In this document: positions 1-64,000 of the stretch, one piece after another | Position numbering within the stretch: the first letter of the stretch is position 1 | How the letters are laid out: each line of letters opens with the position of its first letter | Origin: Nannocystales bacterium | Lineage (GTDB): Bacteria; Myxococcota_A; Polyangia; Nannocystales; Nannocystaceae | NCBI GenBank assembly: GCA_050633305.1 | Contig: JBOEGF010000008.1 | Location: 350,459 to 414,458, forward strand | Length of the DNA stretch: 64,000 bases | Reading direction: 5' to 3' | Notes under the pieces: generated by a model | The model's database searches: none | Told to the model about the DNA's origin: nothing | The model's input: the letters and a program-made list of their open reading frames with translations, nothing else | Made by a program: the position numbers and the translations under genes

Positions 1-2
1 GT

Positions 3-1256
3 TCATGGACAATAGTCGAGACGGTCGGACAGTCCCTGACCTTGGGGTCCGGAGAAACCTGGGGGCGGCGTTTCGACGAAACAGGTCTGAAGGTCAGGAC
101 CCCCCACTGTGACCCTCAAATAGCCAAAGCGCGGTTCGCCCAGTCCCTGGTACGCACCACCGGTACCGGCAATGACTTGGCGCAATGTTGTGTCCCCAAC
201 ACTAATGCCAGGAAAGTCACGCAACGCATGTGCGTGACCCGCGACGATCAAATCGACGTTCGCAATCGCAGCTTCGGCAAGAAGGCGCTGCGCCCGATCT
301 TCGCGGGACCAACCTGCGCCGGTGAGTCCGGCGTACGGCGGATGATGCATCACGACGATCACGTCGCGCGCATCCCCACGCTCGAACAGCTCGGGAAGGC
401 GAGCTTCGACCGAACGCGCAATCGCACCGCTGCCCGTGTCCAGCATCACGAGCCTGAGACCGCAGACCTCCACGACGTGGTTACCCGGACCGAAGCGCCG
501 GTTGAAGTGGGGCTGGCGTGGTCGGTAGATGTCGTGGTTGCCAGGCGTCACGACGACCGGCACCGGTGCATTCCTCAAGAGGCCCTCGACGAGGTCGAAC
601 TCGTCGTCACGCGATGACTCGGTGAGGTCGCCTGCGATCACCAACGCGACAAGGGGCTCGCCGACGATGTCCCCGTCGTCCCGCTCCCGTTCGAGTTGCT
701 CGACGATGCGTTCGAACTGCGCAGGGTTGGTCTGAATGTCGCTCACGAACGCGACCCGGTAGCGCTCCGGACACCCACGTCGACCTCGAACGAAGACAGG
801 CTCACCCGGGGTGATCGCGAGCTCGACGCTCCGGCGCAGAGACTGGTCGGATGGTGCGAGCACCGGCGTCTCGGTCCCTGCTTGGTCGACCCAAACGTCT
901 GCCGAGGGGTCAACGTTGTCGAGTTCCACGGTGACCATGTCCGGAGCTCCCTCTTCCGACTCGAGGCTGATCGCAAACCGGCCCGGCCCGGCCACACGAG
1001 CGCGTACGACCCCGTCTTCCAACTCGAGGCGACCTCGCGCATCCCAGGTCGCGGTCGAGCGAGCAGCGGGGTCCTGAAACCGCACCTCGATCGAGGATGG
1101 CGTCCTGAGTCGAGCGAGTTCATTCTCGGCGATGACCCTGCACTCAGGCTCCGAGTAGTCGGGGTTCGTGCACTCCGGGACGGCACACGACCCGATCGCG
1201 ACGATGGACGCGAGCGCGCCAAGTCCCGCCACAGTGAAAAGAATCTTGCGCATCAT
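3..1256 (-). CDS. Calcineurin-like metallophosphoesterase, probable lipoprotein
   Basis: Motifs SDIQ, GDLT, PGNHD, HHPP and GHAH. Signal/lipobox-like N-terminus (MMRKILF...IGSC). Start moved to ATG 1256, which overlaps the upstream stop. Confidence 0.85.
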   Translation of the reverse strand: MMRKILFTVAGLGALASIVAIGSCAVPECTNPDYSEPECRVIAENELARLRTPSSIEVRFQDPAARSTATWDARGRLELEDGVVRARVAGPGRFAISLESEEGAPDMVTVELDNVDPSADVWVDQAGTETPVLAPSDQSLRRSVELAITPGEPVFVRGRRGCPERYRVAFVSDIQTNPAQFERIVEQLERERDDGDIVGEPLVALVIAGDLTESSRDDEFDLVEGLLRNAPVPVVVTPGNHDIYRPRQPHFNRRFGPGNHVVEVCGLRLVMLDTGSGAIARSVEARLPELFERGDARDVIVVMHHPPYAGLTGAGWSREDRAQRLLAEAAIANVDLIVAGHAHALRDFPGISVGDTTLRQVIAGTGGAYQGLGEPRFGYLRVTVGGPDLQTCFVETPPPGFSGPQGQGLSDRLDYCP

Positions 1257-2515
1257 CGTTGGTCTCCCGCCTCCCGTTGCCGGGCCCCGACGTCCGGCAG
1301 CACCACACCGACATTGGCCGCCGCGGACAACCCATTTCCGACGGTGGCCCCTGCGCCGACCTGAATCGCGACCGGCCAGTCTCTCGGGCGGATCCGCGTG
1401 GCCCACCGAACATGAACCGGACCCAAGAACCCGATGACCGGGCCGAGGTTGAGACCACGCCCATCGAACCGGCTATGCACATAGCCCATGCTGAGTTGGC
1501 TGTTGACCTTGGCTCGGCGCACGGCTCCGTCCCTCCGCACCCGCTGGGTCATTGGAAAATCGACGTCATACCAAGCTTCGCCGTACAGCGGCCCGATCTG
1601 CGCCCCGCCGCGCTCGAGCCGATCTTGTCCCGGTTCGGCAAACGAGATCGTGTCCAGTCTGGGACCGAAGTACACGGTGAACCGCTGTCGCTCCGAGAGC
1701 CGCCACCGTGCACCGATGGTGAGCGGCAACATCATGGTTCGCTCGATGACACGCTGGCTCGGGAGTCCGGGGTCGAGCGTTTCGCGGCGAATCTGAAACT
1801 CGGGCTTGTAGCGAAGCTCGGATGCGCCCAAGAACGAGGACCTGGAAAACACGGGATACGGCAGATTCACGGCCAGGTCCGCACCGACGCCGATCGACAG
1901 CCGGCGTTCGCGAAGGGACACCGGCGCTGTCCCGAGTTGCCCTTCGATGGGCTGTTGGAACTGCGGCCGCGGGTCGACATGCTGCTCCTGCCAGAGCGTG
2001 CCGCCAACGTGTCCGAACAACCGGATTCGTCCGCCACCATCGCGAAAGAAGAAGTTGGGGGCGAACGTCATCCGCATCTCGTGCGGGTTCGTCTCGTCGA
2101 GCGCGCCCGGCTGCGGCACGCTGTAATCCACGCCCAGGGTGCTGGGCCGAACACGATCCGCATCGCCCGGCGCGTCTCCTCCAAGGCGGCCGATCAGCGA
2201 TCCCAGCAACGCGCCGGCCCCCGCGATCGCACCTCCACCCACGAAGAAGGTTGCCGGGTCTCCAACGTTGCTCCGGTCGCCAATTGCGAATAGCATCGTC
2301 GCCGCGACCCCGCCGACCGCGGCACCGACCCCGAGCAAGGTCAGCCGTGCCATCGACGTACGAACACAAGGGCCTTCGGAGCCGGTGCAACACGAGAACT
2401 GCCGCTTGTCGTGACACACTCGATAGCGCGCTCCGGCGTCCTCGATTTCGATTGCGGGTTCCGGGGCGCGAGCTGCGGGAATCGCAACTGTCAGGCTCAA
2501 CAGGACCGCATGCAC
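1253..2515 (-). CDS. Hypothetical secreted/membrane protein, possibly outer-membrane beta-rich
   Basis: 420-aa ORF with an N-terminal signal, Gly-rich hydrophobic helices and an alternating beta-strand-like C-terminal half. Stop overlaps the start of the phosphoesterase. Confidence 0.65.
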   Translation of the reverse strand: MHAVLLSLTVAIPAARAPEPAIEIEDAGARYRVCHDKRQFSCCTGSEGPCVRTSMARLTLLGVGAAVGGVAATMLFAIGDRSNVGDPATFFVGGGAIAGAGALLGSLIGRLGGDAPGDADRVRPSTLGVDYSVPQPGALDETNPHEMRMTFAPNFFFRDGGGRIRLFGHVGGTLWQEQHVDPRPQFQQPIEGQLGTAPVSLRERRLSIGVGADLAVNLPYPVFSRSSFLGASELRYKPEFQIRRETLDPGLPSQRVIERTMMLPLTIGARWRLSERQRFTVYFGPRLDTISFAEPGQDRLERGGAQIGPLYGEAWYDVDFPMTQRVRRDGAVRRAKVNSQLSMGYVHSRFDGRGLNLGPVIGFLGPVHVRWATRIRPRDWPVAIQVGAGATVGNGLSAAANVGVVLPDVGARQREAGDQR

Positions 2516-2602
2516 CGCTGTTGCCGTACCACGCCGGCCGTCGTGGCGGGAAGCCGAGCCGACGACTTGCTCCGCCGGCGTCCATCCCGCAAGCTGCTCA
2601 GC

Positions 2603-3877
2603 ATGCTTGGCTTAAAGGGACAGTGGACGATGATGGGCGTGTTTGCGTCGATTCTGAGCGGTGGGTGCCAGATCGAAGACCCCGCACAGAAGGACGTTGA
2701 GCGGCTGCTGACGACGCTGTGCGAACAGACCGAGGCGTGCCGATGTGCGGGTGAGGACGAGATGAACGCTTGTGACGTTCGGCGCTCGACGTGGAACGCT
2801 CGCCTCGAGTTCGGCCGCGCCAAGGGTCTGGTCTTCGACGCCGAATGTGTCGCGTCGGTTCAGGCCCGCGTCCAAGCGCACGGCTGCCTCGATGCCACGA
2901 CCGACGATGGTCATCTGTGCGAGGGATTCTGCTCCGTGTTCCACGGCAGCGTCGAACTTGGCGGGGACTGCGACGCCCACGACACGGTCACCAGCAACTG
3001 CATGCAGGGATCGACATGTGTCGACGGGACATGCGTCGACCCGTGCAACGCGCTCGCGGGGCTCCCCGAAGGAGCGCTGTGCAGAGACGAAAACGGAACG
3101 GACTTCGACGACTGCGCCGAGAATCTCGTCTGCGACTTCGAGTCCCGCAACTGCAGGGCACTGCCGGAGATTGGCGAGCGCTGCCTCAATGGGGACTGCG
3201 CACGCGATGCGTATTGCGACTGGAACACCGAGATCTGTCGAGCCGCGGCGCAGCTCGGTGAGCGCTGTGACCAGATCGACTGTGCCTCCGGGCTTTGGTG
3301 CGACAGGGAGGGCACGACAGCGTGTCAGGCCGATCGCGAGGAGGGTCAATCCTGTCGCAACGGTCGATGTGCGGAAGGCCTACGCTGTGACTACGCGCGC
3401 GACCGCTGCGAGACTCCTGCGGCCGAAGGGGAGCCCTGCGGAGAGGCGGGCTGCGTGGAGGGATTCGACTGCGCTCAAGGCACCTGTCTGCCGCCCGCCG
3501 AGGTCGGCGAGCGATGCGAGGGCCGCAACTGCGTGGAGGGAAGCTGGTGCGACTGGAACGTCGAACGCTGCGCTGCACTCCCTGACGGCGAGGGACAGCC
3601 CTGCCCGACGGGCGAGTGCGGCGGTCGGCTGTGGTGCGATACGTCCAGTGTTCCCGAAGGAGAGTGTGCTCTTCGAGCCCCCTTTGGCGGGACCTGCACC
3701 GGCCACCGTCAGTGCGAATCCGGCTTCTGCCCGGCGGGGTACTGCATCGACCTACCACTCGAAGGCGAGTCCTGCGCCAACGCAAACGCCTGCGCCAACG
3801 GACTGGTGTGCAACGGTGAGACCTGTGTGACGGCGCTCGGCCGCGGCTCCGCTGTCTGCTCCTTCGCCGGGTGGTAG
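2603..3877 (+). CDS. Cys-rich repeat lipoprotein (myxobacterial)
   Basis: Lipobox-like LSGGC and many GExC...C..G..C repeats. Start uncertain (2603 or 2630). Confidence 0.8.
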   Translation: MLGLKGQWTMMGVFASILSGGCQIEDPAQKDVERLLTTLCEQTEACRCAGEDEMNACDVRRSTWNARLEFGRAKGLVFDAECVASVQARVQAHGCLDATTDDGHLCEGFCSVFHGSVELGGDCDAHDTVTSNCMQGSTCVDGTCVDPCNALAGLPEGALCRDENGTDFDDCAENLVCDFESRNCRALPEIGERCLNGDCARDAYCDWNTEICRAAAQLGERCDQIDCASGLWCDREGTTACQADREEGQSCRNGRCAEGLRCDYARDRCETPAAEGEPCGEAGCVEGFDCAQGTCLPPAEVGERCEGRNCVEGSWCDWNVERCAALPDGEGQPCPTGECGGRLWCDTSSVPEGECALRAPFGGTCTGHRQCESGFCPAGYCIDLPLEGESCANANACANGLVCNGETCVTALGRGSAVCSFAGW

Positions 3878-3925
3878 CCCTCCGGCAGTTTGGAGTTTCC
3901 CCGGCCCCCGGTCCATACTCGGGGT

Positions 3926-4531
3926 GTGAAGCGATGCGGGTGGCTGCTTGCCGGGGTCTGGCTCGGGTGTGCGTCGGGGGACGAGCCCGCGACAAGTGCG
4001 GCAACGACCTTCGCCCCGATGAGTTCAGGCTCGGCAACGGCGACCACGGCGACCCCCACCACGGCAACGTCCACCACCGCGTCCGACTCCACCGGCGGCT
4101 CCGGCGACACGGAACTGCCCACGGAGACCGCCGAGTCGACCGGCGAGACTTCGGCTGAAGCCTCCACCGACACCGACCCCCTCGGCTCCTCGGGGGGCGA
4201 GTCAACCTTCGGTGAGCCGCCCAGCGAACAACCGGAGGATGGCATGTACTCCTCGTGCGCCAGCATCGTCGACTGCATCGGCCTGACCGCCTGCCTCACG
4301 GCCACCGACACTGGCGGGCAACCGATCGATCCGTTTTGCACCGCCGGGGCTTGCAAGTCGCCCTTGGCACAATGCGACCCCACCCCGGGCGGCACGGCGG
4401 TTCCGATCTGCCTGCCCACGAAGACAGAGAGCGGCATGGACACCGTCTGCGCCCTCGACTGTAGTCAGGGCCAAGAGTGCCCCGATGGCATGGACTGCCG
4501 GACCCTCGCGGCCGGTTCCATCTGTTCGTGA
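3926..4531 (+). CDS. Lipoprotein with Ser/Thr-rich linker and Cys-rich C-terminal domain
   Basis: GTG start, then KRCGWLLAGVWLGC lipobox, a T/S/E-rich linker and a Cys-rich end. Confidence 0.75.
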   Translation: MKRCGWLLAGVWLGCASGDEPATSAATTFAPMSSGSATATTATPTTATSTTASDSTGGSGDTELPTETAESTGETSAEASTDTDPLGSSGGESTFGEPPSEQPEDGMYSSCASIVDCIGLTACLTATDTGGQPIDPFCTAGACKSPLAQCDPTPGGTAVPICLPTKTESGMDTVCALDCSQGQECPDGMDCRTLAAGSICS

Positions 4532-4566
4532 CTCCGCCGCAAGACACCGATACCGTTCGGTGGCCC

Positions 4567-5016
4567 ATGTCCTGGTCCTTGCCGAAGAAGAAGGTTCTCG
4601 TCCCTTGGGATTTCTCAGCCGCCTCCCTCGAAGCGCTCGAGGCTGCGCTGACGATGGTTGAGCGGCCCGGCGACGTGACGGCCCTGCACGCCGTCGAGCC
4701 CAGCGGCGCGATCGCAACGATGAGCGAGCAACGCAACCGGGATGCCCAGGAAGATCTTGCCGAGACCCTCGGCAAGGTGCGCGACTCGATCAACGGAGCC
4801 GGCCACGAGCACGTCGCCGCTGCCGTACGCATCGGAGGTGCCGCCGACGCCATCGCAGAGTACGCCAACGAGCACGACTTCGAGCTCATCGTCATGCCGT
4901 CGCGACGCCGCAAGGGCCTCAAGCGCTTGCTTCTGGGTTCGGTCTCCGAGCAGGTCGTGCGAAACGTGCCGGTCCCGGTCCTGTTGCTGCGGGCGTCCAA
5001 CGAAGACGACGAGTAG
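4567..5016 (+). CDS. Universal stress protein (UspA family)
   Basis: VLVPWDFS at the N-terminus and LIVMPS...LLLGSVSEQVVRNVPVPVL, the USP signature. Confidence 0.92.
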   Translation: MSWSLPKKKVLVPWDFSAASLEALEAALTMVERPGDVTALHAVEPSGAIATMSEQRNRDAQEDLAETLGKVRDSINGAGHEHVAAAVRIGGAADAIAEYANEHDFELIVMPSRRRKGLKRLLLGSVSEQVVRNVPVPVLLLRASNEDDE

Positions 5017-5052
5017 CTCGGCAACCCGTCCCGGCCCCTTGTCTGGGATGAC

Positions 5053-6081
5053 ATGACGACCGACCCCTACCAACCCCCCGGCGGCGTGGTGGGACGCGGT
5101 CTCATGGCGGGCGCCGACGTGCTCCGCCTGCGATGGCTTCGAGCGCTGGGTCCGCTTGGAGCCCGGCTCGCGCGCGACCGAGAACTCCGGGTGTCCGTCA
5201 TCTTCAGCGCGGTCGTGGTTTCGGCGCTGCTCGGTACCCTCGTGGCTCCGCTGTGGCTACTCGTCCTTGGTCCGCTCGTGTGGGGCGTCCCCCATATCGC
5301 CGCGGACATCCGATACCTGGTCGTGCGTACGGGGTTCGGGCATCGGCGACTCCTATGGGTGCTGGGTGGGCTTCCCTTGCTGATGCTCGGAGCGGGCGTG
5401 GACCTCGTGTGGGGTTTCGTTGGGGCGGCAGGCGTCGCGCTGGTGGCCCGCGCTCCGCTGGCTCGGCGACTCCTCGCCGCGGCCGTCGTGCTCGGCATCG
5501 GCCTCGGACTCGACCACCTGGGCCCGAGCAGCGACATCGTGTTCGGCCACCTGCACAACTTCGGCGCCGTCGCATTCTGGTGGGCCTGGAGGGCACGGCG
5601 TGGTCGCATGCATTGGCTTCCTCTGGTTCTCCTCGTCGCCGCCTCCTGCTTGCTGCTGAGTCACCTTGGCGTGGAGTTGGTCGGGTCTGGGTTCGAGTGG
5701 CACGCGACTGGCGACAGCGCGGACCGTCAGCTCTGGCGCCTCGCCCAGGGTCTCGCGCCCATGCTCGGGATGCGGCTCGTCTTGCTGTTCTGCTTCATGC
5801 AGTCCGTCCACTACGCGATGTGGTTGCAGATGATCCCGGATGAGGAGCGCCGCCGCAGCACGGTGATGACGTTTCGCGCCAGCGCTCAAGATCTCGAGCG
5901 AGACTTCGACCGCGTCGCCCTGTGGGTGATCGCCGCGCTGGCGGCGGCGCTCATCGCCTGGGCGTGTTTCGACATGCTTGCGGCCGGCCAGGGCTACTTC
6001 CGGGTCGCACGGTTTCACGGGACCCTCGAAGTGATGGCTGCGGTGTTGTTGATCCTCGAGCGAGCCCCGCGGCGCGCATGA
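5053..6081 (+). CDS. Polytopic membrane protein with conserved-looking His motifs
   Basis: Multiple hydrophobic segments. Motifs GVPHIAAD, GHLHN, QSVHY and FHG. Confidence 0.75.
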   Translation: MTTDPYQPPGGVVGRGLMAGADVLRLRWLRALGPLGARLARDRELRVSVIFSAVVVSALLGTLVAPLWLLVLGPLVWGVPHIAADIRYLVVRTGFGHRRLLWVLGGLPLLMLGAGVDLVWGFVGAAGVALVARAPLARRLLAAAVVLGIGLGLDHLGPSSDIVFGHLHNFGAVAFWWAWRARRGRMHWLPLVLLVAASCLLLSHLGVELVGSGFEWHATGDSADRQLWRLAQGLAPMLGMRLVLLFCFMQSVHYAMWLQMIPDEERRRSTVMTFRASAQDLERDFDRVALWVIAALAAALIAWACFDMLAAGQGYFRVARFHGTLEVMAAVLLILERAPRRA

Positions 6082-7007
6082 TAGACAGCGGCATGCGGCA
6101 GCCCTGGCCCACGGACGTTCCGCGCCTGACGTACGGCATCACACCGCCCAAAGTCTCGTTCGACGCGGAGCGACGCAAGAGCCTCGCCGAGCAGCAGACG
6201 GCCCGGATCCAGGGTCTGCCCGTCGATGCGCTGGTCGTCTACGACCTCCAAGACGAGAGCAGCCGCACCGATGCGGTCCGGCCGTTTCCGTACCTTCAGA
6301 CCGTCGACCCGCTGGAGTACGCCACCGAGGATCTAGCGGGCCTGGGCGTGGACAAACTCGTCTACCGGTCCGTCGCCAAGCAAGACGAGGCCGAGATGCT
6401 CGCGTGGATGCAGCGCGCACAAGCCCACCGACTGGCCACGGTCTTTGTGGGGGCCCCCTCGCGCGACGCGACCGTCCGCCTGCGCCTCTCCGATGCGTAC
6501 AGGCTGCGGCAAAAGCACTGCCCGGGCTTGTCCTTGGGGGGAGTGGTGATCGCCGAGCGCCACCGTGCCCGGGGTGAAGAAGACGCCCGTGTCGCCTTCA
6601 AGCAACACGCGGGCTGCTCGTTCTTCGTCAGCCAGGCGGTGTACGACGTCACCGCAACCAAGGACCTGCTCAGCGACCTGTGGTTTCGTAGCGTGCGCGA
6701 CGACAAGCCCATGCCTGCTGTGTTGGTGACCTTGAGTCCCTGCGGCTCCCCCAAGACGCTGGAGTTTCTCGATTGGCTTGGCGTCGTCGTACCGCGGTGG
6801 GTGCAGAACGAGCTCCGAGAGGCCGGCGACATTCTTCAGACCTCGGTCGAGACCGCGCTTGCAGCGTTCGAAGAACTGCACGCGTTCGCCGACGCGAAAG
6901 GGTTCGCGATTGGGTGCAACGTGGAGAGCGTCGCGCTTCGACGGGCCGAGATCGATGCGTCGGTGGAGATGGTCCACCGCGTGGCAAAGGTGATCGGACG
7001 CAGCTGA
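6078..7007 (+). CDS. Methylenetetrahydrofolate reductase-like (FAD-linked oxidoreductase fold) protein
   Basis: Motifs YGITPPK, VYDLQDE, GGVVIAERH and KQxAGCSFFVSQAVYD. ATGA overlap with the upstream gene. Confidence 0.75.
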   Translation: MIDSGMRQPWPTDVPRLTYGITPPKVSFDAERRKSLAEQQTARIQGLPVDALVVYDLQDESSRTDAVRPFPYLQTVDPLEYATEDLAGLGVDKLVYRSVAKQDEAEMLAWMQRAQAHRLATVFVGAPSRDATVRLRLSDAYRLRQKHCPGLSLGGVVIAERHRARGEEDARVAFKQHAGCSFFVSQAVYDVTATKDLLSDLWFRSVRDDKPMPAVLVTLSPCGSPKTLEFLDWLGVVVPRWVQNELREAGDILQTSVETALAAFEELHAFADAKGFAIGCNVESVALRRAEIDASVEMVHRVAKVIGRS

Positions 7008-7189
7008 GCGTCGCTTGCTGCTCGCTTGCGCCCCGAACCGAATCTCAGCCCAACGTGACGCGCCGATCCGATGGACTGTCATTCGCCGTCCCCGACTTTG
7101 AACGGGCAGACATTTCAGTTCTCCCCGAGCAGCGGGTGTCTCCACGGCTGCTCGCGCACGTCTGCCGGCGATGCCCGACTCGGTTGTTT

Positions 7190-8449
7190 TTAGCGGCACT
7201 TCGCGATCAGCGCTTCGATGCGGTCACACGCGGTGCTCAGCGTTTCCCACTCGGGGCCGAACGAAAAGCGGGTGTAGTGGCGGAAGCGCGAGGTGTTGTG
7301 CCTGCGCTTGCCGGGGTTCACGTCGAAGAACTCGCCGGGGACGGTGATGACCTTTTCCTCGAGCGCGGCACGGAACAAGCCCATGCCGTCGTTGAGTGGA
7401 GGCGGGAGCTTGGAGAGATTGCCCCAGGCGTAGAAGGTGCCTTCGGGCATGTGGTCGAACTCGACGCCGAGATCCTGAAGGCGGGCGACGAACTTGTTGC
7501 GCTTACGCCGAAACGTAGTGTTGATCGAGATCGTCTCGGCGTCCACAACGCTGGGTTCCAACGCGGCCAGGGCTGCCCGTTGCAGCGGTCGGCTCCCGCC
7601 GCCGTCGAGGAAGGAGCCCGCACTCCCCATCACATCGATGACCGACTTCGGCCCGACGGTCCAAGCCACACGCCAGCCTGGGTAGCGCCAGTTCTTTGTG
7701 AGCCCGTCGAACAGCACCACCGGATCGCGGTCGACGTCCTCGACATAGCGGGCCGCACTCTCGACGGGGAGCTCCCCCGGTGTCTCCGCCCAGATGTAGT
7801 GCGAGTAGAACTCGTCCATCAGCAGCGTGCAGTCGAGCTCTCGCGCCACCTCGACGAAGCCCCGGAGGTCCTCTCCGCTGACGAGCTTTCCCGTGGGGTT
7901 GCATGGGTTGGACATCAGCAACGCGGACAGGCCGCGGCCTTGGACTTCCTTGCGGAGGTCGTCGGGGCTGAACGCGTAGCCACGCTCGGGTTGGAGCAGA
8001 ATCGGGATCGAGGTGAACGCGCGGAAGATCTCGAGCAACTCCTCGTACGCCGTGTAGTCGGGGAGGAAATGCCCCAGGTGCACGGTGCCGATACTGGCGG
8101 CGGCGCGGGTCAGCGCGGCACGGCCGCCAGAGCTGATCGAGACGTTCTCCGCGGTGTACTGCGACGGCATCCCTTGTCGGTAGAGCCGGTTGTACATCGC
8201 GGCCACCGACTCTCGGAGCTCGGTCAGGCCCGAAACAGGCGCGTAGTCCCGGTCAAACTCGGCGATCTCCACGGTATTGATGCGCGGGGGCGCGCCCTCG
8301 ATCTCGCCCGTCTCCGGCTGGCCCTGGCCGAGGTTGCACCAGCTGGGATCCGAGGCGTCGTAGCCCCGCTTGACCGCTTCGGTCGTGACGTAGATGACGC
8401 CGGTCCGAGGGACAGCACGAAACGCAGACGGGATGGACGGGGCCTCCAC
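7190..8449 (-). CDS. PLP-dependent aminotransferase class I/II
   Basis: Motifs NLGQGQP, SNPCNPTG, DEFY and GLTKNWRYPGWR (PLP lysine). Confidence 0.92.
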   Translation of the reverse strand: MEAPSIPSAFRAVPRTGVIYVTTEAVKRGYDASDPSWCNLGQGQPETGEIEGAPPRINTVEIAEFDRDYAPVSGLTELRESVAAMYNRLYRQGMPSQYTAENVSISSGGRAALTRAAASIGTVHLGHFLPDYTAYEELLEIFRAFTSIPILLQPERGYAFSPDDLRKEVQGRGLSALLMSNPCNPTGKLVSGEDLRGFVEVARELDCTLLMDEFYSHYIWAETPGELPVESAARYVEDVDRDPVVLFDGLTKNWRYPGWRVAWTVGPKSVIDVMGSAGSFLDGGGSRPLQRAALAALEPSVVDAETISINTTFRRKRNKFVARLQDLGVEFDHMPEGTFYAWGNLSKLPPPLNDGMGLFRAALEEKVITVPGEFFDVNPGKRRHNTSRFRHYTRFSFGPEWETLSTACDRIEALIAKCR

Positions 8450-8582
8450 GCGCGGAGCCTACACCGCCACGAAGCCAGCCTCCAAACACGCCTACAACGC
8501 ACTCGCGTGAGCCGTGAGAGGCATTTGACCACGCCCGCAGGCGCCCGTAGGCTCGCCTCCCTGACGGGATTGGCCTGCGATC

Positions 8583-9989
8583 ATGAGCACCACCAAGCGT
8601 AAGAAGAAGGCGAAGCGATCCTCCTCCAAGACGAGCGCGAAGAAGACGCCCTCGACAAAGAAGAAGACCGCCAAGAAGACGGCCTCCAAGAAGAAGCCAG
8701 CCGCCAAGAAAGCTCCCGCAAAGAAGAAGCCCGCCGCCAAGAAGGCCGCTGCCAAGAAGGCCGCTGCTAAGAAAGCTCCCGCCAAGAAGGCCTCTGCCAA
8801 GAAAGCTCCCGCCAAGAAGGCCGCGCCCAAGAAGGCCGCTGCCAAGAAAGCTCCCCCCAAGAAGGCCGCGCCGCCTAAGCAGGCCGCTGCCAAGAAGGCC
8901 GCTACCAAGAAGGCTCCCCCCAAGAAAGCTCCCCCCAAGAAGGCCGCTGCCAAGAAGGCTCCCCCCAAGAAAGCCGCGCCCAAGAAAGCCGCGCCCAAGA
9001 AGGCCGCTGCCAAGAAGGCTCCCCCCAGGGTCGCTGCCAAGAAGGCCCCCGCCAAGCAGGCCCCCGCCAAGGTCGCGCCAAAAAAGGCTGCGAAGAAAGC
9101 TCCCAAGCCGGCCCCCGAGGGCGTCACCGCAGCGGTGCTCCCCGAGCGGAAGAAGCTCAACAACTACTTGATGATCACGCTCGACAGCTGCCGTTTCGAC
9201 AGCTTCGTCGCCGGCAACACCAAGACGGTTGAGAAGCTCGGCGAGCTCGAGCGCCGCTACAGCTACGCCAGCTGGACCGCGCCGTCGCACTACAACCTGA
9301 TGACCGGCCTGATGCCGCACAGCTCGCCCTCAAACGTGTACGCGAGCGAGTACTACAAAGAAGACTTCTTCAAGTACGGCGAGCGTCTGGGCACCGAGGA
9401 CGCCTCGTTCCGCGAGCTGATCCCCAGCCTCTGCTTCCCGGTCTGGCTCAAGAAACTCGGCTACCACACGCATGCTCGAGTCTCGATGCCTGTGCTCAAC
9501 TCGAAGACGGGCATCAACCGCGGCTTCGACACCTACAAGCTCATGGACAAGCACAACGACATGCGGTCGATGTTCGAGACCATGCGGTTCTCAGAAGAGA
9601 AGCCCAACTTCTTCATGATGAACGTAGGCGAGACGCACTACCCCTACGCGCGCCCCACCGAGGAGAAGAACGACTGGCCCCGCATCAGCGGCGTGCATGG
9701 CGTCTTCAAGAAGCTCGATGGCAACATCAAGGACGGCAAAGTCGTCACCTCGGACGAGAAGTTCTTCGACGAGAAGAAGATGAAGGAGCTGCACGCGCGG
9801 CAGATCGACACGGTCAACTACCTCGACGACGTGTTCGAGGAGCTCTTCGACCTGGTCCCCGACAACACCTACATCACGGTCATGGCCGACCACGGCGAGC
9901 TCTTCGGCGAGGGTGGCTACTTCGGGCACGGCCCGATCAACCATGACAAGGTGTTCGAGGTTCCCTTCCTCGAAGGCAAGATCCGATGA
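8583..9989 (+). CDS. Sulfatase/alkaline-phosphatase-superfamily enzyme with an N-terminal histone-H1-like Lys/Ala/Pro-rich region
   Basis: About 180 aa of KKAAAKK/KKAPPKK repeats, then [22 protein letters not shown] and ADHGE...GH metal-binding motifs. Confidence 0.88.
8640..9110 (+). repeat. Degenerate tandem 15-bp coding repeat (AAGAAGGCCGCTGCC / AAGAAAGCTCCCCCC) encoding [10 protein letters not shown] pentapeptides
   Basis: Directly visible in DNA and protein. Confidence 0.9.
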
Positions 9990-12007
9990 TCCTCTACATT
10001 GGCCCCGGCGCTGGTTTCGTCTTTGGCGGCACCTTCCTGGCGCTCATCGCGGCGCTCTTCTCCGGCTTCGTTTCACTCTTCCTGTGGCCGATCCGGATGA
10101 TTCGCCGGACGCTGTCGGGTTCGCGCGCCTACAAGGACGCGAAGGTCAAACGAGTCGTCTTCCTGGGTCTCGACGGCTTCGACCCCAAGCTTGCCGAGCG
10201 CTTCTTGGAAGAGGGCAAGCTGCCCAACCTCGCGAAGCTCAAAGGCCAGGGCAGCTACAACCGGCTGCGCACCACGTTCCCGTGCCTGTCTCCGGTCGCA
10301 TGGTCCTGCTTCGCCACGGGCGGCAACCCGGCCAAGCACAACATCTTCGGGTTCATCAGCCGCAACCCCAAGAACTACACACCCGAGCTCTCCAGTTCCA
10401 AGGTTCGGCCGCCGTTGCGCACGCTGAAGATCCTCGGCATGGAGATCCCGCTGGGCAAACCGGTGGTCGAGATGCGCCGCAAGAGCGTGCCGTTTTGGAA
10501 GCTGTTGGGTGAGCACGACATCCACAGCACCATCCTGCGCATCCCGATCACGTTCCCGCCTGAGAAGTTCAACGGCCACGTGCTCTCGGCGATGTGCACG
10601 CCCGACCTTCGCGGCACCCAAGGCAGCTTCAGCTTCTATTCGACCGCCTACGAGGAGTCGAGCCAGAGCGAGGGCCTGCGCCTGCCGTTGGTGAAGACCG
10701 AGAGCGGCGTCATGGGCGAGGTGTGGGGACCCCCCGACCCTCGCAGCGACAAGGGCGAGCACCTCAAGCTGCCCTTCACGCTCGACAAGCAACCCGACGG
10801 CACCTACCTGTTCGAGGCCGGCTCCGAGAGCCATGTACTCACGCCGGGCAAGTACAGCGAGTGGGTCTCGATGGCCTTCTCCAGCGGCATGATGGGTTCG
10901 GCCAAGGGCATCGCGCGGCTACTCATCACGGGTACCGACCCCCACCTCGAGCTGTACATGACGCCGATCAACATCGATCCGGCGTCCCCCGCCCTGCCCA
11001 TCTCGCACCCGGCCTCCTACGCGATCTACCTGTCCAAGCTCATGGGCAGCTACTCGACGCTGGGCCTGGCCGAGGACACCTGGGCGATGAACGAGCGCGT
11101 GCTCGACGAAGACGCGTTCTTGGATCAGGCGTATCTCAACCACGAGGAGCGCGAGACCATGTTCTTCAACGCCCTGGAGAAGACCCCCAAGGGCGTGGTG
11201 GCCTGCGTGTTCGATGCCTCCGACCGCATCCAGCACATGTTCTACCGGACCTTCATTCCCGACCACCCGGGCAACAGGGACCGCGACATCGAGCCGTACA
11301 AGAACGTCATCGAGGACATGTACGTGAAGATGGACGGCCTCGTCGGTCGCGCCATGGAGAAGATCAACGAAGACGACCTCTTCTTCGTTCTCTCCGACCA
11401 TGGGTTCGAGTCCTTCGTCCGGGGCGTCAACCTCAACGCGTGGCTGCGCGAAGAGGGCTACCTGGTCCTCAAGGACGACCGCAAAGTCAGCGGCGACTAC
11501 TTCGAGCACGTCGACTGGTCCAAAACCAAGGCCTACACGGTCGGCATGGGCGGTATCTACCTCAACCGCAAAGGCCGCGAGGCTCGGGGCATCGTCAAGC
11601 CTGGCAAAGAGGCCGAGGCGCTCAAGAAAGAGCTCAAAGAAAAGCTCGAGGGCTACATGGACGAAGAGCGGGGCGAGATGGCCATCCAGAAGGTCGGCAT
11701 CTCCTCCAGCCTCTACAAGGGCCCTTACCTGGGCGCCGGTCCGGACCTGCTCATCGGCTACTGCCGGGGCTATCGCGCCAGCTGGGCTGCGGCCACGGGC
11801 GGCATCGAAGAAACCATCTTCCAGGACAACGACAAGGCCTGGGGCGGCGACCATTGCATCGACCCCGAACTGGTTCCGGGCGTGATCTTCTCCAACCGCG
11901 AAGTGGGCGTGGATGACCCGGGTATCGAGGACTTGGCACCGACGACCATGAGCATGTTCGGACTCAAGCCTCCGAGACACATGGAAGGGCGTCCGATCAT
12001 CCAGTAG
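9986..12007 (+). CDS. Alkaline phosphatase family protein (type I phosphodiesterase/nucleotide pyrophosphatase-like), N-terminally anchored
   Basis: Motifs LGLDGFD, SPVAWS, DRIQH, SDHGF and GDH. N-terminal YIGPGAG plus a TM helix. ATGA overlap with the upstream gene. Confidence 0.9.
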   Translation: MILYIGPGAGFVFGGTFLALIAALFSGFVSLFLWPIRMIRRTLSGSRAYKDAKVKRVVFLGLDGFDPKLAERFLEEGKLPNLAKLKGQGSYNRLRTTFPCLSPVAWSCFATGGNPAKHNIFGFISRNPKNYTPELSSSKVRPPLRTLKILGMEIPLGKPVVEMRRKSVPFWKLLGEHDIHSTILRIPITFPPEKFNGHVLSAMCTPDLRGTQGSFSFYSTAYEESSQSEGLRLPLVKTESGVMGEVWGPPDPRSDKGEHLKLPFTLDKQPDGTYLFEAGSESHVLTPGKYSEWVSMAFSSGMMGSAKGIARLLITGTDPHLELYMTPINIDPASPALPISHPASYAIYLSKLMGSYSTLGLAEDTWAMNERVLDEDAFLDQAYLNHEERETMFFNALEKTPKGVVACVFDASDRIQHMFYRTFIPDHPGNRDRDIEPYKNVIEDMYVKMDGLVGRAMEKINEDDLFFVLSDHGFESFVRGVNLNAWLREEGYLVLKDDRKVSGDYFEHVDWSKTKAYTVGMGGIYLNRKGREARGIVKPGKEAEALKKELKEKLEGYMDEERGEMAIQKVGISSSLYKGPYLGAGPDLLIGYCRGYRASWAAATGGIEETIFQDNDKAWGGDHCIDPELVPGVIFSNREVGVDDPGIEDLAPTTMSMFGLKPPRHMEGRPIIQ

Positions 12008-12027
12008 GTGGTCGCACGTCGTGATGA

Positions 12028-12065
12028 GACAAGCCCCGGCCACGCAAGTGGACCGGGGCTTTGTC
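12028..12065. terminator. Intrinsic, probably bidirectional, terminator hairpin
   Basis: gacAAGCCCCGG-CCAC-gcaa-GTGG-a-CCGGGGCTTtgtc between convergent genes. Confidence 0.75.
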
Positions 12066-12066
12066 G

Positions 12067-12681
12067 TTAGCGGCGCAGACGCCGAGCGCGGCGAAGTGCC
12101 TTTCGTGCTGCTCTTCGGTCTCCGGCGAGCCGATACGCTTCGCCGAGCAACGTTTGGTGCGCAGCGTTCCTCGGCTGGGCTTCTACGGCTTCGAGTGCGT
12201 ACTGAACGGCAAGCCCGTGCTCGTGCCGTTCGATATGGAGTTCGGCCATCGCGGCGGCCGAGGGCGCATCGAGAGAGTTGTCGAAGATGAGCACTTCGTC
12301 GTCATCCCCGTCATCTTCGATGATGATGATGACCTCCTCCTCGCCTTCGAGTCGGCCTGGCGCGTCGCTCACCTCGGGGGCGGCTTCGAAGCGGGCCTGG
12401 TCGAGCACGGGGGCGGCCGTGGTCATCGGCGTCATGATCGACCGCGAGCCCGCACCGTGGGGCTCGATGCGTGCGGCCTCGGAGGGCAACGCGAAAAAGA
12501 CGCAGACCCCAGCCACTGCGGCGACCGTGGCGGTCGCACCGGCCCAACGCACCACATCGGGGAGCATGCGGTCTCGCCAGCGCAGCGGCCGAACGCGAAG
12601 CGTGACGGCGTGTTCATCCACGACCCCACGGTTCCTGAAGGGCCGGAGAGACGGGGTGACGGATGACGCTTCGAGTTCCAT
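12067..12681 (-). CDS. Hypothetical membrane-anchored protein with a C-terminal TPR-like repeat
   Basis: One TM helix, an acidic linker, and a TPR-like end (ALEAVEAQPRNAAHQTLLGEAYRLAG). Start set to ATG 12681. Confidence 0.7.
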   Translation of the reverse strand: MELEASSVTPSLRPFRNRGVVDEHAVTLRVRPLRWRDRMLPDVVRWAGATATVAAVAGVCVFFALPSEAARIEPHGAGSRSIMTPMTTAAPVLDQARFEAAPEVSDAPGRLEGEEEVIIIIEDDGDDDEVLIFDNSLDAPSAAAMAELHIERHEHGLAVQYALEAVEAQPRNAAHQTLLGEAYRLAGDRRAARKALRRARRLRR

Positions 12682-12828
12682 GTAGGATAACGACCTACCT
12701 GCACCATGCACGCTGGCAGGCCACACGCCAAAAACTCCGCGCAACTCGGAGTGCACACCAGTCCGCGGGACGACCGAGGGCAGTCCCTGCGGGGCGTGGA
12801 CAGGCCGACCCGTCCACACGGCTGATGC

Positions 12829-15800
12829 TCAGGGTTGGTGATGGCTCGCCAGCCAATCCTCGATCGCGGGGAGACCGTCGGCGGATCCCTGCACGTCGTC
12901 TCGATAGCCGTCGCGCGCCTCGAGGGCAAGCGCATGAGCCCGAGAGCGTTGCGATCGCTTCGACCACAGAGCGCGGGCGAGCAAGAAGCGAGCGTCGGCC
13001 AGACCGGAGGCCGACGTCCCGGCTGACTCTCGGACCGAGACCGCTCGTTCGGCGTACACGCGAGCCGTCTCGGACTCCCCCTGCTCCAGCGCAACTTGGG
13101 CGAGTCCGACCATGGGATAGGTTGCCGTTGGATGCTTGGGGCCGAGCGTGTCCTCGAGGATCGCCAGTGCCCGGCGAAACTCGGACGCCGCTTCAGAGAG
13201 TTCCCCCTGCTTCTGCAGCACCTTGCCAATGCTCGAGCGTGCCTGCCCGACGGACGCGTGACCGGAGCCCAAGGTTTCCTCGCTGATGGCCAGTGCCCGG
13301 CGGTGGTGCTCCAGCGCTCGCGCGTGATCGCCCTGGACTTCGAAGACGGTGCCGATGTTTTGAAGTGCAGGAGCCAGGCTTCCGTGGCTCGGACCCAAGA
13401 CCTCCTCGTTAATGCTCAGCGCGCGTTGGAAGTAGGTCAATGCCTCCGCGTACTCACCTGCACTCCCCACCACCATGCCCATGGTATTGAGCGTGGTCGC
13501 GACGTCGGGGTGACGGGGCCCGTGGGCGCGCTCCATGATGGGCAGCGCTCGCTCGAGGTTGGTGCGTGCCTCCTGAAACTCCTCTTGGCGCATGAGCACC
13601 TGAGCGGTGTTGTGAAGGGACCGGGCGACATGCGGGTGCTCCGCCCCCAACGCACCTTCGAAGATCGCCTGAGCCCGTCGGAACTCGACGAGCGCCTCAT
13701 CGTATGCGCCCTGCCCCTGGAACACATTGCCAACGCTGTTGAACGAAATGGCCAGATCGGGGTGACCCGGCCCGAGCGTCTGCTCCTGGATCGCCAGCGC
13801 ACGGCGGTGGTGCTGCAGCGATTCCCCGTGCTTTCCCTGGCTCAAGAGCACGTTGCCGATGTTGCTCAGGACCCCCGCCACGGAAGGATGCTCCGAGCCC
13901 AGGGCGTGCTCCCGGATGGCCAGCGCATCTCGGTAGCGGTCCAATGACTCGTCGTACTTGCTCTGAGCGTTGCTCACGATCCCCAAGTTGTTGAGGACGA
14001 ACGCCTCGGTCAGGGGCTCGACCCCGGGACCCCTGGACACCGACAGCGCGGCCTTCCCCCACACGAGCCCCTGCTCGTTGTGGCCCTGCTGAGCCCCGAC
14101 GACTCGCGTCAGCAGGCCGAGGCTCAGGGCTGTGACCCCGTCGAGCCCATGCTCTCCAGCCAGCCCGAGCGCCCGCTCGAGATCCACGACCGACTCCGCA
14201 TACTCGCCAGCCTTGTCTCGTAGGCTCCCGCGGCGGAACAACGCTTCGGCGAGCAACGGCCCATACGCCAGTGTCTCAGCCTGCGCAGCGACGCCCTCGG
14301 CGACCGCGAAGGCTTCGTAGTAGTCGCCAGCCAGCTCCAAGGTGAGGGCCCGCCGGAGGCGCTCTCGCTGGCCCTCAACGTCGGCGGCGACGTCAGGATC
14401 TTCCGGTGGCGGCAGCTCAGCCCTGAGTGCCTCAACGTCATCGCACCGAGAGATTCGCGGCAATCCTGCGACGACGCTCACCGCGTTTCGAACCCGCGCC
14501 TCGTCCGCTTCCGCGAGAACGGCGACCGCTTCGCGCAGCGCCACACGACGGCTCCGAAGGCACTCCATCCGAAGGCCCATCACCTCCGCCGACTGCTCCT
14601 GCCGCACGCTCGTCGCCTCGCAAACCTCGGTGTGTTTTTCGACCCAACTGTCGGCGTAGACGCGCAGTCGTTGTTCGACCCGGCCCCAGGTGTCGGGGGC
14701 GTACCCCACCCCGGTGCTGAGGATCGCGCCCTGGACCTCTCGCGTCCGCGCGTCGTCCCAGATCCCATCGAGCTTGTCCCTGGCCCCCTCACAACGCTGC
14801 CCCTGGCCAGCTCCGTAGGCGATGCTGAGGCTCACCAGGGACAAGCCGCCAAACAGCCCGAGCGCCAGTGTCCCCCGACGCACGGGTGCCACCACCGCAC
14901 GCAACTCGGCCAAGAGGGGCTCCATCGACGGCCACCGATCCTCAGGTTTGGTCGCCAGCCCTCGCAGGAGCACCCTGCGGAGTGCCACGGGGATCTTGGT
15001 CCCCTTCGGTGCCGCCCGCACCTTGCCTTCGAGCATCGCGACCATCTGCGCTGCCATCGTCGCGGCGGAGAACGGTCGTATCCCATACAGCGCCTCAAAC
15101 AGCGCGACGCAGTAGCTGAACTGGTCGGTCCGCGCGTCGGTCTCGATCCCCTTGAGCTGCTCCAGCGGCATGTAAGCGGGCGTGCCGACCACCGTCCCTG
15201 CGCGGGTGAGTGGAGTCCCCAACGCTGTATCGCGTAGCTCAGGCACGGCCCGCTCGCCAGCGGTGTCGGCCTGCGCATCGCTCGTCACCGACTGCCCATC
15301 GTTTTCGGCCCGCCGCGCAAGGCCAAAGTCCAGGACGCGCGGGCGGCCCTTTTCATCGATGACCGCATTGTCCGGCTTGAAGTCGCGGTGGATCAGACCC
15401 TCCTCATGCGCAGCGGCCAAGCCTGCTCCTGCGCCCAGAAACACCGTCACGCACTCCCGCCATCCAGGACTCGGGCTCTGCTCCATCCACTTGCGGAGCG
15501 ACTTCCCCTCGACCAGCTCCATTGCCACGAAGGTCTGCCCCCCAACCTCGGCAACCTCGTACACCTGCACCACGTTGGGGTGCGACAGCTTCGCCATCGC
15601 CTGTGCCTCTCGTCGCAGTCGGATCGTGTGCTCTTGGTCGAGCTCCCGATGCAAAACCTTGAGCGCCACCGGACGATCCAGGGTGCGGTCGAAGGCCTTG
15701 AGCACAACCCCCATGCCCCCCTCCCCCAAGACACCCAGCACGACATATCGACCCAGTTTTTCGAGATCGCGAGACCATCGAAACAGCGTCTCGCTTCCGT

Positions 15801-15984
15801 GTGTATTCGGAGCCGTGTGCCCCGGACCATCGACTCCGGGTACGCGAACCGTCGGGGCGACTCCGGATGCGCGTGCCGTCACAGCGGCGGACGCAGCCTG
15901 AGCCCCGGGCAGCTTCGCCGTGAGGACGGGAGGCTGCATCGAGTCTTCACCCGTCTCGGCGGGTGGTTCCGGCTCCAATCTCAC
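12829..15984 (-). CDS. Hanks-type Ser/Thr protein kinase with a TM segment and C-terminal TPR repeats
   Basis: Motifs GEGGMG, VALK, HRDFKPDN, DFG and GTPAY. Many kinesin-light-chain-like TPR repeats (ALAIxExxLGxxHP). Confidence 0.95.
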   Translation of the reverse strand: MRLEPEPPAETGEDSMQPPVLTAKLPGAQAASAAVTARASGVAPTVRVPGVDGPGHTAPNTHGSETLFRWSRDLEKLGRYVVLGVLGEGGMGVVLKAFDRTLDRPVALKVLHRELDQEHTIRLRREAQAMAKLSHPNVVQVYEVAEVGGQTFVAMELVEGKSLRKWMEQSPSPGWRECVTVFLGAGAGLAAAHEEGLIHRDFKPDNAVIDEKGRPRVLDFGLARRAENDGQSVTSDAQADTAGERAVPELRDTALGTPLTRAGTVVGTPAYMPLEQLKGIETDARTDQFSYCVALFEALYGIRPFSAATMAAQMVAMLEGKVRAAPKGTKIPVALRRVLLRGLATKPEDRWPSMEPLLAELRAVVAPVRRGTLALGLFGGLSLVSLSIAYGAGQGQRCEGARDKLDGIWDDARTREVQGAILSTGVGYAPDTWGRVEQRLRVYADSWVEKHTEVCEATSVRQEQSAEVMGLRMECLRSRRVALREAVAVLAEADEARVRNAVSVVAGLPRISRCDDVEALRAELPPPEDPDVAADVEGQRERLRRALTLELAGDYYEAFAVAEGVAAQAETLAYGPLLAEALFRRGSLRDKAGEYAESVVDLERALGLAGEHGLDGVTALSLGLLTRVVGAQQGHNEQGLVWGKAALSVSRGPGVEPLTEAFVLNNLGIVSNAQSKYDESLDRYRDALAIREHALGSEHPSVAGVLSNIGNVLLSQGKHGESLQHHRRALAIQEQTLGPGHPDLAISFNSVGNVFQGQGAYDEALVEFRRAQAIFEGALGAEHPHVARSLHNTAQVLMRQEEFQEARTNLERALPIMERAHGPRHPDVATTLNTMGMVVGSAGEYAEALTYFQRALSINEEVLGPSHGSLAPALQNIGTVFEVQGDHARALEHHRRALAISEETLGSGHASVGQARSSIGKVLQKQGELSEAASEFRRALAILEDTLGPKHPTATYPMVGLAQVALEQGESETARVYAERAVSVRESAGTSASGLADARFLLARALWSKRSQRSRAHALALEARDGYRDDVQGSADGLPAIEDWLASHHQP

Positions 15985-16164
15985 GGGTGCATCTCAGTTC
16001 TCGCTCGGGTCTTCCGAGCATGGCCAGAGGGCTCCGATGCCACAATGTCGCGGCCCTTTCATCTCCCGTGTCGTAGGCACGCCGAATGTACTGCCTGACG
16101 GCACACGGCTCCGGGACCGGCCCACGAATCCCGCGGTCCGGTCCCGGGCTGGGGTCCGCCCGAG

Positions 16165-17451
16165 TTACCGACGGTCGGGCATCACGGGAGCGTGTGCGGT
16201 GGGGTCCCACCGCCATCCTCCCCGGGTGCCGCAACGAACCCCGCCGAGCCAGCGAGTCCGCCCGCTCTCCCGGATCCAATCCGCCCTGTTCTCCAGTAGA
16301 CCGTGGCCCAGGTCCGTCAGCGCGATCCCCCAACCAGGCCAGGCCTCGTCGTTCCGCGTGAGGGAGAGGGCGCCTCCGGCCTCGAGCTCGCGAACTTCCC
16401 ACCACCACATCGCGTCTCCGAGGAAGGGCAACGGCTCGACTGTCCGCAACGCTCGAAACAAGGAACCCGCGCGCCCGTGCCCCGCCCCGACCACCTCCAG
16501 GGTCAACCGCTGAGTCAGCGAGAGTCCGTCGGTCGTCCAAGGCAGCTCCATGAGGTGCCGTTTCACGGCCCCTGCCATCGGCTCGATCGCAGGCGTGCCA
16601 CGCTCGGCGATCGCCCAGAGACCGCGAGGGTCCTCGCTTCGCAACGCGTTCCACACTTGGGTCGCCAGTTCGTACTCCTCGGCCTTCACCCTGCGTCGCT
16701 GGGACCACAAGTCGCGCAACTGCAAGCGCCCCAACTCTCCCAAGCCAACGAAACGGCGTCGTCCCGGATAGCGTTGGACACAGATCAGCTCGATGCACGG
16801 ATGATCAAAACGACGCAAGCGGTCGAGCACGGCGGCCAGAATCAACTGGTCGTAGCTGTCGTGTTCGAACCACAGAACGGCGCGCGGGGTCTCCTCCACC
16901 CGGTCCAACGCCTGTCGCTCGGCGTGTAGGCGCGCGAGGGTGTGCTTCGGTTGAAGCTCGAACGCATGGGCGAGGAAATCGGCCCGGGCCTGCAGCAAGA
17001 CATCATCCGAACCCTGGGGAACCGGCCCCTGACAGTAAGGGTCCGCGAACTCGACGAACCGCCCGCTGTACCCCGCATCCGTGAGGGCCTGTTGAATGTC
17101 GCTCCCACAGCGGACGTGGAGCGTCTCCATCTCGTGATCAGGCGCGGGTGCCCCCTCATCGATCTCCCGCTGGGCAACCTCCATCGCGGTGCGGTGTTGC
17201 CTGAACTTCGGCCAGCTGTCGTAGCCCAGGATTCGCGCGATGACGAGTTGCGCATCGGCGAGCTTGGGTTGCGAACCAACGCTCTTCGCACGCGGGTGGA
17301 ACTGTTCCAGTGCCTGGAGCGCGGGAGCGCTGGACGCCTTGAGATCCCGCAGCAGCCGCTTCGCGTAGCGCTGAGGCAGGCGTTCGAGTTCGTTGGGGTC
17401 GAGCGCCTGGGGATCGAAAGGCGCAGCTGTCGTATCGTTTTTTTCGGTCAT
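16165..17451 (-). CDS. DUF1835-domain protein with a small N-terminal helical domain
   Basis: Motifs LHVRCGSDI, DPYCQGPVP, LWFEHDSYDQL, ELPWTTDGLS and PFLGD. N-terminal LADAQLVIARILGYDSW motif. SD AGGAG upstream. Confidence 0.82.
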   Translation of the reverse strand: MTEKNDTTAAPFDPQALDPNELERLPQRYAKRLLRDLKASSAPALQALEQFHPRAKSVGSQPKLADAQLVIARILGYDSWPKFRQHRTAMEVAQREIDEGAPAPDHEMETLHVRCGSDIQQALTDAGYSGRFVEFADPYCQGPVPQGSDDVLLQARADFLAHAFELQPKHTLARLHAERQALDRVEETPRAVLWFEHDSYDQLILAAVLDRLRRFDHPCIELICVQRYPGRRRFVGLGELGRLQLRDLWSQRRRVKAEEYELATQVWNALRSEDPRGLWAIAERGTPAIEPMAGAVKRHLMELPWTTDGLSLTQRLTLEVVGAGHGRAGSLFRALRTVEPLPFLGDAMWWWEVRELEAGGALSLTRNDEAWPGWGIALTDLGHGLLENRADWIRESGRTRWLGGVRCGTRGGWRWDPTAHAPVMPDRR

Positions 17452-17592
17452 GCGGACATCTCCTGTGAAGGCAGGCCCGTGTCCGCATGAAGGCCAGGAG
17501 GTGTCGAAGTTGTCGTGTCTCGCCGAGGATGGTTGCGTCGGCTTCCCGCGGACCGGAGGCCCACCACCCTAGAGAGCCCTCGCCGAACAATA
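17448..17592 (-). promoter_or_regulatory. Candidate structured 5' leader (cis-regulatory RNA) of the DUF1835 gene
   Basis: Perfect 11-bp inverted repeat (17448-17458 / 17480-17490) covering the ATG. Anti-SD CUCCUG. Upstream GUCCGC can compete for the same strand. Possible -10 TATTGT at 17587-17592. Confidence 0.55.
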
Positions 17593-17742
17593 GCGCGTCG
17601 TCGCTCGCACGTCCCCCTGATGGAAGTTGGCCTCCGTGGCGCAAGCACCCCCAGGCGACCACACCTCCGACCACGCACGACGGAGGTGACCCGATTCAGG
17701 CCCGGCCACGACCCGGGGTGCACAGTGGTGTACATACCAACG

Positions 17743-18735
17743 GTGCGATGGATCGCCGAAGCGCTCCTGGGATGCACCCTCGTTGCCTGCGGGGGCAGCG
17801 AGATCCGCACGGTCCCGATTCGCTTTGGCGATGGTGCCGCCGAACGCATCGACGGGCTCACGCCATGCACGGTGACCAGCGCCCAACCGGGGCGGCTCGA
17901 CCCGGACGCGCCGCTGACCCTCCTCGTTCATGGCTGCAACGATTCGGCCGGACGCTTCACAACGCTCGCGGACGTCTTCGAGGCGCATGGGCAGCAGGCC
18001 ATCTGCTTCACCTACGAGTCCCGCGACACCATCGAGACAGCGGCTCAACGTCTACGGGGCGCACTGGCCCAGCTCGAACAGCGGCTTCCTGAGCAGCCGA
18101 TTACGGTCCTCGGACACAGCCAAGGTGGCCTCGTCGCTCGCCACGCACTCACCGCCACCGTAGCCGAGCCGAACCTCACCGCTGAATACAAGCTCGGCAC
18201 CATCTCGTCGCCGTTCGCAGGCATCGATGCGGCGCGGCATTGCAGCATCGAATGGCTGTACGTTCTGTCGCTGGGAATCACCCCGGCGATCTGCCGTGGC
18301 ATCGCCGGAAAGAACTGGCCGGAGATTCACCGTGACGCGGACCTGGTGACAGAGCCTGGCCAGCTATCAACCTCGGTTGCATCGTATCTGCAGATCCGGA
18401 CGGACGAGCGCGGGACCTGCCGACGGCTCGACGCGAAAGGACGGTGTGCCGAGGACGACTTCGTGTTCAGTTTGGACGAGCAACGCAACCCCAAGGCGAC
18501 CGGTCCTGGTTTCCGAGCGCTCGAAGTCCAGGCCGGCCACGTACAGATCGTGGGGTTCGAGGGTGAGGCCCCGACCCAACTCATTGCGCTCCTCCAAGCC
18601 GAGGGCGTCATGAACCCCACGCCGGTCGAGCAACAAGACGGCCTCGCTCGACTCCTCACTCGCCTCTATCGCGACGACGTCCCGCCACGACTGGCCTCTC
18701 GGCCCTCGGGTGCTCTGGTGGTGCCGCTCCCATAG
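17743..18735 (+). CDS. Alpha/beta-hydrolase (lipase/esterase-like) lipoprotein
   Basis: Lipobox LVAC, LLVHG oxyanion motif, GHSQGG nucleophile elbow, C-terminal GH. GTG start inferred. Confidence 0.82.
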   Translation: MRWIAEALLGCTLVACGGSEIRTVPIRFGDGAAERIDGLTPCTVTSAQPGRLDPDAPLTLLVHGCNDSAGRFTTLADVFEAHGQQAICFTYESRDTIETAAQRLRGALAQLEQRLPEQPITVLGHSQGGLVARHALTATVAEPNLTAEYKLGTISSPFAGIDAARHCSIEWLYVLSLGITPAICRGIAGKNWPEIHRDADLVTEPGQLSTSVASYLQIRTDERGTCRRLDAKGRCAEDDFVFSLDEQRNPKATGPGFRALEVQAGHVQIVGFEGEAPTQLIALLQAEGVMNPTPVEQQDGLARLLTRLYRDDVPPRLASRPSGALVVPLP

Positions 18736-18857
18736 AGCCCCTCCGAAGACGCCGATGAGCGTGCTCAGAACGCTCTGCGGGGAAGCTCTCTCGAGGGAGG
18801 ACGTCGGTCCGCCCAGAACCGTCAGGTTTCCTGTGGTCGGCGCAAAGGGGTGGAGGC

Positions 18858-20552
18858 ATGACCACCCGACGCAGATTCCTCAAGTATCTGGCAACGATCC
18901 CGGCGTGCGATGCTGCGAGGCCTTCGTCCAGCGCCGATGTGTCATCGGGCACTGCCGCACGGGCTGGGCTGTTCGACGACGGCCGACCCGACATCGTGTT
19001 CATCTCGGTCGATGACCTCAACGACTGGCCCACGCCGTTCGAAGGCCCAAAGCCCACCATCGACCCTCAGGACGTGCTGACCCCGAACCTGGAGGCGCTC
19101 GCGCAGCAAGGCACGGTGTTCCAGCGGGCGTACTGCGCCGCCCCGATGTGCGGGCCCTCGCGCTCCGCCACGCTGACCGGGCTTCCGCCCTATGTCTCCG
19201 GCGTGACCCAGGCGGAGAACATCATGGTGCCGAAGACCGACGATTTCGGTCCGCTGTTGGAGGCTCCGACAACGACCCTCCCCAGGCTGCTCCATGAGTC
19301 GGGCTACCGCACCTACGGTGCGGGGAAGGTGTTTCACGGGGGGGGGTTCGGAAGCGCAGACCGAAAGTTCCCCACGTGCGGCGTGGACCCCGAAGACCCG
19401 TCGTACGACTCGTGCGCCTGGGATGACTATCTGTTCTTGAGCAAACTCGTGCCGAAGGGGGCCTGCACTCCGAGACCCAAGGAGCCGACCGACATCTCGG
19501 ATTCCGCTCTCCCCTGCCCTGGTCCGTTCGATCCGGCCACGTCGATGTTGCCCGACGCTCGCGTCGCTCGGTACGGCATCGATCGATTGAATCAGGCAGA
19601 CCTCACCGAGCCCATGTTCCTGGCGCTGGGCTTCTTCAAGCCCCACAAACAGTGGGAGGCCCCCCAGGAGTTCTACGACCTGTACCCCGATGACAGGCTC
19701 GCGGAGCTCGATGCCGCGGTCGAGCGGGCCGACCAGGACGACCTCACGTTCACCGGCTGCGTGACCCTTCGGGACGCGAGAAACTCCCCCCCGGATGCCA
19801 CCTGGGATTCCGCGACCCGGAAGGCGATTCGAGGATACCTGGCATGCGTCAGCTACGTCGACCATCTGCTCGGGACTGTTCTCGACGCCATCGCCCAGCG
19901 ACCCCGTCGAACGGTGGTCGTCCTATGGAGCGACCACGGATACTTCATGGGCGAGAAGCGTGGCTGGAAGAAGCCCTCCCTGTACGAGCGAGCAACCCGT
20001 GTCCCGTTGATCATCGCAGACACGGCCGCGCCGACGGCTCAGTCCACGTTCAAGATGGCAAGCCTGATGGACCTGCTGCCCACGGTGCTGGACTATGCGA
20101 ACGTCCCCGACCCGCTCCAGTACGGAGTGAGTCTTCGGCCGCTGGTCGAGGATGCGGACACCCCCTGGTTGCAGACGAGCGTCTTGTCGACCTTCAACTT
20201 TCAAGGTGACCTCACTCGAAGGGAGGACCAGTCATTCAACGCAGATGTGGAGCGATGCATGACCGACCAGGACGTCGAAGCGTGTGGGCCCTTCGTGCTC
20301 GCGTGCCCGACTCATCCCCCCCGGCTCTCGGGCGCTTCGTTCGCGTTGCGGACCGACCGCTATCGCTTCATCCGCTACCACGACGCTGGCGGGTTCTCCA
20401 CCCAGACCGGAGCCGATTTGCCCACGCTCGAACTCTACGACTTGCAGAACGACCCCAACGAGCGCGACAACCTGCTCGTCAACGGGATCCCCTACGGCAT
20501 GGAGACGCTGGTGGGGAAACTGTCGGCCGAGCTCGACGCCAAGCTCGGGTGA
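18858..20552 (+). CDS. Formylglycine-dependent (Cys-type) sulfatase, Tat-exported, iduronate/choline-sulfatase-like
   Basis: Tat motif TRRRFLK, ISVDDL, CGPSR...LTG, GKVFH, KPH, SDHG and ELYDL..DP.E. Confidence 0.93.
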   Translation: MTTRRRFLKYLATIPACDAARPSSSADVSSGTAARAGLFDDGRPDIVFISVDDLNDWPTPFEGPKPTIDPQDVLTPNLEALAQQGTVFQRAYCAAPMCGPSRSATLTGLPPYVSGVTQAENIMVPKTDDFGPLLEAPTTTLPRLLHESGYRTYGAGKVFHGGGFGSADRKFPTCGVDPEDPSYDSCAWDDYLFLSKLVPKGACTPRPKEPTDISDSALPCPGPFDPATSMLPDARVARYGIDRLNQADLTEPMFLALGFFKPHKQWEAPQEFYDLYPDDRLAELDAAVERADQDDLTFTGCVTLRDARNSPPDATWDSATRKAIRGYLACVSYVDHLLGTVLDAIAQRPRRTVVVLWSDHGYFMGEKRGWKKPSLYERATRVPLIIADTAAPTAQSTFKMASLMDLLPTVLDYANVPDPLQYGVSLRPLVEDADTPWLQTSVLSTFNFQGDLTRREDQSFNADVERCMTDQDVEACGPFVLACPTHPPRLSGASFALRTDRYRFIRYHDAGGFSTQTGADLPTLELYDLQNDPNERDNLLVNGIPYGMETLVGKLSAELDAKLG

Positions 20553-20680
20553 CGCGGGCCACACGTCCGAACCATCCGAAGGATCGCGTCGAAGAGGAAT
20601 CGTTTTCTTTCCGTCGCAGGCGCGCGGAAGCCAGGAGCGTTTCGTCGAATCGGTAGTGCGAGTGGTGCCGACCCCTCGCA

Positions 20681-21175
20681 ATGCGAAAGGACGATATATT
20701 TCCCTCCGGGCCCCCACACGAGGCCAGCGCAAGAAGCCGGGGGCACCGACGCATCACCGCATGCGGCTTCGCCGACGCGACGTATACCTGGAACCTCGAC
20801 GAGGGCACGCAATACGACAACTTCTCGTCCGTGTGCTTTTGCGAGACGTTTGTCGGTCTCCCTGAACCTGAACCCGAACCCGAACCCGAACCCGAGCCCG
20901 AACCCGAACCCTGCGGGACCATGTGGGAGCAGGCCTACCAAGACATGGGCGGCTTCCTGACCGGCTTCGGCCCCTCCGGAGCCTGGCAGCACGGCTCTGG
21001 GAGGGGGGAGTTCCACGTCCCGTGGATCGTGACACCTTCTGACGAGGGTTATCTCGGCGCCGCCTGTTCGGACTCTTGCACCGGCTGTGGCTACGGTTCG
21101 AATAGCGACTCCACGCAGGAGACGTTCGCGAACGGCGGTCCTGCCAGCCGCGTTCGCTGCGACTGCAGCAACTGA
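20681..21175 (+). CDS. Small Cys-rich protein with a (PE)n linker; possibly an N-terminally truncated fragment
   Basis: Protein-like composition from about 20755 onward. No signal peptide, and the first ~25 aa look non-coding. Confidence 0.5.
   Translation: MRKDDIFPSGPPHEASARSRGHRRITACGFADATYTWNLDEGTQYDNFSSVCFCETFVGLPEPEPEPEPEPEPEPEPCGTMWEQAYQDMGGFLTGFGPSGAWQHGSGRGEFHVPWIVTPSDEGYLGAACSDSCTGCGYGSNSDSTQETFANGGPASRVRCDCSN
20861..20911 (+). repeat. 6-bp tandem repeat CC(C/T)GA(A/G) encoding (PE)8
   Basis: cctgaacctgaacccgaacccgaacccgaacccgagcccgaacccgaaccc. Confidence 0.9.
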
Positions 21176-21247
21176 GGCGGCGTCCTCACGACCGCGATCG
21201 GCGGCGGAGCCCCACCATGGCTCCCCCCGGCCGCGCCGCGTGGAGAG

Positions 21248-22612
21248 CTAGCGGTGGTACGCCTGTACGAACCCGTCCACATCCCCGGACTCCACACGTC
21301 GGCCGGCGACCACGACGAGGTCGTCGGCACTCAGCGCGATGGCTGTGTAGAGCAACGTCGAAGTCTCCGGGGAGACGATGTCGATGGCCCAGACTTCCTC
21401 TCCCGCGGGGTCTCGCTTCTCGATCCGAGCCTCGTCGGGGTCCGCGTCGCTGCCTGAACTGCTGAGACGCCGCATCAACGCCACGGCGTTGTTGACACTG
21501 TCGAGGTGTAGACCATGACCTCGCCGCAACCCGGATGTGGCGCTCGAGGTTTCCGCGAAGCCGTCGTCGATGCGCAGAGTCCTCAACTGGAAGGATGCGG
21601 AGCCGAACGGGTCGAAGGTACCCGTGCCCAGGTGCACGGCATAGGCGCCGTCGTCCCCCACCGCGGCTCCGTAGAGTAGGCCGTCGGTGCGCAGCATGTG
21701 TGCTTCGAGTTGGCCGTCGAAACTCCACAAGACAGGATCGGACAGACCACCACCTGGGGCCGTCGATCCACGGACAACCACCTCGGCCGAGCCGGTCGCA
21801 AAACCGAAGAAGCGCGTGTTGTCGGGGCCCGTCTCAAGGTCCGCATAGCTCCCGTCGCTCGGGTCGACCGCTCCCAGCCACCCCCGGACAGGCTCCGCAT
21901 CTACGGTGCCCACCAGCAACCACCGCGCACCGTCCCACGTGACATCCACCGGCGCCCGGTCGCCGGGAAGGTCGGACTCCCACAACAGCTCTCCAGACGC
22001 TCGGTCCACGGCGGAGAGCCGCAGCACTTGAACGCCGGGACTGGGGTTCCACAGGTCCGACACCATCAGCGCCGCATCCTCGTTGATCCCGAGGGCATCG
22101 ACACTTCCACCCCCGCCAACCGTCGGCACCGTGGCCTCCCATGCGACGGCGCCAGAGGGGTCAAGCCCGATGAGGAACTGTTCTTCGCCCGACCAGAGGA
22201 ATCCCCCCACGACAATTCCCGCCTCGTCGGCCGCCAATACAGAAGGCGGTGCGGCACCGAGCCCCACATTCAGAGGGGTGTGCCATGCCATCGTCCCAGT
22301 AGGCCGGCAGTCCGTGTTGCAGCCGTCGAGATCCACGGTGTTGCCGTCGTCGCATTCCTCGTCCGGGTCGACGAATCCGTCACCACACCCTTCGACGACG
22401 GAGCCACTGCTCGAGCCGGATTCGTCGCTTCCACTCTCCACCCCTGTGGATGAACTGCCGATCCCCGTTTCTGTACCGCCCGTACTGCCCGTGCTTGCAA
22501 CTTCGCCTGTCGAGCCAACACCATCCTCCTCGTCGCCGTTGCTCTGGCACCCCGCTAGCGCGATCCCGAACGCGACGGTCCACCACCCCAAGTTGATCCG
22601 CATCGTGGTCAT
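21248..22612 (-). CDS. Lipoprotein with a myxobacterial Cys-rich (DUF4215-like) repeat and a beta-propeller-like C-terminus
   Basis: Lipobox LAGC, CGDGFVDPDEECDDGN...DGC, and PQQ-like W-containing repeats (GELLWE, GAVAWE). Confidence 0.82.
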   Translation of the reverse strand: MTTMRINLGWWTVAFGIALAGCQSNGDEEDGVGSTGEVASTGSTGGTETGIGSSSTGVESGSDESGSSSGSVVEGCGDGFVDPDEECDDGNTVDLDGCNTDCRPTGTMAWHTPLNVGLGAAPPSVLAADEAGIVVGGFLWSGEEQFLIGLDPSGAVAWEATVPTVGGGGSVDALGINEDAALMVSDLWNPSPGVQVLRLSAVDRASGELLWESDLPGDRAPVDVTWDGARWLLVGTVDAEPVRGWLGAVDPSDGSYADLETGPDNTRFFGFATGSAEVVVRGSTAPGGGLSDPVLWSFDGQLEAHMLRTDGLLYGAAVGDDGAYAVHLGTGTFDPFGSASFQLRTLRIDDGFAETSSATSGLRRGHGLHLDSVNNAVALMRRLSSSGSDADPDEARIEKRDPAGEEVWAIDIVSPETSTLLYTAIALSADDLVVVAGRRVESGDVDGFVQAYHR

Positions 22613-22922
22613 GCTGGCAGGGACGCCCGGAAACCGACGGGATTCAGCCACGTGTTCCGATTACGTAGAACTACGTCTTTCTCGAACCGCGCAGGCGCGG
22701 TTTCGTCACGCCAACGCGAGACGTGGGCACCCGAGCTTCCCAGCGAACACGATGAGGCCGCCCCCGAAACGCCGGGGGCGAGAGGCATTCGAGGCTCTCC
22801 CCGAGCTCAGCACACGGCTCGTCGCGGCGCCACCACGCCGCAGACGCGAGACCGGATGGCACCCATGCGCCCACGCATGAGCACAGGCAAAACAATCCTC
22901 GCCACGGCTTCGACTACGGGCC

Positions 22923-24605
22923 ATGACACCGAGAACAGCCCTATGGGTCGCCTTGACCCTGAGCACGATCGCATGCGCCGAGGACCCCGAGGTCACGGCG
23001 ACCGACACGAGCGGCTCTGATCCACAGACGGGATCGACAACCTCCGAGGCTTCGACGACGACCGGAGTCACCGGCGACACGGACATGCTCCTCACCTCAT
23101 CCTCGGCATCGAGCGGCTCAGATCCAACCCTCCTGAGCCGCACAGTCGAGGCCATGGGGGGGGAGACGGCCATCCTCGACCTTCGGTCGCTCCGATATTC
23201 GCTCGAGGGTCGCGTCGATGCACACAGCGAGACCTCGGACCCCAACGTAGGCCAACCCCGCCTCCAGCACGGGATCGCAGCCGAGGTCTCCTATGACATC
23301 GACGATGAGATGCTGCGCTACGAGTACGTCCGCAACCTGGAGATCGTAGGAACGGTCGTTACGCAGTCCGAGGTCTTCGCCGACGACCGAGGTACGTTTC
23401 TTGGCGCGGACATCGTCGGCGTCCCCGCGGGTGTCATGACGGCAGATCGGGTGGCCTCGACCCTTCGACAACAGCAGTGGCTCACTCCGGCGACCCTGAT
23501 CGCGGACGTCCTGCAGGGGACAAGAGGCTGGCACGGAGATGGCTCGACCCGGTTCGACGGTGTGGATGTGGACGTCCTTCGCGTCGACGACGAAGTCTCT
23601 CCGATCGATCTCTACATTGGGATGGACGGCACATTGCTGGGACTGCGGGTCATGGAGAACGACATGCTTCTGCGCGACGTGGAAACGACCGTGCGGTACG
23701 AAGACTGGAGAGACGTCGCGCAAGGGCCCCGAGTGCCCTACGACGTGACGATCGCCGTCGATGGCTACCCCGTGCGGGAGGAAACTCGAGCGGACATCGA
23801 AGCGAACGTCGACTTCGAGGCCGCCACGTTCGCAGAAGCTCAGGCTCTCGCCGGACCGATCGATGCCGCCCTGTTCGATCTCGGCACTCGGACCCCGCAC
23901 GGCTACCAGATGATTCCTGCTCGGATCTCCGACGGCCGCCCCTCGTTCCTGATGCCGGAGCCCCTGGCCCCGGGCGTCACGGTCCTCCGGGGCACTTTCC
24001 ACAACACCATCGTTGTCGAGCAGGAGGCAGGCCTTGTCGTGATCGAGGCTGGAGGGTACCCGGAGCGTTCCGCCGCACTTCTCGCCTGGGTCGAGGCCAC
24101 GTATCCCGATATGGACATCACGACGCTCGCCGTGACGCACCACCACTATGACGTGGTCGCAGGAGTTCGCGGCGCACTGGCCAGCGGAGCGACCCTGCTC
24201 GCATCGGCGCGGGCACAAGAGTTCTGGGCACGCGTACTCGGGGCGGAGTCCACCATCGTCCCCGACGCATTCGCCCAACTGGAACGCACGGCCCAGGTCC
24301 AGTGGGTTCCCGACGGAGCCTCTACGATGCTCCCGGACCGGACCCACCCGATTCAAGCGCACCACGTCGTCGCGCGACACGCCGAAGACTCCCTCATCTA
24401 CTGGCTCCCCGCGCAAGACCTCGTCGTCGTGACGGACCTGTACAGCCCAGGTTTTCCCTTCATCACGGAGGAGACCATCCACGGTGCCCAGGACTTCAAC
24501 ACCCTTCTCCTTGAACTCGAGATCCCGGAGACCACGCGCATCGTCACCGGCGTGGGGTTCGGCACACCGACCGTCGCTGAGTTCCGAGAGGAGTTCAACC
24601 TCTGA
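22923..24605 (+). CDS. MBL-fold hydrolase-like lipoprotein with a degenerate metal site
   Basis: Lipobox TIAC. C-terminal MBL domain has THHHYDV instead of HxHxDH, plus HAED, TDL and TGVG. Confidence 0.8.
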   Translation: MTPRTALWVALTLSTIACAEDPEVTATDTSGSDPQTGSTTSEASTTTGVTGDTDMLLTSSSASSGSDPTLLSRTVEAMGGETAILDLRSLRYSLEGRVDAHSETSDPNVGQPRLQHGIAAEVSYDIDDEMLRYEYVRNLEIVGTVVTQSEVFADDRGTFLGADIVGVPAGVMTADRVASTLRQQQWLTPATLIADVLQGTRGWHGDGSTRFDGVDVDVLRVDDEVSPIDLYIGMDGTLLGLRVMENDMLLRDVETTVRYEDWRDVAQGPRVPYDVTIAVDGYPVREETRADIEANVDFEAATFAEAQALAGPIDAALFDLGTRTPHGYQMIPARISDGRPSFLMPEPLAPGVTVLRGTFHNTIVVEQEAGLVVIEAGGYPERSAALLAWVEATYPDMDITTLAVTHHHYDVVAGVRGALASGATLLASARAQEFWARVLGAESTIVPDAFAQLERTAQVQWVPDGASTMLPDRTHPIQAHHVVARHAEDSLIYWLPAQDLVVVTDLYSPGFPFITEETIHGAQDFNTLLLELEIPETTRIVTGVGFGTPTVAEFREEFNL

Positions 24606-24670
24606 AACGCCTCCCGCGGGCAAGGAGGCTTCAGTAACGCCGGCAGTACCGTTGGCGTTCCCCGTGCCAC

Positions 24671-26305
24671 ATGTTGCATATACAACCTTCCGCAAGAACG
24701 AACGTCGGGGAACTCAAGACCCTAGCCGTGTGCACGGGGTTCGTCCTCGCCCTGGTTGGCGGCCAAGTCGGATGTGACGGCGACCCCCCTGCCGCCGAAG
24801 ACCCGATTGCGCTGCTGTACGCGTCGGTGGGCGGCGCTGACGCCCTGGCGTCGTTTGAAACGGTGACCTACGAGGCTTCCGGCTCGCAGTTCGTCCATTC
24901 AGAAGCCCACAGGCCCGGCGAGCTGTTGCAGACGAACACGTTCGAGGCCGAGGTGGCCTATGAGTGGTCGAGCGGCCGCAGCCGTTCGTCGGAAGTCCGA
25001 GACACACAGTTTCCTTTCCCACTCCCGCGGCAGTTCACGCGTCTGCTGCAGGGTGGGTCGGGGTGGACCGACGGCTTGGAAGGCGTGCCGGTGTTGGCCC
25101 CTCCAGGGGACATCGACCCGGACAAGGCAGCCGGACACGCGCGGGTGCTGGAGTTGCTCGTGCCGCAGATCTTGCTCCGGAAGGTCGCGACAGGACAACT
25201 GAGCGCCGAGTACGAGGGGTTGGACGACTTCGAGAGCTCCCCCCACCATCGCTTCCGGCTCGGTGAGGGCGCAGAAGCGGTGGAGGTCTTCGTGGACCAG
25301 GACTCCGGGCGCCTCGACGGGATGCGGCTGGCGGTCCACGACACCCTGTTGTGCGATCAGGACCTCGAGGTCCATTTCGAATCGTGGTCAGATATCGGCG
25401 CGTTCCCCTTTCCCGGACACGCGGAGCTTCGTGGATTCGGAGGCGTGATTCACACCGAGGACCGGACGATGGTGGAGATCAACGAAGCGTTGGACCCCGA
25501 CCTATTCGCCGTACCACCGGAGGCCCTCCTGCCCGAAGACGCGGCGCTGGCAAACCGAGGCCGACTCCAGTTCCCTTACTACCACTTCACCTCGGCGATG
25601 GGTGTCCCGTTCTCACTCAATCAAGACCAGATCGAGGCTATCCCGCTCGCCGAAGGGGTGACGATGTTGGTCGCGACTCACAATAGTTTGGTGATCGAGC
25701 AGGCCAACCGCATCGTCGTCATCGAGGCTCCGCTGGACGGGCGACGCTCGGAGGCGATCCTAGGCTGGGTTGAATCTGAGTATCCAAGCAAACCCGTTTC
25801 CCACGTGATCTCCACTCATCACCATCTCGACCACGCGGGTGGACTCCGTCGGTTCGTCGCCGAAGGCGTCGCTGTCATCGTCGCCGAGTCAGGGACGGCG
25901 TTCCTCGAAAACGAAGTGGTCGGAGCAACGTGCTCCATCCTGCCGGACACGCTCGCCCTCTCTCCAACACCGGCGGAGCTCATCGGGGTCTCGGCCGGGT
26001 CCAGCCTGTCGCTCGACGACCCGCAGGTCCCCGTCATCGCCTATCAGATCGACACCGAACACGCGGCCGATATGCTGATCGTGCACCTTCCGCAGCAAGG
26101 GATCACCTTCAACTCCGACCTCTACTCACCGCTACCGCCCGAGTTGAAGGGCCTGGTGACGCCGTACTTTCGCGACATCGAACTCTTGGACTTCAGCGCA
26201 GGGCTGGCGCAGCACGCCATCGTTCCGCAGGTCATCGTGGGCGGGCATGGAGCCGTCGCAACCGGAGAGGCCTTCGCAGCCGACGTCGCGGCGCTGGAGA
26301 GGTGA
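24671..26305 (+). CDS. MBL-fold metallo-hydrolase lipoprotein
   Basis: Motifs THHHLDHAGG, EHAAD, SDL and GGHG. Lipobox-like QVGC. Paralog of the upstream gene; start uncertain. Confidence 0.85.
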   Translation: MLHIQPSARTNVGELKTLAVCTGFVLALVGGQVGCDGDPPAAEDPIALLYASVGGADALASFETVTYEASGSQFVHSEAHRPGELLQTNTFEAEVAYEWSSGRSRSSEVRDTQFPFPLPRQFTRLLQGGSGWTDGLEGVPVLAPPGDIDPDKAAGHARVLELLVPQILLRKVATGQLSAEYEGLDDFESSPHHRFRLGEGAEAVEVFVDQDSGRLDGMRLAVHDTLLCDQDLEVHFESWSDIGAFPFPGHAELRGFGGVIHTEDRTMVEINEALDPDLFAVPPEALLPEDAALANRGRLQFPYYHFTSAMGVPFSLNQDQIEAIPLAEGVTMLVATHNSLVIEQANRIVVIEAPLDGRRSEAILGWVESEYPSKPVSHVISTHHHLDHAGGLRRFVAEGVAVIVAESGTAFLENEVVGATCSILPDTLALSPTPAELIGVSAGSSLSLDDPQVPVIAYQIDTEHAADMLIVHLPQQGITFNSDLYSPLPPELKGLVTPYFRDIELLDFSAGLAQHAIVPQVIVGGHGAVATGEAFAADVAALER

Positions 26306-26564
26306 ACACGGCGGTCGAACCGTTGGAGGCCCTCGATTCATCCGGGCATCGCAAGCGGAGCACCGCGACGCGGTCCTGTTGCGAATCCGGGTCGGCGGAA
26401 ATGCGGCAGATTGCGCGGTCGAACGGGTCGCCTCGCCCCCGCGGCAACAACCTGCAATGAGGCTCCGAGTCCCAAACACGCGCATCGGGCCACGGCTCGG
26501 GTATTTGCGCGACCAAAGCCCTGCTGGTATTGTCCGCGCGAATTCGCGCAGGATAAAACAAACC

Positions 26565-27089
26565 GTGCAAGCAACACTCAAAGCATTTGTAGCCATCTCC
26601 GCATTTCTCGTGGCAACCCCCGCCCTTGCTAACAATGGGACCTGGGAACAGCTCTCCGGGGGCGCCACGTATTGGGGCAATGACGATTACGCCTGCTCGG
26701 GCAACAACTACGACATCTATTGGCACAACAGCCAGAGTGTGCAGGACCTGATCGGCGAGGACTGCGAATCCCCCGGCGAGAGTTTCTCGGTCCCGATCTA
26801 CTCGCAGCAGGGCTGGGACTGCGACGAGATTTTCCTATTCACCGACCTCGAGTGCGTCGCCCCCCAAACGACGGGGTCGTGGGAACGCGAAGGCGGCCAG
26901 TACTGGGGGAACGACGACTACGCCTGCTCCGGAAACAACTACGAGTTCTTCGACTACGGGTCTCAGTACACCGAAGACCTGGTCGGCGAGGACTGCGTGT
27001 TGGGGGACGCGATTTCGATCCCCGTGTACTCGCAGCAGGGGTGGGACTGCGACGAGATCTTCCTGTTCGAAGACTTCGTCTGCGAGTAG
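26565..27089 (+). CDS. Secreted protein made of two tandem ~75-aa Cys-containing repeats
   Basis: Signal peptide (…ATPALA). Two copies of YWGNDDYACSGNNY…DLxGEDC…S(V/I)P(I/V)YSQQGWDCDEIFLF. GTG start inferred. Confidence 0.8.
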   Translation: MQATLKAFVAISAFLVATPALANNGTWEQLSGGATYWGNDDYACSGNNYDIYWHNSQSVQDLIGEDCESPGESFSVPIYSQQGWDCDEIFLFTDLECVAPQTTGSWEREGGQYWGNDDYACSGNNYEFFDYGSQYTEDLVGEDCVLGDAISIPVYSQQGWDCDEIFLFEDFVCE

Positions 27090-27262
27090 CGACCCCTCGC
27101 GCGCTCAGGCGCCGATAGGTTCCCGCGTTGGCGCGGGTTGGGGACCCCCCTTGGGGAGGTCGTCCCCGAGCGTGCCTTCGTCATCCGGCAGGCGAGGGCA
27201 CCGTGGTGGAGACCGTGGACTGGGTACCGACACCGCGGGTTCGTTCGGCTATGCTCTCGCCG

Positions 27263-27772
27263 ATGTTCGAGCCCGATGTGGTCGCGTACACCGATGGAGG
27301 GTGCCGAGGGAATCCCGGGATCGGTGGCTGGGGCTTCGTGCTCATCCATCCAGGCTCGCGCACGGCATTGGAGCAGGCGGGCGGCCTGGGCGAGGCGACC
27401 AACAACCGTATGGAGCTGATGGCAGCCCTCGAGGCGTTGTCGAGTGTGCGCCGCCCCCAAAGCCGGGTGTTGGTGTGTACCGACAGCCGATACGTGATCG
27501 ACTGCTGCTCCAAGTGGATGGCCGGCTGGAAGGCGCGAGGGTGGACACGCAAGGACGGGGCCCTCAAGAACGTGGAGCTGCTTCAGGCGTTGGACGCTGC
27601 CCTCGACAAACACGAGGTGCGCTGGCAGTGGGTCGCGGGGCACAGCGGGGACATCGGGAACGAGCGCGCGGACGCGCTCGCGAACCTGGCGATGGATGCA
27701 ATTGCGAGCAACCGTGAGCCCAGCTTCGAGCGCCGGACGCAGTGGACCGGACCGCTCCCCGCCTCGACGTAG
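27263..27772 (+). CDS. rnhA: Ribonuclease HI
   Basis: Motifs YTDGGCRGNPG, TNNRMEL, TDSRY and WVAGHSG..GNERADALA. Start 27251 or 27263. Confidence 0.95.
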   Translation: MFEPDVVAYTDGGCRGNPGIGGWGFVLIHPGSRTALEQAGGLGEATNNRMELMAALEALSSVRRPQSRVLVCTDSRYVIDCCSKWMAGWKARGWTRKDGALKNVELLQALDAALDKHEVRWQWVAGHSGDIGNERADALANLAMDAIASNREPSFERRTQWTGPLPAST

Positions 27773-27799
27773 CGTGGCGCGGCTACGGCGTTTGCGGAG

Positions 27800-28651
27800 T
27801 CACTCCTGGGTGATGACCATCGGACCGTATGCCTCGCCCTGCAACCGATTGCGGGCAACCGGGCTGGGTCCGTAGCTCGTGTTGAATTCGTACCCCGCCG
27901 TCCAAGAGTCGCTGCTTGCGTCGTACTGAAACTCGCAGGCCCAGTCCCCGCGCTCCCAGTCTTCATCCAGCGAGAGGATCACCTCGCGATACAACCCGGT
28001 GTCATCCAGACGGCCACGCAGCTCTCGGAATCCGACAACCACATCGGGGTTGTGGTTCATTTCGTACCAACACGCGCCTTCGAGTTCGACTTCGCCGTTG
28101 GCCAGGTGCCGAATCTCGACGTCGGCGTGGGCGGTCAGATAGACATACGGGTGGCAGTAGGAGTACCCGCGGGAGGCGTACCAGTCGCACCCCCTCCTCC
28201 GGCCGTGCGCATCCAACGTTCCATACTCGATACGAGGGGTCAGCACACCGCTCGCCTCGACATAGTCGACCATCCGCCCCAGCGCTCTCGGGCCGACATA
28301 GGGAACCGCGTCGAGCTCCGCCAGCGTTGCGAACGGCGTGTCATCCTCGGTGCCTTCAACGCCGTCTGGACCCGCTCGACGGGCAACAATGCCATTCGCG
28401 GCGCGAACGTCCAGGCCGACGTTGCCGTTCGCGGCGGAGTCGTCCAACGTCGCGTGGCTCGCCGTGTTCGCGAGCTCGAGCACCGCCGCTTCCAGTGGAC
28501 TTCCCGGCTCGGGCACGTTCGCTCCGTCCGCCTTGCCACCACCAAAACTGGCATGCTCTGCATCACCGTCGTTGTCCCCACCAGGCTCCGACGCACAAGC
28601 CCCAACGAGCAGGGCGAGGGACAACACCAGGGACGAAACTCGTTCATTCAT
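27800..28651 (-). CDS. Lipoprotein with a GKADG motif and a helix-hairpin-helix (ComEA-like) domain
   Basis: Lipobox VGAC, GGKADG, then ANTAS..TLD...GL...AA.GIV...PFATLAELDAVPYVGP. Confidence 0.72.
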   Translation of the reverse strand: MNERVSSLVLSLALLVGACASEPGGDNDGDAEHASFGGGKADGANVPEPGSPLEAAVLELANTASHATLDDSAANGNVGLDVRAANGIVARRAGPDGVEGTEDDTPFATLAELDAVPYVGPRALGRMVDYVEASGVLTPRIEYGTLDAHGRRRGCDWYASRGYSYCHPYVYLTAHADVEIRHLANGEVELEGACWYEMNHNPDVVVGFRELRGRLDDTGLYREVILSLDEDWERGDWACEFQYDASSDSWTAGYEFNTSYGPSPVARNRLQGEAYGPMVITQE

Positions 28652-28775
28652 GTAGGGAGAGACGCGACCCACCCCCAACTGATCCCGTGCGTGCGCTCAC
28701 GAGTCCGGTGCCAGCGCAGAGCGCCCCGGGCCGTATCTGCTCGACCGGGGCCTGCCTTCACCGATGCTGTCGCGC

Positions 28776-29423
28776 TCACTGGCCCAGCGGATACACCGTA
28801 TCGAACCGAGCGACCTCATCCACTTCGATGATGAACTCCGTCGTCCGCCACCGCCCATCGTCGTCCAGGGAAACGACGTGGGTGTAGCGGGCCGTGATCA
28901 GGTCGATGAACGGAGCATCGAGGGTCGAGAGCGAGAAGTGCGGCGTCGAGCCCGAGGTTGTGACGATCGCATCGGTGCTCGAGAGCATCTCGACTTGCAC
29001 GTTCCCCGGCATGTTCCGCGCGGTGTGATAGCCGGTGTCGAGGGCGAAGGTCTCGATGAAGGAGACGAGCGCGGGCAGCCCATCAAGCGGGACCGAGTCT
29101 CCGCCAAAAAAAACGAACTCGGACTGTACGTCGGCAGCAAAGCAGTCACCGAGAATGCTCAACGTCTCGGACTGGTCGCCACCGAGGGCGAAAAACACGG
29201 TGTCGTGGCCGACGCCATAACACGCCGCGATGTCTTCGAGGTCAGCGCGGGCACGGAGCGCATCGAGGTCCTCGAGCAGCCCGGCCGGCTCACCTTCAGC
29301 GTCGCCGATCGTCCCGCCGTCGTCGTCGCCGTCCGCATCACACGCGGCAACGCCACAGGACAGGACGAGAGCAGACAAGACAACGCGTGCCCTCCAAAAA
29401 GTGTTGTTGTGGGTTCGATTCAT
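28776..29423 (-). CDS. NTF2/SnoaL-like fold lipoprotein
   Basis: Lipobox VAAC. SnoaL_4-like pattern (RADLEDIAACYG..HD, ARY.H......GRWR). SD AGGAG upstream. Confidence 0.7.
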   Translation of the reverse strand: MNRTHNNTFWRARVVLSALVLSCGVAACDADGDDDGGTIGDAEGEPAGLLEDLDALRARADLEDIAACYGVGHDTVFFALGGDQSETLSILGDCFAADVQSEFVFFGGDSVPLDGLPALVSFIETFALDTGYHTARNMPGNVQVEMLSSTDAIVTTSGSTPHFSLSTLDAPFIDLITARYTHVVSLDDDGRWRTTEFIIEVDEVARFDTVYPLGQ

Positions 29424-29658
29424 GGTTCGTTCTCCTGGACGCGCACCCGCCCCAGCCAACTCGGCTGGGCACGACGAGTCGTCCCGGCCCAGCTCTCCGA
29501 CCCCAGCCTCACAGCAGCGAGAGGGCGTGTCCGAGCGGGTGGCAACGAAGGTCTACGGGGTCATCCGGGACGGCACCATGCCCATTCTTCGATAAGACTT
29601 ATGCTGCGAAGGAGGGCCTGCACGACGCCCACTCCACCCCGGAGGACAGCAGGCCCGT

Positions 29659-30405
29659 ATGATGCCTACGATGATGCCTCCAAGACCCTGCTCGAAGCTC
29701 CTTGTCCGTGGTGGTCTGATGCTCGCGCTCGCATGTGTGGGGACAACGGCATGCGATGACAACCCCGGCCCGACGCCAGCGAGCGCCGACAAGACGCCAG
29801 CGAGCGCCGACAAGACGCCAGCGAGCGCCGACAAGGAGAAGCCGCAAGCAGGGAGGAAGGCCGCCGAGGCCGAGGGGAGCCCCGCTGCGGACGCGAAGGT
29901 TGCACCTGTGGGCGACGACAACGGCGAGGAGACCAACGCGGGTGTCGATGCCAAGACGCTCCTGAACGACAACGGTACCTATCACTACGGCAAGGATGCG
30001 TTCGGCGAACTCACGGACGGACTCGCCGACAAGGATGTCCTCGCCAAGCTCGGCGAGCCCAAGAACAAGGACGGCCGCATGGAGGAAGGCGCCACTGGAG
30101 ACATCATCCAGCAGTGGTACTACCCAGACCAGGGCATCACGCTGACGATGCGCTCCCAGACGATGACCAGCGCTCAGTCGGTCGGCGGCATGACGATCAA
30201 GGCGCCCTGCGCGTTCAAGACCAAGCTGGGAATTGGCATCGGAAGTACGCGCGCGGATGTCCTGGCGACCTACGGGGCGTTCAAGGACCCCGAGTTCCCT
30301 GCCGGGCCCGATCAGTTCATCGCAGGCTCGGTCTACGGCGGAGTTTTCTTCGATTTTTCCAAGGACAAGGTCGTCTCCATGTTCATGGGTGCGGGCGCGG
30401 AGTAG
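29659..30405 (+). CDS. Hypothetical lipoprotein
   Basis: Lipobox TTAC, low-complexity linker, and a C-terminal domain with LGEP, KTKLGIGIGST...V..TYG. Confidence 0.78.
   Translation: MMPTMMPPRPCSKLLVRGGLMLALACVGTTACDDNPGPTPASADKTPASADKTPASADKEKPQAGRKAAEAEGSPAADAKVAPVGDDNGEETNAGVDAKTLLNDNGTYHYGKDAFGELTDGLADKDVLAKLGEPKNKDGRMEEGATGDIIQQWYYPDQGITLTMRSQTMTSAQSVGGMTIKAPCAFKTKLGIGIGSTRADVLATYGAFKDPEFPAGPDQFIAGSVYGGVFFDFSKDKVVSMFMGAGAE
29772..29834 (+). repeat. Three perfect 21-bp tandem repeats (GACGCCAGCGAGCGCCGACAA) encoding TPASADK
   Basis: Directly visible. Confidence 0.92.
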
Positions 30406-30429
30406 GTGCGCAGCGGAGTGCGTGGCGCG

Positions 30430-31518
30430 ATGGTTGAAGAGCTTCGACGTTCGGCGGCGAAGACGGGACGGGTCGCCACATTCGCACTGCTGATGCTCGC
30501 CAGCTGTCGGGGTCCTCTGCTTGGGCCACGCGCATACGACAGTCGCCGGACACGCCCCGGCAAGACGACGCCGGAGGACATCGCTCGGGTGATGGTGGAG
30601 AAGGACACGTACATCGTGATCTCCACGAAACGGGACGAAGTCCTCGTGCGACGGTGCACCACCGAGGGCGAGGACGGCACCTGCGATGTCGCGTGGTTGG
30701 TCGGCCGTCAACTCGAGCACTCGTACACGGGAACAACGATGCGCGCGGGCCTGCCCACGGTCCTGGTCCACGAGCTCGCGGACCCGATCGCCGACCGCAT
30801 CGCGAGCATGGACGGGCGCGTGCTCAACGCTCGACAACGGGACGTCCGTGCGGGCGAACTCCATGGGCCGGAGGAGGGCTCGGCGTACCGGTTCCAGCTC
30901 GACGAAACACGCCTCAGCATCGTCTACCGCGCGGGCTCCGGAGCCCCATGGGGCACACGAGTCGCCGAGGTTCAGGTCGACAACTCGGCGGGGACCGTCA
31001 CCTCGTACATCACCCACGACGAGTACGGCCTGTTCGCGCTCCAACTCCGGCACGGCGACGAGGCAGGAGGTTCGACGTCATGGCTGTTGTTCGAGCGCCA
31101 AGGCTCGGGGCCTGGCGGGAAGGTCTGGACCATCCCGAGTCCAAGCGGCGCCCAGGCCACCGTCATCTCCAACACGCCGACCCGCGTGCCTCTTCCTCGG
31201 TCCGCACCGTCGTCGGTCCCCACGAAGGACCCGCCGCCAGCCCAGCCCCCCGCACAACCAGAGGCCTCCACGACTGCGCGCGCGTGTCGTGACGTCAGCG
31301 ACTGCGAACCGGGCGAGCGCTGCCAGAGCCCTCAGGCGCATCGGTGGAACAACTGCGGAGCACCGCGTAAGCCCAGCTGCGACGAAGGCTTCCTCGGTGA
31401 CAGCTGCGGCAACTGCTTCGAGACGTGTACATCGGATGTCGATTGCTCCGAGGGTCACTGCAACGGTGCGTGGTGCGAGTCAGCCTCGGTCTGCGGAAAA
31501 GCCGAACTCCACCAGTGA
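30430..31518 (+). CDS. Hypothetical lipoprotein with a Pro-rich linker and Cys-rich C-terminus
   Basis: Lipobox LASC and Cys-rich end (CRDVSDCEPGERC; CTSDVDCSEGHC). Confidence 0.7.
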   Translation: MVEELRRSAAKTGRVATFALLMLASCRGPLLGPRAYDSRRTRPGKTTPEDIARVMVEKDTYIVISTKRDEVLVRRCTTEGEDGTCDVAWLVGRQLEHSYTGTTMRAGLPTVLVHELADPIADRIASMDGRVLNARQRDVRAGELHGPEEGSAYRFQLDETRLSIVYRAGSGAPWGTRVAEVQVDNSAGTVTSYITHDEYGLFALQLRHGDEAGGSTSWLLFERQGSGPGGKVWTIPSPSGAQATVISNTPTRVPLPRSAPSSVPTKDPPPAQPPAQPEASTTARACRDVSDCEPGERCQSPQAHRWNNCGAPRKPSCDEGFLGDSCGNCFETCTSDVDCSEGHCNGAWCESASVCGKAELHQ

Positions 31519-31622
31519 GCCCCACAGAACTCCCCGTCGGCGTGCCAACCCAGCCAGCGCGAGAAAAGAGGGCGGAAGCGTCGTCGTCTTCGCCAAGGAC
31601 TGATAGTCTCCCGCTGCGACTC

Positions 31623-31709
31623 GCGGAAGTGGCGAAATTGGTAGACGCGCAGGATTTAGGTTCCTGTATTGGAGACAATGTGGAGGTTCAAGTCCTCTCT
31701 TCCGCACCA
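31623..31709 (+). tRNA. tRNA-Leu (anticodon TAG)
   Basis: Acceptor stem GCGGAAG/CTTCCGC followed by A-CCA, D-loop TGGTAGA, anticodon arm CAGGA-TTTAGGT-TCCTG, long variable arm, T-loop GGTTCAAGTCC. Confidence 0.97.
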
Positions 31710-31782
31710 CGCCGTGGCCCCAGGCCACGGCACGGCCCTCCGGCTCGACAGCTCGCGTGGCCCTTGAGCCGAGGGCGACCGC

Positions 31783-33195
31783 TCACCACACGGCGAAACC
31801 ACGCCAGTCGGTCCCGTCCGCAATGAACACTTCGCCGTTCGCGTAACTCAAGGAGAGTTCGGCATCGAGGTTCTCCCCCGCGGCGGTCAGCGTCGCGGTG
31901 TCCACCCGCTGCCCGGCGACGTCCCACGAGGACAACACCCCGTCGGCGTAGGTCAGGTAGCAGCCGTCCGCCCACCCGAGGGACCGATTCGAGGGGAATT
32001 CGAGTTCGGCGGGCTCGTCGCCCAGGCCCTGCAGCGTGGTGATCCCGACAAACGATCCGTCGGAGCTCCACCGCAGGACCACCCCCAACGTCAGCGCGAC
32101 GAACTCGTCGGTGTCGTCGTTCCAAACAACCGCCGACTGCTCGTCGAGGTTTGGCTCCGCCGTCGCCAAGACCACATCGTTTGTGAACACCCCTGGGGCT
32201 CCCATGACCCGTAGCGTCGAGCTGTTGAAGCCGCGCGCGTACACGGTCGCGCTCCCATCCCCGAGCGTGAACACGGACCGAAAGTCGATGCCGGACGCGA
32301 ACACGGCATTGACCGTCCCGTCGTTGGCGTACTGCGCAGAGCGGTCCCCGCCCGAGCCTCCTCCTCCGCTGACCGAGTAGAGGTTGCTCCCATCCCAGGC
32401 CATGCCAGCGGTGCTGCCGACCAGCGCAGCCACGGGAAATGTGGTGTTCGCGTCGAACGTGTCCGCGCTGAACGCCGCGCACGTGATCTCGCAGGCGTCG
32501 CTGCACCCGGGGCCACCTTCACACTCTTCGCCGGCCGACGCGTTGACGACCCCGTCTCCGCACTCTTGCGCACTGCAGTCGATGTCGCACGTCGCGGACT
32601 CGCCGCCATCATCACAAGTCTCGGACGCCGTCTCGTTGAGCACACCGTCGCCGCATTCCGCTGTACTGCAGTCCGCGTTGCAGGCCGCGGTCTCCTCACC
32701 GTCGTCGCATGCCTCGCCTGCGGCGTCGTTGACTGTCATGTCTCCGCACTCCGCGGTCGTGCAGTCCGCGTCGCAGCTCTTCGAGTCTCCGGCGTCGTCA
32801 CACGACTCGCCCGCGCTTTCGTTCACGACGCCGTCGCCACACTCCGCCGCCGTGCAATCCGCGTTGCAGGTCTCGGACTCTCCGCGGTCGTCGCAGACTT
32901 CGCGCCCCTCGATGACCCCATCTCCACATACCGCGCCCCCGGGATCCGTGTCGGTCCCCGTCGCATCGGTCTCGCTCGCATCGGTGTTCGCTGTGTCGGA
33001 GCCAGTTCCCGTGGCCATACTCGTGGGTCCGGCTGTGCTGGATCCGGTGCTTGGAACAACGCCAGTCGTCGGTTCTCCGCCGGATGAAGAAGCTCCGTCG
33101 GTGTCGGTCCCCCCGAGGCCTGGTGCATCGTCCCCGCATCCCACCAGCGCCAACGCAACCAGCGCCGAGGCTCCCCATGCCAAACGATCGGTCAT
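31783..33195 (-). CDS. Lipoprotein with five myxobacterial Cys-rich (DUF4215-like) repeats and a C-terminal beta-rich domain
   Basis: Lipobox LVGC and five CGDxxxx...ExC repeats. Confidence 0.85.
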   Translation of the reverse strand: MTDRLAWGASALVALALVGCGDDAPGLGGTDTDGASSSGGEPTTGVVPSTGSSTAGPTSMATGTGSDTANTDASETDATGTDTDPGGAVCGDGVIEGREVCDDRGESETCNADCTAAECGDGVVNESAGESCDDAGDSKSCDADCTTAECGDMTVNDAAGEACDDGEETAACNADCSTAECGDGVLNETASETCDDGGESATCDIDCSAQECGDGVVNASAGEECEGGPGCSDACEITCAAFSADTFDANTTFPVAALVGSTAGMAWDGSNLYSVSGGGGSGGDRSAQYANDGTVNAVFASGIDFRSVFTLGDGSATVYARGFNSSTLRVMGAPGVFTNDVVLATAEPNLDEQSAVVWNDDTDEFVALTLGVVLRWSSDGSFVGITTLQGLGDEPAELEFPSNRSLGWADGCYLTYADGVLSSWDVAGQRVDTATLTAAGENLDAELSLSYANGEVFIADGTDWRGFAVW

Positions 33196-33277
33196 CACGG
33201 GACGCACGATTCCAGAGCTACCGGCCCACTGCAACGTCTCGGGAACCTCTGCGCCAGCGGAACGCACGTTGTACGAC

Positions 33278-34324
33278 ATGAAGTGGGGAACTCATGCCAT
33301 CGCGTCGCTCGCGCTCCTTGCTGGTTGCGGCGACGTCGAGCGGGACTCGGCCGGAGGGGTCCCTGCCCTCACCGCAACCGCGAGTGCCGGAAGTGACCCG
33401 GGCGGCACGAGCGGTGCCGGAGACACGGCGAGCGAGCAAGGCGACAGCGGCAGCGAGGCGTCCGGCGACATCACAGGCGATGGACCCGGCGGGGTCTTCG
33501 ACGTCGGCGGCCCGCCTCCCAACACCGGCGGGGACGCACCCCAGCCCAAGAAGGGCTGCTCCAAGATCGACTTCGTCTTTGTCGTCGACAACTCGCTGTC
33601 GATGGAGGACGACCAGGCGAACCTCGTCGCCAACTTCCCTGCCCTCATCGAAGGCATCGAGTCCACCCTGGATGAAGTCGACGACTACCACGTCGGGGTG
33701 GTCGCAACCGATGCCTACGGGTGGAACAGTCCGAACTGCCGCTTCATGGGAGGCCTCGTCACCCAAACCGGCGGCGACGCGTCCTCGGGGGAGGTGTGCG
33801 GGCCCTTCGCTGAGGGTCATAACTACATGACCCAAGAAGACGACCTCACACAGAGCTTTGCCTGCGCGGCTCGAATGGGCGTCGGGGGGTTCGGGGCCGA
33901 GGCTCCGATGGATGCTCTCAAGGCGGCGATCGGCGGCAACCTTGCTGGAGCAGGACAATGCAACGAAGGGTTCATTCGCGATGACGCCTTGCTCGTCGCC
34001 GTGGTGATCACCGACGAGTGGGACGGACCCGGCGACCCGGAGCTGTTCACATCCATGGGCACACCGCAGGATTGGTACAACAACGTGGTCGCCGTGAAGA
34101 ATGCGCCGGAGAACGCCGCGGTCGTCTCGCTGGTCAACTATCACGATGGCCCCTGCCCGCCTGCGGAGCTTGTGAACGACGGCCAACGCCTGGTCGAGTT
34201 CACCAACTTCTTCGGCCCCACCGGCTTCGTCGGCGGCATCTGTGATGAGTTCGGCCCCACCTTCGAGCAAGCCGTCGGCCTGATCGACGAAGCCTGCTCC
34301 AACTTCATCCCGCCTGAAGGCTAG
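33278..34324 (+). CDS. vWA-like (MIDAS) domain lipoprotein
   Basis: Lipobox LAGC, KIDFVFVVDNSLSM (DxSxS), FIRDDALLVAVVITDE. The true start is far downstream of the listed ORF start at 32384. Confidence 0.85.
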   Translation: MKWGTHAIASLALLAGCGDVERDSAGGVPALTATASAGSDPGGTSGAGDTASEQGDSGSEASGDITGDGPGGVFDVGGPPPNTGGDAPQPKKGCSKIDFVFVVDNSLSMEDDQANLVANFPALIEGIESTLDEVDDYHVGVVATDAYGWNSPNCRFMGGLVTQTGGDASSGEVCGPFAEGHNYMTQEDDLTQSFACAARMGVGGFGAEAPMDALKAAIGGNLAGAGQCNEGFIRDDALLVAVVITDEWDGPGDPELFTSMGTPQDWYNNVVAVKNAPENAAVVSLVNYHDGPCPPAELVNDGQRLVEFTNFFGPTGFVGGICDEFGPTFEQAVGLIDEACSNFIPPEG

Positions 34325-34352
34325 AGCGCCGTGCGGGGGGTCCGCGCGCCCC

Positions 34353-35300
34353 CTACGACGCGGCCGGCTTGGCCTTGGACTTGGCCTTGCTGTTCGCCTT
34401 GGCCTTCGCCTTCGACCTTGGCTTCGCTTTCGCGTTGCCCCTCGGCTGAGCCTTCGCCTTCTTCTTCCGCTTCTTCTTCGACGCAGCCTTCGCCAGCGTG
34501 GGGCGGAAAAGAATGAAGGACATGTCGTCAGGCTTGCAGGGAGGCCCCCCGCCACGGCGCATCCGGGCCGCGACCAACATCGCAAGCTCGTCTGCGGCAT
34601 CCTCGAGGTCGCGGTTGCGCGTGATCTCCAGCAGCTCGTGCTCGAACACGTTGTCGAACATGCCGTCGCTTCCGAGGACCAGCGTGTCGGTCTTCGCGAA
34701 CGCAACACGCGGGCAGACTTCCAGTCGCATGGCGTCGATCCCTACGGCGGAGCTCAGCAAATGCCGATACTCGTGCAGCAGCGCTTCGTCGGGCGCCAAG
34801 GCTCCCGCAGCCACCAGGTATCCAACCGGGGATTGCACCGTCGTGCGGACTTTGACCTTTCCGCGCGGCGTCATGAGAATCGCCTCCGAGTCACCGACGT
34901 TGAACATCCGGACGCCTTCGGGAGTGATCAGGGTGACGACCAGCGTGGTTGCCCCTGCGCCGCGGCTGGCTTTGGTCCGAACCTGAGCCTCGTCGACGGC
35001 ATCGACAACGTCTGCCGAGTCCGCGGTCCCCTCCGCCAGCCGCTCTGCCAACACATCCACCGCAACCTTTGAGGCCCGCGCTCCACCGCGCTGGCCGCCC
35101 ATCCCATCGGCAACCGCAAGGAGCAGAGCATCGGGCCCACAATCGAGAACCGCAGCCGCGTCCTCCCCCGGTCTGCCCGGTGGGCGCTCCGGACCAGAGG
35201 CAAGTCGCACCGCGATTTCACCGAGTGGATGTTCGAACCGCGCGGAGACAGGTCGCTTGATCATCGACCAGCGCTCACGAAACGCGTCAGGGGAACTCAC
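34353..35300 (-). CDS. PP2C/PPM-family protein phosphatase with a basic C-terminal tail
   Basis: Motifs GEDA, VADGMGG, NVGDS, GSDGMFD and DDMS. Lys/Ala-rich tail. Confidence 0.9.
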   Translation of the reverse strand: MSSPDAFRERWSMIKRPVSARFEHPLGEIAVRLASGPERPPGRPGEDAAAVLDCGPDALLLAVADGMGGQRGGARASKVAVDVLAERLAEGTADSADVVDAVDEAQVRTKASRGAGATTLVVTLITPEGVRMFNVGDSEAILMTPRGKVKVRTTVQSPVGYLVAAGALAPDEALLHEYRHLLSSAVGIDAMRLEVCPRVAFAKTDTLVLGSDGMFDNVFEHELLEITRNRDLEDAADELAMLVAARMRRGGGPPCKPDDMSFILFRPTLAKAASKKKRKKKAKAQPRGNAKAKPRSKAKAKANSKAKSKAKPAAS

Positions 35301-35337
35301 GCCCCAAGCCTACGCAAACGCGCGGCCCCGCGACACC

Positions 35338-36441
35338 TCAACGTGATTTCGGGCAAGCCAGAGACTCCGCGGGGTGCATCTGAAGGACAGCCTCCAACGA
35401 CGCGTCGGTCAGAGCACGTGCATCCTCCACCGAGACGCTGAGGGCCACGTGAATGTGGCCCCCAGCAACGGCGTGCGGCGTCGTCTCAGCGTAAACAACC
35501 CCGTGCAGGCCAAGGAAGCCCGACAGATAGTTTCCGCTGGTGCCCGTCGTGTCGATCTCCACGGACGTCAGTCCCAACCCCGTCGCGACGTCCTCGAGGG
35601 TCTCGAGCGGCAACGAACTCGAAGCGTTCACGTCGCGGTACGTGTTCATCGCGGCCCAGGTCCGTGGGTCCATCGTGCTCTCGGCGGGGCGGGTGTCCGC
35701 GCCATGGCCATCCGAGATCCAATCCAGCGCGGGATCTGGGCCACCGTTGCCGTGCCCGCCTTCGATCGCCTCGAGTTCCCAGCCGATGGAGCCGCCGCGG
35801 CTATGGGTGATCAGGACATGAGGCTGATACGTATCGACGATCGACCAAAAGTCAGCGGATGTATCTTGGTAGTCGACCTGAAGATCCGACCCAACAGCGC
35901 CCACCGACCCCGGAGATCCGATCGGGTCGTTGGAAGGATCTCCGTCGGGCGGGAACTCCGGGAAGAACGCGTAGACGTCGAAGCCAAGCCCGCGCCAGTT
36001 CTCTCCCACCCAGCCCTCTGGGTTCTGTGCAGCATCGGTACTGAACGGGCGCAGCATTTCGTTGGTCGGCGGCCAGTACCCCATCAGGACAGCCGTCTTC
36101 GTGCAGTCGGACCCTCCGGTCGTTCCCGGCCCGGCGGATCCGCCGTCGCTCGACGAAGCCCCGGTCGATCCGCCCGTCGATTCGCTGGACGGTCCTCCCG
36201 TCGATCCGCCGGACGAGGAGTTCGCACCCGAGGAACCCTCGCTCTGGGTCACAGCGCCGCTCGTCGACGGGTGTACCGCGCTGGTGCTGACGTCCGGCTC
36301 GGCCACGAAGGTCGACCCGGCATCCGTTTCGGAGCCGGGCGAATCCGCACTGCAGCCCACGGCAAGCGTGCCCAGAGCGCACAGCTGCGCGTTCCACGAC
36401 CTCCCGCCCCACGAGAAGTGCCAGCGTTTGAGGTAGGACAC
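35338..36441 (-). CDS. Pyroglutamyl-peptidase I (peptidase C15)-like lipoprotein
   Basis: Motifs VLMGYWPPTN, WELEA, SSSLP, SGNYLS and GHIHV. Lipobox AVGC and Ser/Gly linker. Start inferred. Confidence 0.6.
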   Translation of the reverse strand: MSYLKRWHFSWGGRSWNAQLCALGTLAVGCSADSPGSETDAGSTFVAEPDVSTSAVHPSTSGAVTQSEGSSGANSSSGGSTGGPSSESTGGSTGASSSDGGSAGPGTTGGSDCTKTAVLMGYWPPTNEMLRPFSTDAAQNPEGWVGENWRGLGFDVYAFFPEFPPDGDPSNDPIGSPGSVGAVGSDLQVDYQDTSADFWSIVDTYQPHVLITHSRGGSIGWELEAIEGGHGNGGPDPALDWISDGHGADTRPAESTMDPRTWAAMNTYRDVNASSSLPLETLEDVATGLGLTSVEIDTTGTSGNYLSGFLGLHGVVYAETTPHAVAGGHIHVALSVSVEDARALTDASLEAVLQMHPAESLACPKSR

Positions 36442-36509
36442 GACACTACATTTATGATGGTGCGTCTCTGCGATGTCCAGCGCCTCCCAACCGCTGTAAG
36501 CTCCGCCTC

Positions 36510-37643
36510 GTGGGCCGCTCCGCAGAAGATGACCGCGATGTGCTCGCGCTGCCGTTGCAGCGCCCGCGCCGTCATCTTCCGGGTGGACGTGTGCCGGACC
36601 GCGTACACCCGCCAAGCTTCGACCCGGACGCCGCTCGCAAAGCGTGGCGCCAGGTCGCGCGTGTTCGCGGTGGAGGCCCCGGGCTCGGGGTGGATCCCGG
36701 GCAACGTCGTGCACCGGTCACCGCTCTGCTGGGCGTCTTGATGGCAACCGCAGTCGTGTGGGGGCTGTGGTCGATGGCCGAGCCGCCCAAGGACACCGCC
36801 CCTCCGATCGAAGTCGCCGCGGCATCCGCAAAAGCGCCTGAGACCTCGTCCGGTACGCCCCAGTCCCAGTCCCAGTCCCAGTCCACCTCGGCTGTCCCGG
36901 TCGAGCATCGCGGAGCGGTGCCGATGCCGGCATCGAGTATCGGCACCTTCACGCCAAAAACCGCGGGCCGCATGGCGCCACCAGCGACCGAGGACGCCAC
37001 ACAGATCTCCGCGCCCAAGCCGAAGCGCGGTTCCGCCTGGAGTTCGGCGATCCCGATGCCCGCGGCCGAGCCGGCGCCTCGACCCGCGACACCCGCCGTC
37101 ACCGCCCAGGCTGGCGGGACCTGGACCGGCCCCCAACGGCCCGAACCGCAGACGGGTTCTCGAAGCAGCGCGGTGCCTCCCGCCGCCGCCCCTCCGCTCG
37201 TTCAGCGAGGCGCAGTGGCCCCTCCGGGAAGCCCCTCCGCCGGGGTCGCGGCACTGCGAAAGCTCCCGAAGAGCGACCGAGACCGCCCGCCCCTGCGCGG
37301 TGTAGGGGTCAGCGGCATCCACCTCGACCGGCTCGACCTAGGTTCGGCGTACGACAACGGCGTCTGTCAGGGCAGCAACCGCAGCTACGCGGCGTCCGCG
37401 ACCAAGGCGGTGCACGTGTGTTTCCGAGCCGTTCATCGCCGACAGACCGAACGGGTGCTCGTGAAGTGGAGCAAGAACGGCCGCCTGGTGCGTCGCGCTT
37501 GGGTCGTGATCCCCGCAGCACACGCCTACCGCACCCGTGCGGGTCTTCGACTGCGGGATTCCTACGTCGGCAGCTGGACGGTGACCGTCGAGTCGGCGGA
37601 CGGGATCGTCTTGGCCAGCGATGGCTTCAAAGTCACGCCGTAG
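36510..37643 (+). CDS. Membrane-anchored protein with a Pro/Ala-rich linker and a C-terminal DUF2914-like Ig-type domain
   Basis: One TM helix, a long low-complexity stalk, and C-terminal YRTR...GSWTVTVESADG.VLA...F.V. Start uncertain. Confidence 0.65.
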   Translation: MGRSAEDDRDVLALPLQRPRRHLPGGRVPDRVHPPSFDPDAARKAWRQVARVRGGGPGLGVDPGQRRAPVTALLGVLMATAVVWGLWSMAEPPKDTAPPIEVAAASAKAPETSSGTPQSQSQSQSTSAVPVEHRGAVPMPASSIGTFTPKTAGRMAPPATEDATQISAPKPKRGSAWSSAIPMPAAEPAPRPATPAVTAQAGGTWTGPQRPEPQTGSRSSAVPPAAAPPLVQRGAVAPPGSPSAGVAALRKLPKSDRDRPPLRGVGVSGIHLDRLDLGSAYDNGVCQGSNRSYAASATKAVHVCFRAVHRRQTERVLVKWSKNGRLVRRAWVVIPAAHAYRTRAGLRLRDSYVGSWTVTVESADGIVLASDGFKVTP

Positions 37644-37751
37644 CCACCCTCCAACGCGCACTCAGACGAGGGGGTGGCGGGCGTTTGACCGACCGGGCCC
37701 GCGCTCGTAGTCTCCCGTCGTCCAACGCTCCGAGCCGCGGGAACTGAGATC

Positions 37752-39734
37752 ATGAGGCATCCAGCCCTGAAGACACGCCCCCGATGGTCGGGGCCCGGCA
37801 TTGGCCGAACCGCAGCGACGACGCTCGCGACCATCGTCGCGTTGGTCAGCGGTACGACGGGATGCGGCAAGACCCCGAAGACCGACACGGACGTGATCGT
37901 GCTCGGCTTCGATGGCATGGACCCCAAGTTCGTGCGGCGGCATGCCGACCGGCTCCCCAACCTGATGCGTCTCGCCGAGCAGGGCGGGTTCTCAGAGTTG
38001 GAGACCGTCATGCCTCCGCAGTCGCCCGTTGCATGGTCGACGGTCATCACGGGCATGACTCCGGGGGGACACGGCGTCTTCGACTTCGTGCACCGGCACC
38101 CCGGCGACGTCACGCCCTTCAGCTCCATGGCTGAGGCAATTCCCCCCGAGTACACGCTCGAGGTCGGCAACGTCGTCATCCCGCTGACCGGAGGCGAGAC
38201 CATCCCCTTGCGGAAGGGCGAACCGTTTTGGAAGAAGTTGGGCGACGCCAACATCCCCTCAACGATGATGAAGATGCCCACCGACTTCCCGCCGCTGCCC
38301 GCGACCAACGGCGCGGTCTCGGGCATGGGCACGCCCGACATGCTCGGGTCGTTCGGAACGTTTCAGTTCTTCACGGACGACCCCGCGGAGTACGTCAAAG
38401 AAGAGGTTTCGGGCGGCGAGTTGTATCGCGTGGACGTGATTGGCGATCACGTCACCACCTCGCTCTCCGGCCCGATCAACACCTTCTACAAGGACGAGCC
38501 TCGCTCCGAGGTTCGGATGGAGATCGACGTCGACCGCAACCGACGGACCGCCCGTATCGAGATCGGCGAGGACGTGATGGTGCTGAGCGAGGGCGACTGG
38601 AGCGAGTGGGTCGAGCTCGACTTCGAGCTCGTCCCCTACATGATGTCCGCCAGCGGCATCGTGCGCTTCTTCCTCAAAGAGGCCTATCCAAACTTCAAGC
38701 TCTACGCGAGCCCGATCAACATCAACCCCAAGCACCAAGAAGTCCCCATCAGCGAACCGCCGGAGTTTGCGGCCGAGATCGCGGAGGAAGTGGGCCTCTT
38801 CTACACGCAGGGGATGGCCGAGGAGACCAAGGCACTCTCAGCCCACGTCATCTCGCGGAACGACTTCATCGCCCAGGCCAACCTGGTGTTCGATGAGGAG
38901 ATCGACATCTACGACCACCTTCTGGACCAGTACCAGAAGGACGGTGGTGGCTTCATGTTCTACTACTTCTCGACCACCGATCAGGCGGCCCACATGTTGT
39001 GGGGCGACTACGAGAAGGAACTGATCCCGTTCTACGAGCGCGCCGACAAGGTCGTCGGACACACGCTCGACACGATCGGCGATGACACCACGTTGATGGT
39101 GATCAGCGACCACGGGTTCCAGCGGTTCGACCGCGAGGTCCACCTCAACACGTGGCTCATGGACGAGGGCTTCCTCGCCCTGGACGACCCCAACAACGCC
39201 GGTCCCACCCCAGGGTTCCCGCACGTGGACTGGGAGCAGACCCAGCTGTACGCGATGGGCCTCAACGGCCTGTACTTCAACCTCGAGGGTCGCGAAGGCG
39301 AAGGCAGCGTCACCGAAGACGAAAAAGCCGCGATCGAGGCCCGACTCGAGAAGAAGTTGCTCGCCTGGGTCGACCCCGAGACCGGCAAGAACGTCGTGCT
39401 CAAGCTCTACCGGCCCGAGGAGATGTTCGAGGGCCAACCCTCCGCCCAGATGGAGTTTGCGCCCGACTTCCTGGTTGGCTTCGCGCCGCCGTACCGCATG
39501 TCCCCCGCCACCGGCCTGGGTGCGGTTCCCTTCAACCAGATCAACGACAACCCCGACGAGTGGATCGGCGACCACTGCATGGCGCACGAAACCGTTCCCG
39601 GGGTGCTGTTCTCCAACCGTAAAATCATCGGTGAGAAGCCCCGCCTGCACGATGTGCCGGTGACCGTGCTTCACGCCTTTGGAATCGAAAAGCCGTCCCA
39701 GATGGTCGGCCAAAACGTCATTGAGTCCCGCTAA
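37752..39734 (+). CDS. Alkaline phosphatase family protein (phosphodiesterase/nucleotide pyrophosphatase-like), probable lipoprotein; paralog of 9986-12007
   Basis: Motifs LGFDGMD, SPVAWS, GTPD, DQAAH, SDHGF and WIGDHC. Lipobox-like TTGC. Confidence 0.9.
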   Translation: MRHPALKTRPRWSGPGIGRTAATTLATIVALVSGTTGCGKTPKTDTDVIVLGFDGMDPKFVRRHADRLPNLMRLAEQGGFSELETVMPPQSPVAWSTVITGMTPGGHGVFDFVHRHPGDVTPFSSMAEAIPPEYTLEVGNVVIPLTGGETIPLRKGEPFWKKLGDANIPSTMMKMPTDFPPLPATNGAVSGMGTPDMLGSFGTFQFFTDDPAEYVKEEVSGGELYRVDVIGDHVTTSLSGPINTFYKDEPRSEVRMEIDVDRNRRTARIEIGEDVMVLSEGDWSEWVELDFELVPYMMSASGIVRFFLKEAYPNFKLYASPININPKHQEVPISEPPEFAAEIAEEVGLFYTQGMAEETKALSAHVISRNDFIAQANLVFDEEIDIYDHLLDQYQKDGGGFMFYYFSTTDQAAHMLWGDYEKELIPFYERADKVVGHTLDTIGDDTTLMVISDHGFQRFDREVHLNTWLMDEGFLALDDPNNAGPTPGFPHVDWEQTQLYAMGLNGLYFNLEGREGEGSVTEDEKAAIEARLEKKLLAWVDPETGKNVVLKLYRPEEMFEGQPSAQMEFAPDFLVGFAPPYRMSPATGLGAVPFNQINDNPDEWIGDHCMAHETVPGVLFSNRKIIGEKPRLHDVPVTVLHAFGIEKPSQMVGQNVIESR

Positions 39735-39757
39735 CAACGCCTCTTGGAGGAAACGCC

Positions 39758-39943
39758 ATGCCCGCCGTCAAGCTCGACAAATCCATCTACACTCGTCTCA
39801 AGAAGTGCGCCGAACTGGCCGGTTACTCGTCCACCGATGAGTTCATCGTGCACGTGCTCGAAAAAGAGATGTCCAAGCTCGACGATGCCGAGAGCGACGA
39901 AGACATCGCCGCCAAGCTCCAGGGTCTCGGCTACATCGACTAG
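39758..39943 (+). CDS. 61-aa ribbon-helix-helix (CopG-like) protein with a C-terminal LxxLGY motif
   Basis: Strong SD GGAGG 7 nt upstream. beta-strand (AVKLD), helix, GYSS-helix pattern. Ends EDIAAKLQGLGYID. Confidence 0.8.
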   Translation: MPAVKLDKSIYTRLKKCAELAGYSSTDEFIVHVLEKEMSKLDDAESDEDIAAKLQGLGYID

Positions 39944-39973
39944 CAGCCCCGCTTCGTTCTCGTCTCGTTGTCT

Positions 39974-40813
39974 ATGGACGCCGTGATCAATACCGTCGGG
40001 CAGCTCTGCGGTGCCCTCTTCGACGGAATGATGGTGCCGATGCAGGCGCTGTCGCTCGGTTGGAGCCTCGCTGTCATCTCCACGCTCATGGGCGCGGTGA
40101 TGCTCGTGGTGTTCAAGTACACGGGCGACCCCGAACTCTTGTTCACCTCCATCAAGCGCATGCAGGCGTACATGATGGAGATGCGGCTGTACGACCGCGA
40201 GCCCAAGCTCGTGTTCAAGGCCATGGGCAACCTCTTCTGGTGGAACTTCAAGAGCATCATGTCGCTGCTCGGCCCCATGCTCTGGGTGACCGTGCCGATG
40301 CTCCTGATGTTCTTTCAGATGGAGCACTACTACGGGATGCGCCCCGTCGAACCGGGCGAGAGCGCGGTGGTCACCGTCAAGTTCGGCAGTCCCGACGATA
40401 TCGACGGACCCGTCACGCTCGAGGCCGGCGATGGCGTCGAAGTGGAGACCGGTGTGGTCCTTGCCACCCGCCGGTCCATGGCGAGCTGGCGTATCAAGGG
40501 CCTGGAGGAGGGCGAGCACACCCTCACCGTGCACGTCGGCGACTCGACCGCCGAGAAGTCCTTCCACGTGGGCACCGAACGCACCCGCGTTAGCAAGCGC
40601 CGGGCCCACGCCGGACCCGATGCGTTCGTGTATCCGATCGAGCCCCGACTCGAGGCCGGCCCGATCTCATGGATCGACATCCGCTACCCGACCACCGACA
40701 CGCCTTGGCTGGGCACGTCGATGCACTGGCTGTTGTGGCTCGTGATCGTCTCGCTTGTCGGCGCGCTGTTGGTCCGCTGGGCCGTCAACCTGGTACGTCC
40801 CAACACCCTGTAG
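39974..40813 (+). CDS. Membrane protein resembling DUF106/EMC3/TMCO1 (Oxa1 superfamily) with an inserted Ig-like domain
   Basis: TM1, a Met-rich helical hairpin, TM2 GPMLWVTVPMLLMF, a beta-rich insert, then TM3 HWLLWLVIVS. Confidence 0.6.
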   Translation: MDAVINTVGQLCGALFDGMMVPMQALSLGWSLAVISTLMGAVMLVVFKYTGDPELLFTSIKRMQAYMMEMRLYDREPKLVFKAMGNLFWWNFKSIMSLLGPMLWVTVPMLLMFFQMEHYYGMRPVEPGESAVVTVKFGSPDDIDGPVTLEAGDGVEVETGVVLATRRSMASWRIKGLEEGEHTLTVHVGDSTAEKSFHVGTERTRVSKRRAHAGPDAFVYPIEPRLEAGPISWIDIRYPTTDTPWLGTSMHWLLWLVIVSLVGALLVRWAVNLVRPNTL

Positions 40814-40973
40814 TTGGAGACCCCGCGGGCGGGCGGTGCCGCAGCCCACAGCGCTGCTCCGTTTAGCTCGCAACCCGGGATGGAGCATCTCGTCGAGCAG
40901 CGGCCCGGGAATTCGGCGGAGCTGCCCCTGGGCCGAATGAATCAACGCGGCGCAAGCGCGTTGGTACTCTGCG

Positions 40974-41999
40974 ATGGCACAATGGAAACTTTGGCTAGGA
41001 CTTACGGCCAGCATCGCACTCGTCTCAGCTTGTGACACGAGTTCCGGCCCCTCTGGGGGCTCCGGATCAACGACCTCAAGCGACGACTCGTCAACCGGTG
41101 GTGGCTCCGACATGACGCTCACCACCGAGACGAACCCAACCATGGATACCGCAACGACGGGCAACACGTCGTCGGTCTCAGGCTCGTCGACCGGAAGCAC
41201 GAGCACAGGAACCGCAGAAAGCACCACCTCCGTCGGGTCCACGACCGATGGAACCTCGTCGTCCTCCTCTGGAGACTCGAGTTCGTCGAGCACTGGAGAG
41301 GAGAACTCTTGCGAGTCCGAATCCCCCTACCTGGGAGCCGGCGAATGTGACCCTTACGGGCAGGACTGCCCGGACGGCTTCCGCTGCGTGCCCTGGGCAA
41401 ACGACGGTGGCACCACCTGGAACTCCACACGCTGTAGCGTCCTCGACGACGAACCCGACCAACTTGGCGACCCCTGCACGGTCAGTGGCACCGGGGTCTC
41501 CGGCATTGACTCTTGCGACATCGGGCTGATGTGCTTCGAGGTCGACGGAGACACCAACATCGGCGAGTGCATCTCCCTGTGCGAGTGCGGCCCCGTTGCG
41601 CCCCAATGCGGCGAGGTCGGTGCATTCTGTGCAATCTCCAACGACGGCACGCTCCCAATCTGCTTGAGCCCGTGTGACCCGCTCATGCCCGCGGGCTGCG
41701 GCGAAGGCTCTGCCTGTTACCCGATCAGCGACACCTTCGTGTGCGCGCCCGATGCCTCCGGCGCCTTCGGTGCCCAAGGGGAGACGTGCGCAAACATCAA
41801 TACCTGCGACCCTGGCCTCGTCTGTGCGACCGCAGCCGCGGTACCAGAGTGCCCGGTGGGGTCCTCAGGTTGCTGCACCGCGTTGTGTCCCCTCGACGGT
41901 CTGGACGAATGCACGGCCGGGGAATGCCTTCCTTGGTTCCCGGAGGGAACAGCACCGCCCGAGTACGACAACGTCGGGTTCTGCTCGACACCCGTCTGA
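40974..41999 (+). CDS. Cys-rich lipoprotein (Nannocystaceae-type paralog family)
   Basis: Lipobox VSAC, Ser/Thr linker, then CDPYGQDCP..C.PWANDGG..WN.TRC. Confidence 0.85.
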   Translation: MAQWKLWLGLTASIALVSACDTSSGPSGGSGSTTSSDDSSTGGGSDMTLTTETNPTMDTATTGNTSSVSGSSTGSTSTGTAESTTSVGSTTDGTSSSSSGDSSSSSTGEENSCESESPYLGAGECDPYGQDCPDGFRCVPWANDGGTTWNSTRCSVLDDEPDQLGDPCTVSGTGVSGIDSCDIGLMCFEVDGDTNIGECISLCECGPVAPQCGEVGAFCAISNDGTLPICLSPCDPLMPAGCGEGSACYPISDTFVCAPDASGAFGAQGETCANINTCDPGLVCATAAAVPECPVGSSGCCTALCPLDGLDECTAGECLPWFPEGTAPPEYDNVGFCSTPV

Positions 42000-42036
42000 C
42001 CACGGCGAGGGCCCCTCGGGCCCCACGGTGTCTGTG

Positions 42037-43374
42037 TCAGTCGACGCAGGCGCCGTTCTCGGCGTTCGCAAACACAAGATGTCGAATGCGGTGGCTCCCC
42101 TCGAATGCCGCGGCGTCCAGGACGGTCCAGTTCACCCCGTCCTCGCTTCGATAGAACTCCTGGCGCTCGTACCAGTTTTGCCATCCTCCGCGGACCGCGA
42201 CGAAGACGCCCGAGGTTGGGTCGACCGCGACGGTTCCAAGGTCGAGGTCCGGCACCATGGGCTCGGACTCCCAGACCACACCGTCGGCGCTCGAGTATGC
42301 CATCCCGCCGTTCCAAGCCCGAAACGCCGTGCCATCCCAGATCCCGGGACCACCGCCTCCGAACACAGACTGAACACTCCAGGTCTGTCCGCCATCGGAG
42401 GATGTGCACGTCTCTCCGTCGCGCCCCAGCAGCACGATCGTCTCATCTGATGACAGGATCCCCTGGTTGTTCTGCAGGCAGGCTTCGGGACGCTGCGCAG
42501 GCCGCCACCAACTTCCGCCCTCGTCCGAAGAGAGCATGATGTCAAGGTTGTCTCCCGAGGTCGCGATGATCACGAAGTGCCCACCCAACGCGGGCGCATA
42601 CGCCACCTGCCGGACGTTGTAGATCGTCTCACCGTTGGATGCCTCGAAGTCCGCTGGCGCGGCCTCGGTCCAGGTCGCGCCACCGTCGGAGGAGACCAAA
42701 GGCTGCCGGGCTCCGGCTAAGAACGTGCCATTGCCATAGGCCAGCCCCCCAAACGTGGTGCCCTCCACGACGGTCTCCCACGTCATGCCATCCTGACTGC
42801 GCCGAACCGATCCGGGTGGACCCCAACCCCATGTTGCCACCCACCAGCCTTCGCCATGCGCGATCCCCTGGGCCGCGCCGGGGTGATGGTCGCAGTCACA
42901 GTTGTTGACTTGCTGTTCGCATCCGTTGCCGTTCTCCAGCTGACAGCCCGACGCGTCGTCGTAGCAGATCACCGGCTGGACCTCGCCGCAGACCAAGGGG
43001 TCCCCTTCGAGGTCGTAGGAGCGATTGCCCTGCCAGCTCTCGCCCAGGTCACAACTGTATGTGGTCCGGCCGATATCCCCGGACGCGAAGAACACGGGTG
43101 CCCCCTGCGCGCCACCTCCAGTCGAGGGCTCGTCCCCCTCAGTGGTACTTGTCGTTCCGCCAGAGACCGACGTGGATCCGCCGCCCGACGAGAACGAATC
43201 CTGAGGGCCCGATGCGGTCAACGTCCCAACTCCGCCGCTCACGGATCCCCCCGAGGTCCCGGACAGACCGGCCGTCCCCGAGGACGTCCCACCGTCGGTG
43301 TCTGCGTCCCCTCTGCCGCCGCACGCGCTCGTTGCAAGGATCCCCGTCATGCCAACCGCCGTTTTCCAACCCAC
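42037..43374 (-). CDS. BNR/Asp-box repeat (sialidase-like beta-propeller) lipoprotein
   Basis: Six or seven S.DGG.TW-type Asp-boxes and lipobox TSAC. Start inferred. Confidence 0.82.
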   Translation of the reverse strand: MGWKTAVGMTGILATSACGGRGDADTDGGTSSGTAGLSGTSGGSVSGGVGTLTASGPQDSFSSGGGSTSVSGGTTSTTEGDEPSTGGGAQGAPVFFASGDIGRTTYSCDLGESWQGNRSYDLEGDPLVCGEVQPVICYDDASGCQLENGNGCEQQVNNCDCDHHPGAAQGIAHGEGWWVATWGWGPPGSVRRSQDGMTWETVVEGTTFGGLAYGNGTFLAGARQPLVSSDGGATWTEAAPADFEASNGETIYNVRQVAYAPALGGHFVIIATSGDNLDIMLSSDEGGSWWRPAQRPEACLQNNQGILSSDETIVLLGRDGETCTSSDGGQTWSVQSVFGGGGPGIWDGTAFRAWNGGMAYSSADGVVWESEPMVPDLDLGTVAVDPTSGVFVAVRGGWQNWYERQEFYRSEDGVNWTVLDAAAFEGSHRIRHLVFANAENGACVD

Positions 43375-43532
43375 GGGAGCAACATACGGCCGACGTTTTG
43401 GCCCGTCGACGTCGGTCGAACAGGAACCTTGGTGGGCTCGAGCACGCTTCAAGCTCCAGGGTCCGTCCCCGCAAGAAAGGCGGATGAGCCGAGGTCGATC
43501 GCACCACCCACCTTGGTCATGGGAGAGATGCG

Positions 43533-45185
43533 ATGAGACGCGGTGCGATCCTGACCGCGGTGTTGGGCACAACCGGCTGTTACAGCGGCGCGACAGTGGA
43601 CGCCTCAGCTGTCGGCGAGACATCCGCTGGATTCGACGACGGGGGCTCCGGCGGCGAGACCGACGACGCCGGAGGAGACGGCTCGGACGACTCCGGAACC
43701 GACGACCCCGCCGCAGAGCCTACCGAGCTCAGCCGATGGCGCCGCCTCACCGCGAGTCAGTACGCCAACAGCATCGAGGTGCTGCTCGGGACGCGCCCGG
43801 ATATCGAGTCTTTCATCGCCGATACCGCCCCCGGGGACAGTCCTTTTCCCGCCAACGCGGGGATCGCCCCTCAGTCGGTGGACATCGACATCTATTGGCA
43901 GAGCGCACTCGCACTCGCCGAGGAGGTCACCGCCGAGCCCAGCGGGCTGTTCGACGGATGCGACCCGGTCACGGACGGCGAAGATACCTGCGTCGATGGG
44001 TTCATCGACAGCTTTGGCGCTCGGGCGTTTCGGCGTCCGCTCACCGAGCCGCAACGCAACGCACTGCGAGGTCTCTTTGACCAGGGCGCGGAGCAGAACC
44101 TGGAGCGGGGGCTCCAGATGGTCATCGAGGCCGTGCTGCAGTCCCCCAATTTCTTGTACATCGTCGAGTTTGGCCTCGACGCGGGACCCGACGGGCGCGC
44201 GGAGCTCGATGGCTACGAGCTTGCAACACGGCTCGCGTTCTTCCTGACCGACGCCACCCCCGATCCTGCACTCCTGAGCGATGCCGAGTCCCTGCACGAC
44301 CCGGAGGTTCTGCTCTCGCACGCGGAGAGGCTGATGCAGACGGAGGCGTTTCTCGCGGCTCTCGTCGAAGCGCATTTGCATCTGACCCACATCTCGCGGA
44401 TCGACAACGTCTCGCGAGCCGAGACCGAGTTCGACGACGAACTCAGAGACTCGATGAAGACCGAAGCACGCTCGTTCCTCGAAGAGGTCCTCACCGACCC
44501 CGGTACGGTGGAAGGGCTGTTCGTCACCCCCCTCGCCTTTCCCGACGAACGACTCGCCGCAGACATCTACGGGTTTGGCGGGACCGGCGAGGGCATGTTG
44601 GTCGACGATGGGTCGCGCGCAGGGTTGCTCACCCTCCCCGCCTTCCTGGCCTCCTCGCCGCCGATCGAGTCCGACTTCGAACCGGTCTACCGCGGCAACG
44701 CCGTCCGAGCTCGGCTGCTGTGCGACACCCTGCCCCCTCCGACCGTCGACACCAACTTTCCCGATGCTGGCGACCTGTCCCCGCGCGAGCGCCTGCGACA
44801 ACACCAGGAAGACCCCAGCTGCGCCGGATGCCACGTCCTGATGGACAACATCGGTTTCGGCCTGCTCAACTACGACGACTTGGGTCGATTCTCCCAAGCC
44901 GACGCGTTTGGCCCAATCGACGCGTCGGGCTACGTCCTCTCCGACGGCGAAGTCGAGTTCGGCGACGTCCAGGAGATGGCGGAGGTCCTCTCCACCCTGC
45001 CCCAGGTTCGAGACTGCATGGCGACGCAGCTGTTCCGCCTCGCGACGGCACGTGAACCCGACGAAGCCGACAACACCTCGCTCGCGCCCGTCCACGACGC
45101 GCTCAGCGAAGACGGCGGCGACATCCGAAAAGCGATCACCCAGCTCGTCCTGAGCGAGTCCTTCCGAACCCGGCGAGGAGACTGA
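43533..45185 (+). CDS. DUF1592/DUF1588/DUF1595-family lipoprotein with a CxxCH heme-binding motif
   Basis: Motifs RRLTASQYANSI, RAFRRPL, LQSPNFLY, YELATRLAFFL, R.GLL, PVYRG and CAGCH. Confidence 0.92.
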   Translation: MRRGAILTAVLGTTGCYSGATVDASAVGETSAGFDDGGSGGETDDAGGDGSDDSGTDDPAAEPTELSRWRRLTASQYANSIEVLLGTRPDIESFIADTAPGDSPFPANAGIAPQSVDIDIYWQSALALAEEVTAEPSGLFDGCDPVTDGEDTCVDGFIDSFGARAFRRPLTEPQRNALRGLFDQGAEQNLERGLQMVIEAVLQSPNFLYIVEFGLDAGPDGRAELDGYELATRLAFFLTDATPDPALLSDAESLHDPEVLLSHAERLMQTEAFLAALVEAHLHLTHISRIDNVSRAETEFDDELRDSMKTEARSFLEEVLTDPGTVEGLFVTPLAFPDERLAADIYGFGGTGEGMLVDDGSRAGLLTLPAFLASSPPIESDFEPVYRGNAVRARLLCDTLPPPTVDTNFPDAGDLSPRERLRQHQEDPSCAGCHVLMDNIGFGLLNYDDLGRFSQADAFGPIDASGYVLSDGEVEFGDVQEMAEVLSTLPQVRDCMATQLFRLATAREPDEADNTSLAPVHDALSEDGGDIRKAITQLVLSESFRTRRGD

Positions 45186-45188
45186 CCG

Positions 45189-46538
45189 ATGACTCTCATC
45201 ACCCGACGCAACCTCGCCCGCATGCTTGGCGGCAGCGCCGCTGCTGCTGCTCTCACCCCGTTCATTCCCCGGAGTTCGTACGCTGGCGGCAGCGTCTCCC
45301 CGAAGCGGATCCTCGTCATTTTCCAAGGCCTGGGCTACCTTGAGGACTCGTTCTGGCCCACCTCGGGCCCCTCGGGCGCCCCGACGGACTTCACCCTCGG
45401 TGCCACCCAGTCGGTGCTGGAGCCCTACCGCGATCAACTCATCTACCCCGACGGCTTGGTCCTGTACGGCGCTCCGTACTACTTCCCCGACGACGACAAC
45501 GAGCACGCCAGCGGCGGGTCCATGTGTTTCACCGGTTCGCTCAAGGACGGTTTCGCGACGGGAGCCTCGTTCGAGCAACCGATCGCCGACCACCTCTTCA
45601 AGACGCAGGGCGGTTCGTACCGCCACGTTGGACTGGGCGTCAACGGCGTCGCCACCGAGCACCATTCCAGCTTCTTCTATGGAGACCAACAGCCCGTCGT
45701 TCCGATCAACGGCCCCGTCGCGGCGTTCGACAACCTGTTCTCCGCCCTCGACATCGGGGAGCTCGACATCGAAGCGCTGCAGCGGCTACGCGCTCAACGT
45801 CGAAGCGTCATCGATGTGGTCCGCGACGAGCTGAACGTCGTGCACAACAAAGTCGGCACGGTCGAGAAGGACATCCTCGCGCAACACCTCGACCACCTCC
45901 GGGCCCTGGAGGAGCGTGTGACCGACTTCCAGATCGAGTGCACCCTCCCCGACGAACCCGCGGGACCCACCGACGATGCGGCTGCGATCGATGCGCAGAG
46001 CGACCTCATCGCGAATGCGTTCGCATGTGGCCTGACCAACGTCATGACGCTGCAGCTCGGACACGTCGACGGCAACATCAGCATGATCGAGGGCCTCAAC
46101 GCCCACGGCACGACCCACGCGGTCGGAGAGACCAACGGCGCGCCCGAGATCCTCGAGGACCATCGCGCGATCGACCGTTGGTGGGCCGATCGGTGGCTCC
46201 ACCTGCTGGACGCCCTCTCCTCGGTGCAGGAGGCGGACGGGACGTTGCTCGACAACACCCTCATCGTCTGGGGCACAGACACCACCACGGGGACGAGCTA
46301 CTCGACGGGGCCGCACCGACACTGGCGGATGCCCTACTTCATGGCTGGCGGAAGCAACTGGGCGTTTCCAACCGGGCGCTACCTCGAAATCCCACACCCG
46401 GACGGGGTCAGCCGAGAGGAGTTTGAGTTGTGGCAGACGAACCATCGCCTGTACTGCTCGATCCTTCAGCGCGCCGGGCTACCGGTGGACACATTCGGCA
46501 ACATGGACAACGGCAGCGGCACGCTGCCCATGCTCTGA
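45189..46538 (+). CDS. DUF1552-family protein (Tat-exported), partner of DUF1592
   Basis: ITRRNL twin-Arg signal, HLDHLRALE, AFACGLT, HGTTH and DGTLLDNT. Directly follows the DUF1592 gene. Confidence 0.92.
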   Translation: MTLITRRNLARMLGGSAAAAALTPFIPRSSYAGGSVSPKRILVIFQGLGYLEDSFWPTSGPSGAPTDFTLGATQSVLEPYRDQLIYPDGLVLYGAPYYFPDDDNEHASGGSMCFTGSLKDGFATGASFEQPIADHLFKTQGGSYRHVGLGVNGVATEHHSSFFYGDQQPVVPINGPVAAFDNLFSALDIGELDIEALQRLRAQRRSVIDVVRDELNVVHNKVGTVEKDILAQHLDHLRALEERVTDFQIECTLPDEPAGPTDDAAAIDAQSDLIANAFACGLTNVMTLQLGHVDGNISMIEGLNAHGTTHAVGETNGAPEILEDHRAIDRWWADRWLHLLDALSSVQEADGTLLDNTLIVWGTDTTTGTSYSTGPHRHWRMPYFMAGGSNWAFPTGRYLEIPHPDGVSREEFELWQTNHRLYCSILQRAGLPVDTFGNMDNGSGTLPML

Positions 46539-46569
46539 GCCGAAGGCTCGGCCCGAGCAATACGACGGG

Positions 46570-48264
46570 CTACTGCTCGGCGGCCTTCGTGTCGCCGGGC
46601 TCCGGCGTAGCCTCGGCCGACCCCGAATCCGGAGCCTTCTTCGGCTCCGCAGCTGCGCCTTCCGGCACCGGCTTCGCCGCGGGGTCGGTCGGCGCTTTCT
46701 CGGCGGTCCCGGCGTCGGCTGCAGGGGTCTTGCCGTCCGCTGCAGGGGTCTTGCCGTCCGCTTCGGGGGTCTCACCGTCCGCTTCGGGCTTTTCACCGTC
46801 GGCCGCCGGGGTCCCACCGTCTGCGGGTGGTGCCACGTCCTTGCGCTTCGGGTTCGCCGCGCCGTCGGGATTCCCTTTGCCCGCGGCGAGCTGCTTCTGC
46901 GCGAACGCCAAAGTCTCGCCCTGCAACCGATGCATCCGGAACGGAACGCGAACCTTGCCGCCGAAGATGTCGGGGCTCCAGTACTCCCAGACGACCTCCC
47001 CCTCGGGCGTGACTTCGAACGCACGACCCCGCTGAGAGCTGACCACCAGCGTTCCGCCGTTGGGCAGACGCTGTGACAGCCCCCGGATGTTGGAGAAAAA
47101 GTCCTCGTCCTTGTACTCCCAGACGATCTTGGACGTCGACGGGTCGAGTTCCACGACCCGCGACCAACGCCGCCTGCGACCGTTGTCGAACACCAACAGG
47201 TTTCCGTTGTCGAGCTGCTCGGGGTCGTGCTGTTTCTGCAACTCGCCGGGGCCCCAATGCCACTTCGGCTCGTGCGTCGTGCGGTCGAGAACCACGACCA
47301 TGTTCATCTCGCGGACGGAGGTGATGATGTCGCCCTCGTTCCAAACACCCTCGATGTCCTTCTTCGCGAAGTTGAGCGTGTTGGCGTGGAAGATGTCTCG
47401 GCCGAAGAGCACCCGCCCCTCCGCCTCGTCGAACCCGTCTTCATCCTCATCGTGGGCAAGTCCGCCCCGAGGCGCTTTGCGGGAGAGGCTCTTGCGAACG
47501 TGCGCCTTGAACTCCGGCATGTCCTGGAGAGCATCAAAGAGCCAAAACTCCTCCTCGACCTCGCCGTCGAGGCCGAGAACCACAATGCCGTTGTCGAGCA
47601 GGTCGAAGTTCTGGCCATCGAAGCTCGCGTGCCGACCATGCTCGACCAACCCCCAGACTTTTCCGTCTTCGGCGATCGAGAAGTCGTGGTGGAACGCCTT
47701 CTTCACTCCCCACACGGTGTTCGAGTCCCAGTCGATCTTCACGAAACCGGTGCGAGCGTTCACGGCATAGAGGTTGCCCGTGGCGTCCATCTTGGCGATC
47801 GCCCAGCCACGCTTGGGGCCCGGGACGTAGTCCGTAGACCACGCATGCAGGACCTCGCCCTCGTTGTTGATGATCCGAGCCTCGCGGAGGACCTTGCCCC
47901 CGCCCGCCCGGCGGAACTTCCGACCCCATGCGCATGGGTTGTACAGAGACAGGCCCGAGTGAGCCTTGGCCTCGTTGTTCACGGTGGTCCCGACCTTCCC
48001 CCGGTCTTCCTCGGTGATGTCGACCGCACCGATGTAGCCGAGCGACTCGAGGTTGCCGTGCCCTTTTCCTCGGCGACGACCCTTCCGGCCCCGGCGCTTC
48101 CGCCTCTTGCCGCTCTTCGTGTCGGCTTCTTCCTCGTCGGTCTCCTCCGCGATGGGCTCGTCTTCCTCCGAACCCGACAACTTCACGGTTCCCGAGGCGA
48201 ACAAAACAGCAATCACGCCACCAACCGCGGCAGCACCGATCAGACCCGATTTCACGGCCGACAT
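46570..48264 (-). CDS. Arylsulfotransferase (ASST)-family beta-propeller protein, N-terminally anchored
   Basis: Motifs HHD, FHANT, QHDP...NGNLLVFDNG and QRLPNG.TLV. TM anchor, Arg-rich segment, LESLGYIG and a C-terminal PAADGK repeat tail. Confidence 0.88.
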   Translation of the reverse strand: MSAVKSGLIGAAAVGGVIAVLFASGTVKLSGSEEDEPIAEETDEEEADTKSGKRRKRRGRKGRRRGKGHGNLESLGYIGAVDITEEDRGKVGTTVNNEAKAHSGLSLYNPCAWGRKFRRAGGGKVLREARIINNEGEVLHAWSTDYVPGPKRGWAIAKMDATGNLYAVNARTGFVKIDWDSNTVWGVKKAFHHDFSIAEDGKVWGLVEHGRHASFDGQNFDLLDNGIVVLGLDGEVEEEFWLFDALQDMPEFKAHVRKSLSRKAPRGGLAHDEDEDGFDEAEGRVLFGRDIFHANTLNFAKKDIEGVWNEGDIITSVREMNMVVVLDRTTHEPKWHWGPGELQKQHDPEQLDNGNLLVFDNGRRRRWSRVVELDPSTSKIVWEYKDEDFFSNIRGLSQRLPNGGTLVVSSQRGRAFEVTPEGEVVWEYWSPDIFGGKVRVPFRMHRLQGETLAFAQKQLAAGKGNPDGAANPKRKDVAPPADGGTPAADGEKPEADGETPEADGKTPAADGKTPAADAGTAEKAPTDPAAKPVPEGAAAEPKKAPDSGSAEATPEPGDTKAAEQ

Positions 48265-48298
48265 CAGGGGGCCACCATGCGTCGACCTCCGAGCAGCG

Positions 48299-50677
48299 TC
48301 AAGAACGCGCGCGGGATCGACGAGACCGTGGTCGCGAGAAGTTGTCGGCCCCTGCGGGCCGGTAGCCGAGGCTTTGCACCACCCCCGTGAGTTCACGCGG
48401 AGAGCAGTTCAACCACCGCCGAAGGAACGACGGCGACGGGAACGGATCGGCGTTGGAGGCCTCGACCGCGAGGGCAGCCGCAACTCGCTCGGCAACATCG
48501 GCCCGCACCGCCATTTCTCCCATCGCAACGAAACCAAGGCTGTCGAGCGCACGGGTGTCGAACCCATCAGGGATCACCCACGACGGCTGGTCACGCACAA
48601 CGGGAGCCGTGCCGAGCCGGTTGGCCCACGCCCAACAAAGCGCATGACGAATCGCCAGGTTCTCCGAGCTCAAGCTGGCCTTCAGGTAGATCGCGACCGG
48701 ACCCAGGGCGACCCCAGCGTCCGCGAGTTCAGCCTTGTCCGCGACCGTCAACGCGTCCAGTTCGGTGCGTACCGTCGAGGTGGCCACGGAACCCAACGCC
48801 TGCTCCAGGCGATACGCGAGACCACGAAGGGAAGCGCGCGAAGCGTCGAGCAGCGGCGCGAGCCCTCCGACAACCCCATGCAACGCATCGACGGTCCATG
48901 CTTGCAGACGGCGTTGCAGTCGCGCCCTCGCTCCGGCAGTCCACCCCTGCGCATCCACAACCAACTCCGGATGCAGGAGTTCCTTGCCTCGTCGCCACCC
49001 TCCCAGCGGGACGTCGCCGCAGGAGATGCGAGCCCGCGCATCGAGGACGAAGGCATCGTGGTCGGCTTCGACGATCGACTGGACCAGCTCGAGCGCATCA
49101 TCGATCTCCGGTTCGGCGCCGCCGACTGCGAGTCCCGCCAGCGCAGCGAATGGGTTGTTGGGGTCTGGCGCCTCGCCTCCGCTCGCTCGGGTCTTCGGTG
49201 GAGCACGCCGACGGCCCGCCGGGCGTGTCGGTGTTCCCACGGTCTTGGCGACAAAGCGCTCCGTCAGCCGTTGATGGAGCGCATCGCTGATCCGATCCTC
49301 GATCGACCGCGTGACCTCTTGCCAGTGAGACGCACCGGGAACCCATCGTTCGTGATTGGCGATGTACGTCCACGTACGGATGAACGCCATCCGGGTCATC
49401 AAGGTATCGATGTCTCCGACGACATCGTCGAGGCGGTCGATCCGCCGCCGCATCCAAGTCTCGTCGATGCGCCCGGTCTCGCCGGTGAGTTGATCGTAGA
49501 TTCGCGCGAGCAGCTGAACATGGCTCTCGAGCATGAGCTTGCGAAAGTCCGGGATCCGGCAGACCTCCCACAACAACCCGACGGCCTCAGGCCCGTGCGC
49601 CCGCTTGCGGACCGACGACAACCTGCAAAGCTGACTAAACGCATCGAAGTCGTCCGCCTGCTCCAACATGCGGAGCCTCTTGCTACGCCGTGGCCTCGCT
49701 CTCAGAGAAGCTTCGAGGTCTTCGATCGAGCCGAAGTCGAGATCACCGCTTCGCCAGACCACGTGGCGGACCGGTTCGAAAGAATGGGACTCGACCGCCC
49801 GGACGACCTGATCGTCCAACGGCGGGTTTGAACGCAGCAGCGCAAACACTCCGTCCCTCGTATAGCGACCGGCCCGTCCCGCGATTTGTCCGAGCTCGCT
49901 GGGATGCAGGGGACGGGACTCGCGGCCGTCGAACTTGTTGGTCGACGCGAACACCACCCGGTCCAAGTCGAGGTTGAGCCCCATGCCAATCGCGTCGGTC
50001 GCGACCATGTACTCGACCTCGCCGGACTCGTACATCGCGACCTGTGCATTGCGAGCCCGCGGCGAGAGAGCCCCCAGAACCACGGCGGTTCCACCATGCC
50101 GCTGCCGCAGGTGCTCGGCCAGTTCGTAGACCTCGGCCACCGAGAACGCCACGACCGCCGTTCGCGGAGGCAAGGCGGCGACCGAGACCATGCCGCCGTA
50201 GGTCAGCTTGGAGAACCTGGGGTGACGCTGAATGTCCGCGGTCGGGACGAGTTCCTCGATCGCCGGCACCATCGTGTCCGAGCCGAGAAACCAGGTCTCA
50301 CGGGTGCCCCGGAGATTGAGCAACCGATTCGTGAACGTGTGGCCGCGTTGCCGATGCGCGGCCAGCTGAATCTCGTCGATGCAGACGAAGTCCACGTCGA
50401 GATCCAGCGGCATCGACTCGACGGTGCAGATCCAGTACCGCGGCCGCTTGGGGATCCGCTTCTCCTCCCCCGTGACCAGCGCGACCTGTTGCTCGCCCAC
50501 CCGGGCGGTGACGCGATCGTACACTTCCCGCGCGAGTAGCCGCAGCGGCAGCCCGACCATTCCGGTCCGGTGCGACAGCAGCTGCTCGATCGCGCGGTGG
50601 GTCTTCCCCGTATTGGTCGGGCCAAGCAGCGCCGATACGCCGGCCCCGCCCCTGGAGGTCAGACCGGAGGAAGGCAC
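48299..50677 (-). CDS. SUV3-like (MgpS-type) SF2 helicase
   Basis: Motifs GPTNTGKT, PLRLLA, TGEEK, CTVE, DEIQ, ATDAIGMGLN and QIAGRAGR. Confidence 0.92.
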   Translation of the reverse strand: MPSSGLTSRGGAGVSALLGPTNTGKTHRAIEQLLSHRTGMVGLPLRLLAREVYDRVTARVGEQQVALVTGEEKRIPKRPRYWICTVESMPLDLDVDFVCIDEIQLAAHRQRGHTFTNRLLNLRGTRETWFLGSDTMVPAIEELVPTADIQRHPRFSKLTYGGMVSVAALPPRTAVVAFSVAEVYELAEHLRQRHGGTAVVLGALSPRARNAQVAMYESGEVEYMVATDAIGMGLNLDLDRVVFASTNKFDGRESRPLHPSELGQIAGRAGRYTRDGVFALLRSNPPLDDQVVRAVESHSFEPVRHVVWRSGDLDFGSIEDLEASLRARPRRSKRLRMLEQADDFDAFSQLCRLSSVRKRAHGPEAVGLLWEVCRIPDFRKLMLESHVQLLARIYDQLTGETGRIDETWMRRRIDRLDDVVGDIDTLMTRMAFIRTWTYIANHERWVPGASHWQEVTRSIEDRISDALHQRLTERFVAKTVGTPTRPAGRRRAPPKTRASGGEAPDPNNPFAALAGLAVGGAEPEIDDALELVQSIVEADHDAFVLDARARISCGDVPLGGWRRGKELLHPELVVDAQGWTAGARARLQRRLQAWTVDALHGVVGGLAPLLDASRASLRGLAYRLEQALGSVATSTVRTELDALTVADKAELADAGVALGPVAIYLKASLSSENLAIRHALCWAWANRLGTAPVVRDQPSWVIPDGFDTRALDSLGFVAMGEMAVRADVAERVAAALAVEASNADPFPSPSFLRRWLNCSPRELTGVVQSLGYRPAGADNFSRPRSRRSRARS

Positions 50678-50792
50678 GACGATCCCCGCCTCAAGTCGAG
50701 GACGAGTCTGAGAGCTGGCCTCGAAGCCGCTCTCGAGTCAGATGTCGCGCGAAATGGCGAGATCTGACTCAACCGACGCGACGTCGCCAACC

Positions 50793-51404
50793 TCAGGACG
50801 CGCGAACAGCTCGAACGAGTCCCGAGATGAAGTTGCCGACGAAGTCGTCGCGGTCGGGCACGGGGAACACAGGGTGCCCCTCACTGACCCGCCCGTTGAT
50901 CATCAGCGAGGCGAGACCGTGCAGTGATGCCCAGAACAACAGCGCCGTGTTGTCGACATCCACGTCGTGCCGGAACGCGCCCGCCCGAACACCGATCTCG
51001 AACGCCTCCCGGGTCTGCCGAAGGGGAGCCATGAGCAAGTCGCGCTCATCCTCCTCTAGGCTGGCCCAGTCGACCTCGTCCCCTTGAAACAGCACCTTGT
51101 AGAGCCAAGGATTGCTCAGTGCGAAGTCCGTATACCGTCGCGCGATTTCCCGAATCCGTGCCTCGGCGTTGCCGAGTTCAGCGGATGCAGCCATCGCGGA
51201 CAGCAACGTGTCCACACCATGCAGCCGGATCTCCCGAAGGATGGCGGCCTTGCTTTCAAAGTGCTGGTAGAGCGCTGTCGCGCTTACCCCGAGTCTCGCG
51301 GCGATCGCCCTCATGGTGAGCCCGTCTTCACCGAGCTCACTGCCCAGCTGGATGCTCACCCTGACGATTTCGTCGTGAAGACCTGCTTTTGCCGGAAGCC
51401 TCAC
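50793..51404 (-). CDS. TetR/AcrR family transcriptional regulator
   Basis: HTH LTMRAIAARLGVSATALYQHFESK and C-terminal WASLHG. Confidence 0.93.
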   Translation of the reverse strand: MRLPAKAGLHDEIVRVSIQLGSELGEDGLTMRAIAARLGVSATALYQHFESKAAILREIRLHGVDTLLSAMAASAELGNAEARIREIARRYTDFALSNPWLYKVLFQGDEVDWASLEEDERDLLMAPLRQTREAFEIGVRAGAFRHDVDVDNTALLFWASLHGLASLMINGRVSEGHPVFPVPDRDDFVGNFISGLVRAVRAS

Positions 51405-51633
51405 GACTTCACCGTATCACCGTTTACAACTGAACGGGTCGCGCATCGAGAACGGAATCGGCCCAAAACGGGCCCCTTCGCGTTCCGCCCGCCGAAGAGA
51501 TCTAAAGAACTACGTGTAGTTCAGCGTTCCGCACCGGCAGTCGATGAATTTTGAAACAGGAGAAAAAGCACCCTTGTTAGCTATGACAGCTTGTGAGAGG
51601 TTCTCGTCTCGGGGTAGGACCCGCGGTTCAACG

Positions 51634-52602
51634 ATGTCACGTCTAACTCTCCCTTCCCTTTTTGGAGCTGCGGCTCTCTCTGTGTGCCTCGTCGCCTGTG
51701 ACGCCGACTCCGACCCGATGGGTAGCGACGCGCAAGGCCAAGGGGAGACGGAGACCGATGACGACGAGGAGACCGCCGAAACGATGCCGGTCGATCCTTC
51801 GGCGACCTCTGGCGCCCCCGAGCCGACGGCAACCACGGGCCCCGCCGATGACACCGACACGGCCGACACCGCCGACACCGCCGACACCGAGGACACGGTT
51901 GGGTTCATCGAGGAGCCCGACGGCGGTGGCGTCGCTGTCGAGTGTGATGTCTGGACCGATGACTGCCCCAAGGGGGAGAAGTGCATGCCCTGGGCGAACG
52001 ACGGCGGCAACTCGTGGAACGCCACACGGTGCTCACCGATCGATGCAAACCCAGGCCAGGTCGGCGACACGTGCACGGTCGAGGGCAGCGGCGTCAGCGG
52101 AGTGGACAGCTGTGACGCACGGTCCATGTGCTACTACGTCGACTCAGAGGTTGGAGAAGGCATCTGCGTCGGCTTCTGCGAAGGCACGCAGGCGGCACCC
52201 ACCTGTGACACGGGCTCGATCTGCACGATCGTCAACGGCGGCGTGCTGACTCTGTGCCGCCCCGAGTGTGACCCGTTGTTGCAGGACTGTGAAGGCTCGG
52301 CGGCGTGCCTGCCTGCGAGCGGTGCGGAAGGCTTCACATGCATCGTCGACGCGTCTGGTGAAGACGCCGGCGGGTTCGGGGATCCTTGCGAGTTCGTCAA
52401 CGCGTGTGACCCCGGCCTGTTCTGCGCGGCCGCGGACGGCGTACCCGATTGCGCAGGTGCGACCGGATGCTGCTCCGAGTTCTGTGAGCTCGAAGGCGCT
52501 GAAGAGTGCACCAGCCCGTCACAGGAGTGCGTCTCCTGGTTCGAGGAAGGTGCCGTGCCTCCGGGGCTCGAGTCCGTCGGAGCTTGCCTGATCCCGGTCT
52601 AA
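51634..52602 (+). CDS. Cys-rich lipoprotein, paralog of 40974-41999
   Basis: Lipobox LVAC, acidic/Thr linker, CPKGEKCMPWANDGGNSWNATRC. Confidence 0.87.
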   Translation: MSRLTLPSLFGAAALSVCLVACDADSDPMGSDAQGQGETETDDDEETAETMPVDPSATSGAPEPTATTGPADDTDTADTADTADTEDTVGFIEEPDGGGVAVECDVWTDDCPKGEKCMPWANDGGNSWNATRCSPIDANPGQVGDTCTVEGSGVSGVDSCDARSMCYYVDSEVGEGICVGFCEGTQAAPTCDTGSICTIVNGGVLTLCRPECDPLLQDCEGSAACLPASGAEGFTCIVDASGEDAGGFGDPCEFVNACDPGLFCAAADGVPDCAGATGCCSEFCELEGAEECTSPSQECVSWFEEGAVPPGLESVGACLIPV

Positions 52603-52620
52603 ACCGCCGAGCTCGACAGC

Positions 52621-52647
52621 CAAAGCCCCGGTCTCCCCGGGGCTTTG
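52621..52647 (+). terminator. Intrinsic terminator-like hairpin
   Basis: CAAAGCCCCGG-tctcc-CCGGGGCTTTG just after the stop at 52602. Confidence 0.75.
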
Positions 52648-52690
52648 GTCGTGGTTGACGAAGTATCAACCCGCTTGCACCCTTTCTTCC

Positions 52691-53446
52691 ATGAAGTTGG
52701 TGTGGGTCGCTTCGGTCGTGGGGGCGCTTGGAACGAGCGGCTGTGCGAGCTCGGAGCCCGTCCCGAGAGAACAGACGAGCGCGGGTCCTACCGACGACGA
52801 CGACGACGTCGCGACGTCCGGCGTCCCCGAGCCAACCTCCACCACGGAAGGTCCAACGACCGACCCGACGACGGCCGCGACCGATGAAACCGACGGCCCG
52901 TCGACGACCCCTACCGCCGGGCCCGGGGAGGGCTCGACGGGAAGCGACGAGTCGACCGGGGCCCCGCCGACGGACTGTGCTGGCGCGACGTCCAACATCA
53001 CCCAAAACGGGGAAGTGCTCGCATCCTCGGTGTTTGACTCGTTGTTTGGTCCCGCATACGAGGCCGACCTCGCAATCGACGGCGACGTCGCAACCTCCTG
53101 GTTCTCCGCAGGCCCCTCCGAGGACGGCGTCGAGTCGACGTTCGAGTGGTACACGCAGTTCGATCACTGCATCGACGGCATCGCGCTCATCTCAAATTCG
53201 ATGCACGCCAACCCAGACTTCCACGAAGGCTTCGGGTTCGAAGCCGCCACCGTGGAGATTGTCGATCAATCCGGCTCCGTGGTGTTCGAGGAAGACCTCG
53301 ACCTCTCGGGGACACCGGACCCCGACATCGTCCTCGATGCAGGTGGCGTGTTGGGCAACCAGATCCGGCTCAGGTTTCGAGAGCACGAGTCCGAGGACTG
53401 CGGTGGTTTCGCGGAGCTTGCGATCGACGGTCGGACACAGCGCTGA
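52691..53446 (+). CDS. Lipoprotein with a discoidin/F5-8 type C (galactose-binding-like) domain
   Basis: Lipobox TSGC, ASS, AIDGDVATSW and C-terminal GFAEL.I.G. Confidence 0.78.
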   Translation: MKLVWVASVVGALGTSGCASSEPVPREQTSAGPTDDDDDVATSGVPEPTSTTEGPTTDPTTAATDETDGPSTTPTAGPGEGSTGSDESTGAPPTDCAGATSNITQNGEVLASSVFDSLFGPAYEADLAIDGDVATSWFSAGPSEDGVESTFEWYTQFDHCIDGIALISNSMHANPDFHEGFGFEAATVEIVDQSGSVVFEEDLDLSGTPDPDIVLDAGGVLGNQIRLRFREHESEDCGGFAELAIDGRTQR

Positions 53447-55484
53447 GAGCATCGGACACCGATCCCGCCGCGCTCAGGGAGAGCACGAGTTTTTCCGCGC
53501 TGTGCGGGTCGGTGAGGTGGAGGACGCCCTCGACCAAGCGTCGCGTGCCATCGCGCTCCTCAAAGCGCGGAGCCTCGGTTCGCGAAGCCCATGAAACAAA
53601 GTCGCCACCCGCTTCGGCGAGCGTGGTCGCGGTCAGTGCCGCATAGGTCCGAGTCGAGACATGAGGCCGCAACGCCTGCGCGACGTGCCCCATGGTGTAG
53701 CGAGGATTGAGGTCGACCAGAGGACGGAGCCGAAGGCCCAATGGGGTCTGGACCAGCAACGCATCCACGCCCGCGGGTCCGCGGAATCCTCTGGAAGAGG
53801 CCGCCTCCCCCACGACGTCCGCGACCTGGCGGGCCATCCGTTCGAGGCGCTTGGGGTCACTCCCGTCGCCGCGCAGCCATCGACGTACCTCGGACGACAG
53901 CCCGACATCCGCGGCGCCGATCGCCGCGTAGACGAACTGGCCAGCCACACTGCTCCCGCAGCGACCCACACCCAGCACGCTCGCCCCCGTAGCGTCGACC
54001 AGGAGTCGAATGGAGAACTGCGCCACAACGTCGAACTCGGGCTCGACGACGATCCCGCCCCCACGGCGCAGCAACGCGTCGACAAACAGGACGTCATCCG
54101 CCCGGCCGCAATGGACCCGGTGGCCACGCCCCGCAGCGCCGAATGGTGGTTTGACTCGGGTTGCGTACCCCAGCGCCTCGAAGTCGCTGCGGGCTCGGTC
54201 CAGCTCGGCGCGCGACTCGACGATTCGCGAGCGCAGGTGTGGCTCCGTCCACGCGGCATCGGGCGCAATGCGCTCGGCCAGCTCGACCGTGAAACGCTTG
54301 TCGTAGAGAGGACGGACCGCGTCATTCCACACGGCGCCCTTGTCCGGGTCCGACACGCGAACCCGTGCGGTCGCCCCAAACGCGCTCGCTCGCGGGGATG
54401 TCCCCCACGGACGGAGTTCACGCAAGGCACCAAGAGAGCTCGGCGCGGGCCAAGGACTGCGCTCGAGTTCGGCCATCTCGAACCGCGGCAGAACAAACCC
54501 GGCCTCCCCAAGCTGCTCCAAGAACGCCACCCGAGGTCGACGGCGCACCAAGACCACATCGGAGGCCGCGGCGAAGACCATGGGCACCGTCTCCAAGTCG
54601 GCAACTGCGGCCAGCGCAGAGCGACGAGGCGTGTGGCGTAACCCGTGCTCGACCTCTTGCTCGGCCGCGCCGTTGAACCAGAACACCCGCGCAGCGCTTC
54701 CTTTGCTCCCGCCACTGGTCCGCAGGCGCTCGATGTACGCGCTCGGAAGCCCCGCTTGCTGGCGCGGTCCAGCCTCAAACCCGACCCCTTTCGCTCGAAT
54801 GATCTGAAGCGGCCCCGCGAGGGCATCGCGATGAGCGTCGAACAGCGATGTGTCCGGCTCCTTCCACCGCTCAAACCACCGCAAGCCAAGTGCGACGTGG
54901 CCGATCTCATCATCGAGCACCGTCTGTAGGACCGCGGCGGTCTCGTGGTCCCCCATCGCCGCAAAACCACGCCGGTAGTGCTCCGCAAAATCGAGGTTGG
55001 CCTGCTCGAACGTGAGGCTGAGATGCGCCACGAAGCCCGACGCCGTCTCGATCCCCGACATCGCCCGCCAGAAGAAGCCACTGAGGGGACGTGAGCCAAA
55101 CTGGACGCCAAGCGCACCCATCCGCTCGAGGTACAGCTGCAGATGGGTCTGTTCTTCGCGAAGCGTCTGCACCAGGCCTCGCCGAAACGCGGCAGGGGCG
55201 TCGGGGAAGCGCAACAACGCTTGGGCAAGCAGCTCGATCGCCAGCAGCTCGTGGTTGGCGAACGCGTGCAGGAGCGCCCCTCGTTCGGCGGCCGCCTCGG
55301 GAACGTGCAGCGGTGTGCTCGGCGTCCGCCCTGTGCACAGGGCAAGCTCGTGCGCACGGCCCGGCTCGCTCGGCAAGCGGCTCGGATGCGTCGGGCGCTC
55401 GTCGGTCAACAGCGACGGCGCGAGCAGCTTGTCGGCGAGCGTCCTCCCGACCAACACCTGCTCCGCGAACGCCGTGACTTCCAT
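53370..55484 (-). CDS. DUF455 ferritin-like domain fused to an ATP-grasp-like domain
   Basis: Diiron ligands HAFANHELLAIE, EEQTH, FEQANLD and DEIGHV. C-terminal VKPPFGAAGRG, VVEP, GPAGVD and DLNPRYTMG. Confidence 0.82.
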   Translation of the reverse strand: MEVTAFAEQVLVGRTLADKLLAPSLLTDERPTHPSRLPSEPGRAHELALCTGRTPSTPLHVPEAAAERGALLHAFANHELLAIELLAQALLRFPDAPAAFRRGLVQTLREEQTHLQLYLERMGALGVQFGSRPLSGFFWRAMSGIETASGFVAHLSLTFEQANLDFAEHYRRGFAAMGDHETAAVLQTVLDDEIGHVALGLRWFERWKEPDTSLFDAHRDALAGPLQIIRAKGVGFEAGPRQQAGLPSAYIERLRTSGGSKGSAARVFWFNGAAEQEVEHGLRHTPRRSALAAVADLETVPMVFAAASDVVLVRRRPRVAFLEQLGEAGFVLPRFEMAELERSPWPAPSSLGALRELRPWGTSPRASAFGATARVRVSDPDKGAVWNDAVRPLYDKRFTVELAERIAPDAAWTEPHLRSRIVESRAELDRARSDFEALGYATRVKPPFGAAGRGHRVHCGRADDVLFVDALLRRGGGIVVEPEFDVVAQFSIRLLVDATGASVLGVGRCGSSVAGQFVYAAIGAADVGLSSEVRRWLRGDGSDPKRLERMARQVADVVGEAASSRGFRGPAGVDALLVQTPLGLRLRPLVDLNPRYTMGHVAQALRPHVSTRTYAALTATTLAEAGGDFVSWASRTEAPRFEERDGTRRLVEGVLHLTDPHSAEKLVLSLSAAGSVSDALSAVSDRRSQAPRNHRSPRTRALET

Positions 55485-55489
55485 GGCGT

Positions 55490-56131
55490 CTATTTCTTCG
55501 TCTCCATCGACGAGAGTGTGTAGGTGCGCTCGGTCGCGTCCTCCGCCTCAGACGTATTCGGGTGGTCGACGACCTTGGCGTAGACGCCGGGTTTGTCCGC
55601 CACCATCCATACGGTCCGGTGCGCACCGAAGAATCCCTTCAGCTCCACGACGACGGTCTCGAAGGTCCCCGCGGGGACCGTCACCGATTCCTTGCGAACC
55701 AGGGTCATCTCCGGCCGCTCGACCGCAAAGAAGGGGGAGTATTTGCTCCAATCGACGGTCTGCAACTGCTTGGCCGCTTCCCCTTTCGCGCTGGTGTGAA
55801 ACGCGACCACACCGATCCCTCCGGGGTTGGTCGCCTTGACCACCGCCTGGTAGGTGTCCTCGACCGGCTTCCCCTTCGCGTCGGTTCCGGACACGGCGTA
55901 CTCCAAGGTGAGCCCCATCGGCAGGCCCTCCTTCATGATGTCGACACTCCACGGCATCTCGAGCGCGTTCGGGTCCTTCTTCGGCGTCGCGGCCTTTCGC
56001 TCGGCCTCGGCCTTGGCCTTCTTGTCCGCCTCCTTCTTGTCGGACTCCGCAAGGACTTCGCTGACGGTCTTGTCCGAGGAGTCGCAGCCGGCGGCGAGCA
56101 GGATCGCCAGAAAAAGAGCGCTTCGAGCCAT
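55490..56131 (-). CDS. Hypothetical lipoprotein (DUF3108-like beta-rich C-terminus)
   Basis: Lipobox AAGC and ESVTVPAGTFET motif. Confidence 0.78.
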   Translation of the reverse strand: MARSALFLAILLAAGCDSSDKTVSEVLAESDKKEADKKAKAEAERKAATPKKDPNALEMPWSVDIMKEGLPMGLTLEYAVSGTDAKGKPVEDTYQAVVKATNPGGIGVVAFHTSAKGEAAKQLQTVDWSKYSPFFAVERPEMTLVRKESVTVPAGTFETVVVELKGFFGAHRTVWMVADKPGVYAKVVDHPNTSEAEDATERTYTLSSMETKK

Positions 56132-56257
56132 GGCCGGACCATACGACCGGCCCCAGACGGGCCGCAAGACACGCATGGCGGCCGCTCTCAGAAGATTCAA
56201 AAAAAATGAGTTCGGGCGCAATTGGTCTTTGGCCGGCTGGGTACTTCCCCTGCCGAG

Positions 56258-56899
56258 ATGAGGCTTTCCGGACGGACATACCCCACCACCCAGCGCGCCC
56301 CCGCACGCTGCGCTTTCCCTTTACGGACGACGGAGGACGAAGAACTCGTCCGGCAGGCGGTGGACGACGACAGCACGGAGGCCTTCGGCGAGCTCATGCG
56401 ACGCAACGAGCCGCGCATTCGCGCGCTCCTCCTCCGTCTGACGAGAGGCGACCGCGTCCTCACTGAAGATCTCACCCAAGAAGCGTTCCTACGCGCCTAC
56501 AAAGGTCTGCCTCGGTTCGAAGGCCGCGCGCGGTTCTCGACCTGGGTCCATCGCATCGCGTACTACGCGTTCCTCAACCACACCAACCGGGTTCCGCGGC
56601 ACGCGAGCTTGCCCGAAGGCTTCGAAAACACTGCGGAAGCCGCGCTTGGAGAGTTCTCCTCGACCCAGTCGGATCTGCGCGAGGACATGGACCGGGCGCT
56701 TGCCAAGCTCCCCGACCGGTACCGTGAGGTGCTCGAGATGCACTTTCTTCGGCACGTCCCGTACCGCGACATCGCCGACCACTTCGGCCTGCCACTGGGT
56801 ACCGTGAAAACCCAGCTCCACCGCGCCAAGCTCATGATGCGCACGAAGATGGACGGCTGGGCCGTCGAGACCGGCCGCGCATACGCGGTGGTGATGTAG
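56258..56899 (+). CDS. ECF (sigma-70 group 4) RNA polymerase sigma factor
   Basis: Region 2 EDLTQEAFLRAY...FSTWVHRIA and region 4 YRDIA..FGLPLGTVKTQLHRAK. Start uncertain. Confidence 0.92.
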   Translation: MRLSGRTYPTTQRAPARCAFPLRTTEDEELVRQAVDDDSTEAFGELMRRNEPRIRALLLRLTRGDRVLTEDLTQEAFLRAYKGLPRFEGRARFSTWVHRIAYYAFLNHTNRVPRHASLPEGFENTAEAALGEFSSTQSDLREDMDRALAKLPDRYREVLEMHFLRHVPYRDIADHFGLPLGTVKTQLHRAKLMMRTKMDGWAVETGRAYAVVM

Positions 56900-56957
56900 G
56901 AGTTTTTCTACGGTCAGCCTGGCCGGAGCAGTCCCATCTCCCTACACTGATCCAGCT

Positions 56958-57500
56958 TTGAACCAGAACCCGCACGGCTACCCGCAGCAACCTGGCCCTC
57001 ATGGCCATCCTCATCCCGGGCAGCCCCATCCAGGGCAGCCTCATCCCGGCCAGCCCCATCCCGGCCAGTACGCACCGCAGCAGCCGCCAGGACCGGCCGC
57101 GGGTCACCATCCGCCACCACCGGGAGCGGGAGCCTATGGAGCGCCTCCTCCAGGGATGCACCCCGGCCAAGGACCCGGGTACGGCGCGCCTCCTCCAGGA
57201 GCGTACGCCGCGCCGATGGCGGACCCCCGGATCAAAGAGCTCAACGATCAATCCAACACCTGGCTGATCGTGTCGATCGTCGGCTTCTGGCTCGGGTTCG
57301 GCTTCGTGACCGGCCCGCTGTCCTGGATGAAGGCCAACAGCATCCGCCGGAACTACCGAAGCATGGGCATGCAGCCCTCGGGCACATCCACCGCCGCGAT
57401 GATCGTCGGGATGGTGTCCTCGCTGGTCTACGTGTTCGCGGTCCTGGCCGTCGTCATGATGTTCACGATCTTCGCCGGAGCCGTCGCAGCCGGGGCCTAG
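56958..57500 (+). CDS. Pro/Gly/His-rich membrane protein (DUF4190-like)
   Basis: (HPGQP)n low-complexity N-terminus followed by two TM regions. TTG start. Confidence 0.75.
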   Translation: MNQNPHGYPQQPGPHGHPHPGQPHPGQPHPGQPHPGQYAPQQPPGPAAGHHPPPPGAGAYGAPPPGMHPGQGPGYGAPPPGAYAAPMADPRIKELNDQSNTWLIVSIVGFWLGFGFVTGPLSWMKANSIRRNYRSMGMQPSGTSTAAMIVGMVSSLVYVFAVLAVVMMFTIFAGAVAAGA

Positions 57501-57519
57501 CCGCCACGCGCCCGTACCC

Positions 57520-57555
57520 AACGCCGCCCGCCTTTCCCAGGCGCGCGGCGTTTTT
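57520..57555. terminator. Intrinsic terminator hairpin between convergent genes
   Basis: aACGCCGC-ccGCCT-ttccc-AGGC-gc-GCGGCGT followed by a T-run. Confidence 0.65.
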
Positions 57556-60500
57556 CATGTCGCGAGGTGCTGCGCATGCAGTCGGTGGAACTCGAGTTCA
57601 TGGTGGTCGGTCACCTCCTCGAGCCCAACATTGAACGCCGAGAACACCGAGGACGCGACGATCGACACGTAGCGACCACGCAACTCCGGGGTCCCGCTCC
57701 GGGCGAGTTCGGCAACAGGGTGACGAACGTTGACGAACACGACCCCGTCGGAGAACTCGGCCAGCATCGAGGAGCCATGTTCCATGACTCGGAGTAGATC
57801 GAGCATCGCGTTGCTGAACATGCCCGGCGAGCCTCGACGCACGATCCGCAGCTCCGTACGAATGGCATCGAGCAGCACCGCGTCAGCCGTTGGCGGGGCA
57901 ACAATGGGTTCGAGCTTGACCTCCACTTCGGGCTCCGGCGTGCTCGCCGGCTCGCTCACCGCCTTTGGGGCACTGGAAGCCGGTCCGGCCCCCTCTGACT
58001 CGGGTCCGTTCAGTTTCTCGCGTTGGTCGAGCGAGATGCTTCGACCGTTGAGCAGCTCGAACAGCGGAACGGTCCTCAGCGCCTTGTAGAACCTCCGGCT
58101 TGCCCCGTCGCCAGGCTTACGCCCGGAGCTCCATTGCTCGAACATACGCTGGACCAAACGTCGCAACGTGCTTCGATCTTGGAGCCACGCAAACGAACGG
58201 TCGGCCGCCGCGGGATCGAACCGCTCGTGAACCCGCTGATACATCTCTCGGGCCTTCTGCTGCAGATACTCACCGCCCCTCTTGTCGAGGGATGCGAACT
58301 CCCATCCGGCATCGATCGACACCGCCGGCCCGTGGACAGCACCGCCGACGATGAACAGCGCGGAGACGTCGGAGTAGCCCGCGATCTTCTCCGCATCACC
58401 CAGCGCAACGGCCCCCTCGTCCAGCATGGGATCGATCCACAGCAAGCCCTTCACCCCGCGGCCATCGACCGCCTCCACCTCCACCGCATCGACACGGCCC
58501 GTGGGCATCGCCGGAGCCGCATTGCGGTTCCCATCTCGGATACGCCGCTGTCGAAGGCGCTCGTCGTAGTCCTTCACCTCACCGCACAGGAGCTCGAGCA
58601 GTTCTTTCACGTGGGCGTGCGTGACGAAGACCAGCCGCGGGAAGGGCCCCGTGGCGTCGGAGGACCCCGCCGCGCAATACACCTGCTCGTCACCCCCGCT
58701 GAGGCCGAGGATCGCATCGAGTTCCCAGAACGTGCCATCGAGATGCTCGAACAACCGCAGCTCCAACAAAGCGGCAGGACCGGGCTCTTTCAGGGCGCGC
58801 CGACCTCGGTCTCCCACCATCAGCCCGAGTAGCAGCCTCCCCCACGCCCGGGCCCAAGCCACCTCCTCATCGCTCAGCTCGGGCCAAGCGTCGCGAAGCG
58901 CCTCGGCCAATCGTGGCCACGCGTCCTGGCATGCGGCCGCGATGTGGACGATGTCCTTCTCGGACAAGGAGCTGAACTCGCGCCCGACCCCGAAAGACTC
59001 GGCCTGGAGCACCCCCACCAGGGATGCCTGCGCCTCGGGGACGACCACGTCGCACACCCGGCGTCGACGTCGGCACGCGAGGATCGTCGCGCTCGGGATG
59101 CTGGGATGCGCACGAGGAATACCAATCTCGCCTTGCAACTCTCCCTGTGCCTCAACCTTGACCAGGACCTCGTCCGAGGGCAGCGCCAGATCGACCTTGG
59201 ACTGCCGCTCAAACGCTTCCCGGGCCTGCCAAAGGTCGAACCAGGCCCGACCATCCGCGAGCGTGTCCTGCCCGAACACCCGTCCGAGGACCTCGAACAT
59301 CGCCTTGGTCGCGACCAAGACCACACGGGGAACCCCACCCGCCACCGCCTTGGGGAGGTTGGACGCGTCCATCACCAACGCTTTGTTGTGGCGCTCGAGG
59401 TCGGCCAGGACCGAGGCGATCGAACAATGCTCGTGAAATGCCGGCAACATCGCGACCTCGCGCAGCTCCGCCCACACGGGACCGATCGCCCGGACAAGGG
59501 CTTCGAGCGCGGCGTCGGCTGGAGGGTGTTGCTTCGAGACCTCGCCGTCAAAAAGGGCACGAACCGCACCTCTCGAGAGCGGCTCGTCCTCGTGAGCCGC
59601 GAGGCGCAGGAGCGTCACCATCCGCTCGGTCGCATGCGAGGCACCGTGCGCGTCGTGACTCGCGTCGAACGCCTGAAGCCATCCGGGGTGCAGGAACGGG
59701 GCGAGCGTGAGCTGTCGGATTGTGGACTTCCACTGCGGGTCCGTGCCATCCGCGTTTCGGGTCGCGAACGCTCCGAGGAACAGCTCCACCGCGGCGAGGT
59801 CGACCACCTTTTGCAACACCGGGCGAGCCTTGGTGCGCAGCCCCGAGAAGTCGGATCGTAGCGGCGCGTCCAGCCAATCGACCACCATGACAATGCTCCC
59901 GATGGGACACGGCAGGCTGACGAACTCGACCGAGCGGCGCTCCTTCATCACCCGGACGCTCACGTCCCCGCCCGAGTCCTTCGCGTCGGCGGCCCCCACG
60001 AGAATCCCGGCCTTCACGTCCATGCCGTGCGCCGAAAACGCCACCCTTTGCGCGGTCTCTCCGAACAGCTCAAACGGTTCGGCAGGTTTGCTTCGCCACG
60101 CCTGTGCCGCAACATCCGTGGCGTACGCGTCTTCGGCAGCCACCACAGCGTCAGAGCCCAGAGTCCTTCGCAGGAGCACGCGACTCGCCTTGTCACACAG
60201 GACGTATCCCTCGAACGCACCGCTTCGCGCTTTGCCTGCCAGCAAGACCTTCACCGGGTTCTGTGGGGAGTGAATCTCCCGAAGCTGAGACAACGACCAC
60301 GGGGCGCCCGCGAGTTGCGGGAACAACGGGAGTGCGAGCAGCGGGTGGGCATCGCCAAACGGATCGCTGAGCCCACACTCCCCGAACTTGTTGACCCATC
60401 GTGCCGCCCGCTGCTTGCTAAACCCTGCTGCCACGTAGAACGAACGACCAAAGCTCGGTCGACACACCAGCGCCACCAACGTGCGAAGTACCGGGCGCAG

Positions 60501-62144
60501 CCTTGGCTCAGCGGATACGGCAACGGTCCGCCCCACCGTCTCGAAGGCGCGCATCGTCGCCTCGATCACGGCGTGCAACCCTCGTGCGAGCGCTTCGCTA
60601 CGCCGAGAGCGAGTCCAATCCGAGGTCGGCTCGAAGTTGGCTTCCACCACCGCGACGAAGCCGGGGATATGCAGGACGGACCGCTTGAGGACCAGCGTCT
60701 CGAGCAGCTTGCCTCGATACACCAGCTGGACGACCGACTCTTCCCGATCGCTGCGCCGAATCCCGACCTCGCCCTCGATCCCCTCTCCCATCACGGGCTC
60801 ACGAGCGAGGTACAGACCATCCCCGAGCGTGGTGCTCCAATCCCGGCGGAACAGCTTGGCCTTGTGCTCGGCTCGCTCGGCAGCCGACTCGTATGCGGAG
60901 GTCCGGTCCCGCAGCGAGTCGTCGAAGATCACCCGCAGCGCAGAGCGCAATGCCTCGGACTCGGCGCGAATCGCCCGAGAGAATCCTTCTCGCTCTCCAC
61001 GGGGCCGGGACACGAAGTCGACGTGCCCCTTTCCCCGAAGCTGCGCCGTGCTCATCCACTCACCACCGAGCCGCTGCCAAACCGGAAGCGCGAGGTACAG
61101 CGGGAGCACGTCCCCGACCAGTTGAAGGCGCCACGGTGCCTTGACCCGCTCCGCAATCCACGTGGGCATGCGGGAGCGCAATGCGCTGGGAAGTTCCTCC
61201 CACTTTTGCGGGTCCTCCTGGAACAGCTGGGCCATCGACAGCAGCGAACGCTCCAACGCGATCCCGAGTCGGCCGAGGACCTCTGAGTACGCATCGTCGC
61301 GCACGACGTCCGACTGAGAGACGTCTTTTCGCAACGCGATGCTGTCGACCATCGCGACGAATCCAGCTGGGAAAGACGGCAGCGGATGCGTCGCCAGCCA
61401 GACCCCCGCGTTGAGCACCTCCAGGGTCGCGGGCGGGGGGTCGTGTTCGACGAGGAAACCGCAGAATCCGCGGATCCCCTCCCCCTCAACATCGACACGA
61501 CCCACCACGCTCCCCAGGCGTAGCCCCCAGGAGATCCGCCCTCCATCGAGAATGACCGGAAGCTCCGCGTACCGGACCCGCTCTTTAAGGATGGCCTCCT
61601 CGGCGATCGTCCCGCGCAGGTTGTCGACGAAGCGCAGCGCCAGCCCGGGGCGGAAGCGCTGCTTGACGTGGACCCGCGTCCCGCGTTCGTCACGGGGCGC
61701 GCAATCCTGTGCCGACTCGACCGCTCCCCCCCCTGGCCGCAACTGCAGGGAGGACGACGTCTCGGCATGATGACTCGACACCCTCACCCAACGAGGGTTC
61801 AGCGCCAACGCGCCGTTGAGACCAATCGCCAGCTCCTGACGCGAACGCAGGTTGCTCTGCGGGCGGTCGCCAAACATCGAGACGAACAGATCGTCGAGGT
61901 CGGCCTTCGAGTACCCCTCACCATCGAACCAGGCCTCCATGTCCGAGGCATCGATCTGGAACTCGATGAGTGTCGCCCCCTGGTGCACTGCCGCCTGCAC
62001 GAGCATGAGCACGTACTGACGAGGATCGGAGAGCTGGAACTGGCGCATCTTCTCCCGCGCTTTCTCTTTGTCGATGCTGAAGCCTCCATGGGCTTCGACC
62101 TCGCCCCCGGCCGCGAGCTCGGCCAAGATGTCTTTGGAACTCAT
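57555..62144 (-). CDS. Large Hsp90/GHKL-like protein with a degenerate ATPase domain and internal repeats
   Basis: N-terminal FSID...KMRQFQL...YVLMLVQAA, ELAIGLNGA and GTRV. About five repeated units. C-terminal FVNVRHP. Confidence 0.75.
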   Translation of the reverse strand: MSSKDILAELAAGGEVEAHGGFSIDKEKAREKMRQFQLSDPRQYVLMLVQAAVHQGATLIEFQIDASDMEAWFDGEGYSKADLDDLFVSMFGDRPQSNLRSRQELAIGLNGALALNPRWVRVSSHHAETSSSLQLRPGGGAVESAQDCAPRDERGTRVHVKQRFRPGLALRFVDNLRGTIAEEAILKERVRYAELPVILDGGRISWGLRLGSVVGRVDVEGEGIRGFCGFLVEHDPPPATLEVLNAGVWLATHPLPSFPAGFVAMVDSIALRKDVSQSDVVRDDAYSEVLGRLGIALERSLLSMAQLFQEDPQKWEELPSALRSRMPTWIAERVKAPWRLQLVGDVLPLYLALPVWQRLGGEWMSTAQLRGKGHVDFVSRPRGEREGFSRAIRAESEALRSALRVIFDDSLRDRTSAYESAAERAEHKAKLFRRDWSTTLGDGLYLAREPVMGEGIEGEVGIRRSDREESVVQLVYRGKLLETLVLKRSVLHIPGFVAVVEANFEPTSDWTRSRRSEALARGLHAVIEATMRAFETVGRTVAVSAEPRLRPVLRTLVALVCRPSFGRSFYVAAGFSKQRAARWVNKFGECGLSDPFGDAHPLLALPLFPQLAGAPWSLSQLREIHSPQNPVKVLLAGKARSGAFEGYVLCDKASRVLLRRTLGSDAVVAAEDAYATDVAAQAWRSKPAEPFELFGETAQRVAFSAHGMDVKAGILVGAADAKDSGGDVSVRVMKERRSVEFVSLPCPIGSIVMVVDWLDAPLRSDFSGLRTKARPVLQKVVDLAAVELFLGAFATRNADGTDPQWKSTIRQLTLAPFLHPGWLQAFDASHDAHGASHATERMVTLLRLAAHEDEPLSRGAVRALFDGEVSKQHPPADAALEALVRAIGPVWAELREVAMLPAFHEHCSIASVLADLERHNKALVMDASNLPKAVAGGVPRVVLVATKAMFEVLGRVFGQDTLADGRAWFDLWQAREAFERQSKVDLALPSDEVLVKVEAQGELQGEIGIPRAHPSIPSATILACRRRRRVCDVVVPEAQASLVGVLQAESFGVGREFSSLSEKDIVHIAAACQDAWPRLAEALRDAWPELSDEEVAWARAWGRLLLGLMVGDRGRRALKEPGPAALLELRLFEHLDGTFWELDAILGLSGGDEQVYCAAGSSDATGPFPRLVFVTHAHVKELLELLCGEVKDYDERLRQRRIRDGNRNAAPAMPTGRVDAVEVEAVDGRGVKGLLWIDPMLDEGAVALGDAEKIAGYSDVSALFIVGGAVHGPAVSIDAGWEFASLDKRGGEYLQQKAREMYQRVHERFDPAAADRSFAWLQDRSTLRRLVQRMFEQWSSGRKPGDGASRRFYKALRTVPLFELLNGRSISLDQREKLNGPESEGAGPASSAPKAVSEPASTPEPEVEVKLEPIVAPPTADAVLLDAIRTELRIVRRGSPGMFSNAMLDLLRVMEHGSSMLAEFSDGVVFVNVRHPVAELARSGTPELRGRYVSIVASSVFSAFNVGLEEVTDHHELEFHRLHAQHLAT

Positions 62145-63757
62145 CGCTCCCCCAGTTCGTGGGCTGCCGCTGCAAGTTCTCCGTCGATGCTCGGCGTCAG
62201 CCCACTCCCGACGAAGAAGAGCTTGGCCAGCATGTACGCGGCCAACGGAAGGTCGCGCTGCGCCAGAGGCCCCAACGCCTGGGTCGCGGGATGGTCCACG
62301 TTGACGATCACCGGTCGGGAACGGGCGAAGAAGCCACGACCCAGCGTGGTCACATCCTCCAGCGGCGTGAGTGAGAACGGGTTCGGTTGCGATACCGCAA
62401 CTCGCGAGGTGAGACTCGACCCCGGGTAGTCGAAGTGTCCGAACTGCACCTGCGACACCTTGTGTCCCGCATTCCGAAACACCGACCGCGTCGCCTCGGC
62501 CAAAGGATCGAAGGCAGCGTGCTCCGCAGCATCGCGCAGTGGCAGCGGTAAGGCCCAGTGCGCCTCGAGAGCGCCGATCGTGAAATCCCCGCCTGAGGAC
62601 CCGATAGACTTGAGTAGGGCCCCATCCTCAGCGTCGTGCCCAGCGTGAACAACCGTCTTCCCCGCGGCCGCGACCGCATCGCTCAGTGGCCCCTGCGTGC
62701 GCGTGATGAGTATGAGGTCGTCCGCGACACCGTCCATCAGTCGGCCGAGCGTGAGATGCTCCGCGCTCGGGGTGAGCGCAACCACGCTCTGCGCCGCCCC
62801 CTTCTGGGTCTGAGGACGAAGGCCACGCTCGACATGCCAGCGAACACACCGATGATGAAGGTTGCGCCACGGCGTCGGGACTGCGCTTCGAAGCTCGGTC
62901 TCGAGATTCTCGAACGCGCGCAGTGCCAGGGGTCCATGCACCGTGTCCGCGATCGCCGCCATGACCCGGGCATGCCCCTCGTCTTTGATCACCGCGTCAC
63001 GCGTCAGCGTGTGCTCGAGGTGAGGGCTCCACGCCCGTACGAGCGTGCCAGGGTGCGGACTCTCGTCGAGTTCCACCAGGGTCAGCCCCCCGTTGTACAG
63101 ACCCAGAAAGGTCTCCGAGTTCGGAGGGTGGGATGCAGAGACCCGGGAATACCCATCGTCGTGTTCGACGCTACACGGGTTCGAGTATCCGAACGGGACA
63201 GCGATCGGCTCGCCGTCGACACGAATGTCGCAGACGGCATGCTTGCACCAATAGGTCACCGTCTTCCGCACCGCGACTTCGAAGCCGCTGAACTCTTGCG
63301 AAGACATCGACTTGTACACGCGGATCGTCGTCCCCTCGATCGGCTCATCCAGGCGTAGAAGGCGGAAGGCTCGTGTCTCATCGAAGAGCACTCGCCAGGC
63401 CTCACCATCGCGCGCGGTGTCCACACACACGACCTCGGGCCCGATCGCAAACACGGATACAAACCCGATTCCAAACTTGCCGATCTTGGTCCGGTCTCCG
63501 TCCTTCTGCGACGAGAACAAGCGCGTCAGCTTGGTCTCGATGATCTCGCGGCTCATGCCCCCGCCCCAGTCGGAGACGGCGATCACAGCGGTTCCCGCGT
63601 CCCCTTTGGCCTCGAACGAGGTGTTGATCTCCACCTCGTGGCTCCCAGCGTCGATGGCGTTCTGAACGAGCTCCCGGAGGAACGAGAGCGGGTCTGAGAA
63701 CTGGTTGACGAGCTCGTCAAGTGCGTCGTCGACAGGGGCAACCGAGGGGGCTGACAC
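62141..63757 (-). CDS. Hsp90-like GHKL ATPase (HATPase_c family)
   Basis: Motifs FLRELVQNAIDA, DWGGGM, IGKFGIGFVSVF and EGTTI. C-terminal IVNVDHP. Confidence 0.88.
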   Translation of the reverse strand: MSAPSVAPVDDALDELVNQFSDPLSFLRELVQNAIDAGSHEVEINTSFEAKGDAGTAVIAVSDWGGGMSREIIETKLTRLFSSQKDGDRTKIGKFGIGFVSVFAIGPEVVCVDTARDGEAWRVLFDETRAFRLLRLDEPIEGTTIRVYKSMSSQEFSGFEVAVRKTVTYWCKHAVCDIRVDGEPIAVPFGYSNPCSVEHDDGYSRVSASHPPNSETFLGLYNGGLTLVELDESPHPGTLVRAWSPHLEHTLTRDAVIKDEGHARVMAAIADTVHGPLALRAFENLETELRSAVPTPWRNLHHRCVRWHVERGLRPQTQKGAAQSVVALTPSAEHLTLGRLMDGVADDLILITRTQGPLSDAVAAAGKTVVHAGHDAEDGALLKSIGSSGGDFTIGALEAHWALPLPLRDAAEHAAFDPLAEATRSVFRNAGHKVSQVQFGHFDYPGSSLTSRVAVSQPNPFSLTPLEDVTTLGRGFFARSRPVIVNVDHPATQALGPLAQRDLPLAAYMLAKLFFVGSGLTPSIDGELAAAAHELGER

Positions 63758-63876
63758 GCGAAGACAAGGCTATCACGCGTGGCGAGAGGAGCGCCGAGTC
63801 CGACGGTCCGTGGGCCGGCCGATCATTCCTCGACGCGACGGGAATAGCCACCAACCCAAGCTGGTACGCTGCTCCC

Positions 63877-64000
63877 ATGGCCAAGCTCAAAGCCGCCCTC
63901 GCAATGGGTGCCGTCGCTGCACTCGGTTTCGGAACCTACTCCCTGCTCTCCCCCTGCGACGAAGACGCCGCTGGGACCCGTGACCTCGTCAACCAAGTGT
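63877..64000 (+). CDS. Partial CDS (runs off the window): hypothetical exported/membrane protein
   Basis: Open frame MAKLKAALAMGAVAALGFGTYSLLSPCDEDAAGTRDLVNQV..., not in the ORF track. Confidence 0.6.
   Translation, partial: MAKLKAALAMGAVAALGFGTYSLLSPCDEDAAGTRDLVNQV

Follow-up and report, generated by a model that had tools for sequence, protein, structure and literature searches.

Two AlkP-superfamily paralogues, an LGY microprotein and a DUF106-like membrane protein form a conserved bacterial gene module that may relay activated sulfate

Within the 64,000-nucleotide stretch of a Nannocystales genome analysed here (the window), three co-oriented, closely spaced genes lie between positions 37752 and 40813. 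A sequence-only reading had taken them for a three-gene system encoding a lipoprotein of the alkaline phosphatase (AlkP) superfamily, a tiny protein and a membrane protein, with loci at 8.6-12.0 kb and 46.6-48.3 kb as further parts. The three open reading frames are indeed present, separated by 23 and 30 bases, and they share the C/G-ending codon style claimed for them (GC3 of 0.88, 0.82 and 0.90 in gene order, against a genome median of 0.78 over 2867 long ORFs, a baseline biased low by its use of stop-to-stop ORFs). The features discussed below are as follows.

37752-39734, + strand: gene for AlkP-B, 660 aa, PF01663
39746-39750, + strand: Shine-Dalgarno-like GGAGG 5' of the small gene, read off the sequence
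39758-39943, + strand: gene for the small LGY protein, 61 aa, with the Tyr59 codon at 39932-39934
39974-40813, + strand: gene for the membrane protein, a DUF106/Oxa1-superfamily relative, 279 aa counted from ATG
9986-12007, + strand: gene for AlkP-A, PF01663, the fourth core gene, displaced in this genome
8583-9989, + strand: gene for a Thr-type cytoplasmic sulfatase-fold protein, PF00884 (E 3e-11), a candidate input enzyme
46570-48264, - strand: gene for a membrane-anchored arylsulfate sulfotransferase (ASST), PF14269 (E 1e-17, above cut-off), a probable client and not core

A promoter and terminator scan gave nothing exceeding shuffled controls, and among the sequencing runs listed as containing the locus none was of RNA. 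An operator search 5' of AlkP-A in 62 loci, where much of the sequence is coding, found no clear shared repeat, with a top value of 12 compared with 6-9 for shuffled sequence.

Linkage of the trio is far above chance and spread over many phyla. In 77 of the 78 loci whose downstream DNA reaches far enough, the membrane gene adjoins the small gene, and in 65 of 75 loci with at least 2 kb upstream an AlkP gene lies near the small gene, so that the conserved, dedicated module that had been suspected, and the AlkP neighbourhood proposed as its check, were both found. The trio is thus real, but it is not the whole core, since AlkP-A is a fourth member. AlkP-A and the membrane gene have an identical distribution (18 of 201 genomes, a count whose independence is overstated by kinship among the genomes), AlkP-A is contiguous with AlkP-B, the small gene and the membrane gene in one locus (L031), and where the small and membrane genes stand isolated both AlkP paralogues are present elsewhere in 10 of 10 genomes. 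The core module is therefore AlkP-A, AlkP-B, the LGY microprotein and the membrane protein, and the 8.6-12.0 kb locus belongs to it as had been supposed. The 46.6-48.3 kb ASST fared differently: it is likely a client but not a core part, with an ASST in 12 of 18 genomes that have the cassette (it is absent from six) compared with 61 of 183 others; at 4 of 80 loci an ASST gene lies close to the cassette. The membrane family comprises 1178 clusters at 50% identity (E up to 1e-30), and no relatives were found in viral contigs.

AlkP-B matches PF01663 above cut-off (E 6e-35) and has a lipobox-like Cys38 (T-T-G-C, atypical at -3), in agreement with its earlier description as an AlkP-superfamily lipoprotein. 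Among 33 orthologues D54, D410, H414, D453, H454 and H608 are invariant and S91 is kept in at least 90%, while the N-terminus is hydrophobic in 30, with a lipobox-like motif in 18 and a twin-arginine-like motif in 6. Its model (pLDDT 90.7) has ENPP1 and the Xanthomonas NPP, at 10-12% identity, as closest folds; by sequence no relative was found among solved structures at E 0.01. AlkP-B is thus probably an exported enzyme of the NPP branch, a lipoprotein via Cys38, with Ser91 as nucleophile and a two-metal site. AlkP-A is a membrane-anchored paralogue with one TM helix, a basic stretch and, at its N-terminal end, a YIGPGAGF motif, and Y4, G6-G10, D63, S102, D413, H417, D471, H472 and H623 are invariant in 33 sequences. 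In 60 of 66 homologues the residue just before the Tyr is Ala, resembling a signal-peptidase site; here the protein has a short N-out tail and no signal peptide, and its catalytic domain is predicted to be cytoplasmic. Both proteins fall in the NPP branch by PF01663 above cut-off, two-metal ligands and a Ser nucleophile, with residue roles that we take from NPP motifs, and the term phosphodiesterase is for them a family label only. They share with ENPP1, the Xanthomonas NPP and phosphonoacetate hydrolase the PF01663 domain, the two-metal ligands and the fold (TM 0.37-0.43 by query), but differ from them in 10-13% identity, in the Ser nucleophile, in a large beta-rich insertion (about 110-330) and in being a paralogue pair predicted to lie on opposite faces of the inner membrane with active sites intact.

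The membrane protein has the three hydrophobic segments that had been read from its sequence (28-46, 95-113 and 253-271), and the helices of its model agree (28-50, 53-72, 77-121 and 252-274; pLDDT 89.9). With sidedness taken from homology, the order would be TM1, a cytoplasmic hairpin (53-97), TM2, an extracytoplasmic Ig-like insert (about 122-250) and TM3, and we refer to the protein as DUF106-Ig. Its supposed kinship with DUF106 was borne out by a profile search of the PDB, in which the archaeal DUF106 protein MJ0480 (Ylp1, PDB 5c8j) was the sole significant match (E 8.5e-08, and E 4e-11 with 97 sequences), aligning at the N-terminal helix, TM1, the hairpin and TM2, with a weak second stretch at TM3. 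PF01956 was absent above cut-off from 26 of 26 members and at this gene in the genome; one Atlas cluster at 0.86 carries it on 17% of members, which is a lead only. Foldseek with the model returned Ig-like domains only, and the VIA-align list was filled by helical-hairpin matches, including 7tut_8 (Z 7.9, rmsd 4.0, 131 aligned), presumably a multipass-translocon chain, at a level with unrelated helical rows. Weak matches to DUF4199 and T4SS SepA, far under cut-off, were rejected. Proteins of the Oxa1 superfamily have a hydrophilic groove with a conserved basic residue; in 75 sequences of DUF106-Ig the polar positions S36, N91, K/R93, Q/H115 and S260 are conserved with no invariant Arg, and no invariant basic residue was found in the TM core. 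Three TMs and a cytoplasmic hairpin are described as the Oxa1-family core (PMC8675477), and DUF106-Ig has both in common with EMC3, TMCO1, Get1 and MJ0480, the three-TM Oxa1 branch. It differs from the MJ0480/EMC3 branch in being bacterial, in its Ig-like insert of ~130 residues between TM2 and TM3, in falling under the PF01956 cut-off and in being tied to two AlkP enzymes, alongside YidC, with no EMC6-like recurring neighbour. DUF106-Ig is a DUF106/Oxa1-superfamily relative, probably repurposed from insertase kin, and any insertase activity is putative.

In a complex prediction with three chains (AlkP-A, DUF106-Ig and the small protein, AlkP-B being left out), AlkP-A with DUF106-Ig scored 0.65, compared with 0.00 for the best control, with contact agreement between runs of at least 62% and partner pLDDT of at least 78. 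The mark used for such models is reached by 116 of 157 solved pairs and 2 of 215 mismatched pairs, counts which apply roughly to a three-chain job with custom alignments. AlkP-A is predicted to dock on the cytoplasmic hairpin at residues 61-80, as Get3 docks on the hairpin of Get1, and the contact residues are conserved (E69, R71 and L72 of DUF106-Ig; P342, Y348 and G354 of AlkP-A, which are invariant). No residue of the small protein is named at the interface and the control in which AlkP-A was swapped out gave 0.00, so that the job lends no support to binding between the small protein and DUF106-Ig, nor does it argue against such binding.

This arrangement bears on one alternative, in which DUF106-Ig is a dedicated insertase or assembly factor for the N-out anchor of AlkP-A or of other envelope enzymes, the AlkPs acting independently on each side with nothing handed across the membrane. 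The homology to MJ0480, the three-TM core with its hairpin, through which Oxa1-family proteins recognise their substrates (PMC8675477), the short N-out tail of AlkP-A with no signal peptide here, and the placing of AlkP-A residues 30-41 at the modelled interface would all suit such a role. Nevertheless, we consider it quite unlikely: the modelled contacts are mostly with the folded catalytic domain (342-354, 399-401), at positions kept among A sequences and different in B, as would be expected of a standing complex; an ordinary YidC is encoded in the genome; genomes with no DUF106-Ig gene have stand-alone proteins with similar Y-x-D-P-G-x-G anchors; and the sulfotransferase and LGY tails described below would be left unexplained.

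The small protein ends in LQGLGYID, and the tiny RHH-LGY gene reported earlier was recovered with its LGY end, although the ribbon-helix-helix (RHH) likeness is weak. It has 469 relatives and at least 587 genomic loci, and GLGY including the Tyr is present in 80 of 80 loci that had been chosen by another motif. No Pfam match was found for it, PF01402 occurs on 1 of 120 among the relatives listed, its profile matched structures weakly (1y9b, E 0.046; pArc, E 0.12), and Atlas clusters near it (0.94-0.95) are automatically named CopG. It would be a cytoplasmic protein with an RHH-like N-terminal part, a weak resemblance, and an acidic-helix LGY tail. Such tails recur on CysC (APS kinases), ASSTs and sulfatase-fold proteins. 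Among 48 sulfatase-fold proteins with nucleophiles scored by alignment, 30 carry LGY (27 with Thr, one with Ser, one with Asn and one unscorable), compared with 0 of 10 Cys-type sulfatases; in the 29 scorable LGY-bearing proteins the C/S-x-P-x-R sulfatase motif was sought and neither its Cys nor its Arg was found. The LGY-tail profile has matches in 15 of the 17 cassette genomes, in all 7 that have a lone AlkP relative and in 2 of 16 others; solved structures gave no significant hit. LGY-tailed proteins and an exported AlkP relative occur together in seven genomes that lack a DUF106-Ig gene, and another (G027) has five LGY tails with neither, so LGY enzymes can act without the full module.

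Of the phospho or sulfo role in the envelope that had been proposed, linked genes favour activated sulfate. A PAPS-dependent sulfotransferase (PF13469) is found in 16 of 18 cassette genomes, directly 3' of the membrane gene in 15. At 14 of 80 loci sat/cysC/cysDN are found no more than 10 kb from the cassette, and in some loci a sat-AlkP-cysC-AlkP arm lies 5' of it. In this genome the place of the sulfotransferase may be taken by the 8583 protein, a remote STM4013 relative (NF038075, 61 bits against a cut-off of 250) with a Lys/Ala-rich N-terminal extension and a T-A-P-S-H motif in which Thr replaces the formylglycine Cys, with no C/S-x-P-x-R; such a gene adjoins the cassette in 16 of 80 loci, and both cassette genomes without the usual sulfotransferase have one. 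The ASST at 46570 has an LESLGYI motif after its membrane anchor, and LGY-like motifs were seen in 3 of 3 ASSTs examined in this genome.

In a second alternative the AlkPs would serve the turnover or sensing of adenosine-phosphosulfates, hydrolysing PAPS, APS or PAP in the manner of NPPs, with the small protein an RHH transcription factor and LGY a docking tag that ties the regulator and APS kinase to the enzymes. It draws on the NPP-type fold and metal site, the RHH-like N-terminus with its conserved Lys5, a second RHH-LGY gene heading sat-cysC operons in 4 of 80 loci, and an archaeal cluster in which a CopG factor, ATP sulfurylase and APS kinase accompany a type I phosphodiesterase that is speculated to break down a by-product (PMC8268124). 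We give this alternative little credence, as it does not account for the export of one paralogue, for the constant company of a membrane protein with AlkP-A, or for the LGY tails that exported Thr-type enzymes and ASSTs bear.

We propose instead, at what we judge to be even chances, that the four genes encode an inner-membrane module that relays activated sulfuryl groups outward to periplasmic transferases, possibly on tyrosines. Its linkage, co-occurrence, homology and motif distribution are computed, and its topology and AlkP-A contact predicted; what is transferred, in which direction and on which carriers, and each step of the chemistry, are what we infer. PAPS would not be usable outside the cytoplasm by aryl-donor enzymes, and because of this an input enzyme would be needed to load a cytoplasmic carrier. 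That enzyme, usually the PAPS-dependent sulfotransferase and here probably the Thr-type 8583 protein, would put sulfate on the carrier, for which the small protein's LGY tyrosine is the likeliest candidate. From its place on the hairpin, AlkP-A would accept the sulfuryl group on Ser102 and pass it to cargo crossing the Oxa1-type groove, either a lipid or its own Tyr-bearing N-terminal arm. Outside, AlkP-B would reload it onto the LGY tails of exported Thr-type sulfatase-fold proteins and ASSTs, which would then sulfate envelope glycans or proteins.

The co-occurrence, the opposite topology, the docking model, the sulfotransferase and PAPS-gene neighbours and the LGY distribution speak for this relay. 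AlkP-fold proteins are sulfotransferases in Halobacterium (PMC11980604), and ASSTs require aryl donors, the natural donor being described as not identified (PMC13426309). Counter to the relay, the closest solved folds (ENPP1, NPP) are phospho-enzymes; no orthologue of the linked sulfotransferase was found in this genome, and 41 of 80 loci have none of three candidate input modules within the flanking DNA examined; six of 18 cassette genomes have no ASST, and sulfotransferase relatives occur in 23 genomes with no cassette; and LGY tails occur without DUF106-Ig, which itself has no invariant basic TM residue. In a more specific version, which we hold to be unlikely, an Oxa1-family insertase fold now serves as the membrane step of a sulfotyrosine relay borne by proteins. 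LGY tails would swing as carriers of aryl sulfate on either side of the membrane, the invariant N-terminal Tyr of AlkP-A would flip through the groove of the insertase fold and so take sulfate out, and sulfotyrosine tails would be the missing natural donor of this ASST class and of a large class of Thr-type proteins misannotated as sulfatases.

That the same machine runs inward, salvaging periplasmic sulfate esters to regenerate PAPS, or moves phosphoesters like LtaS- or MdoB-type relays, seems to us decidedly improbable: direction is not encoded in sequence, some PAPS-dependent sulfotransferases regenerate PAPS from PAP (PMC13426309), and Thr-type LGY proteins give weak matches, far under cut-off, to models of phosphoethanolamine transferase and LtaS, but operons interleaving sat and cysC with AlkP genes make PAPS, which suits export, and the recurring cassette neighbours are sulfur genes, not phospho-donor genes.

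An outward relay of sulfate would have partial precedents. The AlkP-fold, sulfatase-like Agl30 and Agl31 of Halobacterium salinarum, likened here by description, add sulfate to a surface glycan, but one is membrane-bound and one cytosolic, the substrate is dolichol-linked, and the account describes no membrane relay, its main text containing neither the word PAPS nor the word donor (PMC11980604). Caprazamycin biosynthesis follows the same two-step logic, the PAPS-dependent sulfotransferase Cpz8 charging an aryl shuttle that the PAPS-independent ASST Cpz4 spends, although the shuttle is a small PKS-made pyrone and the pathway as described has no membrane protein, AlkP pair or peptide tail (PMC4257720). 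The Pyrococcus yayanosii genes pych_17520-17560 resemble the sat-AlkP-cysC-AlkP arm in combining a CopG-type small protein, ATP sulfurylase, APS kinase and type I phosphodiesterase, but the report mentions no exported paralogue or DUF106-Ig, and speculates that the phosphodiesterase degrades PPi (PMC8268124). The module resembles DsbD-type relays in logic alone, the folds being unrelated. In those relays a cytoplasmic donor passes electrons on cysteines through a membrane core for periplasmic hand-over to many clients.

Searches of the open-access literature found no account of the module. What is new is the combination, each component coming from a known superfamily and the mechanism being our inference. 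According to a 2026 review no natural ASST substrate has been identified (PMC13426309), and the relay, if true, would provide a concrete PAPS-to-periplasm route for bacterial sulfation outside the cytoplasm, as well as a bacterial three-TM Oxa1-family protein doing something besides general insertion. It also suggests that many annotated sulfatases in Acidobacteriota, Myxococcota, Planctomycetota and related phyla add, rather than remove, sulfate, which would affect sulfur-cycle and glycan-degradation annotation.

Finally, a stand-alone Tyr-arm protein was sought in genomes with a lone AlkP and rejected, the DNA pattern occurring in 12 of 23 genomes, no better than control, with a real small protein at 1 of 16 pattern loci only. 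Relatives of that protein lie mostly 5' of a methyltransferase-like gene, not sulfur genes.

The sequence-only reading had proposed three closely spaced, co-oriented genes, and we find such reading frames at the following positions, separated by 23 and 30 bases:

37752-39734: gene 1, 660 aa, the AlkP-superfamily paralogue AlkP-B, predicted to be exported, with a PF01663 match above cut-off
39758-39943: gene 2, 61 aa, the small protein ending in an LGY tail, with no Pfam or NCBIfam family above cut-off
39974-40813: gene 3, 279 aa, the membrane protein (DUF106/Oxa1 superfamily with an Ig-like insert, DUF106-Ig), with no Pfam or NCBIfam family above cut-off

The GC3 values of genes 1, 2 and 3 are 0.88, 0.82 and 0.90, against a long-ORF genome median of 0.78 taken as a rough baseline, and one close relative of gene 3 is assigned by name to Myxococcota. 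Between these genes and the arylsulfate sulfotransferase (ASST) gene of the window lie a DUF1592/1588/1595/1585 gene and then a DUF1552 gene (43533-46538).

The same reading took the genes for a dedicated module. Homologues in unrelated contexts were looked for as a refutation, which was not obtained because the linkage is close and its exceptions keep the missing partners elsewhere. In the phylum sample of 201 genomes, 18 encode the membrane protein. Of the 17 carriers other than the window's own genome, 16 have the small gene immediately upstream, and likewise 16 have an AlkP gene within 1.5 kb. A search started from the small protein gave at least 587 loci, of which the best 80 were kept for counts; these come from Acidobacteriota, Myxococcota, Planctomycetota, Gemmatimonadota, Armatimonadota, Eisenbacteria, Calditrichota and Aminicenantes, among others. 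Of these best 80, 78 include sequence downstream of the small gene, and the membrane gene adjoins it in 77; 75 include 2 kb upstream, and 65 of them have an AlkP gene nearby. All 10 loci without one have both paralogues elsewhere in the genome (one partial, one with stops).

The module is real and conserved, and its core is four genes, usually in the order AlkP-A (9986-12007 in the window), AlkP-B, small gene, membrane gene. The genomes with an AlkP-A orthologue (E < 1e-200) are precisely the 18 that have the membrane gene, and 0 of 183 others has one; seven more genomes have just a weaker AlkP relative, which lacks the N-terminal motif of AlkP-A, and no membrane gene. This four-gene combination matches no known system and is undescribed in the literature searched: searches of an open-access library turned up no account of the module, of an LGY motif in sulfatases or of a bacterial DUF106 protein linked to genes of this sort. 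In the seven genomes (L114-L120) the single exported AlkP-A/B relative adjoins LGY-tailed sulfatase-fold or AlkP proteins in six and lies near polysaccharide chain-length (Wzz/Wzc-like) genes in three, an arrangement that we read as a variant system with another membrane step. In genome G082 (L128, L129), the membrane gene and a sulfotransferase come immediately after AlkP-A, the small gene is absent from this locus, and a separate contig carries AlkP-B; this genome may do without the small gene or encode it elsewhere.

Both paralogues keep the full two-metal site and a serine in the nucleophile position. The N-terminus of AlkP-A is an invariant Y-[IV]-G-P-G-A-G motif, followed by one TM helix and a basic stretch, and the residue before the tyrosine is alanine in 60 of 66 homologues, as after signal-peptide cleavage; the window's copy is without a signal peptide. 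By the positive-inside rule its N-terminus would be outside and its catalytic domain inside. The export signal of AlkP-B varies in type (a hydrophobic N-terminus in 30 of 33, lipobox-like in 18 of 33, a twin-arginine-like motif in 6 of 33). Small stand-alone proteins resembling the AlkP-A anchor (L170:1894-2220, L174-L187) combine a signal peptide and the motif Y-x-D-P-G-x-G with a single TM helix and a basic helix. They belong to no family in Pfam or NCBIfam and are often encoded just 5' of a 460-aa methyltransferase-like gene.

The membrane protein falls below the PF01956 cut-off. Its sole significant solved relative by profile is the archaeal DUF106 protein MJ0480 (E 8.5e-08, or 4e-11 with a profile built from 97 sequences), in a match that spans its N-terminal half and is weak at the last helix. 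DUF106 has been described as archaeal (PMC8887752). The predicted structure runs TM1, hairpin, TM2, Ig-like beta domain, TM3, and the Oxa1-superfamily core is three TMs with a cytoplasmic hairpin (PMC8675477); the protein is thus predicted to be such a core with an inserted outer domain. A dedicated insertase is one rival explanation of the module; the window's genome also encodes a normal YidC.

Modelling of AlkP-A (1-660), the small protein and the membrane protein as a three-chain complex supports binding of AlkP-A by the membrane-protein hairpin, as a predicted contact and not as evidence of binding in a cell. The score for the membrane protein was 0.65 and the best of three controls 0.00, with at least 62% of contacts common to runs and partner pLDDT of at least 78; the score mark is reached by 116 of 157 solved versus 2 of 215 mismatched pairs, counts that are only roughly valid for a three-chain job. 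The modelled interface places hairpin 61-80 against AlkP-A 342-354, 399-401, 180, 198 and 30-41; its residues are conserved in both proteins, and the AlkP-B helix corresponding to the interface helix differs. No complex of this kind was found among solved structures, so the score is unlikely to reproduce a known structure. Two loci, L031:10223-12940 and P0148, encode in-frame fusions of the membrane protein with a Thr-type sulfatase-fold protein that bears an LGY tail and is related to one on contig C18 of the window's genome.

The LGY tyrosine of the small protein is kept in 80 of 80 loci (the best of at least 587), which were picked by a different motif. The acidic helix ending L-x-x-L-G-Y is also an added tail on cassette-operon APS kinases and on a second RHH-like protein, and it is found on exported sulfatase-fold proteins, at the N- or C-terminal end of ASSTs and in one case at the AlkP-B N-terminus. 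At 11 of the 12 cassette loci examined (of 17), AlkP-A has a divergent gene as its immediate upstream neighbour whose product ends in this tail; most of these products look like short exported proteins, with a TPR match in 2 of 3 scanned. Among 48 sulfatase-fold proteins from the window's genome and the loci, 30 carry the tail (nucleophile Thr in 27, Ser in 1, Asn in 1, 1 unscorable), as do 0 of the 10 Cys-type (formylglycine) members; the other 8 tail-less proteins are 6 Thr, 1 Ala and 1 unscorable, the six Thr proteins being three of the 8583 type (Thr-type, 8583-9989 in the window) and three fragments followed by tail-bearing ORFs. A profile of the tail matched in 15 of 17 cassette genomes, in all 7 genomes that have the lone AlkP relative, and in 2 of 16 further genomes, picked by handle. 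The tail may be merely a docking tag. DUF2061 proteins ending in it adjoin the cassette (L072:11263-11556, L086:11064-11360). The ordinary Cys-type (C-G-P-S-R) sulfatase at 18858-20552 of the window, which has a twin-arginine-like signal but lacks the LGY tail, was rejected as a module member.

A PAPS-dependent sulfotransferase (PF13469) is encoded in 16 of the 18 cassette genomes, directly 3' of the membrane gene in 15, and the two without it (the window's and G063) both have the 8583-type protein; sulfotransferase relatives are present in 23 cassette-free genomes as well. Near the cassette, among the best 80 of at least 587 loci, we find the sulfotransferase in 13, the 8583-type protein in 16 and, in 10, an additional AlkP pair that in most cases is interspersed with sat and cysC. 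They never share a locus, and 41 loci, many of these short-flanked, have none of them. From their distribution they look like three interchangeable input modules, but the split follows lineage, and G147 and G157 have two of the three each, counted genome-wide. Of the same 80 loci, 14 have PAPS-synthesis genes no more than 10 kb away, where we estimate that chance would give fewer than 1 in 80 (at one or two such loci per 5 Mb genome). ASST is moderately enriched (12 of 18 cassette genomes versus 61 of 183 others). PAPS/PAP turnover with an RHH regulator is a second rival explanation, with a comparable cluster in Pyrococcus (PMC8268124).

A Thr or Ser enzyme of the sulfatase fold is not known to free sulfate through formylglycine chemistry and would need to hand it over, and sulfotyrosine is an aryl sulfate. 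AlkP-fold proteins transfer sulfate to glycans in Halobacterium (PMC11980604); ASSTs require aryl sulfate donors, accept tyrosine peptides and are described as having no known natural substrate (PMC13426309); and insertases use one groove for both protein handling and lipid scrambling (PMC11047089). Taken together, this suggests a relay in which an input enzyme would pass sulfuryl groups from PAPS to a cytoplasmic LGY carrier, from there to AlkP-A seated on the membrane-protein hairpin, then by cargo passing through the membrane-protein groove to AlkP-B, and finally to LGY-tailed exported transferases and envelope acceptors. The nearest logic is that of the Cpz8/Cpz4 shuttle (PMC4257720). That the module exports sulfuryl groups in some form has about an even chance; the full tyrosine-borne relay we consider improbable. 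Counted against this model are the LGY enzymes in genomes without the membrane gene and nearest folds that are phospho-enzymes: for the AlkP-B model (pLDDT 90.7) the closest structures are those of ENPP1 and Xanthomonas NPP, which share 10-13% identity with it. Inward transfer or phospho-group transfer is the remaining rival.

The likeliest client locus of the module is a separate envelope cluster on contig C18 of the window's genome, in two pieces:

L109:7178-19999 and L110:1-15176: ASST, LGY-tailed exported sulfatase-fold protein, sulfotransferase, cysC, cysNC and cysD (the last called from the ORF list)

It also holds membrane proteins (one DUF2079), a methyltransferase, an inositol-monophosphatase-family gene, a CitMHS-family transporter and a GT2. 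The 8583 protein itself has a Lys/Ala/Pro-rich N-terminal extension of about 180 aa (window 8583-9116) that matches histone H1-like HC2 models, is kept in close relatives (L030, L031) and is missing from most homologues. On contig C4 of the same genome (L111:8779-19423), a second Thr-type paralogue of this protein and an alpha/beta hydrolase accompany a polyketide-synthase-like gene, an ACP-like gene and an LGY-tailed cytoplasmic AlkP, a cluster that possibly makes a sulfated polyketide or small-molecule sulfate shuttle.
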